Assembly (NCBI GenBank): GCA_031270725.1
Contig: JAISWS010000132.1
Span: 1 to 44,460, forward strand
Direction: 5' to 3'
Length of the DNA stretch: 44,460 bases
From: Syntrophomonadaceae bacterium
Lineage (GTDB): Bacteria > Bacillota > Syntrophomonadia > Syntrophomonadales > Syntrophomonadaceae
Shown here: piece by piece, positions 1 to 44,460 of the stretch
Layout of the letters: every line of letters begins with the position of its first letter
Position numbering within the stretch: position 1 is the stretch's first letter
Made by a program: the position numbers and the translations under genes
The notes under the pieces: model-generated
The model's input: only the letters and a program-made list of their open reading frames with translations
What the model was told of the DNA's origin: nothing
Databases searched by the model: none

Positions 1-38
1 TGCTGGAAATAGTTAAAAAAGCTAAGTCATTAGAATAA
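1..38 (+). CDS. rpsQ: 30S ribosomal protein S17, 3' end only (runs off the 5' edge)
   Basis: The frame from nt 3 reads [11 protein letters not shown] then TAA (36-38). This is an S17-like C-terminus in the expected position upstream of rplN. Only 11 codons are visible. Confidence 0.5.
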
Positions 39-64
39 TTGTTAACTCGAAGGAGGTTTATACT

Positions 65-433
65 GTGATACAACAGGAAACCATGCTTCAGGTAGGTGAT
101 AATACCGGAGCTAAACGGGTGTTGTGTATCAAAGTCTTGGGCGGCTCTACTCGAAGATATGCTACCGTTGGAGATATTATAGTAGCGTCAGTTAAAGAGG
201 CTTCACCGGGGGGAGTAGTCAAAAAAGGTGATGTAGTGAAAGCGGTTGTGGTGAGAACCAAAAAAGAAATCAGACGGATTGATGGTTCTTATATTGCTTT
301 TTCAGAAAACGCGGCGGTAATCATTGATGATAATAATAACCCTAGAGGTACTCGTATTTTCGGACCGGTAGCCAGAGAATTAAGGGATAAAAATTTCATG
401 AAAATTGTTTCCTTAGCTCCGGAAGTCCTTTAA
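65..433 (+). CDS. rplN: 50S ribosomal protein L14
   Basis: GTG start 8 nt after AGGAGG (51-56). [17 protein letters not shown]...[10 protein letters not shown] is canonical L14. Confidence 0.97.
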
Positions 434-450
434 GAGAGGGAGGGGATGAA

Positions 451-762
451 ATGAGTATCAAAAAAGGCGATACGGTTAAAGTATTAACCGGAAAAGACGC
501 CGGAAAACAAGGAAAAGTGCTGAAAATCATAACGGCGACCAACCGGGTGATTGTTGAAGGAGTCAATAAGGTAAAGAAACATCAAAAACCCAGCCGTTCT
601 TTGCCCCAGGGAGGCATAATGAGCATGGAAGCCGCGCTCCACCGTTCCAATGTTATGCTGGTATGCAGCCATTGCAAAAAGCCTACCCGGGTAGGAGTAA
701 AATTTTTAGATAATAATGAAAAAGTAAGAATGTGTAAAAAATGCGGCGAAATATTGAAATAA
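451..762 (+). CDS. rplX: 50S ribosomal protein L24 (KOW), with C-terminal CxxC...CxxC
   Basis: MSIKKGDTVKVLTGKDAGKQGKVLKI is the L24 KOW motif. The position in the spc operon fits. The C-terminus reads CSHCKK...CKKCG. Confidence 0.96.
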   Translation: MSIKKGDTVKVLTGKDAGKQGKVLKIITATNRVIVEGVNKVKKHQKPSRSLPQGGIMSMEAALHRSNVMLVCSHCKKPTRVGVKFLDNNEKVRMCKKCGEILK

Positions 763-793
763 ATAAACTTCCGGAAAGGAGGAAAAAAGTAAA

Positions 794-1330
794 GTGACAA
801 GGCTTTATAATCGTTACAAAGACGATATTGCGCCAGCGATGGTAAGTATGTTTAATTATAAAAATGTGATGCAGGTACCTAAAATCGAAAAGATTGTTTT
901 GAATGTGGGAGTTGGGGAAGCGATCCAGAATCCTAAGGCATTAGATGGAGCTATTAACGATCTTAAGGTTATTTCAGGCCAGAAACCTGTAGTCACCAGA
1001 GCTAAAAAATCCATTGCCGGGTTCAAACTTAGAGAAGGAATGGCTATAGGCTGTAAAGTAACTTTACGCGGATCCAGAATGTATGATTTCCTCGAAAAAT
1101 TGATCAATTTAGCATTGCCTCGCGTTCGTGATTTCAGAGGTATATCTCCGCAAGCGTTTGATGGGCGCGGTAATTTTTCTTTAGGAATCAAGGAACAGAC
1201 TATATTCCCGGAAATTGACTATGACAAGATCGATAAAATCAGAGGTCTGGAAGTGGCAATTATCACCACGGCTAAGACGGACGAAGAAGCTCGGGAGTTA
1301 TTGAGAAAAATGGGAATGCCATTTAGATAG
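794..1330 (+). CDS. rplE: 50S ribosomal protein L5
   Basis: GTG start after GGAAAGGAGG. Synteny and the sequence LNVGVGEA...[17 protein letters not shown] are typical L5. Confidence 0.97.
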
Positions 1331-1344
1331 GAGGTAATTTTTCA

Positions 1345-1530
1345 ATGGCTAAAAAAGCACTGGTTGTTAAGCAACAGCGCAAACAGAAATTCGAAGTTAG
1401 AGAATATAATCGCTGTAAGATATGCGGCAGGCCCAGAGCTTATTTGCGTAAGTTCGGTATGTGCAGATTGTGTTTCAGACAGTTGGCGCATAAAGGTGAA
1501 ATCCCCGGGGTTACAAAGTCTAGCTGGTAG
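1345..1530 (+). CDS. rpsN: 30S ribosomal protein S14, short zinc-binding type Z
   Basis: 61 aa with CKICG...CRLC (Cys4) and the KSSW C-terminus. Confidence 0.97.
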
Positions 1531-1560
1531 TTTTGATTTGTTGGTAAAGGAGGTTTTATT

Positions 1561-1959
1561 ATGGCCATGACTGACCCCATAGCCGATTTTTTGACCAGAA
1601 TTAGAAACGGTAATATGGTAATGCATGAGACCGTTGAGATACCCAGTTCCAGGATTAAAATAGCGATCGCGAGAATAATGCGCGAAGAAGGGTATATCAA
1701 GGATTTTGAATATATTGAAGACGGCAAGCAAGGTATTATTAGAGTTTATTTAAAATATGGGACTAATAAACAAAAGATAATAACCGGCTTGAAAAGAATA
1801 AGTAAACCGGGATTACGTGTATACGTAAAAAAAGATGAAATTCCCAAAGTACTAGGGGGGTTAGGGACAGCGGTTATATCGACGTCCCAAGGGTTAATGA
1901 CGGACAAAAACGCGCGCAAGTCTAAACTGGGCGGCGAAGTAATATGCTATATCTGGTAG
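1561..1959 (+). CDS. rpsH: 30S ribosomal protein S8
   Basis: [17 protein letters not shown]... is the canonical S8 N-terminus. Synteny agrees. Confidence 0.97.
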
Positions 1960-1976
1960 CAGTGGAGGGGTGAAAA

Positions 1977-2516
1977 GTGTCTAGAATTGGCAAGAAACCG
2001 ATAGCCGTACCCAAAAATGTAGTGATTGAAATGAATAACGATGTGGTAAAAGTAAAGGGCCCCAAAGGGGAGCTGATGCAAAAACTGACTGATGCGGTGA
2101 ATCTGGTTCAGGAAGAAAGCCGGCTTATTGTGGAAAGAGTTAGCGACAGCAAGAAACATAGGGCCTTACACGGGCTTAGCCGGGCTTTGTTAGCTAATAT
2201 GGTTGAAGGGGTAACCCAGGGGTTTGAAAAAAAACTGGAATTAGTTGGAGTGGGTTACCGTGCGCAAATGCAGGGCAGTAAACTGGTTATTAATATTGGT
2301 TTTTCGCATCCGGTAGAAATAAGCCCGCCGGCAGGAATTGAATTTGAAGTTCCCGCTCCGACCAGGATAAGTATTAAAGGAATTGATAAACAACTGGTAG
2401 GAAATACGGCTGCCCATATCAGGGCTATTAGAAAACCCGAGCCGTATAAAGGGAAGGGAATAAAGTATGAAAATGAAGTTATTCGCCGTAAAGTTGGCAA
2501 AGCCGGCGGCAAATAA
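1977..2516 (+). CDS. rplF: 50S ribosomal protein L6
   Basis: GTG start. [12 protein letters not shown] and GVGYRA are L6 motifs. Confidence 0.97.
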
Positions 2517-2540
2517 TCCATTGGGAAGGATGTGTTAAAC

Positions 2541-2906
2541 TTGATTAAGAAAGTAAGCCGTAATAAGCTTCGGATTAAAAAACATAAGAGAATTAGAAGG
2601 AAATTATCAGGTACCGATAAAGTGCCGCGTTTGTGCGTTTATAAGAGTTTAAAACATATTTACGCCCAGATTATTGACGATCAGAAAGGAGTTACTTTGG
2701 TAGCTGCTTCTACGCATGACGGAGATTTTAAAAATTTGGGCTCTACTACCGATACTGAAGCGGCTAAAAAAGTAGGCGGCTTGATTGCTGAAAAAGCGCT
2801 TTCTCAAGGAATTAAAGCGGTAGTATTTGATCGCGGAGGCTATAAATATCATGGTAATATCGCGGCTTTTGCCGATGCGGCCAGAGAAGGCGGCCTGCAG
2901 TTCTGA
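2541..2906 (+). CDS. rplR: 50S ribosomal protein L18
   Basis: The ORF opens at GTG 2532, but TTG 2541 lies 10 nt after GGGAAGGA and gives the usual (M)[22 protein letters not shown]-terminus. The start is ambiguous between 2532 and 2541. Confidence 0.93.
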
Positions 2907-2947
2907 GAAAATGCTTTAAACAGTTTTAAACAGTTAGGAGGAAAAGG

Positions 2948-3454
2948 ATGTTTGACAAAGAACAACCGGCGGCCCCGGAATTAATCGAGAAAGTTGTTAA
3001 TATACGGAGAGTGGCAAAAGTTGTTAAAGGCGGCCGTAGATTCAGCTTCAGCGCTTTGGTAGTGGTGGGGGACGGCCAGGGGAAGGTTGGCACCGGGAAA
3101 GGCAAAGCCAATGAAGTGCCGGAATCCATCCGTAAAGCGATGGAAAATGCGAAAAAGAACATGAAGGAGATTCCGTTGATTGATGAAAGAACTATCCCTC
3201 ATCAGATTATTGGACGCTTTGGAGCGGGAGCGGTTCTGCTGAAGCCGGCTTCCCCAGGTACCGGAGTTATTGCCGGAGGGCCGGTGCGCGCAGTATTGGA
3301 AGCCGCGGGGGTAAAGGATATATTAACTAAATCATTGGGATCTTCCAACTCAAATAACATGGTACACGCTACCATGCAAGGACTGAATAGTTTGAAACGT
3401 ATTGAAGATGTAGCCCGGCAACGCGGTAAAACTGTTGACGAAATAATTTATTAG
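2948..3454 (+). CDS. rpsE: 30S ribosomal protein S5
   Basis: [37 protein letters not shown] is the S5 signature. Confidence 0.97.
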
Positions 3455-3465
3455 GAGGGAGATCG

Positions 3466-3651
3466 TTGGCCAAGCAATTAAAGATCACTTGGACTAAAAG
3501 TTTTATTGGTTATCCTTCCACACAAAGAGCGACTATTAAGAGCTTAGGGCTTAGGAAGCTTAATCAAACAGTAATTAGAGAAGACAGCGCTCAGTTGAGA
3601 GGGCAAATAAATAAAGTTAACCATCTTCTGACAGTGGAAGAAATGGATTAG
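3466..3651 (+). CDS. rpmD: 50S ribosomal protein L30
   Basis: TTG start, 61 aa, LKITWTKSFIG....QRATIKSLGLRKLN. Confidence 0.95.
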   Translation: MAKQLKITWTKSFIGYPSTQRATIKSLGLRKLNQTVIREDSAQLRGQINKVNHLLTVEEMD

Positions 3652-3666
3652 CAGGGAGGTTTGTTG

Positions 3667-4110
3667 ATGAAACTGCACGAATTGAAATCTCCGGCCGGAG
3701 CGACAAAAAACATTAAAAGAGTAGGCCGGGGGACCGGCTCTGGTTCTGGTAAGACTTCCACCCGGGGACATAAAGGGCAAAAGGCGAGATCCGGCGGCGG
3801 AACCAGATTGGGTTTTGAAGGCGGGCAGATGCCTTTACAAAGGCGTATTCCCAAACGCGGGTTTAGCAATAGCGTGTTTAAGAAAGAGTATGCTATAGTC
3901 AATGTTGAAGATTTAAATAGTTTTGACAATGGAACTGAGATTACTTTAGACTTGCTGCGCGGGGCGGGGCTGGTTAAGAAAAAACTCAATGGGCTAAAAA
4001 TTTTAGGTCAGGGTGAGTTGGAAAAACAGCTCACGGTCAAAACACATAAAATCAGCCGCCAGGCAGAAGAAAAAATACTTGCCGCCGGGGGCAAAGTAGA
4101 GGTGGTTTAA
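3667..4110 (+). CDS. rplO: 50S ribosomal protein L15
   Basis: ATG 3667 lies 7 nt after AGGGAGG and gives [14 protein letters not shown]. The track ORF starts two codons earlier at TTG 3661. A Gly/Arg-rich loop is present. Confidence 0.95.
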
Positions 4111-5376
4111 ATGGTAAATCCTTTGCAGCAGGCTTTAAAAGTAGGGGATTTAAGAAGAAAATTACTGTTTACTTTATTCATGCTGCTGATATTCAGAATA
4201 GGGGCGCATGTTCCGGTTCCGGGTATTGACGCGTCCAAAATACAAGAAATGCTGTCAGGGCAGTTGTTTGGGTTTTTTGACGTAATATCGGGAGGAGCGT
4301 TTAAAAGGTTTACGGTTTTTGCTATGAGTATCACTCCGTATATTAACGCTTCTATCATAATGAATTTGTTGCAGGTAATTGTTCCTAAGCTGGATAGTCT
4401 AGCTAAAGAAGGCGAAGAAGGCCGGAAAAAAATTGCTCAGTATGTGCGCTATGGTACGGTGGTATTAGCTTTTATACAGGCTATCGGTTTAGCTTATGCT
4501 TTAGGGCGGAACGGCGCTTTAGCCAGCAGGAACATAGGGTCTTATCTGATGATAGCCATAGCCTTAACAGCCGGAACCGCGTTTTTGATGTGGATTGGCG
4601 AGCAGATTACTGAAAAAGGCATTGGCAACGGAATATCATTGCTGATATTTGCCGGCATTGTCTCCAGGCTGCCATCGCAGATAAGCGGAGTGGGGCAGGA
4701 GTTAACCGGCGGTATTGTAAGCGGATTTAATATAGCGCTGTTTATATTGATTGCTTTGTTTATAATATGCGGTATTATCGTGGTTAATGAAGGGCAGAGA
4801 AGGATTCCCATACAGTACGCCAAAAGAGTCGTAGGGAGAAAAGTATACGGAGGCCAAAGCACCTTCTTACCTTTAAAAGTTAATACGGCCGGAGTTATTC
4901 CAATAATTTTCGCTATGTCCATTTTAATGTTCCCGGCGACTATTACGCAGTTTATGGATCAAAATTCCAAATTCAGCATGTTTATCGCACAATATTTTAA
5001 TGGCGGAGGGGTAGTATATAATTTATTGTATGCGGTATTGATTGTATTTTTCACTTATTTCTATGTCGCCATAATTTTCAATCCGGCTGATGTGGCCGAA
5101 AATATAAAAAAGTATGGCGGTTTTATACATGGTATCAGGCCGGGAAGACCGACAGCGGATTACATTGACAGAGTGCTTTCCCGTCTGACCTTATCCGGCG
5201 GAATTTTTTTAGCAATAATTGCGGTGCTGCCTAATTTTGTAATCGGGCTGACCGGAGTAACGAGCTTCTATTTCGGCGGGACTTCTTTGCTTATAGTGGT
5301 TGGAGTTGCCTTAGATACCATGAAACAGATAGAATCTAACTTGTTGCTCAGAAGTTATGAAGGATTTGTAAAATGA
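4111..5376 (+). CDS. secY: preprotein translocase subunit SecY
   Basis: 421 aa with multiple TM segments. The LLFTL..L.IFRIGAHVPVPGID N-terminus and the position after rplO fit SecY. Confidence 0.97.
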   Translation: MVNPLQQALKVGDLRRKLLFTLFMLLIFRIGAHVPVPGIDASKIQEMLSGQLFGFFDVISGGAFKRFTVFAMSITPYINASIIMNLLQVIVPKLDSLAKEGEEGRKKIAQYVRYGTVVLAFIQAIGLAYALGRNGALASRNIGSYLMIAIALTAGTAFLMWIGEQITEKGIGNGISLLIFAGIVSRLPSQISGVGQELTGGIVSGFNIALFILIALFIICGIIVVNEGQRRIPIQYAKRVVGRKVYGGQSTFLPLKVNTAGVIPIIFAMSILMFPATITQFMDQNSKFSMFIAQYFNGGGVVYNLLYAVLIVFFTYFYVAIIFNPADVAENIKKYGGFIHGIRPGRPTADYIDRVLSRLTLSGGIFLAIIAVLPNFVIGLTGVTSFYFGGTSLLIVVGVALDTMKQIESNLLLRSYEGFVK

Positions 5377-5394
5377 TAAGGGGGAATTAGCGAA

Positions 5395-6045
5395 ATGAAT
5401 ATAATTCTTATGGGGCCTCCAGGCGCTGGCAAAGGGACTCAGGCATCGTTGTTAAAGGATAAATATAACATTCCCCACATTTCAACCGGAGATATTTTCA
5501 GGGAAGCGGTTGAGAAAAGTACCGACATGGGTATAGAAGCTAAAAAATATATGGATAAAGGACAGTTGGTTCCTGATGAAGTAACGATTGGGATAGTGTC
5601 TGACCGTTTAGCGCAGGGAGATTGCGCGAAAGGATTTTTACTGGACGGATTTCCTAGAACAACTGTTCAAGCACAGGCTTTGGATGAAGTAATGAAAAAA
5701 ATGGGAAAAGCAATTAGCGTGGCTGTTAACATATCCGTTTCCAGTAATATTTTAATAGAACGGATAGCAGGGCGCGTCAGTTGCGGCAAATGTAAAACAG
5801 TGTATAATTTGACTTTATTGCCGCCGGATAATACTCATACCTGTGTGAAATGCGGCGGGGAGCTTATTCAGAGAGACGACGACAAAGCGGAGACCGCGTT
5901 AAAGAGACTGGAAGTGTATCAGGCTCAGACCAGCCCTTTGCTAGAATATTACGAAAAACAAAAGGTTTTAGTTAATATTGATGGTGATAAGGGGAGTGAA
6001 GGGGTTTTTGAAATAATCAGCAAGCTTTTAGATGCTTTGCAATGA
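5395..6045 (+). CDS. adk: adenylate kinase (Zn-binding lid)
   Basis: P-loop GPPGAGKGTQ. The lid reads CGKC...CVKCGG (Cys4). Confidence 0.97.
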   Translation: MNIILMGPPGAGKGTQASLLKDKYNIPHISTGDIFREAVEKSTDMGIEAKKYMDKGQLVPDEVTIGIVSDRLAQGDCAKGFLLDGFPRTTVQAQALDEVMKKMGKAISVAVNISVSSNILIERIAGRVSCGKCKTVYNLTLLPPDNTHTCVKCGGELIQRDDDKAETALKRLEVYQAQTSPLLEYYEKQKVLVNIDGDKGSEGVFEIISKLLDALQ

Positions 6046-6233
6046 ATTTGCTTGAAACGCTTGAGAAAAGCGGGTGTTAAATAACTTTAACCATGAACAT
6101 GGTTTTGCTGCTCATGCTCGTGTGTTGCTGACAGATGAGCGGGCTTGGGTGGATATAAACTTTGACTAAGTTAAAGGAAGAACAGGTGGGATAATGTTCT
6201 CTGATAAGGGGGTACCCAGTTATTTTAGAAGAC

Positions 6234-6518
6234 TTGATTGGCAGAGTGGTGTTTTCTAAATCTGGCCGAGACAAAGGCAAGGCCATGATGATTGTTCAGG
6301 TCATAAATGCCGGATTGGTTATGGTGGTTGACGGGGATTTGCGTAAAATAGAAAATCCGAAAGTGAAGAATATCAAACACGTACAGTTTACTAAAATAGT
6401 GGATGAAGGTATAAAGGCCAGTATATTGAATGGTGAAGCGCTTGAAAATCATATGGTCCGGAAAAGTCTTAAAAAAATCATGGAGGCCAGTGAAACAGAG
6501 GGGAAGGGGGGCTGGTAA
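6234..6518 (+). CDS. small KOW-domain RNA-binding protein (conserved between adk/map and infA in Clostridia-type clusters)
   Basis: TTG start. IGRVVFSKSGRDKGKAMMIV is KOW-like. The gene abuts infA: its stop is at 6516-6518 and the infA ATG is at 6519. Confidence 0.8.
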   Translation: MIGRVVFSKSGRDKGKAMMIVQVINAGLVMVVDGDLRKIENPKVKNIKHVQFTKIVDEGIKASILNGEALENHMVRKSLKKIMEASETEGKGGW

Positions 6519-6737
6519 ATGGCTAAAGACGATGTGATTGAAGTTGAAGGCACAGTTTTAGAACCATTGCCTAACGCAATGTTCAAAGTGGTACTGGAAA
6601 ACGGTCATAAGGTCCTGGCCCACATATCAGGGAAAATGCGCATGAACTTTATCAGAATATTGCCTGGGGACAAAGTCATGGTAGAGTTGTCGCCTTATGA
6701 TTTGAATAGGGGCCGGATAACTTATCGGTTTAAATAA
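6519..6737 (+). CDS. infA: translation initiation factor IF-1
   Basis: [36 protein letters not shown]...I is canonical IF-1. Confidence 0.97.
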
Positions 6738-6752
6738 AAGGAGGAAGTTGTT

Positions 6753-6866
6753 GTGAAAGTAAAGCCGTCGGTTAAAGCTATATGTGAGAAATGCAAGATA
6801 ATAAAACGCCATGGCAAAGTGATGGTAATTTGCGTCAACCCCAAACATAAGCAAAGACAAGGATAA
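6753..6866 (+). CDS. rpmJ: 50S ribosomal protein L36 (zinc form)
   Basis: Not in the ORF track because it is under 60 aa. GTG 6753 follows AAGGAGGAAG. It translates as [37 protein letters not shown] (37 aa, a C-x2-C-x12-C-x4-H motif). Confidence 0.95.
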
Positions 6867-6883
6867 TTGCGGGAGGTGAAGGA

Positions 6884-7249
6884 ATGGCCAGAATAGCGGG
6901 AGTTGATTTGCCCAGAGATAAAAGAGTTGAGGTCTCGTTGACTTATATATATGGAATAGGACGTTCGGCGGCTCAAAAGATTTTGCTCGAAGCAGGTATA
7001 AATTTTGACACAAGAGTGAAGGATTTAACAGAGGAAGAAGTTGCCAGATTAAGAGATGTTATAGAAAAGAACCATACGGTGGAAGGGGATTTACGCCGTC
7101 AAGTAAGTATGGATATCAAGCGGCTGATGGATTTAGGATGCTACAGAGGTATCCGACATCGCCGGGGTCTTCCGGTGCGGGGGCAGAATACTAAAAATAA
7201 TGCCCGTACCCGTAAAGGACCGAAACGGGTAGCAGGTAAGAAAAAGTAG
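6884..7249 (+). CDS. rpsM: 30S ribosomal protein S13
   Basis: [26 protein letters not shown] is canonical S13. Confidence 0.97.
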
Positions 7250-7262
7250 GAGGAATGCATAA

Positions 7263-7655
7263 GTGGCACGTAGAACGACTACGAGGATAAAACGCCGTGA
7301 AAAAAAGAATATAGAACACGGAGTCGCTCATATTAAGTCAACCTTTAACAATACGATCATTTCCATAACGGATACGCATGGCAATGCTATTTCCTGGGCA
7401 AGTGCGGGCACCTCCGGATTTAAAGGGTCCAGAAAAAGCACTCCTTATGCCGCTCAGCAAGCGGCGGAAAGTGCGGCTAAATCAGCAATGGAACATGGAC
7501 TGAAAGAGGTTGAATGTTTTGTGAAAGGTCCTGGCGCCGGACGCGAGGCGGCGATTCGGTCGCTGCAGGCAGCTGGTCTTGAAGTAAGTGTAATTAAGGA
7601 TGTTACGCCCATTCCGCATAACGGATGCAGACCACCGAAAAGAAGAAGAGTTTAA
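7263..7655 (+). CDS. rpsK: 30S ribosomal protein S11
   Basis: GTG start. [20 protein letters not shown] and the [14 protein letters not shown]-terminus are S11 features. Confidence 0.97.
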
Positions 7656-7671
7656 GGAGGGAATTAGTTAA

Positions 7672-8301
7672 GTGGGAAGGTATACAGATTCAGTATGTCG
7701 CCAGTGCCGCCGTGAAGGGGAAAAGCTTTTTCTAAAAGGAGACCGCTGTTATTCAGATAAATGCGCAATTGAAAAAAAACCTTATATTCCCGGTGTACAT
7801 GGTAAAGCCAGAAGGGCGAAAGCTACCGAATATGGAATTCAATTAAGGGAAAAACAAAAAACCAAAAGGATTTACGGCGTTTTGGAAAAGCAATTCCGTA
7901 ATTATTTTAAAAAGGCTGACAGTATTCAAGGCATTACGGGGGAAAACCTTTTAGTATTACTGGAAAGGCGCCTTGATAACGTAGTTTACCGTTTAGGACT
8001 GGCTTCATCAAGAAAAGAAGCCCGCCAGCTGGTGAACCATGGGCATTTTACGATAAACGGGCATAAAGCGACGATCCCTTCTATGTTAATTAGAGTGGGA
8101 GATATTGTACAAGTGAAAAACAAAAGTTTGGAATCAAATAAATTTAAAGAAATCAGGGAGCAAGCTACTTATAAAACGCCGCCGGAATGGATGAACGTAG
8201 ATTTGGACAATATGGCCGGACATATTATCGCTTATCCTTTAAGAGAACAAATTGATACCTTGGTTAATGAACAACTCATTGTTGAGCTTTATTCAAGATA
8301 A
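7672..8301 (+). CDS. rpsD: 30S ribosomal protein S4 (Cys4 zinc finger form)
   Basis: GTG start. [23 protein letters not shown] is present, along with an S4 RNA-binding domain. Confidence 0.97.
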
Positions 8302-8338
8302 ATAAGTAACCTCTATAGAATAAGGAGGGATTCTATTA

Positions 8339-9289
8339 ATGCTAGAGATGGAAAAACCCCGGATTGAATGTGTAGAAAAAAAATTAGACGATAATTACGG
8401 GAAGTTTATTATTGAACCCCTGGAAAGAGGCTATGGTACTACTCTGGGTAATTCTTTGCGCAGGGTATTGCTGTCTTCGCTTCCGGGCGCAGCTGTTACG
8501 TCTATTAAAATTGATGGGGTTTTGCATGAATTTTCCACTATTCCTAATGTGGTAGAAGATACTACCGAAATAATTTTGAATATAAAAAAGATGGTCATAA
8601 AATACGGGGGAACAGAACGTAAAATTATAAGACTGGAACATGCGGGACCGATGGAATTGACTGCCGCCGATATAACTCCTGACGCGGAAGTAGATATTTT
8701 AAACCCTGATTTGCATATTGCCACTTTGGACGAAGATGCCAAAATTTATGTGGAAATGACGGTAGAGCGGGGCCGAGGCTATGTAAGCGCCGATCAGCAG
8801 CCATATAAAAATGATGATCTCGTGGGACAGATTCCTATAGATTCCATATTTACGCCGGTTAATCGGGTGAATTTTGTGGTGGATAACGCTAGAGTCGGGA
8901 AAAGAACCGATTATGACAGTTTAACTTTGGAAGTTTGGACCAATGGCAGCGTCAGTCCGGAAGAAGCGGTGAGCCTTTCCGCTCAGGTGTTGATTGAGTA
9001 CTTAAAGCTTTTTACTGAAATAGATGATACTTGTACTCAGGTAGAACTTTTAGCGGAAAAAGAGGAAGAAAAGAAAGACAAAGTTTTGGAAATGCTGATA
9101 GAAGAACTGGAACTTTCGGTTCGCGCCTCCAACGGCTTAAAAAGAGCCAGCATTAATTCAGTAGGGGATTTAATAGAAAAAAGCCGTGAGGAAATGGGTA
9201 AAATCAGAAATTTAGGACAAAAATCGCTGGAAGAAATAGAAAGAAAACTTATGGAATTAGGTTTAGCGTTTAAAAAACTGGAGGATTAG
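8339..9289 (+). CDS. rpoA: DNA-directed RNA polymerase subunit alpha
   Basis: [24 protein letters not shown], and a C-terminal domain [19 protein letters not shown]. Confidence 0.97.
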
Positions 9290-9304
9290 AGAGGAGGATC
9301 TCTG

Positions 9305-9646
9305 TTGAGTTATCGTAGAATGGGACTCAGGAGCGATCACAGAAGAGCGCTTCTAAGAAATTCCGTTACTTCCTTATTGGAAAAAGGTAAAATTACCACA
9401 ACGGAAACCAGAGCTAAAGAGATTAGAAAATTTGCCGAACGCATGATTACCCTGGGTAAAAGAGGAGATTTACATGCCCGCAGGCAGGCTTTAGCGTTTA
9501 TAAATACAGATGCGGTAGTCTATAAGCTTTTTTCGGAAATTGCTGAGCGCTACTCCGGACGGCAAGGCGGTTATACCAGAATAATAAAACTTGGTTTTCG
9601 TCGGGGAGACGGAGCGCCGATGGCTATTTTAGAATTAGTTGATTAA
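9305..9646 (+). CDS. rplQ: 50S ribosomal protein L17
   Basis: TTG start. [12 protein letters not shown]....L...[16 protein letters not shown] is L17. Confidence 0.96.
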
Positions 9647-10461
9647 TGATTGAATTTAGTCAAGTGGACTTTTCATATGCGCTGGAACAGCCTCCGCTTC
9701 TGAAAGACGTTAGTTTTCAGATCAGGGAAGGCGAATTTATAGCGGTTTTAGGCAGGAACGCTTCGGGAAAATCAACTTTAGCCCGTTTATTCAATGGCTT
9801 ATTATTACCTGATCGCGGCAATGTAAAAATTGATGAAATGGATACCGGCAATCCGGAAAAGTTGTTTGCGATCAGGCAAAAAGTTGGTTTTTTGTTTCCT
9901 TCCCCCGACCGTCAGTTGATTGCGGATATGGTAGAAGACGAAGTGGCGTTTGTTTTAGAAAACCTGGGATTGCCGGCAAGCGACATCAGGGAAAGAGTTG
10001 ACGCGGCTTTAGAGATGGTAGCAATGGAGAATTACCGGAAGCATCCCCCATCTCTTTTGTCTGGCGGCCAGAAGCAAAAAATATGCATTGCCGGGATCTT
10101 GTCGATGCGCCCGAAATACATGGTTTTAGATGAACCGACCTCCCGCTTGGACCCTGCGGAGAGAATTGATATCCTGGCTACTTTAATGAAATTGAAAGCT
10201 GAGTGGGGTCTGACTTTAATATATATAACCCATCATGTGGAAGAGATTGTCGCGGCGGATCGGGTGTTTATATTACAAAACTGTCGCGCGGACAGTTTTT
10301 CACTGTCTGAGTTGCTGGAAAAACAGGAATATTTACTGCAATTAGGCATTGAACCGCCGGAAATAAGCAGGCTGATTTATCTTCTTAACCGGGATGAACG
10401 CTTTGTAATTCCTTATGAAGTCGTATCGGCAGCAGATTTGGTAAATTTTTTATGTCGATAG
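9646..10461 (+). CDS. ecfA1: ECF transporter ATPase component 1
   Basis: The ATG overlaps the rplQ stop (TAATG). Walker A is GRNASGKST, the signature is LSGGQKQ, and Walker B is MVLDEPTS. The rplQ-ecfA-ecfA'-ecfT-truA synteny is conserved. Confidence 0.9.
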   Translation: MIEFSQVDFSYALEQPPLLKDVSFQIREGEFIAVLGRNASGKSTLARLFNGLLLPDRGNVKIDEMDTGNPEKLFAIRQKVGFLFPSPDRQLIADMVEDEVAFVLENLGLPASDIRERVDAALEMVAMENYRKHPPSLLSGGQKQKICIAGILSMRPKYMVLDEPTSRLDPAERIDILATLMKLKAEWGLTLIYITHHVEEIVAADRVFILQNCRADSFSLSELLEKQEYLLQLGIEPPEISRLIYLLNRDERFVIPYEVVSAADLVNFLCR

Positions 10462-11309
10462 TTTTAAAAAATATTAATTACACCTATCAAATTAATACGC
10501 CTTTTATGAGAAAAGCTCTTCACAACATAAACCTGTATTCGGGAAAAAATGAAATATTGGGGATATTAGGAGGAACCGGCTCGGGCAAAACGACTTTACT
10601 GCAAGTCATAACCGGTTTATTAACTCCGGACAGCGGGCAAATAGAAATTGATGAAGTTGATATAAGCCAGTACCGGAAAAAGGCGCTGAATGTGTTCGAT
10701 AAAATAGGCATGGTATTTCAGGTTCCGGAAGAACAAATTTTTGAGAAAAAAGTCTTTTCCGAAGTCGCCTTTGGATTGCGGAAAAAATTTTTATCCGCAG
10801 AGGAAATCAGATGTAAAGTAGAAGGTGCTCTGGCAAGCGTGGGACTTAATGCGGATTATTGTCAAAGATTCACATATAACCTGAGCAGCGGAGAAAAACG
10901 GCGTCTGGCCATAGCGTCGGTTTTGGCACTGGAAACGGAGTATATATTTTTTGATGAACCTACAGCTGGATTGGATTATGAAGGACGTGTCCTGCTGCTG
11001 GATAACATAAAAAAATTAAATACGGAAAAACGGATTGGCATGATAATCGTTTCCCATGATCCGTTAGAAATGTTTAGCGTGTGCCACAGGTGCGTGTTGT
11101 TAAAAGACGGGTGTCTGGTCTTTTCAGGCGATCTTACGGACTGGATGGCTAATTATGAAATCTTAACTGAGCAAGGAATGGTATTTCCCCAATCACAGCA
11201 GTTAGTACATGAGCTAAATCGCCGCGGCTGGGATATGAAAGGCGGAATGAAAAATTTTGCGGAAGTTGCCGCGCAGATAATAAAATGTTATGACGGCAGA
11301 TTTCATTAA
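10452..11309 (+). CDS. ecfA2: ECF transporter ATPase component 2
   Basis: Overlaps ecfA1 by 10 nt. Walker A is GGTGSGKTT, the signature is LSSGEKRR, and Walker B is IFFDEPTAGLD. Confidence 0.9.
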   Translation: MSIVLKNINYTYQINTPFMRKALHNINLYSGKNEILGILGGTGSGKTTLLQVITGLLTPDSGQIEIDEVDISQYRKKALNVFDKIGMVFQVPEEQIFEKKVFSEVAFGLRKKFLSAEEIRCKVEGALASVGLNADYCQRFTYNLSSGEKRRLAIASVLALETEYIFFDEPTAGLDYEGRVLLLDNIKKLNTEKRIGMIIVSHDPLEMFSVCHRCVLLKDGCLVFSGDLTDWMANYEILTEQGMVFPQSQQLVHELNRRGWDMKGGMKNFAEVAAQIIKCYDGRFH

Positions 11310-11354
11310 CCGAGTTTAGCTCGCAAAAGCCAGGTTTAAGGAATATTTATAATT

Positions 11355-12149
11355 ATGGATCAATATCTTAATATAGGGCAATATATACCAGCCAACTCTT
11401 TTCTGCACCAATTGGATCCCAGAACCAAAATAATTATTTTGGCTTGTTTAGCCGGCTCACTGTTTGCGGTAAAGTCTTTTGCCGGGCTTGCGGTATTGGT
11501 AATCATGGTATTGCTGCTGATGATAATGAGCAGGATTGGCATGAACATATACCTGAAGAGTTTAAAGCCGTTTATTATTATTTTTGTGGCCATTTTCGCA
11601 GCGCAGATTTTGCTGGCTGACGGAGTAATTTTATGGCAGGTGGGTTTTGTCAAAATAAGCTGGACGGGAGTGGGCGCGGCTTTTAACGTAATAATACGCT
11701 TGATAGTGCTTGTTTTACTGGCAAGGGTTATTACCGGTACTTGCAGCGCCATGTCTTTGACCTGCGGATTGGAAAAATTGCTGATCCCGTTAAATAAAAT
11801 AGGCATCCGGACGCAGGAATTGATTATGATAATGATTATCAGTATGAGATTTATACCGATATTCTCGGAATCAGCCCGTCATATCAGCGTTGCTCAGCAA
11901 TGCCGGGGAGTCAATTGGAGGAAAGGGAAAATAAAAGAGCGCTTGGTAAATATGCTGGCTTTGTTAGTGCCGTTGCTACGCATTGCCATGGAGAGAGCCA
12001 ACGATTTGGCGGAAGCGATGGAATCGCGGGGTTTTCAAACCGGAGCCTCCCGAACGTCACTTAATGAATGGAATATGCAAAGCAAAGATTATTTTACGTT
12101 GGGAATATTGGCTCTGATATTGATTTTTACGATCGTTTGGCCATATTAA
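11355..12149 (+). CDS. ecfT: ECF transporter transmembrane (T) component
   Basis: 264-aa polytopic membrane protein with the LDPRTK N-terminal motif and the ARG/ESRG coupling motif (AMESRGF). Confidence 0.9.
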   Translation: MDQYLNIGQYIPANSFLHQLDPRTKIIILACLAGSLFAVKSFAGLAVLVIMVLLLMIMSRIGMNIYLKSLKPFIIIFVAIFAAQILLADGVILWQVGFVKISWTGVGAAFNVIIRLIVLVLLARVITGTCSAMSLTCGLEKLLIPLNKIGIRTQELIMIMIISMRFIPIFSESARHISVAQQCRGVNWRKGKIKERLVNMLALLVPLLRIAMERANDLAEAMESRGFQTGASRTSLNEWNMQSKDYFTLGILALILIFTIVWPY

Positions 12150-12227
12150 TTAAACGGGGCTGGCGGAAAAAGCGCATAAGACTTTGCGAGGACAGGTTAA
12201 TTCAATTAATTTTCAGAGGGATAAGGG

Positions 12228-12962
12228 ATGGCCAGGATAAAAATGGTAATTGAATATGACGGCAGCGAATATCATGGATTTCAGATGCAGAATAACGCTG
12301 AAACGGTTCAGGAAGAACTGGAGAAAGGCATACGAAAGTTAACCGGAGCGGAAACCAGGCTAATATGTGCGGGCAGAACAGACGCCGGAGTACATGCTTT
12401 AGGGCAGGTAATCGCTTTTGACAGCTGCGCGTCAATACCGGCGGAACGCTGGGGGATGGCTTTGAACAGCGTTTTGCCTGAGGATATTAGAGTACGCTTC
12501 AGCGCTTTAGCTGCGGATGATTTTAATCCGCGGTTTCATGCGTTACGAAAAACATATAGCTATTTAATATACAGAAAAAAGGAGCGGGCTTTATTTTACC
12601 GCAGATATGCTTTGTGCAGCACGGAAAATTTAAATATAATTTCCATGCGGCAGGCATGTGATTATTTGCTGGGACGCCATAATTTTTCGGCGTTCTGCGC
12701 GAGCGGAAATTCCAGCAAAACTTTTGAACGGGAAGTTTATGCCTGTTCTTTGGAGAGTACGGAAAAGCGGCTGATTTTTAAAATTACCGCCAATGGTTTC
12801 TTATACAATATGGTCCGGATAATAGTTGGAACTTTACTGGAAATCGGAAGAGGGAAATACCAGCCGGAACATATGGAAAGATTAATTATTGCCAGAGACC
12901 GGACCCGGGCCGGGCCGACCGCGCCGCCGCAAGGATTATATCTTCATGAAGTGGAATATTAG
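12228..12962 (+). CDS. truA: tRNA pseudouridine(38-40) synthase
   Basis: IEYDGS.YHGFQ.Q and the catalytic motif GRTDAGVHALGQV. Confidence 0.95.
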   Translation: MARIKMVIEYDGSEYHGFQMQNNAETVQEELEKGIRKLTGAETRLICAGRTDAGVHALGQVIAFDSCASIPAERWGMALNSVLPEDIRVRFSALAADDFNPRFHALRKTYSYLIYRKKERALFYRRYALCSTENLNIISMRQACDYLLGRHNFSAFCASGNSSKTFEREVYACSLESTEKRLIFKITANGFLYNMVRIIVGTLLEIGRGKYQPEHMERLIIARDRTRAGPTAPPQGLYLHEVEY

Positions 12963-13041
12963 GAATAGAAACGGCTTTAAGGTGATGGCCATGCAAAGAC
13001 TTAAAAAAAGAACTTTACAGAGAAAAATTCTTTAATCATCC

Positions 13042-13071
13042 TTGACAATGACAGTAATTGTTAGATATTAT
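13042..13071 (+). promoter_or_regulatory. sigma-A-type promoter for rplM-rpsI
   Basis: TTGACA (13042-13047), an 18-nt spacer, then TATTAT (13066-13071). Confidence 0.55.
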
Positions 13072-13170
13072 AAAAAAACAGTGTTTGCTATCAGTAAGGA
13101 TTTTTCTGTTTTAAAATCGCTGGCGAAACTGTTAGTATGGTTATATTATATGGTAACTGGAGGGAAAAAC
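13072..13170 (+). promoter_or_regulatory. about 100-nt rplM 5' leader, a candidate r-protein autoregulatory leader (L13-leader-like)
   Basis: It lies between the promoter and the TTG start. AACAGT(G)TTTGC (about 13076) can pair with GCGAAACTGTT (about 13120). The assignment to an Rfam family is not verified. Confidence 0.3.
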
Positions 13171-13605
13171 TTGAAGACCTTTATGGCAAAATCGGCTGAA
13201 GTAGAACAAAAATGGTATTTGGTAGACGCGGAAGGGCAGACTTTAGGCAGGTTAAGCTCACAGGTAGCGTCTATTTTACGAGGTAAACATAAACCCATAT
13301 ACACCCCGCATGTTGATACCGGTGATTTTATAATTGTAATAAACGCTGAGAAAATTATATTGACCGGCAATAAATTACAACAGAAAAAATATCATCATCA
13401 TTCAGGGTATCCGGGGGGTATGAAAGAAACGTCTTATAAGGATTTGCTTGCTAAAAAGCCGGAAAAGGCAATAGAAGTGGCAGTGAAAGGGATGCTTCCC
13501 CACAATCGTTTAGGCAGCAAAATGTATAAAAAACTGAAAGTTTATCGGGGGAGCGGGCATCCTCATCAAGCCCAGAAGCCTGAAACTCTGGAACTCACAA
13601 GGTAA
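13171..13605 (+). CDS. rplM: 50S ribosomal protein L13
   Basis: TTG 13171 follows GGAGGG (13159-13164) and gives [27 protein letters not shown], the usual L13 N-terminus. The track ORF from 13042 is an upstream read-through. Confidence 0.93.
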
Positions 13606-13617
13606 GGAGGATTGAAG

Positions 13618-14010
13618 ATGGAAAGAGCGGAATACTTAGGGACAGGAAGAAGGAAAAAAGCCGTTGCGAGAGTAAGATTAGTGCCCGGAGACGGTACTAT
13701 TACTATAAATAAACGCAGCTTTGAAGATTATTTTCCCAATCGTTTAAGCCGTTTAGTGGTTCAGCAGCCTTTGGAACTTACGGATACCAATGGACGTTTC
13801 AATGTTATTTGCCGGGTACACGGAGGCGGAATATCGGGACAGTCCGGAGCGGTGCAGCTGGGAATTGCCCGCGCTTTAGTTAAAGCCAGCGCCGATTTGA
13901 GATTGGTACTCAGGCGTAATGGTTTTCTTACCCGTGACCCGCGTATGAAAGAAAGAAAAAAATATGGCTTGCACGGAGCGAGAAAAGCTCCGCAATATTC
14001 GAAAAGGTAA
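13618..14010 (+). CDS. rpsI: 30S ribosomal protein S9
   Basis: ATG 13618 lies 7 nt after AGGAGG; an alternative TTG start is at 13612. [16 protein letters not shown] and the ...APQYSKR C-terminus are S9 features. Confidence 0.95.
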
Positions 14011-14054
14011 ACTGCCGGAAGATTATTTTTATAAAATAAATAACGATAACGATG

Positions 14055-14090
14055 AAGCTGGGATTATTATAATGCCGGCTTTTTTATTTT
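14055..14090 (+). terminator. weak rho-independent terminator after rpsI
   Basis: AAGCTGG (14055-14061) pairs with CCGGCTT (14075-14081), including one G-U pair, and is followed by TTTTTATTTT. Confidence 0.4.
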
Positions 14091-14203
14091 GGAAATTTAC
14101 GCGGCGCTTCTTTATATTTTTTATGGGGCGGCTTTACGGAATTACCGGAAAAGCAGGCTTTCAGGGCGCGATTTCCTGTCAGCAATCCCGGATTGCCCGC
14201 TGC

Positions 14204-14232
14204 TTATAAAATCATTCCCGATCGCATATAGA
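14204..14232 (+). promoter_or_regulatory. possible sporulation-sigma (sigE-like) promoter for cwlD
   Basis: TTATAAA, a 14-nt spacer, then CATATAGA, compared with the B. subtilis sigE pattern (xHATAxx-14-CATACAxT). The match is partial and this is inference only. Confidence 0.25.
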
Positions 14233-14264
14233 ATAATAATTATCTTTGGAACGGGTGAAATGTA

Positions 14265-15002
14265 TTGTTAAAAAACAGAGCGGTTTTTATAAACAATTGG
14301 TGGATTAGAAGTTTGTCCGCGGCGGCGTTATTTATATTGGCCGTTTATTCTGCAACTGCGGGGCCTGAAGAACAAACCGTTTTTTCATACGCTTTGGCCG
14401 GTACGGTTATTGTTATTGACCCCGGACACGGCGGCGTGGATTCCGGCGCGGCGCGGGGAGGAATTTTAGAAAAAGATATTACGCTGCAAATAAGTAAAAA
14501 ATTAGCGCGGCAATTGTCTCAAAGCGGGGCTTTAGTAGTTTTGTTGCGGGAAAATGAAAGCGACCTGGCCGGAGATGAATTTACGGGGCGCATAAAGGAC
14601 CATAAAAACGAAGACATGCTGAAACGCGTTAACAAAGCCAATGAGGCTAAAGGAGACTTATTTATAAGTATACACGTCAACGCGTCGCCGAGCAGTGTCT
14701 GGTCCGGAGCCCAGACTTTTTACAAGCCGGAGCATGAAGAGAGCCGGAAAATAGCGGAAGCTATTCAAAACGCGCTCCGGTTTCAATTAAAAAATACTAA
14801 AAGAGCGGCGGCGGCCGGTGATTTCTTTGTGCTAAAAAAAACCAATATGCCGGCGGTAATGGTGGAAGCCGGATTTTTATCCAATAAAACCGAAGCTGAT
14901 TTATTAACGGATAATGATTATCAGGAAAGGCTGGTTCACGCTATTATAACCGGACTGGCAAATTTCAGGGCCGCACGGCCGGACAGCCGCTCAAACGGAT
15001 AG
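14265..15002 (+). CDS. cwlD: germination-specific N-acetylmuramoyl-L-alanine amidase
   Basis: TTG start and an N-terminal TM/signal anchor. Amidase_3 motifs are present: VIDPGHGGVDSGA, ISIHVNA and VMVEAGFLSN. The position after rplM-rpsI matches Bacillus and Clostridium. Confidence 0.88.
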   Translation: MLKNRAVFINNWWIRSLSAAALFILAVYSATAGPEEQTVFSYALAGTVIVIDPGHGGVDSGAARGGILEKDITLQISKKLARQLSQSGALVVLLRENESDLAGDEFTGRIKDHKNEDMLKRVNKANEAKGDLFISIHVNASPSSVWSGAQTFYKPEHEESRKIAEAIQNALRFQLKNTKRAAAAGDFFVLKKTNMPAVMVEAGFLSNKTEADLLTDNDYQERLVHAIITGLANFRAARPDSRSNG

Positions 15003-15110
15003 TATATGTAAATTATTTACCAAAGCTCTTTGTTTTTTTACTGGATTAGTGCTTTTAGAGTAACAAAACTCTGGTTTTTTAATACCGTATATAGTAAGAA
15101 CGGAAAGGAG

Positions 15111-15917
15111 ATGGTAGGAGTGGCTGATGTAACTCTTAATACTGTCCGGGAAGCGTACATTTCTCAATATTATCCTAATCAGAATTTTGGAAGCCCCCCG
15201 AGATTGTTTGCTGGCAGTTTCAAGCAAACATGCGGTGATATTTATCGCAGTTTGCTTGAATTTGATATGAGAGGACGTAAAGGCTGGAATACAAGCGGGT
15301 GTGGATGCCGTCATAAATACAGACATGAAGAAAGACACTGGCGCCACGACCATGACGATGACTGTGGCTGCGGAGGACACGGCTGGCGCCATGACCATGA
15401 CGATGACTGCGGCTGCGGAGGACACGGCTGGCGCCACGGCCATGACGATGACTGTGACTGCGATGAGCATGATAAGGGGAAGGGTTCAGGCAATCTGTGT
15501 GCCAAATGCATAGACACGGCCGTCTTGAAATTAACTTTGAGACGCAATGAAATACCGGTGAACGACTGCATAACGTTAAAAGTATATATGATTAATTCCC
15601 GCTGGGATGACGACAGGGTGAACTGGAAAAATCAACCTTCGGTATTTAGACGTTGTATAGGTTCAGAAAGCATCAATTCCGGGCTGGGAACAGTGAATAT
15701 TGATATTACCAGAGCTGTTGAAAATTGGTGCGCGTCCGGCGGCAGGTCTCCTTTCAGTATAATGATAGAAGGGGAAGAGGATTGCCTGCGCCTGGTGGGA
15801 TTTGCTTCCAGCTGTGACGCCACAGCCAGTGCGCGCCCGGCGATAGATATAACTTACAACGATTCTGAAGACTGCGGCTGTGCCAAAAATTTCGACTGTG
15901 ACTGTGATTGTGATTGA
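15111..15917 (+). CDS. DNRLRE-like domain protein with a His/Asp/Cys/Gly-rich tandem-repeat insert and a DCDCDCD tail
   Basis: ATG 15111 abuts AAGGAG; an in-frame GTG at 15120 is the alternative start. The flanks resemble the DNRLRE-type domain: YISQYYPNQNFGSPPRL...LLEFD, and LKVYMINSRWDDDRVNWKNQP. No signal peptide is present. Confidence 0.7.
   Translation: MVGVADVTLNTVREAYISQYYPNQNFGSPPRLFAGSFKQTCGDIYRSLLEFDMRGRKGWNTSGCGCRHKYRHEERHWRHDHDDDCGCGGHGWRHDHDDDCGCGGHGWRHGHDDDCDCDEHDKGKGSGNLCAKCIDTAVLKLTLRRNEIPVNDCITLKVYMINSRWDDDRVNWKNQPSVFRRCIGSESINSGLGTVNIDITRAVENWCASGGRSPFSIMIEGEEDCLRLVGFASSCDATASARPAIDITYNDSEDCGCAKNFDCDCDCD
15339..15473 (+). repeat. 3 x 45-nt in-frame tandem repeat (WRHDHDDDCGCGGHG units)
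   Basis: Units start at 15339, 15384 and 15429. Units 1 and 2 differ at only 2 nt, and both changes are synonymous (CAC/CAT, TGT/TGC). Unit 3 differs from unit 1 at 9 nt. Confidence 0.95.
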
Positions 15918-15956
15918 AGATGTTGAAAAAATGGCGGCGTCATAAATAAGGTTTCG

Positions 15957-16012
15957 GAGCAGTGGGTGAAAAGAAACCTGAAAAAGGTTGCCGCCGGCAG
16001 TTCCCACTGCTC
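15957..16012. repeat. perfect 10-bp inverted repeat with a 36-nt loop
   Basis: GAGCAGTGGG (15957-15966) and CCCACTGCTC (16003-16012). No U-run follows. Confidence 0.6.
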
Positions 16013-16164
16013 AACAATTTCCAGGAAACTTGCTTGCCAAGTTTGTAACGCGGGGATTATTGTGTTGACCATTACCTCCAATCCGGCTTGAATTTACACC
16101 AATTGTGCTTTTTCAAGTCCTATTGAAGTCAATTGTATAATTGTATCACTGCGGCCAGATTGAC

Positions 16165-16188
16165 AAAAAGCGTCCTACCATTTGACGC
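16165..16188 (-). terminator. rho-independent terminator closing the minus-strand cluster
   Basis: The minus strand reads GCGTC-AAATGGTAG-GACGC followed by TTTTT. It lies about 100 nt downstream of the stop at 16291. Confidence 0.45.
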
Positions 16189-16290
16189 TTCAAATCCTCC
16201 CATGTTAACACGCTTTTAAAACATTTTTGAAAACAGGTTCTTAATGTATTCTGTCAGCCAATTACATAAGGCTTTGTCTTTTGCTGTTTT

Positions 16291-16728
16291 TTATTTTTCC
16301 GGTTCCAGGTTTTTTAATATTAATTTAAAGGCTTTTTTCAGAAACATAGCGTCCTTGTAAAAAGAATTAAGCCGCCCTATTTTTACCCCATTCAAATAAA
16401 CGTAATTTATAACCAACCAGTTGCGTATTTTAAAGGATTTGATTTTAGTTAATTTTACGCAGCCCGATGAAGTCAAAACCGCGGGATAACGGCCCAGCCT
16501 GTAATAAAGCCGCTGGTCAGTTATGAATATCCATCGGGCATTGCCCGTTTCAGCGTTACCTTTGCTAAATAGCAGGGGCGCTTCATTATCAGGCTCATAT
16601 TCAGGGAAATCATTTTTTACCAGACCAATGTATTCTTCACTGACGTTGGGATATAATTCCGTATCTCTAAGGTACGGCTTTTCGCTTTTTAACCGCTCAA
16701 TTATTTGCGGCAGTTTTTGGTTTAACAT
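16291..16728 (-). CDS. hypothetical cytoplasmic protein, 145 aa
   Basis: Clean ORF that follows the 72-aa membrane ORF by 26 nt. I cannot name a family; the core WIFITDQRLYYRL...IKSFKI may be PH/GRAM-like. Confidence 0.55.
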   Translation of the reverse strand: MLNQKLPQIIERLKSEKPYLRDTELYPNVSEEYIGLVKNDFPEYEPDNEAPLLFSKGNAETGNARWIFITDQRLYYRLGRYPAVLTSSGCVKLTKIKSFKIRNWLVINYVYLNGVKIGRLNSFYKDAMFLKKAFKLILKNLEPEK

Positions 16729-16754
16729 TTTATCCGCCCATCTTTGGATGATAA

Positions 16755-16973
16755 CTATCGAAATAAAACATTTTTAAGCCACAATAAAGCAAGTATTATT
16801 GTAATAGATATTAAAACTAAAATATATTTTTCCCAAAATTTTTCTGGAATCCAGCCAAAAGACAAATCATTATAAAATTTAGCCATTTTACGAAATCTGC
16901 GACTAGTAAGCTGATAAAATAATACTGCTATAAAGATTACAATAAATGTTACTTCTATCCATTTATTATCCAT
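16755..16973 (-). CDS. small membrane protein with two TM segments, 72 aa
   Basis: GGAG lies 10 nt upstream of the ATG. The two hydrophobic helices are IEVTFIVIFIAVLFY and ILVLISITIILALLWL. Confidence 0.5.
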   Translation of the reverse strand: MDNKWIEVTFIVIFIAVLFYQLTSRRFRKMAKFYNDLSFGWIPEKFWEKYILVLISITIILALLWLKNVLFR

Positions 16974-17019
16974 AATCTATCATCTCCAAAAACGTATGTT
17001 AAGCACATTTGAGGTTATA

Positions 17020-17086
17020 TTTGAATGGTTTTTTATTATTTTAACATGGCGTCAATGTTTTCATCAGTAAATTCATACCAGATAAC
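17020..17086 (-). repeat. copy A of the near-identical gene 3' end (including 16 nt beyond the stop codon)
   Basis: 66 of 67 nt are identical to 18712-18778. It encodes ...VIWYEFTDENIDAMLK*. Confidence 0.9.
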
Positions 17087-18085
17087 ATCTTCTTTTGCTT
17101 CCTGCTCTTTTCCAAACGTACGATATATATCTTCTGACACCGGCTCTTCATCAATATAAAATATATTACTGTGTTTCCCTTCTTCATCAATGCTGTAGGA
17201 AAATTCTCCAAGTTTTATTAATTCATATTTTTCTTGTAAAACTGGAAATATCAGCCGGCCATATCCACCAGTAACGTCGCTGGTTGAAAAATCAAATGTT
17301 CCATCTGTTTTTAGATTTTTTATGCCTACAATTGGAAAACAATAGCCAAGAACGGTGCCATATTCATAATGTAAAACTTCTATTTGCTCAAGTAGGTCCA
17401 ATAAGATTTCCGGATACCCGTCCCCATCCAGGTCAACTACTGCAAATTTGAATACTTTCCAAGGTTCATTACGATGATTTCCACGTTCATAATCAAATTC
17501 ATTTAAATATTTATAAGAATGTTCTTCAGTGCTAACAAGTTCCAACTGGCTTTTCAATACCAACCAATAAGCCTGTTGGTCCTGATTATTTTCGAAATAA
17601 TCCATTATAATTTCAGGTGATGGTTCACCTTTTTTAATCATTTTAAAATATTCGCCCGGGATTTTGTATTTTGGAATATCCGTTTCAATCGCTCCCCATA
17701 CAGTTATTAATTGCGGCTGTTTTTCAAATCTTATTAAAAGCTCTCCTTTTTCATATGTCGCAAATTTATGATCCGGCAAATATTTATCAAAAATTAAATT
17801 TATCTGGTTTTTATCCCCATGTACTTTTGCTTGTAGCCTTGTAAGCGACTGATAGCCGTCAATGTTAATTTTTGCATAGTAGCCGCCGTCTTTTTTATAA
17901 ATAGTTATTCCCAAAAAACGGTTTACTCCTACTTTAATATGCTCAGTAAGCGCATAGTAACCAACCCACGATTTTAGTTCATCTTCTTTTAGGGTATAAT
18001 TTTTTATTATAAAGCCCGAAAAAATAAGAAGCGTTATTATAATGCCGCCAACGACGAATATTTTTTTACGTTTATCTTCGCCCAT
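17036..18085 (-). CDS. membrane-anchored protein: N-terminal TM, a domain of about 150 aa, and one copy of the DLDGDG / ...YEFTDENIDAMLK module
   Basis: ATG 18085 lies 7 nt after AGGAG; the track ORF begins at TTG 18103. The TM segment is IFVVGGIIITLLIFSGFII. The C-terminal half is paralogous to both halves of 18728-20137. Confidence 0.8.
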   Translation of the reverse strand: MGEDKRKKIFVVGGIIITLLIFSGFIIKNYTLKEDELKSWVGYYALTEHIKVGVNRFLGITIYKKDGGYYAKINIDGYQSLTRLQAKVHGDKNQINLIFDKYLPDHKFATYEKGELLIRFEKQPQLITVWGAIETDIPKYKIPGEYFKMIKKGEPSPEIIMDYFENNQDQQAYWLVLKSQLELVSTEEHSYKYLNEFDYERGNHRNEPWKVFKFAVVDLDGDGYPEILLDLLEQIEVLHYEYGTVLGYCFPIVGIKNLKTDGTFDFSTSDVTGGYGRLIFPVLQEKYELIKLGEFSYSIDEEGKHSNIFYIDEEPVSEDIYRTFGKEQEAKEDVIWYEFTDENIDAMLK

Positions 18086-18202
18086 AGCTTTCTCTCCTGT
18101 CAATTATAAGTTTAGGCAGCGTCTGCATAAAGTCAGAAGATGGGAAACCAAATTCAACTGGCTTGAGAAAGAACCTAATTTATTCGGCTCCGCTCCGAGG
18201 TA

Positions 18203-18440
18203 TTAATCAACCCTGTTTAGCTCATAAAATCCAATAAACTGGTATACTTCGCCAACCCACAGCATTAAAGTATCATCATTGCGTATAACTATGCCTATAG
18301 GCATTAGTAAATACTATTTTGCTGGAATTGGGATTGTATTCTAGATTGCCAACAGGATTGGAGTTTTCATATGTATGCTGCTGGCAGCCCGCCAAAAACA
18401 GGGTACTTATTAATAACAATTTTAATGCGATGTTTCTCAT
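18203..18440 (-). pseudogene. small lipoprotein gene interrupted by a frameshift
   Basis: MRNIALKLLLISTLFLAGCQQHTYENSNP... (lipobox LAGC) hits TGA after 54 codons. The +1 frame then continues ...PIGIVIRNDDTLMLWVGEVYQFIGFYELNRVD* to 18203. The total of 238 nt is not a multiple of 3. Confidence 0.45.
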
Positions 18441-18465
18441 AATTGTCTCCAATTAATGTCTGCTG

Positions 18466-18609
18466 TTATAAATACCATACAAAAACATGTTTATATCTGC
18501 ATTTAAAAGTGGCCGCTTCCGCGTTATTGATTTGTGGATGATTATTATTAATATTGCTCAAAAAAGCTGCCATTGCCGCACTTATGATGAAAATCACCAA
18601 ATATTTCAT
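18466..18609 (-). CDS. possible 47-aa secreted or membrane peptide
   Basis: MKYLVIFIISAAMAAFLSNI... is signal-peptide-like. The RBS is weak (GGGG, 10 nt upstream). This call has low support. Confidence 0.25.
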   Translation of the reverse strand: MKYLVIFIISAAMAAFLSNINNNHPQINNAEAATFKCRYKHVFVWYL

Positions 18610-18711
18610 AACTGGATAACCCCTTTCAGCCCTAAATTTGTTTGTGCAAACTGGTGTAAATATTTTGGGCGTACTGAATCCGGGTATCAAGGTTAGGAGT
18701 TTTATACAAAT

Positions 18712-18778
18712 TTTGAATAGTTTTTTATTATTTTAACATGGCGTCAATGTTTTCATCAGTAAATTCATACCAGATAAC
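18712..18778 (-). repeat. copy B of the near-identical gene 3' end
   Basis: See copy A. The single mismatch is at 18719 (17027 in copy A). Confidence 0.9.
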
Positions 18779-20137
18779 GTCTTCTTTTTCGTCTTGCCCT
18801 TCAACAAAAGTACGAAAATCTTCTTCTGAAACCCGTCTGTCCGCAATGTAAAATAATATTTCATATTTGCTTTTACCGTCTACGCTGATGCGGGATACGG
18901 ATTCTACCAGTTTTATGTATTCATAATTGTTCTTTGAAAACATCAGCCGGGCAAATCCGCCAGCAGCGGCGCTGCTTGCAAAATTAAAAGTTCCGTCCGT
19001 TTTTAAGCGCTTGAGTCCTCTATACGGGAAAAAATAACCATAAACAGTACCTTTTTCATAATGCAAAACTTCTACTTGATCGAATAATTCCAATAAAACT
19101 TCCGGATTTTTGTCCCCATCCAGATCAGCTACGGCAAATCTCAACACTTCCCAAGGCTTATCAAGGTGATCGCCGTGCTTATAATCAAATTCGTTTAAAT
19201 ATTTATAAGCATTTTCTTCGGAGCTGAAAAATTGTGATTGGCTTTTCAATACCGACCAATAAGTCCGTTTAGCTTGATTATTTTCAAAAATCGCCGGGAT
19301 TGGTTTTTCTGTTTCCGGGGCGGGTTCATTTTTAACAAGGCCATTACTGATATTGTTTTCTTTTAACATGGCGTCAATATTTTCGTCAGTAAATTCATAC
19401 CAGATAACATTTTCTTTTGCTGCCTGCTCTTTTTCAAACGTGCTGTATACATCTTTCGTCACTTGGTTTTCAGCAATATAAAATACATTGCTATATTTGC
19501 CTTCTTCATCGCTTTCCCAGGAATATTTCCCCAGTTTTATTAATTCGTATTTTTCTTCTGAGAAGATAAGCTGCCCGTATCCAGCAATAACAGATTTGTC
19601 AGCAGTATCACCTAAAAAATAAAAAGTTCCGTCTGTTTTCAGATTTTTCATGCTTCCCATTGGAAGGCAGTAACCATAAACGGTGCCGTCATTTTTATAA
19701 TGTAAAACCTCTACTTCGTATAATAATTCCAATAAAATTTCCGGATGCCCGTCCCCATCCAGGTCAACTACGGCAAATTGGAATACTTCCCAAGGCTGGT
19801 CTCGGTAGCCTCCTTTTGTATGGACACTCCTATAGTCATAGTCATAATCATAGCCATAATCATATTGATAATCAAATTCGTTTAAATATTTATAAGAATT
19901 TTCCTCGGTGCTGAAAAATTCTATATAACTTTTCACCGCTGACCAGTAAGCCCGCTTGGCCTGGCTATCTTTGAAAGGCACTAAAACAGGTTTCTCCGCC
20001 TCATGTATATTGTTTTCCGTTTTTAACGGTTCATCATTAACAGAGCCATTGTTATTATTCGCGGCATCTGCGCATCCCGTTAAAGCCAGGATAATAGTAA
20101 GGCAAAAGAGCGCCATAATTTTATTGATTTTTCCCAT
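18728..20137 (-). CDS. lipoprotein with two tandem copies of the module of about 190 aa (DLDGDGxPE motif, each ending VIWYEFTDENIDAMLK)
   Basis: Signal peptide plus lipobox: MGKINKIMALFCLTIILALTGC. There is an internal duplication, with module 1 at about 19364-20000 and module 2 at 18728 to about 19330. Confidence 0.85.
   Translation of the reverse strand: MGKINKIMALFCLTIILALTGCADAANNNNGSVNDEPLKTENNIHEAEKPVLVPFKDSQAKRAYWSAVKSYIEFFSTEENSYKYLNEFDYQYDYGYDYDYDYRSVHTKGGYRDQPWEVFQFAVVDLDGDGHPEILLELLYEVEVLHYKNDGTVYGYCLPMGSMKNLKTDGTFYFLGDTADKSVIAGYGQLIFSEEKYELIKLGKYSWESDEEGKYSNVFYIAENQVTKDVYSTFEKEQAAKENVIWYEFTDENIDAMLKENNISNGLVKNEPAPETEKPIPAIFENNQAKRTYWSVLKSQSQFFSSEENAYKYLNEFDYKHGDHLDKPWEVLRFAVADLDGDKNPEVLLELFDQVEVLHYEKGTVYGYFFPYRGLKRLKTDGTFNFASSAAAGGFARLMFSKNNYEYIKLVESVSRISVDGKSKYEILFYIADRRVSEEDFRTFVEGQDEKEDVIWYEFTDENIDAMLK
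19361..19408 (-). repeat. copy C (internal) of the conserved module end
   Basis: 46 of 48 nt are identical to 17039-17086. It is in-frame inside the lipoprotein gene. Confidence 0.85.
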
Positions 20138-20176
20138 TCACATCACGCCTGTCATTCAGATTTTAAAAGTTATGTC

Positions 20177-20545
20177 CTAATTATTATATCTTGCCTTAAT
20201 TGCCTCAGCATAATCAACGCGATCTCTAAGCGCCCCTTCAGTTTTATCGTCAGGATTTTCATATCCAGCCATAATTACCCAAGTGGCATCATTGATATTC
20301 TGCGATTGTAACAGTTTTTGCCAATCATCATAAAATTCCCTATTTTTCGTGGTCAATTCTAAATACATAAATTCCAATTGGGTATTGAGATCCCCTAAAT
20401 AATTTGTTCCTTTGGTCGCCGCGTATATTTCTAAGCCCGATTTTCTTGAAAAGTGAGTCCACTGTATAATTCCCCAGCCGACGCCATCGTTTATGTTATA
20501 AGTTGTTGTCATAAAAGTATTGCATGGTTTTGCTACTTTCCGCAT
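20177..20545 (-). pseudogene. N-terminally truncated phage-tail-tip-lysozyme-like (cell-wall hydrolase) domain
   Basis: GVGWGIIQWTHFSRKSGL...GDLNTQLEFMYLEL...AGYENP resembles the C-terminal two-thirds of the family I recall as Phage_lysozyme2. The usual N-terminal part is absent and no RBS is evident. It may still be expressed from an internal Met. Confidence 0.5.
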
Positions 20546-20698
20546 TTTCTTCAGTATAACTTAAAAGACGGTTTTATTCATCATAATAGATAATAGTAGC
20601 GCGCTATTCTTTCCAAAACGGCCGCGTTGATAAACCTGAATTCATAATCGACCCTTATGACAACATTACACGTTGTATGTATGATAAAATACAGTCAA

Positions 20699-21502
20699 CT
20701 AAGTATATAAATCTCTTTTTCTGTAAAAGGCTACCGTGAAATACGCCGCCATGCTTACAACGGCCATTGCAAGCAACAGATAAAGCAGGCTAATCCCATT
20801 TTGCGCCACCATTGGCCCATTGAAATACCACACCGGCGAAAGAAACCCAAGAAAATCAACCGTTTCGCTATATTCAATGATGAAGGCCACAAGGTAAGAA
20901 AATATCAATACGATAAACGCAGTGCGCGAGGCCGTTTTATTGCTTTTGAAAAGGGCCGCGCACTGCATCCCTACAACCAAAAAGATGAGTTGCGTAAAAA
21001 GCATTCCAGCCGATGTGATGATCACTTGGGGCAAAAGCGCCATCCCTCCAAATAAAGGCAATATGAACGCAACGGAGCCAATACAGGCCGTAAGTGTGAG
21101 CACCAGTATGCTCACCAATGCCGCAAGCATTTTTGACAGTATAACCGTACTGCGGGTATAGGGCTTGGTGTACAAAAATTCGCCTGTCTTAAATCGTTCT
21201 TCTTTCGTGATAGTATGAACGCCCAACCATGTAGCGAATGGAAACGTAATCAGGCAAAACCAATAGTACATACACGCATAACCGCCCAAATCAGTATTGA
21301 GGGGAAGCGCGTCAACACCAAACATAATGCGTACAATGCGGGGAATATCCGCTACTGTAGTGGCTATCACATCCATAGAATCTTGCAAAGAAACAAATTC
21401 CACAGCGCCAAACGCGGCGGCCAGCAGCATCAGTGCAGAGCAGATGATTAGTGTTCTGCGACCAAGTTTTAATTCCTTCAAAAAAATCGTTTTCATTTTC
21501 AT
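20699..21502 (-). CDS. ABC-2 type exporter permease (second)
   Basis: 267 aa with about 6 TM segments. It follows the first permease by 10 nt. Confidence 0.8.
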   Translation of the reverse strand: MKMKTIFLKELKLGRRTLIICSALMLLAAAFGAVEFVSLQDSMDVIATTVADIPRIVRIMFGVDALPLNTDLGGYACMYYWFCLITFPFATWLGVHTITKEERFKTGEFLYTKPYTRSTVILSKMLAALVSILVLTLTACIGSVAFILPLFGGMALLPQVIITSAGMLFTQLIFLVVGMQCAALFKSNKTASRTAFIVLIFSYLVAFIIEYSETVDFLGFLSPVWYFNGPMVAQNGISLLYLLLAMAVVSMAAYFTVAFYRKRDLYT

Positions 21503-21512
21503 TATCCCCCTT

Positions 21513-22319
21513 CTAACGTATCACGACATCTTTTTTTCGGTAAATGAAGCTCCCTACAAGGGTGAAGGCTATTACCAAGAAAATCAACCACACCACATAC
21601 CGCATATCATAGCCGCCCATATCAGCCACGATAGAGCCGCCAAAGTATTTTGGGGGCGATAAAAAGATTAAGATATCCGCGCCGGTTACCTGTGCCATAG
21701 TGCCTATGATGATGGTGATAAATAGGGTAATCACCGAAGTAAAGATGGATTTTCGGATTTTTGGCAATATTGTTCCCAAGAAAAAGCCAAACGACATGAA
21801 CAGGACGCTATTCAAAATAATTGAACAGGCCAACAACACGAATAGCTTGAAGTCAAATCCGGCGGCAAAGATATTCAATGACACGAGCGACGCAAGGAAA
21901 TATGCGACCCCAATACTCAAAACTGCCACAGCCGCCGCGAACAGCTTTGAGATGAATATTTTTGTGCGATTGTGGGGCTTTGTCAAAAGGAAATCCGCCG
22001 TTCCCTGCATATACTCCTTTGTGTGGATTGACAGACCGATGTGCATGGCAATGACCGCAAGCGCAAGCCCGAAAAACCAACCTGTCAAAAAGCCGTACAT
22101 ACCGATGGGCTTTGATAGAAATTCGGCGCTGATATCCACCGCCTGTAAAAAGCTGTTACCATCCACTGTTGCCAGCGTTTCTGTGCGCGCACTCCCATCA
22201 GGGTTCGTGGTAATACTTATATAAGGCGGCAGTAAACAGAACAGCAGAACCGAAAAGGCAATCACGCCTCCCAGTATTAGCCCACGCATTTGCCGCAGTT
22301 CATATTTGAAAATAGCCAT
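21513..22319 (-). CDS. ABC-2 type exporter permease (first)
   Basis: ATG 22319 lies 6 nt after AGGAGG and gives MAIFKYELRQMRG. The track ORF extension overlaps the ATPase. The protein is polytopic. Confidence 0.8.
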   Translation of the reverse strand: MAIFKYELRQMRGLILGGVIAFSVLLFCLLPPYISITTNPDGSARTETLATVDGNSFLQAVDISAEFLSKPIGMYGFLTGWFFGLALAVIAMHIGLSIHTKEYMQGTADFLLTKPHNRTKIFISKLFAAAVAVLSIGVAYFLASLVSLNIFAAGFDFKLFVLLACSIILNSVLFMSFGFFLGTILPKIRKSIFTSVITLFITIIIGTMAQVTGADILIFLSPPKYFGGSIVADMGGYDMRYVVWLIFLVIAFTLVGSFIYRKKDVVIR

Positions 22320-22329
22320 ACCGCACCTC

Positions 22330-23211
22330 CTACTTGTAATAATGCAGGAAAATTTCTTCCAGCGTTGGTTCTTCAATGAAAACATCGCTTACCGGCAAAT
22401 TATGCAGCTTGCCGAGTATATCGCCCACTTTTCCCATAAACAGGAATGAGGCGCCGGCGCCGTCCTCGTTATAGCTTGCGATACCGGGCATATCGAAATA
22501 CTCTTGCGGAATTGATTGTTCCGTGGTGAGCGCAATCTTTTTATATCCGTTTTTACGCAAGTCGCTGATCTTCTGTATGTTGATAATTTGCCCCTCTTTG
22601 ATGATCGCCACCCTGCCGCAGATCTTTTGCACCTCGCTGAGTACATGGGAAGAAAAGAGAATGGTTGCGCCCTTTTGGTTTTCTTCCCGGAGTATGTCAA
22701 AAAAGGTTTGCTGCACCAGTGGGTCAAGGCCGCTTGTGGGTTCGTCCAAGATAATCAGTTTGGGGGAATGAAGCAGCGCGGCCACGATACCAACCTTCTT
22801 TTTATTGCCAAAAGAGAGGTCGGAAATCTTGCGGCTTGTATCAAGGTTCAGGCGCTCGGCAAGCTCTTTGATTCGTCCGTCAACCTTTTTCCCGTACAGG
22901 GCCGCCGCGTAGCTGAGAAATTCCCGTACCTTCATATTTTCGTAATAGCTGCTTTCGCTGGGCAGATATCCCACATCCTTTGCTATCTCCGCCGCCTGTG
23001 CGATGCAGTCCTTTCCCCAAATGGCAGCCTTGCCCGAAGTGGGGTGGATAAGCGCAAGCAAGGTGCGTATGGTGGTGGACTTGCCCGCTCCATTGGGGCC
23101 GATGAAGCCGTATATTTCGCCTTCCTCCACCGTAAAATTCACATCCACAATCCCTCTGAATGCGCCATAATTTTTTTTGAGATTGGTGATTTCAATAACT
23201 GTGCCGCTCAT
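22330..23211 (-). CDS. ABC transporter ATP-binding protein
   Basis: Walker A is GPNGAGKST, Walker B is IILDEPTSGLD, and the signature is degenerate (LSFGNKKK). The start overlaps the tetR stop (ATGA). Confidence 0.9.
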   Translation of the reverse strand: MSGTVIEITNLKKNYGAFRGIVDVNFTVEEGEIYGFIGPNGAGKSTTIRTLLALIHPTSGKAAIWGKDCIAQAAEIAKDVGYLPSESSYYENMKVREFLSYAAALYGKKVDGRIKELAERLNLDTSRKISDLSFGNKKKVGIVAALLHSPKLIILDEPTSGLDPLVQQTFFDILREENQKGATILFSSHVLSEVQKICGRVAIIKEGQIINIQKISDLRKNGYKKIALTTEQSIPQEYFDMPGIASYNEDGAGASFLFMGKVGDILGKLHNLPVSDVFIEEPTLEEIFLHYYK

Positions 23212-23825
23212 AGGTATTCCCCCTTATAAAAATTGTTTTTCATAAAATCGAGGCATTTGTAGAAATCCGCCATATGTACATCAAGATCTTCCGCGCTAAC
23301 GCCCATAGGCATCGTGTTGACCAGCCCTTCAGAAGCCCAGGTCAACAATTTCAGCAACAGCGCAGGGTCAGCGCCGTCCTTGAATTTTGTCAGGTCTACC
23401 CCCTCAATCATCATTCCCTGTGTGGAAGCGACACCCGCCGAGGTCGTCTTTTTTATCTCGCTTTCAACCTCCGGATCGGTTTCAAAGAACACATTTCGCA
23501 GAAATGACAGAAGGGCCGGATGCTGCTTCATCACAGATATCTGAATTTCGGTTGTCAGTTTTAGCTTGTCGAAAAAATCCGTGACGTTTTTATCAAGCCG
23601 CTTTTCCATTTCGCCAGTCAGAAGTTTCCCGCAAAACTCAATCAGATAAAAATACAAGTCTTTTTTGCTGCCAAAGTAGTGAAATATCATTCCTTTTGAT
23701 ATGCCTGCGGCTACGGCAATATCACCGGCAGATGCTTTTCGGTACACATTCCGCCCAAAGACGGTAAGCGCCCCGTCTATGATGCGCTTTTGCTTTTCAG
23801 GCGGAAGGGCAAAAAACTTTTCCAT
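23208..23825 (-). CDS. TetR/AcrR family transcriptional regulator
   Basis: ATG 23825 lies 8 nt after GGAGG. The HTH is ASAGDIAVAAGISKGMIFHYFGSKKDLY. Confidence 0.88.
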   Translation of the reverse strand: MEKFFALPPEKQKRIIDGALTVFGRNVYRKASAGDIAVAAGISKGMIFHYFGSKKDLYFYLIEFCGKLLTGEMEKRLDKNVTDFFDKLKLTTEIQISVMKQHPALLSFLRNVFFETDPEVESEIKKTTSAGVASTQGMMIEGVDLTKFKDGADPALLLKLLTWASEGLVNTMPMGVSAEDLDVHMADFYKCLDFMKNNFYKGEYL

Positions 23826-23843
23826 ACGCAACACCTCCAAAAT

Positions 23844-23895
23844 AATAAACCGATTCGGTTTATTGCAGAATATCATAATAAACCTAATTGGTCAA
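23844..23895 (-). promoter_or_regulatory. tetR-ABC promoter with a 21-bp perfect palindromic operator
   Basis: On the minus strand: TTGACC (23895-23890), a 17-nt spacer, then TATTCT (23872-23867). The palindrome AATAAACCGA-T-TCGGTTTATT (23844-23864) lies between the -10 element and the RBS. Confidence 0.6.
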
Positions 23896-23964
23896 TGGGT
23901 GTGCAAAAATATTTTCCACAAAAAATATGAATTATTCAGTGTTCAATAAATGCGTATCACATAA

Positions 23965-24110
23965 TTCCATCAACAGCAGATGGACGAATTAATCCAACAG
24001 CTATGGGAGGGGAAATATAAGCCCACCCAGTCCGGCGGGTAGAGATACCCAAGGAAGAAAAGGGAAAAGTCAGGAAACTGGGAATCCCTACCTGCTTCGG
24101 GCGCGCCTGA
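23965..24110 (+). pseudogene. relic of a group II intron reverse transcriptase/maturase (about 40 N-terminal codons, frameshifted)
   Basis: ...DELIQQLWEGKYKPTQ, then after a frameshift VRRVEIPKEEKGKVRKLGIPT. This matches the ..G.Y.P.PVRRVEIPK..G..R.LGIPT motif of intron-encoded proteins. Nothing RT-like follows. Confidence 0.65.
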
Positions 24111-24297
24111 AACCGTCCCGCCTTTCGGCGTGACATTTCATCCTTTGCTCATTTCAACAAATCCAGATTTGTTGAATAAAGAAGCGTAAAAAATAATTAA
24201 AGGTTATGTCCAACTGCGGTCAGACATAACCCTTGCAATATTATACTGCTGTTCCGTTGTCAAGGTCGGGTAGTATTTTTTTTGAAACCATATCTTT

Positions 24298-24341
24298 AAA
24301 AAAATCTCCACCCTTAACCTTGACAAGGTGAGTGCGGAGAT
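24298..24341 (-). terminator. rho-independent terminator after the PIN/small-protein operon
   Basis: The minus strand reads ATCTCCGCAC...GGGTGGAGAT (an imperfect stem; ATCTCC/GGAGAT are perfect), followed by TTTTTTT (24304-24298). Confidence 0.55.
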
Positions 24342-24357
24342 GATTTGTAGGATTAAG

Positions 24358-24564
24358 TTATTGCTTTGCCAGTCCTGCCATAATGTCGGCAGTTGTAATG
24401 TCCTTTAATAATTCTTTCTGTTCTTCGGTATAATTTCCTTCACCTGTTTCATACTGCCTAAGAAAGTATGCCATACCAACTGGAGTTAAGGCTTTGGAAA
24501 GAGCTTCAATGCCCATTTTCCGAAGCGCAACAGGATTTCTAAAATCTATCGCTTGATTCATCAT
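24358..24564 (-). CDS. small acidic partner protein of the PIN gene (putative antitoxin), 68 aa
   Basis: Its ATG overlaps the PIN TGA (ATGA at 24564-24561) and GGAGG lies 4 nt upstream. The sequence is MMNQAIDF...MAYFLRQYETGEGNYTEEQKELL. Confidence 0.7.
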   Translation of the reverse strand: MMNQAIDFRNPVALRKMGIEALSKALTPVGMAYFLRQYETGEGNYTEEQKELLKDITTADIMAGLAKQ

Positions 24565-24995
24565 AACACCTCCGCAACCCAATTCAATGGATTTTCAACT
24601 TTTACTTTTAATGATATTTTGCTTGACAGCTTAATGAGCTTATCATCCGTAGTCAGAAATATGTCAGTTCCGGCACTTTCTGCACAGGCAATATGAAAAC
24701 TGTCCAATGGTTTTATCCCTATCTGTTGAATTTCAACTGCTCTTTTCTCAATTTCAGCTGTTACCAAAACCCTTTCACTTGCTATACTGCATAGCTCCAT
24801 GACCTTCTCTTTTTTCGCTGGGTTTGTCATTTTGCTTACTTCAAAATCAATTATATTGCTTCCAATCAAAGTCCAGCCACCTTTATGGCAATGGTTCAAA
24901 ATTGATAAAACCACTTCGGCTTCTAAATATATTCTGTCTTGCTCCTGATTATCAAAAGGGCGGTTATATGAACAAACATCCATATATATCTTCAT
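24561..24995 (-). CDS. PIN-domain ribonuclease-like protein (putative toxin), 144 aa
   Basis: ATG 24995 gives MKIYMDVCSYNRPFDNQ. The conserved acidic PIN positions are YMD, LEAE, PLDSFH and LTTDD. The track ORF extends upstream through the promoter. Confidence 0.8.
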   Translation of the reverse strand: MKIYMDVCSYNRPFDNQEQDRIYLEAEVVLSILNHCHKGGWTLIGSNIIDFEVSKMTNPAKKEKVMELCSIASERVLVTAEIEKRAVEIQQIGIKPLDSFHIACAESAGTDIFLTTDDKLIKLSSKISLKVKVENPLNWVAEVL

Positions 24996-25019
24996 TGGCA
25001 ACACCTCAAATTTAATATT

Positions 25020-25048
25020 ATTGTATGCCAAATTTACAGAAAAATCAA
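25020..25048 (-). promoter_or_regulatory. sigma-A-type promoter of the PIN operon
   Basis: On the minus strand: TTGATT (25048-25043), a 17-nt spacer, then TACAAT (25025-20). It lies about 25 nt upstream of the ATG. Confidence 0.55.
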
Positions 25049-25434
25049 TGTGTTTTTCAATCAATGTGGTTAGTCCCGTTTTCCACAAACAGCAGCGGTA
25101 TTTCCTTTTCCGGGTCATAGTCAGCGTAAACTTTCCGGACATGCTCCATGCGCTCAGGTTTTATGAAGCGGGAGATTTTTCAAAATCATGCGGACAATTT
25201 TTTAAGCGGGGCAAACGCCCGAAATTAGCTGAGAACGGAGAGATGAGGGCTGAAAGTGCCAAGAGGCAATCTAAAGACTTTTCGATTCATAATGAAGTTA
25301 ATCTCCGTTAACTAAAAATAAAAAGAGACAGGAGGCAATGTAAATGACCGTAAAATTAAAAATGCGGGCAACATAACAGCAAAAATGCTATTCAGAAAAA
25401 AATCAGAAAAATATTTTAAAAGGATAGTGGGAGA

Positions 25435-25716
25435 ATGTTTAAAAGAAAAGTCCTAAGTATTTTATTGGCAATGGTGTTCCTCTTACAGCTGTCGCCTCTG
25501 GGAAGCGGCTACGCGGGGGCGGCGGAACAAAACGGCGATGTGCCGCCTGAGCACTGGGCGGTTCAAAATATCGCCTTGCTACTGGATAAAAAGATTATTG
25601 CCGGCGACCAGAACGGCGATATAAATCCCGATAATCCGATAACCAGAGCCGAATTTGTAACCATCGTCAACAAAGCGTTTAACTTTACTGAAACGGTAGC
25701 TTTGTATTTTCTTTAA
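25435..25716 (+). pseudogene. truncated S-layer-homology (SLH) protein: signal peptide plus a single SLH domain
   Basis: MFKRKVLSILLAMVFLLQLSP...AGAAE, then DVPPEHWAVQNIALLLDKKIIAGDQNGDINPDNPITRAEFVTIVNKAF, which fits the SLH consensus. The ORF stops after 93 aa, whereas SLH proteins normally carry three SLH domains plus a functional domain. Confidence 0.6.
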
Positions 25717-25836
25717 CATGTGAGTTTATGGGCAAAAATGGCGATAACGACCACTCAATGCCAACGCGCTTGTTTCTCGCGGCGGCAAATGGTAGAATAC
25801 GCTTATAGCTGTCGCGCAAAACAGTCGGAGGGAGGT

Positions 25837-25992
25837 ATGGAAACGCAAAACAAAATGACATACACGCCGGGTGTACACGACGGGAAACCGATCATCATGA
25901 AGGTTGCGATTGTGTTTTTTTGTATAGAAAACCTGCGCCTATTTATAATTGATTACCACAATTTAGAGGAACAGCACATACGAGGTAGATGA
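25837..25992 (+). CDS. possible 51-aa ORF ending 1 nt before the ABC ATPase start
   Basis: GGAGGGAGG lies immediately upstream of ATG 25837. The sequence is METQNKMTYTPGVHDGKPIIMKVAIVFFCIENL.... There is no family resemblance and support is low. Confidence 0.2.
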   Translation: METQNKMTYTPGVHDGKPIIMKVAIVFFCIENLRLFIIDYHNLEEQHIRGR

Positions 25993-25993
25993 A

Positions 25994-26797
25994 GTGATAG
26001 ATAATTATTTGAAAATCGAAGCAAGGGGCATCAGCAAAGCGTTTGGCAGCACACAAGCCTTGTGTGACGTCAGTCTCACCATTGAACCCGGAGCTATCTT
26101 CGGCTTCGTCGGCGCTAATGGCGCAGGAAAGACCACCCTCATGCGTATAATCATGGGTGTTCTTCTCTCCGACAGTGGTAAGATACTAATCAATAACCAC
26201 TCCGTTTCTCAGGTCAACCGCCGTCAAATTGGCTACATGCCCTCTGAGCGTGGCCTTTACGCCAAAATGAAAGTTTTCGAGCAACTCGTCTTTTTTGCTG
26301 AGATTCGTGGCATGGAAAAGTCGGAAGCCCGAAAGAGTGCGAGGGAATGGATTGAACGGCTGGACATAGTCCAATACGCCGAAAAAAACCTCGAAACTCT
26401 CTCAACCGGCAACCAACAGCGTGTCCAACTCGCCGTTGCTCTTATAGCCAATCCCCGAGCCCTCATTTTAGACGAACCATTTTCCGGACTCGACCCCATT
26501 GCTGTTAAAACCATGTCCGATGTCATCCGCGAACAAGCGAGGGAGGGCATGCCGATTCTTTTTTCCAGTCACCAGCTTGAACTGATTGACCAAGTTTCCA
26601 CCGAGGTCGCTATTATCAGCCATGGTAAAATTATCGCCACTGGTACCCCGACCGAACTCCGCAAAGCCGCCAAAGCCCCGGAAACCATCGAAATCCCAAC
26701 TCCCCTTGCTGCCATTTTCGGAGACCTCATCGCTGAAGACGAGACCGACCGCGACAAAGCTGTCTCTGAATTCGAAAGGAGGGTCAAAAATGCGTAA
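25994..26797 (+). CDS. ABC transporter ATP-binding protein (NatA/YhaQ-like ABC-2 exporter ATPase)
   Basis: GTG start. Walker A is GANGAGKTT, the signature is LSTGNQQRV, and Walker B is LILDEPFSGLD. Confidence 0.88.
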   Translation: MIDNYLKIEARGISKAFGSTQALCDVSLTIEPGAIFGFVGANGAGKTTLMRIIMGVLLSDSGKILINNHSVSQVNRRQIGYMPSERGLYAKMKVFEQLVFFAEIRGMEKSEARKSAREWIERLDIVQYAEKNLETLSTGNQQRVQLAVALIANPRALILDEPFSGLDPIAVKTMSDVIREQAREGMPILFSSHQLELIDQVSTEVAIISHGKIIATGTPTELRKAAKAPETIEIPTPLAAIFGDLIAEDETDRDKAVSEFERRVKNA

Positions 26798-27791
26798 TGT
26801 CCTTCTCATTGCCAAACGTGAAATGCTCGTTAAAATGCGCAATCGTGCCTACATTTTCGGTACATTAGCCGTTGTTGCCGCTATTTTGATCCTCGCTTTT
26901 ATTAGTTCCCGTGCCGACATGGAAAACGCTTCCACCGCCATGATTACCGAATCTGTCAAAAAACAAATGGAACTCCAAGCTCAGGCAGAGGAAGAAGTAA
27001 TGGCTCTCCACGGTCTAAATGCCTCAGAAATCAACGCCCAAATCACCCTCCGCTTCCAAGAACTCTGGGAGATCTACGAAACCGAGAATCCAGACAGTGG
27101 CGTTCTCGTAGTCCGCTACTGGATTGGTTTCGGTGTAGGTGTCTTATTATTTATGTCAATCACCCTTACTGGTTCGATGATTGCCATCGGCGTTGCCGAA
27201 GAAAAATCCTCCCGCATCGTTGAGATACTCCTCTCCAGCATGACCAGCTTTCAATTGATGGTAGGCAAGATTATCGGAATGGCTGTCATCGGTCTGACCC
27301 AAATTGTGATTATCCTTGCCACAGGCTATTTTGCGGCTCGTGGTTTTGGGCTGATTGGAGATGTTTTCGCCGGTGTCAACCTCGGTTCCGCAATCTGGAT
27401 AGCGCTCGGTTTCTTCCTTGTCGGGTACCTGAGCTACGCAACCCTCTACGCTGCCTTTGCAGCCACCGTTTCACGCACTGAAGAAGTCAATGCGGCAATC
27501 GCTCCCGTTATGTATATCCTATTGATTCCTTATTTGGCTGTCGTTATCCCAGTATTTGGCAACATCGCCCCGCTCAGATTCGTGCTTGATTATGTCCCGC
27601 TTTTCTCGCCCATTGGTGCTACTGTCCACTACTTTCAAGGCGGACTTGATCTATTGCAAGCACTCCTTTCACTCGCCATCTCCCTTGCTGCCTTGCCCCT
27701 AATCATGCTGCTTGCTTCCCGTATTTACCGCCGCTCCATCCTCGCCACTGGAGCCCGCCAAAAAATCATCACTATCCTACGTGGAAATTAA
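26790..27791 (+). CDS. ABC-2 family permease (NatB/YhaP-like)
   Basis: ATG 26790 follows GGAGGG and overlaps the ATPase stop by 8 nt. The sequence is MRNVLLIAKREMLVKMRNRAY..., with one N-terminal TM, an extracytoplasmic loop of about 70 aa, and then 5 TM segments. The track ORF from 26586 is a read-through. Confidence 0.85.
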   Translation: MRNVLLIAKREMLVKMRNRAYIFGTLAVVAAILILAFISSRADMENASTAMITESVKKQMELQAQAEEEVMALHGLNASEINAQITLRFQELWEIYETENPDSGVLVVRYWIGFGVGVLLFMSITLTGSMIAIGVAEEKSSRIVEILLSSMTSFQLMVGKIIGMAVIGLTQIVIILATGYFAARGFGLIGDVFAGVNLGSAIWIALGFFLVGYLSYATLYAAFAATVSRTEEVNAAIAPVMYILLIPYLAVVIPVFGNIAPLRFVLDYVPLFSPIGATVHYFQGGLDLLQALLSLAISLAALPLIMLLASRIYRRSILATGARQKIITILRGN

Positions 27792-27991
27792 ACTCCGCTG
27801 CATTTTCGCAACCCTGGTCTTTGTTGCGCGGAGCCCTTATTCGGGCTGCAAAAACGTCGTAAACAGCTGGAACATTATGTGCAACTACCTAAGATTGGCA
27901 GTATTGACCATCTACGTCGATTTGAATTCCAAACGCAAATTTTGATTGACGATAAGGAGAGCCGGCCATTTCGGGAAAAGACAACAGAATC

Positions 27992-28032
27992 AAAGCCTTG
28001 AAAGTGCTTACGGCAAGCAATTTCAAGGCTTT
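27992..28032. repeat. perfect 12-bp inverted repeat (17-nt loop)
   Basis: AAAGCCTTGAAA (27992-28003) and TTTCAAGGCTTT (28021-28032). Confidence 0.7.
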
Positions 28033-28416
28033 TCTCATGCCGCGACAAAATTTTTTTGACGTTTGGACATACCCCCTTGACAACATCTCTTCGATGATTC
28101 GTTTTGCGTACAATTGAAACAGGGCGGTGCGGTTGCGTTGGAAGAAACCTATGAAACCATAAACACATCCACTTGGCTGGAAATCGGAGGGCGGCCTTTT
28201 TTTATAGGGATGCTGACAAACAGACCCCGGCAGTTATATGGCGAAAATATGGCCATATATGCGCATCTGTCTGGCTTTCATTGAATTTTGTTGAAGCGGT
28301 AGGATTATAAGGCTTTGAAAAATACCGGAAATGGCCGACGGTGTCTTAGACGCCGCGCCAAATAATTTGGTTGCGCTTTGAATGATAAGGTATAATGCGG
28401 TTAGGTAGTGTAGCCT

Positions 28417-28843
28417 GTGAGAATTTATTTTGATAATTGCTGTCTGAACCATCCGTATGATGATTTACGCGATGACGCCACGCGGTTAGAATGTGAGGCT
28501 GTACTTTAGCTTATTGACAAATGCGAAGCGGGAGACTGGGATTTTTTAAACAGCGACGTTTTGCTGGACGAGATACTCAATATGACCAACCCGGCCAAAA
28601 GAAAAAAAGTATTGTTACTGTATAACTCAGCTTCAGTCCATATCGACTTAACTGCGGCTATCGTCGTCAGAGCGAAAGAACTGGAACGTTTTTCAATAGT
28701 AAGCTCATAAATAAGCCCATATGACGCGCTCCATCTGGCCAAGGCGGAATCCAGGCGGCGCGGATGTTCTGCTGACAACTGACCGCAAGCTGATAAACGC
28801 GGCAACTTTACGCATCATGGTAAAGCATATTCAGAGCGCTTGA
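28417..28843 (+). pseudogene. decayed paralog of the PIN-domain gene at 24561-24995
   Basis: (V)RIYFDNCCLNHPYDDLRDDATRLECEAVL*LIDKC...ILNMTNPAKRKKVLLLY...ISPYDALHLAKAES, then after a frameshift GGADVLLTTDRKLINAA...*. It aligns along the whole intact PIN protein. It has in-frame stops at 28507 and about 28708, plus a frameshift near 28750. Confidence 0.7.
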
Positions 28844-29052
28844 AGAATTGGCACAATAAAACTGTCTATGAAACAAAAATCATAAACAGCCACACCATTT
28901 TTTCTTGCCATTAATCCAATATTTTCCAATTTAAAATAATCGTCCTATTCGGAAAAAGGTTCATATTCATTCTCATTCAGCTGCCCAATCTTCCGATTGA
29001 ATCGCGGTTACTTTCTTGTAATTCCGTTTTTCCTAACAACCGGAAACCATCC

Positions 29053-29691
29053 TCATATCTGTGCGGCCGCCAGTCTTTTCCCCATATCGTAAGCCGCTTG
29101 GCAGTCTTTGGGGAACTGTTCTAAACGGCGCTTCTTTACCATCTCCACATCAAACGCGGTAGCGGCGTACCTGGAGTAATCCTCAAACTGTTGCGTTTGA
29201 TAGGCCATAACGTATTCGGCTTCGCCGATGATACGCCTGGTCATGGCGATGAGGCCTGAGAAATAGTCCTTGTAGAATTCGCCGGGCGCGTTCATGGTAA
29301 ATACCCAGCCTACCTTGGGGCGTTTGGGATAAGTAGGTACGCGGTCCTTATTGTAGGTCATGCCGGGAAAGAAAAAGCGTTCCAGAAAGGAGCGAGTCTC
29401 TCCGGTTACGTCGCTGAAATAAATTGGTGAGCCGATGAGAATAACGTCAGCGTCGATTGCTTTTTTAAGAACCGGGGTCAGGTCGTCATTGACAGCGCAA
29501 CGGGCGAATTTGCTCTCATTTAACAGCTTACAGGAGTGGCACCCGATACACCCTCGGTAAGTCAGATCGTATAAGTAAACTATTTCTCCGGCAGCTCCAG
29601 AGATGCCCATAGCGCCTTCAAAGGCGTTTTTAAGCATGGTGGCGGTGTTTCGTGTTTTGTTCGCGGCGCCGCAGATAGCCAGAATGTTCAT
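29053..29691 (-). CDS. flavodoxin-like fold FMN reductase / iron-sulfur flavoprotein family protein
   Basis: MNILAICGAANK..NT, CIGCHSC, and DADVILIGSPIYFSDVTG are typical of NADPH-dependent FMN reductase / Isf-type proteins. Confidence 0.8.
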   Translation of the reverse strand: MNILAICGAANKTRNTATMLKNAFEGAMGISGAAGEIVYLYDLTYRGCIGCHSCKLLNESKFARCAVNDDLTPVLKKAIDADVILIGSPIYFSDVTGETRSFLERFFFPGMTYNKDRVPTYPKRPKVGWVFTMNAPGEFYKDYFSGLIAMTRRIIGEAEYVMAYQTQQFEDYSRYAATAFDVEMVKKRRLEQFPKDCQAAYDMGKRLAAAQI

Positions 29692-29953
29692 TTCCTCACT
29701 CCTTGCCGGTATTTATAATATTTTAATCTTGAAGAGCAGCAAACGTCAAGGATTGCAGTTATGAAGCGGCAACTCGCAATTGGTTGCCGGGCAGTATCTT
29801 GTCCGTAAAGGGATAGCGGCGTCTATAGTGTCGTGCTGTCTATCGGCGTATTCCTCCGTTGGTTTCTGATGGGATAGCCATTCCGCTTTCAGGTGAAATG
29901 CCGCTGTTAGCGCAAGATTTTTGGATCGGAACGCGTACCTTTTGGACATTAAC

Positions 29954-30007
29954 TTGACAAAAGGAATATTATTTGTATAATTTTATTTAGTAGATAACTA
30001 AATTAGT
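29954..30007 (+). promoter_or_regulatory. consensus sigma-A promoter plus a TTAGT/ACTAA half-site array in the 5' UTR
   Basis: TTGACA (29954-29959), a 16-nt spacer, then TATAAT (29976-29981). This is followed by TTTAGT-N5-ACTAAA (29986-30002) and ACTAA-A-TTAGT (29997-30007). Confidence 0.6.
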
Positions 30008-30027
30008 ACACAAAAAGGAGGGTCTTG

Positions 30028-30513
30028 GTGAAAATTCCCAGTGAGTTAAAGCATAAGCCGGTGATAGTAGTTGAGGATTATGAGAATATAGACGGACGTT
30101 ATGCCTATAAATCCGATGCGCAAGGTTTGTCTTTGGGGCTGGCGCAATGGAATGACCGCGGTAAAGTGGATATTTCAGCTAAAGTGTGGCGCCATACCGG
30201 TGAAAAATGGTCGCGTCAGTCAGAAGAATTGCCTTTGCACCGGGTGCTGGATTTAGCGATTTTGATATGTAGAGCCAGGCAATATATAGGGGAAGCGTAC
30301 CGCACGGAAAAACTATATGATCCGGAAAAGCCGGAAATAGGCCGCATAGGCCTGCAAGGCGACGCTATGACGGTTTCCGTTTGTTTGGATAATCCCAAAC
30401 TGGATGAGGATATTCAGCTTCTGAGGCAGGGGTTCAGTGAGGCGGATGAATTACTGGGCGAACGGTTTAGAATTCTGGAACGGTTGCTGAATGAAATGGG
30501 CTATGGCCATTGA
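30028..30513 (+). CDS. conserved hypothetical protein (about 161 aa, unknown function)
   Basis: GTG 30028 lies 6 nt after GGAGG; the track start TTG 30025 is only 3 nt after it. The sequence SLGLAQWNDRGKVDISAKVWRHTGEKWSRQSEELPLHRVLDLAILI looks like a conserved Firmicute DUF that I cannot name reliably. Confidence 0.75.
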   Translation: MKIPSELKHKPVIVVEDYENIDGRYAYKSDAQGLSLGLAQWNDRGKVDISAKVWRHTGEKWSRQSEELPLHRVLDLAILICRARQYIGEAYRTEKLYDPEKPEIGRIGLQGDAMTVSVCLDNPKLDEDIQLLRQGFSEADELLGERFRILERLLNEMGYGH

Positions 30514-30529
30514 CTAAGGAGTGTCAGCG

Positions 30530-30880
30530 ATGAATAAAGAAAACCGCAAAGAGTTAATCAATAAATATAAACAGGAACAGCAGGAAACCGGCGTTTACCG
30601 CATTGTCAACCAGATCAGCGGGCGCTATCTTTTAGGGATCAGCCGGGATCTGAAAGGAGCGAGAAACCGTTTTGGGTTTGCTCAAAAATTTGGCGCCTGC
30701 AATGCCTTGCCTGGAAAATTATGGGAAGAAATAAAGACTTATGGGTTAGCCAATTTTGATTTTGAAATTCTGGAAACCGTAATTATAAAACCTGAAATGA
30801 CGAACAGAGAGATTGAAGAGGAATTAGCGCTGATACAGGAGATTTGGAATGAACGCTTTGAGTCTGAAAAAGCGTACTGA
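30530..30880 (+). CDS. small GIY-YIG-like nuclease-superfamily protein (116 aa)
   Basis: ATG 30530 lies 8 nt after AAGGAG. The motifs are GVYRIVN...GRYLLGIS....ARNRF and FDFEILE, which correspond to the GIY, YIG-like, Arg and Glu positions. Confidence 0.7.
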   Translation: MNKENRKELINKYKQEQQETGVYRIVNQISGRYLLGISRDLKGARNRFGFAQKFGACNALPGKLWEEIKTYGLANFDFEILETVIIKPEMTNREIEEELALIQEIWNERFESEKAY

Positions 30881-30923
30881 TTTGATATAAAAACGAAAAA
30901 CAATAGGTTGTTATATCTATATT

Positions 30924-30963
30924 GCTAAAATCCGGCGCAGTTTAGGCTATGCCGGATTTTAGC
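30924..30963 (+). terminator. 13-bp perfect hairpin (terminator-like) after the two-gene operon
   Basis: GCTAAAATCCGGC (30924-30936) and GCCGGATTTTAGC (30951-30963). The GC core CCGGC/GCCGG is followed by ATTTT. Confidence 0.55.
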
Positions 30964-31006
30964 AGTAGTATGGAAAAATTTTTATCATAATAAGGCGTAA
31001 AAGCTA

Positions 31007-31035
31007 TTGCAAATTTATACAAAAATATGTATAAT
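31007..31035 (+). promoter_or_regulatory. sigma-A-type promoter of the arg operon
   Basis: TTGCAA (31007-31012), a 17-nt spacer, then TATAAT (31030-31035). An ARG-box-like sequence, TATGTATAATAATAAACA (31026-31043), overlaps the -10 element. Confidence 0.55.
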
Positions 31036-31246
31036 AATAAACAAAGCTATGATAATATAAAAAATAGCGGTTATTATGGCGTTTATCATATTCGGCGGAA
31101 GAATACCGTCTCCGTAGGCGGTGAGGTAAAGGCTGGTTTTATGGAGGCTTCAGCGAAAAAGTCGGCTGAATGTAAAAAAATCTCCGGCGAACGTATCCGG
31201 TGCGCTCAGGGGCGTATAGGAAAAAAGCCTTGAAGGAGGAAAATTT

Positions 31247-32281
31247 ATGTATAAATTAGCTATTATAGGAGACGGTTATACGGCGGCGGAATTATTGCGG
31301 CTGCTGACTTACCACAAACAATTACGGGCGGTAAAGGTTCTGTCCGTGGATTTTATCGGGAAAAGAATGGATCAGATTTATCCGCAGCTGCTGGGCTTTT
31401 CTGATTTAATATGTGAGCCCAGCAGGATAGATGATATCAAAGGCGCTTGTGACGCGGCTTTTTTAGCTTTACCGCACGGTTTTTCGGTACCGATAGTGAA
31501 GCAGCTTCTGGAGTGGAATATTAAATGCGTGGACTTGGGGGCTGATTTCCGTCTGGAAGACACTAAGATTTACGAGGAATATTATCAGCTGGAGCATGAA
31601 GAGCCGGAACTGCTGAAAAAGGCCGTATACGGGATACCTGAATTATACCGTGAGCAAATTAAGCGGACAGACCTTGTCGCTAACCCCGGCTGTTATCCAA
31701 CCAGCGCCATAATACCTTTGGCGCCGTTACTGGAAAGCGGTTTAATAGAGGATAATATAATTATAGATTCTAAAAGCGGAGTTACCGGAGCGGGACGGGA
31801 ACTGAGGCCCAGCAGCCATTTCTGTGAAGTGAACGAGGGAATTAGTCCGTACGGAACGGGCGTCCATCGTCACGGACCTGAAATAGCGCAGGAATTAAGC
31901 CGCGCCGCCGGAAAGAAGCTGGATGTAACTTTTACCCCTCATTTACTGCCGATTAACAGAGGGATACTGAGTACTATATACGCCCGCTTAAAACCTGGTG
32001 TAACGGAAAAAACGGCGCGAACATGCCTGGAAGATAAATACGGCGCGGAGCCGTTCGTAAATATTCTGGCAAAAGGTATGATGCCTAACACCAAATGGGT
32101 GTATGGTAGTAATATGGTTGATATCGGCGTTTACGCGGATGAAGACAGCGGAAGGCTGATCCTCGGGTCAGTTCTTGATAATTTAACTAAAGGAGCGTCC
32201 GGTCAGGCTATTCAAAACATGAATTTGCTTTTAGGGCTGGAAGAAACGGCGGGGTTAAAAATACCCGGACTTCATCCTTAA
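31247..32281 (+). CDS. argC: N-acetyl-gamma-glutamyl-phosphate reductase
   Basis: 344 aa. The active-site motif is LVANPGCYPTS. Confidence 0.95.
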   Translation: MYKLAIIGDGYTAAELLRLLTYHKQLRAVKVLSVDFIGKRMDQIYPQLLGFSDLICEPSRIDDIKGACDAAFLALPHGFSVPIVKQLLEWNIKCVDLGADFRLEDTKIYEEYYQLEHEEPELLKKAVYGIPELYREQIKRTDLVANPGCYPTSAIIPLAPLLESGLIEDNIIIDSKSGVTGAGRELRPSSHFCEVNEGISPYGTGVHRHGPEIAQELSRAAGKKLDVTFTPHLLPINRGILSTIYARLKPGVTEKTARTCLEDKYGAEPFVNILAKGMMPNTKWVYGSNMVDIGVYADEDSGRLILGSVLDNLTKGASGQAIQNMNLLLGLEETAGLKIPGLHP

Positions 32282-32309
32282 TCATAAAAATAATACGGAG
32301 GCATGAATA

Positions 32310-33515
32310 ATGAAATTATTGGACGGTTCAATTACCGCTCCCAAAGGGTTTTTAGCCCAGGGAGTGAACGCGGAAATAAAAAGTAAAAATAAAAAAGACG
32401 TGGGCGTTATTTATTCGGCTTGCCCGGCGACAGCCGCGGGGGTATTTACTCAAAACAAAGTACGCGCCGCGTGTGTTGATATCAGCCGGGAACATTTGCG
32501 CAATAATCAGGCGCAGGCTATAGTGGTGAACAGCGGTAACGCGAACGCGTGCACCGGATCCCGAGGCTGGAATGACGCGTTAAAAATGGCGGCCGTAACG
32601 GCGGAAGCCTTAAATATTAAGGAAAATGATGTTCTGATAGCGTCTACCGGAGTAATCGGAGGTTTTTTACCTATGGAGCGGATAGAAAGCGGTATCAAAG
32701 CGGCGGCGGAAGGGCTTAGCATCACAGGAGCGGCTAATTTAGCCGCTGCTATTATGACCACCGATTTACAGAGTAAAGAAATTGCCGTAGAATTTGACAT
32801 CCAAGGCCATTCTGTACGAATAGGGGCGACAGCTAAGGGTTCAGGGATGATACATCCTAATATGGCGACGATGTTAGGATTTATAACGACGGACGCGTTC
32901 ATAAGCGCTTCTTGCTTGCAAGCGGCTTTAAAAGCCTCGGTGGACGTTTCATATAATATGGTGAGCATTGACCGGGATACTTCGACTAATGACGCGGTTA
33001 TGATACTGGCGAACGGGAAAGCGGGCAACCCGGTCATAGATGACGTTAATTCCGATGGTATGAAAAAATTTCAGGAAGCTCTGGATTACGTAAACGTAGC
33101 TTTGTCCAGAATGATTGCCCGGGATGGGGAAGGAGCCACTCATTTACTGGAAGTTAAAGTGGAAAACGCCGCTGATATTCAAACGGCCGGAATGATAGCC
33201 AGAACCGTAGCCAGTTCCAATTTGGTAAAAACCGCTATATTCGGGAATGACGCCAATTGGGGAAGGGTTTTATGCGCTGCCGGATATTCCGGAGCCGATT
33301 TTTTGCCTGATAACGTTGACGTTTTTATGGGTGAGGTCCAAGTAGCTAAGGATGGGTGCAGCTTTGATTTCTCTGAAGAAGAAGTAAAACCTTTTTTGGA
33401 AGCCGAAACGGTTTTAATTACCATTGATCTTAAATCAGGAAATAAAAGCGCCATAGCATGGGGCTGTGACCTGACTTATGACTATATAAAAATAAACGCG
33501 GATTACCGTACTTAG
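32310..33515 (+). CDS. argJ: bifunctional ornithine acetyltransferase / N-acetylglutamate synthase
   Basis: The autoprocessing site is HPNMATMLGFITTDA. Length is 401 aa. Confidence 0.95.
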   Translation: MKLLDGSITAPKGFLAQGVNAEIKSKNKKDVGVIYSACPATAAGVFTQNKVRAACVDISREHLRNNQAQAIVVNSGNANACTGSRGWNDALKMAAVTAEALNIKENDVLIASTGVIGGFLPMERIESGIKAAAEGLSITGAANLAAAIMTTDLQSKEIAVEFDIQGHSVRIGATAKGSGMIHPNMATMLGFITTDAFISASCLQAALKASVDVSYNMVSIDRDTSTNDAVMILANGKAGNPVIDDVNSDGMKKFQEALDYVNVALSRMIARDGEGATHLLEVKVENAADIQTAGMIARTVASSNLVKTAIFGNDANWGRVLCAAGYSGADFLPDNVDVFMGEVQVAKDGCSFDFSEEEVKPFLEAETVLITIDLKSGNKSAIAWGCDLTYDYIKINADYRT

Positions 33516-33590
33516 GGACTATATCTCTGACTGAAAACAGGTTAGGGCGGCGGTATGAAAATGAGGTTTTATCGAAGAGGAGCTGAAAAA

Positions 33591-34457
33591 ATGCAACATG
33601 GCGCGGCTATGAAAAAAGCTGAAATATTAGTTGAGGCGCTGCCTTATATAAAAGAGTTTCACGGAAAAATAGTAGTGGTCAAATACGGCGGGGCGGCTAT
33701 GGCGGATTGCGAGCTCAAAGCCAAGGTTATGCAGGATATTGTACTGATGAAATTGGTGGGCATGCATCCGATAGTTGTTCATGGAGGAGGCCCTGAAATC
33801 AATGAAATGCTGGAACGGTTGAACATTAAGACCGCCTTTGTTGACGGGCTAAGGGTTACCGATGAAAAAACTATGGAAGTTGTGGAAATGGTTTTAGGCG
33901 GAAAAGTTAATAAAGAAATTGTGGCGGGACTTAACGCCAGCGGAGGCAAAGCGGTAGGAATATCAGGTAAGGACGACAATCTTATAATGGGGAAATATGA
34001 CGACCCGCAAAAAAAAATGGGCTTTGTCGGGCAAGTGGAAAGCATAAACCCTGAAATCATAACGACTTTAATAGAAAATTCCTATATTCCAGTTATTGCT
34101 CCGATTGGGACTGATAAATCGCAGCAAAGTTTTAACATTAACGCTGATTTAGCCGCTTCAGCTATAGCTGTGGCTCTTAAAGCGGATAAATTAGTTTTAC
34201 TTACGGATACTCCGGGACTTTTAAAAAATCCCCAGGATCCTGAAAGTCTTATTTCCATATTAAAATTGAGTGAAATAGAGGAACTTAAGCGGAAAGGAGT
34301 TATTGCGGGAGGGATGCTGCCCAAAATACAGTGCTGCTATGAGTCGGTCCAAGGCGGAGTAGGCAGTACCCACATTATTGACGGCCGTCTTCCGCATGCG
34401 ATTCTTTTAGAGATATTTACCAAATCCGGAGTAGGAACTATGGTTATAAACGAATAG
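33591..34457 (+). CDS. argB: acetylglutamate kinase
   Basis: ATG 33591 lies 8 nt after GAGGAG; the track ORF starts 12 codons earlier. Motifs present are VVKYGGAAM and HGGGPEI. Confidence 0.93.
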   Translation: MQHGAAMKKAEILVEALPYIKEFHGKIVVVKYGGAAMADCELKAKVMQDIVLMKLVGMHPIVVHGGGPEINEMLERLNIKTAFVDGLRVTDEKTMEVVEMVLGGKVNKEIVAGLNASGGKAVGISGKDDNLIMGKYDDPQKKMGFVGQVESINPEIITTLIENSYIPVIAPIGTDKSQQSFNINADLAASAIAVALKADKLVLLTDTPGLLKNPQDPESLISILKLSEIEELKRKGVIAGGMLPKIQCCYESVQGGVGSTHIIDGRLPHAILLEIFTKSGVGTMVINE

Positions 34458-34468
34458 GAGGGGTTAAA

Positions 34469-35662
34469 ATGAATAATGCGGAATTGGCAGCCGTTGGGTC
34501 TGAATATGTCATGAATACATACGCGCGTTACCCTTTCGCGTTAGTGAAAGGAAAAGGCTCCAGGGTCTGGGATGCCGATGGCAGGGAATATTTGGATTTC
34601 ATAGGGGGAATTGCGGTATGTGTTTTAGGGCATTCAGACCAGAGGCTAAATAATGTTCTGCGGGAGCAGAGCGAAAAACTGTGGCATTGTTCCAACCTGT
34701 TCTGGATTGAACCTCAGATTGAACTGGCCCGGAAATTGGTTCAAAACTCTGGCCTGAGTAAAGCCTTTTTTTGCAACAGCGGCGCTGAGGCCAATGAAGC
34801 GGCGATTAAACTGGTGCGTAAATATTTTTACCGCCGCGGCGAGCAAAAACGGCGTTCCATAATTGCTTTCAGAAATAGTTTTCACGGACGTACTATGGCG
34901 GCTTTGACCGCTACCGGACAATCAAAATATCAGGAAGGCTTCGCGCCGTTAGTAGAGGGGTTTGCGTATGCTGATTTTAATGATTTAAATTCGGTGCGGG
35001 CTTTGATTAACGATGAAGCAGCAGCTGTTATGGTGGAACCTGTTCAGGGAGAAGGGGGAGTAATGCCGGCGGATACCGAATTTATGAAAGGGCTGAGGCA
35101 AATATGCGACCAGGAAGGGCTGCTGCTGGTCTTGGATGAAGTACAATGCGGAATGGGCCGGAGCGGACATTTTTTTGCCTTTCAAAAATACGGAGTGATT
35201 CCTGACATTGTTACCATTGCCAAAGGTATCGCTGGAGGATTCCCGATGGGAGCGATGTTGGCGGGAAAGCTGCCTGTCAGCGGATTTGAGCCGGGGGATC
35301 ACGCATCCACTTTTGGGGGAAACCCCTTGGGAACTGCGGTAGGAAACGCGGTGTTTGATATTGTCGGACAGGAAGATTTTTTGCGGCAAGTGCGGGCTAA
35401 AGGAAACTATTTACAAAATAAACTCCGGGAACTTAAAGACGGACGCATAATAAATCTGCGCGGACTGGGACTTATGCTGGGATTGGAGCTGAATACAAAC
35501 CATAATAAGCTGCTCGAAATATGCAGGCAAAAAGGATTGCTGCTGATTGGGGCGGGGCCTAAAGTAGTGCGCTGGGTGCCAGCGCTGAATATCAGCGAAG
35601 CGGACATAAATCAGGCGGTGGAAATATTCGCGGAGGCTTTGGCTGAATGGCCGGAAGACTGA
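34469..35662 (+). CDS. argD: acetylornithine aminotransferase
   Basis: Class III aminotransferase. Motifs are FCNSGAEANEAAIK and DEVQCGMGRSG, with the PLP-Lys context DIVTIAKGIAGG. Confidence 0.93.
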   Translation: MNNAELAAVGSEYVMNTYARYPFALVKGKGSRVWDADGREYLDFIGGIAVCVLGHSDQRLNNVLREQSEKLWHCSNLFWIEPQIELARKLVQNSGLSKAFFCNSGAEANEAAIKLVRKYFYRRGEQKRRSIIAFRNSFHGRTMAALTATGQSKYQEGFAPLVEGFAYADFNDLNSVRALINDEAAAVMVEPVQGEGGVMPADTEFMKGLRQICDQEGLLLVLDEVQCGMGRSGHFFAFQKYGVIPDIVTIAKGIAGGFPMGAMLAGKLPVSGFEPGDHASTFGGNPLGTAVGNAVFDIVGQEDFLRQVRAKGNYLQNKLRELKDGRIINLRGLGLMLGLELNTNHNKLLEICRQKGLLLIGAGPKVVRWVPALNISEADINQAVEIFAEALAEWPED

Positions 35663-35689
35663 CGTTACCAAAAAGGCGGGAGGGAAAAA

Positions 35690-36631
35690 ATGAAAGGCTT
35701 AACTAACATTATGAGACAGCGTGATTTTATATCGCTGCATGATTTTACTACCGAAGAAATTAAGGTTTTACTGGATGTGGCCGGTGAATTAAAGCGAATG
35801 CGGAAATTAGGTATAGCTCATCCTTATCTGCAGGGGAAAACTTTAGCTATGATTTTTCAAAAATCATCCACCCGTACCCGGGTGGCTTTTGAAGTAGGGA
35901 TGTATCAGCTGGGAGGATACGCGTTGTTTTTAAATCCCCAGGATACCCAGCTGGGGCGGGGAGAAGCAGTAAAAGATACGGCAATGGTGCTTTCGCGCAT
36001 GGCTGACGGAATTATGATTCGTACTTTTGTCCATGAAGAAGTGCTGGAGCTGGCGCGTTGGGCGGATATACCCGTTATTAACGGGTTAACCGATCTGTTG
36101 CATCCTACTCAGGTTTTGGGAGATATGCTGACCATTAAAGAGCGTAAAGGAAAATTGCAGGGCCTTAAATTGGCTTTTTTAGGCGATGGTAACAATGTGG
36201 CGCACAGTTTGTTGTTCGGCGGTGCGAAAGTGGGGATGGACGTGGTTATTTCCTCACCGGAAGGCTTTGAGCCTGATAAAAACATTTTAGCGTCAGCCAA
36301 AGAAGACGCGTTGAAAACCAAAAGCGTCCTGACTATCGAAAAAGATCCGCAAAAAGCGGTCGCCGGAGCTGATGTGGTGTATACTGATGTTTGGGCCAGC
36401 ATGGGACAGGAAAACGTGGCCGATGATAAAGAAAAACACTTTGCGGATTATCAGCTTAACAGCAAATTGCTTAATTTAGCCAAACCGGACGCTATTGTTC
36501 TTCATTGCCTGCCGGCTAAGCGCGGCAAGGAAATAACCGATGAAGTAATGGACGGACCGCAGTCGGCTGTTATTGATGAGGCGGAAAACCGCTTGCATGC
36601 CCATAAGGCGATTATGGCTCTGCTTATGTAG
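35690..36631 (+). CDS. argF: ornithine carbamoyltransferase
   Basis: Motifs [18 protein letters not shown] and HCLPA. Confidence 0.93.
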
Positions 36632-36648
36632 GAACAGGAGGAAAAATA

Positions 36649-37866
36649 ATGCAAAAAATAGTTTTAGCATATTCAGGAGGTTTGGATACTTCCATCATCA
36701 TTCCCTGGTTAAAGGAAAATTACGGTTATGAAGTTATAGCCTTTTGCGCTGATTTAGGGCAAGGGGAGGAATTAGCGCCTTTACGCGAAAAAGCTCTGAA
36801 AACAGGCGCCGCTAAAATATATATTGAAGATTTAAGGGAAGAATTTATAAGCGAGTATATTTTCCCGGTTCTGAAAGCGGGAGCGGTTTATGAGAAAAAA
36901 TATCTTTTAGGAACGTCGTTTGCCAGGCCGCTTATCGCTAAAAAAATGGTGGAGATTGCCCGCGAGGAAAACGCCGCAGCGATATGTCACGGCGCTACCG
37001 GAAAAGGCAACGACCAGGTCAGGTTTGAATTAACGGTTAAGGCTTTGGCGCCGGATTTGAAAATAATAGCACCCTGGCGGGAATGGAATATACGTTCGCG
37101 GGAAGACGCGATAGATTTTGCGGTTAAACATGGAATAGACATTCCGGTGACTAAAGAAAAAATCTACAGCAGGGATCGCAATATCTGGCATATTTCCCAT
37201 GAAGGGGGAGACCTGGAGGATCCGGCCAACGCGCCGCGGGATGATCTTTATGTACTGACGGTTCCCCCCGCGAAAGCTCCGGATACGGAAACCTACGTGG
37301 AAATAGATTTTATTCAGGGAACTCCCGTAGCTTTAGACGGTAAAAAAATGTCTCCCTTATCCTTGATGGCTGAATTAAACGTATTAGGCGGAGCCAACGG
37401 CGTAGGAATCGTAAGCTTAGTTGAAAACAGGCTGGTAGGCATGAAATCCCGCGGAGTTTATGAAACCCCGGGAGGGACTATTTTATACGCGGCGCATAAT
37501 GAATTGGAAAGTCTTACTTTAGACCGGCGGACTTTGCATCTCAAAGAACAGCTGGCCATTAATTATGCGGAATTGGTTTACGACGGCAATTGGTTTAGTA
37601 AAGTCAAAGCTGCCTTAGACGCTTTTGTGGAAGAAACCCAGCGCAATGTGAGCGGTACGGTCAGAATGTGTCTGTTTAAAGGAAGTTGTACAGCGGCGGG
37701 GGTAAAATCACCGTATTCATTATATAATACAGAATTGGCTACCTTTGGCGCTGATGAAATATACAGCCAAAAGGACGCGGAAGGTTTTATTAACCTTTTT
37801 GGTTTGCCGCTGAAAGTACAAGCGCTTTTGGAGCAGAATTTGAAAAAGCGGGCATATACAGATTAA
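36649..37866 (+). CDS. argG: argininosuccinate synthase
   Basis: [12 protein letters not shown]-binding motif. Length is 405 aa. Confidence 0.95.
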
Positions 37867-37940
37867 AAATGTTATGATATAAGCATAAAATTAAAAAAAT
37901 GTTGTTTATATTTAATTATATTCAAAAAAGGAGACAATCA

Positions 37941-38408
37941 ATGAGCGAAAAAAACGCGATTACTATCAGTCAGATAATGATGCCGTATCAGGCTAATATT
38001 GCCGGTAATGTTCATGGCGGCGAAATACTTAAAATCATGGATAATGTGGCGGGAGCGGCAGCGGGAAAATATTCCAGATCCAATGTGGTCACTGCTCGTG
38101 TGGATGAAGTCCAGTTTTTATTACCGATATACGTGGGGGCTTTTTTAAGCTGCACGGGTAAGGTTGTTTATGTGGGAAATAGCTCTATAGAAGTAATGGT
38201 AAGCGTTGACGTGGAAGATTTGAATACGGAAGATGAGCCTAGGAAAGCTTTAAGCGCTTTTTTTACGATGGTGGCTTTGGACCGCTCAGGCAGGCCGAAA
38301 AAAGTAACCCCTTTGATACCTGGAACCGATGAAGAAAAAGAATTATTTGAAATTGCGAGAAAAAAGCATCAGGACATAAAGATAAAGAAGAAAAAGGATT
38401 ACAGCTAA
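37941..38408 (+). CDS. acyl-CoA thioesterase (hotdog fold)
   Basis: ATG 37941 follows AAAGGAG. The sequence ...QIMMPYQANIAGNVHGGEILKIMDNVAG is the hotdog thioesterase motif. Confidence 0.85.
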   Translation: MSEKNAITISQIMMPYQANIAGNVHGGEILKIMDNVAGAAAGKYSRSNVVTARVDEVQFLLPIYVGAFLSCTGKVVYVGNSSIEVMVSVDVEDLNTEDEPRKALSAFFTMVALDRSGRPKKVTPLIPGTDEEKELFEIARKKHQDIKIKKKKDYS

Positions 38409-38431
38409 ACATGACGTGTTCTGGGCGTTTA

Positions 38432-38453
38432 GCGGAAAGCTATTGTTTTCCGC
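38432..38453 (+). terminator. 7-bp hairpin after the arg-thioesterase unit (no U-run)
   Basis: GCGGAAA-GCTATTGT-TTTCCGC. It is followed by GGGAGG rather than Ts, so a terminator role is doubtful. Confidence 0.25.
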
Positions 38454-38777
38454 GGGAGGTTTAAAGAAATAATAGAAGCGTTGAATTCGTTAAAAGGCAA
38501 ACTTAAATTGTTGGATTTAATGAAATTCAAGTCTTCGGTTATGGTATCAACATGCCTGGAAAAGCTTTCAGGCGCGCCCCGAAAACCAAAAAATTATTAA
38601 GGTGCGATGGCTGCTGCTAATTTTATTTTACATAGAAATTACTAAATAATTAATATAATATATTGATTGAGGGAATAAGGTAATAAGGCCTTAATAATTA
38701 TTAAAATATGGCAAAACAAACAGTAATCTCAGTTTTTGTGTGATTGCTAATAATCCTTAGCGGGGTAACATTATGAT

Positions 38778-38818
38778 GAAGCGATTGAACAACATTAAGT
38801 TTGTTTTAACGCTTTTTT
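38778..38818 (+). terminator. intrinsic terminator inside the metA leader (attenuator or riboswitch expression-platform candidate)
   Basis: GAAGCGATTGAACAAC-ATTAA-GTTTGTTTTAACGC forms an imperfect stem of about 13 bp and is followed by TTTTTT. It ends 80 nt upstream of the metA ATG. Confidence 0.5.
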
Positions 38819-38897
38819 ATAAGAAAAACCTTTATGGAATACAGCTTGCCGGAATAGCTGATATGCTTATCAGGCGGGAAAGGAGTGTATTGATAAT

Positions 38898-39815
38898 ATG
38901 CCGGTCAAGGTATTGGAAAATCTGCCTGCTAAAAAAATACTGGAGAGCGAAGGCGTTTTTATTATAACTACAGAAAGAGCCGAACATCAGGATATCAGAC
39001 CTTTAAAGATACTCATTTTAAACCTGATGCCTGAAAAAACGGAAACAGAAGTGCAGCTGCTGCGGTTGCTGGCTAATTCTCCATTACAAATGGAAGTCGA
39101 ACTGCTGCAGGCTGCTACACATATAACCAAAAATACGGCCGCGGAATACCTGGATCAGTTTTATACTACTTTTGACGAGGTCAGAAATCAAAAATTTGAC
39201 GGGATGATCATAACGGGAGCGCCGGTAGAGCTGATGCCTTTTGAAGAAGTGGATTACTGGCAGGAACTGAGCACTATATTGGAATGGAGCAAAAAAAATG
39301 TTTTTTCGGTTTTGCACATTTGCTGGGGTGCTTTAGCCGGATTATACTATCATTACGGAGTTGAAAAATATGCGCTGCATAATAAGATGTCCGGAGTTTT
39401 TAAACATAAGACCCTGATAAAAGAACATCCTCTTTTAAGAGGATTTGACGATGTTTTTTACGCTCCGCATTCACGTAACAGCGATGTTAAAAGAGAAAAC
39501 ATAGAAGAGGTTGCGGAACTGGAGCTTTTGGCGTATTCCGATGAAGCCGGAGTTTATTTAGTAGCCAGCAAAAACAAACGGCAGGTTTTTGTATTCGGAC
39601 ATGGCGAGTATGATAGGGAAACTTTGGCCAATGAATATTCCCGGGATATAAAGAACGGTTTGAATCCGGAAATACCCAAACATTATTTCCCGTCGGATAA
39701 TCCGGGCAAATCGCCTGACACTAATTGGCGCAGTCACGGAAATATGCTTTTCGCCAACTGGCTTAATTACTTTATTTATCAGGAGACTCCGTATGACCTC
39801 GATGAAATTTGTTAA
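38898..39815 (+). CDS. metA: homoserine O-acyltransferase (MetA family)
   Basis: [11 protein letters not shown]...[22 protein letters not shown], with the catalytic Cys context LHICWGA. Confidence 0.93.
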
Positions 39816-40168
39816 GGAAAACTGCCTTGAAGAATATCCTCCGAAATAGCCAAAATAGCGAGCAAAACGCTGAAAAGGATTATTTTTTAATGTTTAAACT
39901 ATTGTATATTTAAGCTTAAATAGCCGATAATAATACAATAAAAATTAAACTCTTTAAGCGGGATTTTGAAATATTTTGCTGAGGAAGTGAAAGTTAAAAT
40001 GCTTAGGGTAATTAAATAATGAGGAGGTCTCTGATAACTGACGGCGTGCCGAAGATGTACGGTGGGGGTTATCGTTATTAGAGGTTTCCTGATGAATAAA
40101 TTATCTTTATCCTTGAAAAACAGGGATGACGGCGGCAAATGCTTGAAAAAACAGAAAAAAGTTTGCTA

Positions 40169-40197
40169 TTCACATATTAAGGTATTTTTAGTATAAT
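40169..40197 (+). promoter_or_regulatory. sigma-A-type promoter
   Basis: TTCACA (40169-40174), a 17-nt spacer, then TATAAT (40192-40197). It lies 42 nt upstream of the GTG start. Confidence 0.5.
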
Positions 40198-40239
40198 AAT
40201 CGTGTAAAAAAGGGAAATAAACTGAAAGGGGCAGATAAA

Positions 40240-40983
40240 GTGTTTAGAAAAGCGAGAGGTTTTGTGGCAGGGATACTGACGGGGGTGTTTTTAGTAACCT
40301 CGATAAGCGCGGCGTGGGGAGATTCAGTCGGAAGAACCATAACGGCTTATTACAATAACATTAAAATATATGTGGACGGTAAATTAATAAATCCTTTGGA
40401 CGGCAGCGGCAAGCCGGCGGAACCGTTTATTTATGATGGTACTACTTATTTACCGGTACGGGCCATAGGCGAGGCTTTAGGGCAGAATGTTACATGGGAT
40501 GGAGATACGCAAAGCATTTACATAGGGCAAAAGCCGCTGACGGAAGTTCCTAAAGTGTGGATTAACGATATGAATTCATCCAGTGCGGATGTTTATGAGC
40601 TGAGAGCCTGGACAGCCAGTAAAAAAGACAACACCGGCAAAACATATGCTCACGGAGGCTTGCAGATAACTTCCAAGGGAAGAAGCAGCGGGGCGGAAAA
40701 TATAACCTATAAGCTGAATTCTGATTATATTTCATTTTCCGGAACGTTGGTTTTGGCGAATGATTATAAAGACACTGACTGCAGTACCGTAGTAAGAATA
40801 TACGGGGATGACAAACTGCTCTATACCAGTCCGGAAATAATTAAAGGTTCGCAGCCAACTGACTTTAAAGTAAATGTTGAAAGAGTTATGAATTTGAAAA
40901 TTGAAATAAAAACGGAAAATCTGCAAAGAAGCAATTATTCGGGTGTCACACAAATCGGCATTGTTGAGGCCGGGTTGAAATAG
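40240..40983 (+). CDS. secreted protein: copper-amine-oxidase N-terminal (stalk) domain plus an NPCBM-like C-terminal domain
   Basis: GTG start with a signal or anchor sequence (FVAGILTGVFLVTSISAAWG). IKIYVDGKLI...PFIYDGTTYLPVRAIGEALGQNVTWDGDTQSIYI is Cu_amine_oxidN1-like. The C-terminal pattern (ITYKLNSDYISFSGTL...VRIYGDDKLLYTSP) is NPCBM-like but unverified. Confidence 0.75.
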   Translation: MFRKARGFVAGILTGVFLVTSISAAWGDSVGRTITAYYNNIKIYVDGKLINPLDGSGKPAEPFIYDGTTYLPVRAIGEALGQNVTWDGDTQSIYIGQKPLTEVPKVWINDMNSSSADVYELRAWTASKKDNTGKTYAHGGLQITSKGRSSGAENITYKLNSDYISFSGTLVLANDYKDTDCSTVVRIYGDDKLLYTSPEIIKGSQPTDFKVNVERVMNLKIEIKTENLQRSNYSGVTQIGIVEAGLK

Positions 40984-41018
40984 AAGAAGCTACGCGCAAC
41001 AGGATTTTATGAATAGAT

Positions 41019-41062
41019 GAGCGAGCAATATTTTATAATAATGCTCGCTTTACTGCTTTTTT
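41019..41062 (+). terminator. rho-independent terminator
   Basis: GAGCGAGCA (41019-41027) pairs with TGCTCGCTT (41042-41050). It is followed by TACTGCTTTTTT. Confidence 0.6.
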
Positions 41063-41174
41063 ATCATATTTTACAGGAAAAAAGAGTGTTTCTTCAATTA
41101 GCGTTAAAAAGTATTAAACTAATGCTTATAATACTTTGAGGGCAGTGGATTAATATTAATAAAGGAGAGAGCGC

Positions 41175-41798
41175 ATGATTTATCAGGGAATATATAATAG
41201 TTTATTGGCTCAGAAGCTTATTGGTGAGTTCGCAAAACGTAATATAGAAGGTTTTTATTGTGAAAACAGGCAAGCCGCTGTAGAGAAGATATTGGAAATC
41301 ATTCCGGAAAGTGAAACTGTATCTTGCGGAGGGTCGCAGACTTTGCGCGAATTAGGTTTACATGAAATATTAAAAGAAAAGCGCTATAATTTCCTGGATC
41401 CGGATGATGCGCAAGGAGGTTCGGCCAAAGACGAAATAGCCCACCAGGCTCTGGCGGCTGATTACTTTTTAATGAGCGCTAACGCCGTATCAATGTCAGG
41501 AGAACTAGTAAACGTAGACGGATATGGGAACAGAGTGGCTGCTCTTATTTTCGGGCCTAAACATGTGCTGGTTATAGCCGGTTTAAATAAAGTTGAGCCT
41601 GATCTTGCAACGGCTGTACTTCGTGTGAAAAATTTCGCGGCTCCGCTGTGTATGTTATTGTTCAAGCAGGATTATGTGTCTTATGATGAATTGGCTCAGG
41701 CTGCCGCTGAAGCGTGCCGGCAGATGGTAATAACCAGGTCGGCGCCGATACAAGGACGGATAAAGGTAATTTTAGTGGGTGAGAATTTAGGTTTTTAA
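41175..41798 (+). CDS. LUD-domain (lactate utilization LutC/YkgG-like) protein
   Basis: 207 aa. ...VSCGGSQTL.ELG...FLMSANAVSMSGELVNVDGYGNRVAALIFGP..V.VIAGLNK matches the LUD_dom pattern. Confidence 0.8.
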   Translation: MIYQGIYNSLLAQKLIGEFAKRNIEGFYCENRQAAVEKILEIIPESETVSCGGSQTLRELGLHEILKEKRYNFLDPDDAQGGSAKDEIAHQALAADYFLMSANAVSMSGELVNVDGYGNRVAALIFGPKHVLVIAGLNKVEPDLATAVLRVKNFAAPLCMLLFKQDYVSYDELAQAAAEACRQMVITRSAPIQGRIKVILVGENLGF

Positions 41799-41935
41799 TG
41801 AAAAATTCTGTCACCATAAGTTATATAAAAGAAATATAATTATAAATAAGGGATTATAATATAAAGAAATTAAATCAGCTTAATGAACAAGAACAGGCTG
41901 GAAAACCAGTTAACTATAAGAGTTAGTTATAATTG

Positions 41936-41964
41936 TTGACAGCTGATAAAATTAGTGTTATATT
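41936..41964 (+). promoter_or_regulatory. sigma-A-type promoter with an extended -10 element, for nifS-nifU
   Basis: TTGACA (41936-41941), a 17-nt spacer ending in TGT, then TATATT (41959-41964). Confidence 0.55.
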
Positions 41965-42022
41965 TCCAACCAATACATACTGTACATATAGATTATATAA
42001 GAATTAAATGGAGGCGAATCAA

Positions 42023-43195
42023 ATGAAGGTATATGCTGATAATGCAGCGACGACAGTTGTCAGTAAGGAAGTTGTGAACGCTATGCTGCCTTGCTTTACC
42101 AAAATATATGGGAACCCTTCCAGTGTCCATACTATAGGGCAAGAGGCGGCCATAGAGCTGGAAAATGCGCGCAGTACAATAGGAAAATGGCTTAATGCTG
42201 AACCCAGAGAAATATTTTTTACTTCAGGAGGAACCGAAGCGGATAACTGGGCTATCCAAAATGCCGCCGCTATTGGCGCTAAAAAGAATAAACGTCATAT
42301 AATTTCCAGTAGATTCGAGCATCATGCGGTGTTGCACACTTTGAACAAACTGGAAAAACAAGGTTTCGAAATACAGTTGCTGGAAGTTTACAATGACGGA
42401 TTGGTCAGGCCCGAGGATTTACAATCGGCGTTAAGGGAAGATACAGCCTTGGTAACCATTATGTACGCCAATAATGAAATAGGCACCGTCCAGCCTATTT
42501 CACAGCTGGGTAAAATATGCCGCGATCATGGGGTTATTTTTCATACGGACGCGGTTCAGGCAGTAGGACATGTGCCGATAGACGTTAAAGAAGAGTTTAT
42601 TGACTTGCTTTCACTTTCAGCCCATAAGTTTCACGGACCTAAAGGAGTAGGGGCCTTGTACTGCCGTAAAGGGCTTCCGCTGAATGTTTTTATTGAAGGC
42701 GGAGCGCAGGAACGGGGAAAACGGGGCGGGACCGAAAATATTCCTTCTATCGTAGGGATGGCGGTAGCTTTGGAACAAATAAGCCGTAACATGGAGCGGA
42801 ACAGCGATAAAGTTTTTGCTTTGCATAACACTTTGATTGAGGCTTTAAGCGCTATACCCCGCAGCCGTTTAAACGGCAGCAGAGAAAAAAGGCTGCCGGG
42901 GATTGTTAATTTTTGCTTTGAAGGGATTGAAGGAGAAGCTATGCTTTTGATGCTGGATGCGTTGGGTATATGCGCTTCGTCAGGCTCCGCCTGCACTTCG
43001 GGCTCCTTAGATCCCAGCCATGTACTCCTGGCCCTGGGGCTGCCTCATGAAATAGCACATGGTTCTTTACGAATGTCGTTTAGCGAGTATAATAATAAAG
43101 AGGAAGTAGATTATATTATTGAAAAATTGCCGCCGATAATTCAACGACTGCGTAGTATGTCGCCGGTGTGGGAAAAAATTGAAAGGGGAGAATAA
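42023..43195 (+). CDS. nifS: cysteine desulfurase (NifS/IscS type)
   Basis: ATG 42023 lies 8 nt after GGAGG. The PLP-Lys context is [12 protein letters not shown] and the active-site Cys context is SSGSACTSG. Confidence 0.93.
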
Positions 43196-43198
43196 CCT

Positions 43199-43612
43199 GT
43201 GGCTTACAGTAAAATAGTTATGGATCATTTCGAGAATCCGCGGAATGTTGGTAAAATTATGGATGCCGATGGAATAGGAGAGGTTGGTAATGCTGTTTGC
43301 GGCGATATAATGAAAATATATCTTAAAATTGAAGATGATACTATCTCGGATGTGAAGTTTAATACATTTGGGTGCGGCGCCGCTATCGCGGCCAGTTCTA
43401 TGACTACCGAACTGATTAAGGGAAAGACGGTAGACCAGGCTCTGCAGTTGACTAATAAGGCGGTGATGGAGGCATTGGACGGATTGCCGCCAGTTAAGCA
43501 CCATTGCTCGGTTTTAGCGGAAGAAGCAGTTAAAGCCGCTATTGACGATTATTATAAAAAGCATAATAACAAAGAGGTTTGCGGCGCCAGTACCTGCGCT
43601 ACCGGCAAATGA
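43199..43612 (+). CDS. nifU: Fe-S cluster assembly scaffold (NifU N-terminal/IscU-like)
   Basis: GTG start 3 nt after the nifS stop. The three scaffold Cys residues lie in GNAVCGD, FGCGAAIA and KHHCS. Confidence 0.93.
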   Translation: MAYSKIVMDHFENPRNVGKIMDADGIGEVGNAVCGDIMKIYLKIEDDTISDVKFNTFGCGAAIAASSMTTELIKGKTVDQALQLTNKAVMEALDGLPPVKHHCSVLAEEAVKAAIDDYYKKHNNKEVCGASTCATGK

Positions 43613-43788
43613 TCAGATATTTATTTGACGTATTGAACGAAGCGTCCGGAGGCTTTTCGTTTAATACGGTGTTTTTTCATAAATCATGGAAAAAATTAAT
43701 GGATTGATTATGAAATTGACGTGAAATAACAGGATAAATATTTTTATATTAAGAATATCGGCGGTCTGAAAAAGGAGCATAATTTATA

Positions 43789-44460
43789 TTGGATGTTAAA
43801 GAGCATGTCAATAAGCTTAAAGCTGAAAGAAACGCGGTCATATTAGCTCATTATTATCAGAGTCTGGAAGTTCAGGATGTGGCGGATCAGGTTGGCGATT
43901 CCTATGCTTTGGCTAAAATGGCGCAATCAGCCCGCCAGGATGTTATTGTTCTTTGCGGGGTGCGTTTTATGGCTGAAAGCGCTAAAATATTGAACCCGGA
44001 TAAAACCGTTTATTTGCCGGCTTCCGCCGCCGGCTGTCCGATGGCGGATATGATTGAACCGGACGATGTCATAAGCCTGAGAGAACAATATCCTGATGCT
44101 GCTGTAGTTTGTTACGTGAATTCTTCGGCGGCGGTCAAAGCAGTAAGTGATATTTGCTGCACCTCTTCTTCAGCGGAAAGGATTGTGCGTTCGTTGCCGC
44201 AGCGGCGGATTATTTTTATTCCCGATCAAAACCTTGGTTCATACATAGCAAAATTAGTCCTGGATAAAGAGATTATACTGTTTCCGGGCTATTGCCCTAC
44301 TCATCATCGCATTGTAGCCGCTGACGCTGAAGCGGCCAGAAACGAGCATCCAAACGCCAGAATACTGGCCCATCCGGAATGCCGTGAGGACGTACTTGCC
44401 TACGCTGCTTATATCGGCAGTCCGGCCGGTATTGTAGAGCAGGCGTGTAACAGCGCGGAC
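43789..44460 (+). CDS. nadA: quinolinate synthase, 5' part (open to the window edge)
   Basis: TTG 43789 (RBS AAAGGAG 43771-43777). The frame stays open for 224 codons to nt 44460. ...ILAHYYQ...VQD.AD.VGDS..LA......D.IV.CGV.FMAESAKIL.P.K are NadA motifs. It is not in the ORF track because no stop is reached. Confidence 0.9.
   Translation, partial: MDVKEHVNKLKAERNAVILAHYYQSLEVQDVADQVGDSYALAKMAQSARQDVIVLCGVRFMAESAKILNPDKTVYLPASAAGCPMADMIEPDDVISLREQYPDAAVVCYVNSSAAVKAVSDICCTSSSAERIVRSLPQRRIIFIPDQNLGSYIAKLVLDKEIILFPGYCPTHHRIVAADAEAARNEHPNARILAHPECREDVLAYAAYIGSPAGIVEQACNSAD

Follow-up and report, generated by a model that had tools for sequence, protein, structure and literature searches.

A CBM96-like beta-sandwich protein with a variable cysteine-rich loop and tail, encoded next to cwlD in Syntrophomonadaceae, is a candidate component of the spore envelope

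Known members of the DNRLRE/CBM96 family occur as secreted modules within polysaccharide lyases, S-layer proteins or disaggregatases. The solved CBM96 structures, alginate-binding TM6-N4 (7vbo) and a chondroitin-sulfate-binding module (8wab), have the same fold as, and detectable homology to, a protein encoded on a 44,460-nt stretch of DNA from a Syntrophomonadaceae bacterium, the whole of which we call the window. Unlike the known CBM96 proteins, the window protein is stand-alone, carries no signal peptide and begins with the first residue of the domain, and it adds to the fold a disordered loop of 79 aa that is rich in Cys, His and Asp, as well as a Cys tail. It is a variant on known kinds, in which the fold is familiar and the Cys-rich repeat loop and tail are the difference.

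Comparisons can also be made with proteins of the spore surface. BclA-type proteins (BclA of Bacillus anthracis/cereus and BclA1-3 of C. difficile) have collagen repeats and a BclA_C/C1q head, both of which are absent from the window protein (no Pfam match to Collagen or BclA_C); its displayed variable part is instead the Cys-rich loop and tail. The N-terminal targeting peptide of classical BclA is unrelated to DNRLRE. CotG of the Bacillus coat has disordered tandem repeats that vary greatly between species, and Ena appendages are built from beta-sandwich (jellyroll) subunits tied to their neighbors by a flexible, Cys-bearing N-terminal connector. Both designs can be likened to that of the window protein, but neither protein is homologous to it: CotH phosphorylates the Lys-, Ser- and Arg-rich repeats of CotG, and Ena subunits are DUF3992 proteins with few Cys. 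Finally, CotY/CotZ/ExsY (Bacillus), CdeC/CdeM (C. difficile) and CsxA/CsxC (C. sporogenes) are high in Cys and are proposed to form cross-linked, self-assembling outer layers of the spore (relevant papers: PMC6101409, PMC7333573, PMC5434927), much as we propose below for the window protein. These proteins consist of folded Cys-rich domains, which assemble into 2D crystals, and have no sequence or fold kinship to the window protein. In the latter, by contrast, the Cys occur in disordered tandem repeats grafted on a CBM-like fold.

A third comparison is with metal-binding tails. In the C-terminus of E. coli SlyD, Helicobacter Hpn and Hpn-like, and bacterial metallothioneins, an H/D/C/G composition occurs with C-x-C or CGC motifs and disorder, and binding of soft or borderline metals at multiple sites is expected. 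The window insert is similar in composition, but no homology to these proteins was detected in Pfam, NCBIfam or the PDB, and it differs from them in being an internal loop of a CBM-like fold, in its tandem repeats and in the loss of His in its orthologs.

Table 1. Features of the locus, in window coordinates
Feature	Position	Strand	Remarks
cwlD-like sporulation N-acetylmuramoyl-L-alanine amidase gene	14265..15002	+	Amidase_3 172.9 bits; TIGR02883 215 bits
Upstream block 1, AGAGTAACAAAA	15057..15068	+	candidate -35 with 'AC'; invariant in window, L010 and L019
Upstream block 2, TAATACCGTATATAGTAAG	15080..15098	+	candidate -10; AATACCnTA 16 nt after AC; TATAGT also there
Shine-Dalgarno-like GGAAAGGAG	15102..15110	+	common to three orthologs; abuts ATG 15111, 9 nt 5' of GTG 15120
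Whole CDS	15111..15917	+	268 aa from ATG 15111, 265 aa from GTG 15120; stop 15915-15917
Beta-sandwich part 1	15111..15266	+	three strands including AYISQYYPNQNFG motif; pLDDT 91-98; HMM stretch 1
Disordered loop insert, Cys/His/Asp/Gly-rich	15267..15503	+	residues 50-128 (265-aa numbering); ends in CxxC motif NLCAKC
Three in-frame 45-nt tandem units	15339..15473	+	WRHDHDDDCGCGGHG, WRHDHDDDCGCGGHG again, WRHGHDDDCDCDEHD
Beta-sandwich part 2	15504..15857	+	residues 129-246; pLDDT mostly 85-98; HMM stretch 2
Disordered Cys/Asp C-terminal tail, NDSEDCGCAKNFDCDCDCD	15858..15914	+	pLDDT 38-48; kept in L010, 129 aa in L019

The gene (Table 1) lies in a frame that is open over 15030..15917. The public gene call (P0001) begins at the GTG, and the ATG is the start kept in three of three orthologs (the window gene and those we label L010 and L019). 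The 268-aa ORF recognized in the sequence-only reading holds. The same reading had described an insert dominated by H, D, C, G, R and W, and these residues do make up 80% of its 79 aa and 90% of its 60-aa core. All 12 His of the protein fall inside the insert, as do nine of its 21 Cys; five more Cys are in the 19-aa tail. TRF recovered the three 15-aa units (period 45, 2.8 copies, 92% matches, score 222), which start at 15339, 15384 and 15429, and the two nucleotide differences between units 1 and 2 (CAC/CAT and TGT/TGC; 95.6% identity over 45 nt) are synonymous, as first described. Nor is there any sign in the window protein of the signal peptide or TM segment that had been reported absent: Kyte-Doolittle hydropathy averaged over 19 residues peaks at 0.77, and a beta-strand of the fold spans residues 3-15 in the AlphaFold model. 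Two off-frame or antisense ORFs, at 14991-15470 (-) and 15301-15513 (+), were considered as genes and rejected as by-products of the repeat composition; the same off-frame products are those mis-called in L010 and L019.

On either side of the insert, the protein matches the DNRLRE_dom model (NF033679) at 66.5 bits (curated NCBIfam cut-off 34 bits), reaching model position 164 of 164, and Pfam CBM96 (PF24517) at 55.9 bits (gathering score 26 bits), each in two stretches split by the insert. The AlphaFold (AF2) model (pTM 0.72) has a pLDDT >90 in the fold and 44-60 in the insert and, as a sandwich of two antiparallel sheets, is superposable on the solved CBM96 members: with it, Foldseek returned 8wab (TM 0.80, E = 3.5e-10) and 7vbo (TM 0.75), and a family profile matched the same two structures (2.8e-9 and 1.3e-10, respectively). 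In alignments with insert-less relatives, the insert sits between ...YRSLLEFD and AVLKLTL. The window protein is thus confirmed as a DNRLRE/CBM96 beta-sandwich with the repeat inserted in a surface loop: two profiles above their cut-offs, the structure prediction, in which the repeat is a disordered loop insertion, and Foldseek all agree with the DNRLRE-like flanks that had been proposed from the letters alone. Within the insert and tail, there was no family match in Pfam or NCBIfam, the insert alone, as a query against PDB sequences, matched nothing at E<=10, and no Pfam family covers the repeat regions of L019. The seven Cys of the fold itself were considered as conserved disulfides or a Zn site of the family, an idea we rejected, as most are not kept in L019.

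Membership in CBM96/DNRLRE, whose characterized members bind alginate or chondroitin sulfate, could point to a carbohydrate-binding protein of the vegetative surface or extracellular space that leaves the cell by non-classical export. We consider this very unlikely for a protein that lacks a signal peptide, a TM segment and any catalytic partner domain and whose loop, with nine free Cys, is atypical of secreted CBMs. Further, the Lys and Arg residues that bind alginate are mostly missing. The basic groove of TM6-N4 comprises Lys10, 22, 25, 27, 31, Arg36 and Tyr159; in an HMM alignment, which is approximate, K22 corresponds to Pro and K27 to Ala in the window protein, nothing aligns with K10 or K25, R36 falls on Ile (a conserved Arg follows two residues later), and only K31 is matched (K35). 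Judged by these positions, alginate-type binding is ruled out for the window fold, which may still bind glycans of another kind.

Finding relatives of this protein required more than routine searches. Word-indexed protein searches, with the protein or with a 29-sequence profile, returned essentially the query alone, because gene callers had chosen off-frame ORFs in L010 and L019 (that is, in two of the three orthologs); the relatives came from an exhaustive HMMER scan. Two scans of metagenome contigs yielded no further relatives, and no second contig turned up when the exact sequence of the window protein was looked up. The failed gene calls, the off-frame ORFs that overlap the region and an initial protein search that returned only the query might be taken as signs of an assembly artefact or of a decaying pseudogene holding a simple repeat. 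However, three independent assemblies carry intact, in-frame orthologs with conserved upstream and ribosome-binding sequence, the AF2 fold is confident on both sides of the insert, and purifying selection is strong, and so a non-gene is largely refuted. The L010 ortholog is syntenic, intact and in frame at about 82%-83% amino acid identity, and the L019 ortholog, a protein of 459 aa, is syntenic and lies directly after cwlD; they score 67 and 101 bits against NF033679.

Between the window and L010, dN/dS is 0.056 for the fold (0.084 for part 1 and 0.042 for part 2) and 0.125 for the insert, both below the 0.145 of cwlD, with dS in the insert comparison at ~1.5, near saturation. These values indicate that the gene is real and under purifying selection. 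That the insert is beyond chance is suggested by the low dN/dS together with the retention of frame and insert in two diverged, syntenic orthologs. The insert itself varies: between the same landmarks, it measures 85, 110 and 167 aa in the window, L010 and L019, the three proteins covered by our copy-number survey, and the repeat periods are 45, 48 and 72/18-36 nt. Units are 94%-96% similar within a genome and 62%-79% between genomes. In L019, the same loop holds CGC-rich repeats with 34 Cys, and the tail holds CGCNQG-type repeats with 39 Cys.

One could argue from this variability that the DNRLRE domain does everything and that the loop and tail repeats are functionless slippage expansions in a permissive loop. 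Insert length and sequence differ greatly among the orthologs, units homogenize within genomes as slippage or conversion predicts, the closest insert-less relatives seem complete, and AF2 shows no structure in loop or tail. We nevertheless think this explanation unlikely, since the insert has a lower dN/dS than cwlD (subject to the near-saturated dS noted above), the frame and ORF are always kept, and the Cys-rich make-up with D-C-G-C persists across the three orthologs in loop and tail alike. In addition, the same loop of another family member, P0045, contains an H/D/C repeat built from a unit different from that of the window, which suggests recurrent selection. Repeat inserts in this loop are known from three other proteins (L010, L019 and P0045), and in several relatives His- or Cys-rich insertions occur at other places. 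The earlier statement that no described DNRLRE protein carries such an insert is correct for the literature, where we found no such protein and where none of 13 papers mentioning DNRLRE deals with spores, but the window protein is not unique.

The orthologs also show which part of the repeat chemistry is retained. From the window through L010 to L019, the number of His drops (12, 7 and 4), the share of Cys grows (7.8%, 10.2% and 16.6%), and the D-C-G-C/C-x-C motif persists in all three. Because L019 is almost without His, Cys-x-Cys rather than His is the conserved element. The conserved feature is thus cysteine chemistry, and the emphasis on His and divalent metals in the sequence-only reading is specific to the window lineage.

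The gene was correctly placed directly after cwlD, and a cwlD-like gene precedes it in all three genomes. In the window, this neighbor has its best match to spore_cwlD (TIGR02883), just under the cut-off of 221.55 bits, and the L019 copy passes at 224 bits. In other Syntrophomonas genomes, AmmeMemoRadiSam genes follow cwlD. Found in one sub-clade only, the adjacency would by itself be weak evidence of function. Mother-cell sigmaK/sigmaE promoters have AC or ATA at -35 and a CATA-like -10 (PMC3789822). The two blocks upstream of the window gene, around which the intergenic DNA diverges among the three orthologs, are tentatively compatible with this type, although the match is to a degenerate consensus and the first -10 position is A instead of C. 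For distant family members, regex scans of the upstream DNA for sigmaK/sigmaE-like motifs gave inconsistent results, and so we use only the three-ortholog footprint. A sigma-70 and terminator scan beside the gene gave nothing meaningful, with terminator-like matches falling within coding sequence, and Rfam contained no riboswitch or known RNA matching the cwlD-to-gene spacer or the surroundings of the gene; a RAGATH-8 match at 16260-16400 is sub-threshold. The ECF genes upstream are part of a universal ribosomal-cluster neighborhood.

The wider family offers further context. RpoA from the window is 97% identical to that of a Syntrophomonadaceae MAG and 83%-85% identical to those of Syntrophomonas species, and the closest DNRLRE relatives come from Thermosyntropha and Syntrophomonadaceae. 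In Syntrophomonas MAGs, the insert-less homolog is flanked by uvdE and by the SASP gene tlp. In Clostridium drakei, a C1q/collagen/BclA_C gene stands in a row with three genes of the CBM96 type, of which two also encode collagen repeats; the collagen proteins have an N-terminal domain of the same sub-family as the window protein (30% identical, with an identical AYISQYYPNQNFG motif), which implies a shared role in docking at the spore surface. The domain is joined to collagen repeats in P0040 and P0110, P0013 has a weak BclA_C match under the Pfam cut-off, and other partners are DUF6385 and a GT1 glycosyltransferase. One relative is in an operon with UDP-glucose dehydrogenase and epimerase genes. 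Extra parts of relatives include 'QNCC...' Cys tails or His-rich inserts, and none of the family members inspected has a signal peptide. Literature searches on DUF4489 and DUF6385 found nothing, and a 2026 spore-envelope preprint makes no mention of the DNRLRE/CBM96 fold.

We propose, with a probability of roughly 45%, that the window protein is made in the mother cell and belongs to the spore envelope, where its loop and tail cross-link via disulfides and/or metals. It would be a structural protein of a coat or exosporium-like layer, made without a signal peptide and most probably in the mother cell, and its DNRLRE/CBM96 sandwich would act as the assembly or anchoring module that docks onto an envelope protein or a spore-surface glycan. 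The loop (~79 aa) and tail present ~14 closely spaced Cys, mostly as D-C-G-C or C-D-C, to which the window lineage adds 12 His and many Asp, and could serve as multivalent cross-linkers. In the reduced state, metal-thiolate/imidazole bridges might arise with Zn, Ni, Co, Cu or Fe as the metal, and/or intermolecular disulfides might form after spore release; by either route, the protein would be locked into an insoluble network. Repeats that evolve by duplication and conversion would shift fast in length and residue make-up while keeping the C-x-C theme. Such a role would fit the cwlD synteny, the collagen/BclA_C fusions, the tlp neighbor, the Cys-rich tails and the upstream element; mother-cell expression, spore localization and metal or disulfide chemistry are our inferences. 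The hosts are strict anaerobes, so that disulfide formation would need exposure to an oxidant, and because His content is not conserved, a specific role for metals is uncertain. Also against a spore role, one distant member of the family is annotated as coming from a Chitinophagales MAG, and thus from a non-spore-former.

The Cys/His/Asp loop and tail could instead sequester or deliver Ni, Zn, Co or Cu in the cytoplasm, with the protein acting as a metal buffer, metal store or metallochaperone that has no relation to spores. Its 80%-90% content of H/D/C/G/R/W, its C-x-C motifs and one CxxC, the missing signal peptide, disorder of the kind found in known metal-binding tails and an apparent resemblance to the tails of SlyD and Hpn all speak for such a function. 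Yet no metal transporter, hydrogenase or urease maturation gene is adjacent to the window gene, the architectures of the family point to spore surfaces, and we know of no metallochaperone built on a CBM96-type sandwich. Further, the loss of His in L019 and a repeat length that varies two- to six-fold are unlike a stoichiometric chaperone. We therefore regard a metal-buffering function as quite unlikely.

If the spore-envelope role is correct, the protein would represent a new building block of spore envelopes outside the Bacillus and C. difficile models, namely a CBM-like docking domain bearing fast-evolving Cys-rich repeats, and might matter for metal sequestration and for how syntrophic fatty-acid oxidizers persist in digesters and sediments. 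The so far function-less 'DNRLRE domain-containing proteins' found in anaerobic spore formers would gain a link to the spore surface. A broader generalization, which we find doubtful, is that endospore surfaces of Clostridia and Syntrophomonadales may widely use DNRLRE/CBM96 sandwiches that lack signal peptides as a docking module, one not recognized before, with display parts that are specific to each lineage (collagen/BclA heads, glycosyltransferases, DUF6385 or His-rich loops). In the cwlD-linked sub-clade, the hypervariable Cys-x-Cys repeats (up to 16.6% Cys) might then act as a metal-thiolate/disulfide 'cement' or a metal sink, and wrong-frame gene calls might have hidden the class. With two of three orthologs mis-called off-frame by automated gene finders, such repeat proteins are under-represented in protein databases and will escape searches made only with proteins.

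The window protein matches the NCBIfam model DNRLRE_dom (66.5 bits, cut-off 34) and the Pfam model CBM96 (55.9 bits, cut-off 26), each in two stretches split by the insert, so the DNRLRE-like flanks proposed in the sequence-only reading are confirmed. In an AlphaFold2 model built on a 57-sequence family alignment (pTM 0.72), pLDDT is 91-98 over residues 1-49 and mostly 85-98 over residues 129-246, falling to 44-60 over residues 50-128 and 38-48 in the tail. The repeat is indeed a loop insertion in this fold: the model places it between strand 41-48 and strand 131-143, and alignment with insert-less relatives maps the extra ~72-79 residues exactly to that loop. The best Foldseek match in the PDB is 8wab, a chondroitin-sulfate-binding module (TM 0.80, E = 3.5e-10); 7vbo, the founding CBM96 alginate-binding module, scores TM 0.75, and TGF-beta pro-domains follow with much weaker scores. 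By sequence, the family profile finds 7vbo at 1.3e-10 and 8wab at 2.8e-9. Because the alginate-binding residues of 7vbo (Lys10/22/25/27/31, Arg36, and Tyr159; PMC9971899) are mostly not conserved in the window protein in the profile alignment, fold membership gives nothing firm on ligand. No hydrophobic segment was found in the window protein (top 19-residue hydropathy 0.77), in agreement with the claim that it lacks a signal peptide or TM segment; a non-classically exported CBM seems distinctly improbable.

In the insert, Tandem Repeats Finder detects a period of 45 nt (2.8 copies, 92% matches), and the three in-frame 15-aa units read earlier are there, the first two differing at two nucleotides (CAC/CAT and TGT/TGC), both synonymous. 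His, Asp, Cys, Gly, Arg, and Trp make up 80% of residues 50-128 and 90% of a 60-aa core; all 12 histidines lie within residues 50-128, and of 21 cysteines, nine are in the insert and five in the 19-aa tail. Across the ORF, domain, repeat, and composition checks, every factual statement of the sequence-only reading on the sequence was borne out. The gene start remains ambiguous by three codons; in the upstream alignment of the window with its orthologs on contigs L010 and L019, the ATG is kept in 3/3 and the GTG is not. Two further long ORFs over the repeat, one antisense and one off-frame, were rejected as genes; with their abundance of Ala, Thr, Val, and Met, they are compositional by-products of GC-rich Cys/His/Asp/Gly codons.

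Coordinates of features in the window and on comparison contigs
Feature	Position	Strand	Remark
Open frame	15030-15917	+	window
Candidate starts	ATG 15111; GTG 15120	+	268 aa; 265 aa; public call P0001 takes GTG
GGAAAGGAG	15102-15110	+	adjoins ATG; 9 nt 5' of GTG
Invariant block 1	15057-15068	+	AGAGTAACAAAA; same in window, L010, L019
Invariant block 2	15080-15098	+	TAATACC..TATAGTAAG; same in window, L010, L019
Tandem units 1, 2, 3	start 15339, 15384, 15429	+	encode WRHDHDDDCGCGGHG, WRHDHDDDCGCGGHG, WRHGHDDDCDCDEHD
Rejected ORFs	14991-15470; 15301-15513	-; +	159 aa; 70 aa
RAGATH-8 match	16260-16400	-	window
Adjacent paralogs	17036-18103; 18728-20137	-	DUF5991/FG-GAP-like matches
Phage-tail-lysozyme-like gene	20177-20545	-	window
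ABC-2 transporter set, TetR regulator	20699-23876	-	window
PIN-domain gene	24561-25142	-	window
L010 ortholog	1058-1942		after cwlD
L019 ortholog	14377-15756		directly 3' of cwlD
AmmeMemoRadiSam genes after cwlD	L022:15907-19332; L023:16239-19445; L024		LigB/AMMECR1, radical SAM; Memo in L022
Clostridium drakei SL1 contig_30 row	L002:811-9533		methyltransferase, three CBM96/DNRLRE (two with collagen repeats), 900-aa C1q/collagen/BclA_C
Syntrophomonas MAG, L003	6522-8907		insert-less 180-aa DNRLRE homolog between UvdE UV-endonuclease gene (uvdE) and tlp
Syntrophomonas MAG, L004	159-1694		DNRLRE gene at contig start, then mscL-like ORF, then tlp; uvdE not visible
DUF4489 genes by DNRLRE-family genes	L006:11394-13186; L017:1212-2701		two unrelated contigs

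Searching 5.8 billion proteins by word index recovered the query alone. Scanning 1.84 billion representatives exhaustively with HMMER produced 385 matches at E <= 1e-3, all at <=43% identity bar one 52-aa fragment at 94%. This fragment led to L010, a JGI metagenome contig 82% identical to the window in DNA, where cwlD is followed by an intact 291/294-aa ORF. Its product shares 83% identity with the window protein and has the same tail and, in the same loop, a longer insert (48-nt repeat, 2.2 copies, 94% matches). Nei-Gojobori dN/dS between the two is 0.056 for both halves of the fold, 0.125 for the insert (where dS of ~1.5 is near saturation), 0.061 for the tail, and 0.145 for the neighbouring cwlD. 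The window ORF is, by this comparison, a real, constrained gene; an artefact or pseudogene, as the query-only search might suggest, is extremely improbable. RpoA, 97% identical to that of a Syntrophomonadaceae MAG and 83-85% to those of Syntrophomonas species, places the window in Syntrophomonadaceae. Tracing RpoA relatives to their contigs reached L019 (MAG GCA_031553935.1, RpoA 85%), whose cwlD exceeds the TIGR02883 cut-off with 224 bits and is directly followed by a 459-aa ORF matching DNRLRE_dom in two stretches (101 bits) and 48% identical to the window protein. Its 167-aa insert consists of 72-nt units encoding ...GFDCGCNNNCGCNSGCGSGCDSGC..., and its 129-aa tail of CGCNQG/CGCNDG units (period 18/36 nt, 8.9 copies). 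Contig L018, from the same metagenome as L010 (JGI 3300042612), has an RpoA 97% identical to the window's and, after ecfT, CNNM/enoyl-CoA hydratase genes in place of truA-rplM-rpsI-cwlD. The locus has then been rearranged in this relative, or else L010 and L018 stem from separate organisms.

Cys accounts for 7.8% of residues in the window protein, 10.2% in the L010 ortholog, and 16.6% in that of L019, and over the same series the His count drops from 12 to 7 to 4. The element conserved in the three aligned orthologs is Cys-x-Cys, often D-C-G-C, and not histidine; the histidine of the metal-ligand repeat first proposed is lineage-specific. A cytoplasmic metal buffer or chaperone, like SlyD/Hpn tails, would suit the window protein's ligand-rich insert and missing signal peptide, and with histidine declining in this way we consider it improbable. 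Units resemble one another more closely within a genome (94-96%) than between genomes (62-79%), and the period differs among the orthologs (45, 48, and 72 nt); this comparison points to duplication or conversion postdating the split of the lineages. That the repeats are tolerated slippage products and the fold alone is functional would accommodate this turnover; set against the kept Cys-x-Cys and an insert dN/dS below that of cwlD, it is unlikely.

Both orthologs were missed by gene callers. The annotation pipeline split that of L010 into off-frame pieces, and at L019 off-frame ORFs with 'ADATTTADA...' products were chosen; these products, including 'ADATTTADAIAAV...' (180 and 113 aa), have no Pfam match. 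Protein databases therefore hold too few repeat proteins of this type.

More widely, the window protein belongs to a sub-family without signal peptide, usually 175-190 aa long, that begins at domain residue 1 and carries the motif (D/E)AYISQYYPNQNFG near residue 10. Those nearest to it, found in Thermosyntropha, Syntrophomonas, Syntrophomonadaceae, and Syntrophomonadales, carry no annotation beyond 'DNRLRE domain-containing protein' or 'hypothetical protein'. Collagen G-x-y repeats are added in two genes of the C. drakei locus and also in P0040 and P0110; P0013 instead shows a weak BclA_C match that falls short of the Pfam cut-off. The C. drakei row is probably an exosporium 'hairy nap' locus with DNRLRE as N-terminal domain. 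Forms of ~285 aa contain DUF6385, and P0018 joins the domain to a GT1 glycosyltransferase. Two Syntrophomonas copies lie near tlp, a small acid-soluble spore protein gene, and the Thermosyntropha copy lies 12 nt 3' of UDP-glucose dehydrogenase and epimerase genes. L006, one of the contigs with DUF4489, also encodes a CtpB-like protease and, at 290 aa, a second paralog with CBM96; the literature yielded nothing on DUF4489. Low-complexity additions are common in the family. In the loop that holds the window insert, P0045 has a repeat of HHDDCFDFD type with a 27-30-nt period; His-rich inserts precede the last strand in P0064, P0093, P0048, P0033, and P0026; and P0009, P0036, and P0085 close with Cys tails of the form 'QNCC...'.

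What these data establish is a CBM96-fold protein that is conserved, is made in the cytoplasm, and bears at one loop and at the C-terminus tandem repeats that are disordered, evolve fast, and are dense in cysteine. Functionally, the simplest reading, to which we give a probability of roughly 0.45, is that it belongs to the spore envelope. Its sandwich would attach to a spore-surface protein or glycan, a role presumably shared by the homologous N-terminal domain of the C. drakei collagen-repeat proteins. Cross-linking of the layer, via metal bridges and/or disulfides, would fall to the Cys-rich loop and tail, helped in the window lineage by His and Asp. Such a mechanism would be analogous to that of known Cys-rich coat proteins. 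CotY/ExsY, CdeC, and CsxA are Cys-rich spore proteins, CotG-like spore proteins have variable disordered repeats, and Ena appendage subunits have Cys-bearing connectors, all parallel to the window protein and none homologous. The domain itself is known, and the window protein presumably goes under the label 'DNRLRE domain-containing protein' already. In the literature, including the 13 papers mentioning DNRLRE, we found no signal-peptide-less DNRLRE sub-family in endospore formers with exosporium-type architectures, no clade linked to cwlD in which a defined loop and the tail carry hypervariable Cys-x-Cys repeats, no systematic mis-calling of these genes, and, as the sequence-only reading had held, no described DNRLRE protein with such an insert. 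The spore-envelope reading offers a coherent, testable hypothesis on spore-surface construction in poorly studied syntrophs.

The 108-nt spacer 3' of cwlD has no terminator and no Rfam match, and outside the two invariant blocks it diverges among the window, L010, and L019. The layout of the blocks is AC, 16 nt, AATACCnTA. The mother-cell sigmaK type common to Bacillus and Clostridioides has AC at -35 and a CATA-like -10 (Saujet et al., PMC3789822); the candidate promoter blocks fit it imperfectly and offer a lead only. The gene's position directly after cwlD, noted from the start, recurs in L010 and L019, and 3' of the DNRLRE gene synteny is lost in all three genomes. Because AmmeMemoRadiSam genes directly follow cwlD in other Syntrophomonas genomes, with no DNRLRE gene there, the linkage is sub-clade-specific. 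Downstream in the window, the RAGATH-8 covariance-model match (18.9 bits against a gathering threshold of 86.7, E = 0.038, truncated at the searched edge) is probably chance. The phage-tail-lysozyme-like, ABC-2/TetR, and PIN-domain genes on the minus strand are compatible with a variable or accessory stretch beyond the conserved ribosomal-cwlD block. A module ending ...VIWYEFTDENIDAMLK is common to the adjacent paralogs; the first has one copy and the second two, a pattern resembling recent duplication within this accessory region.
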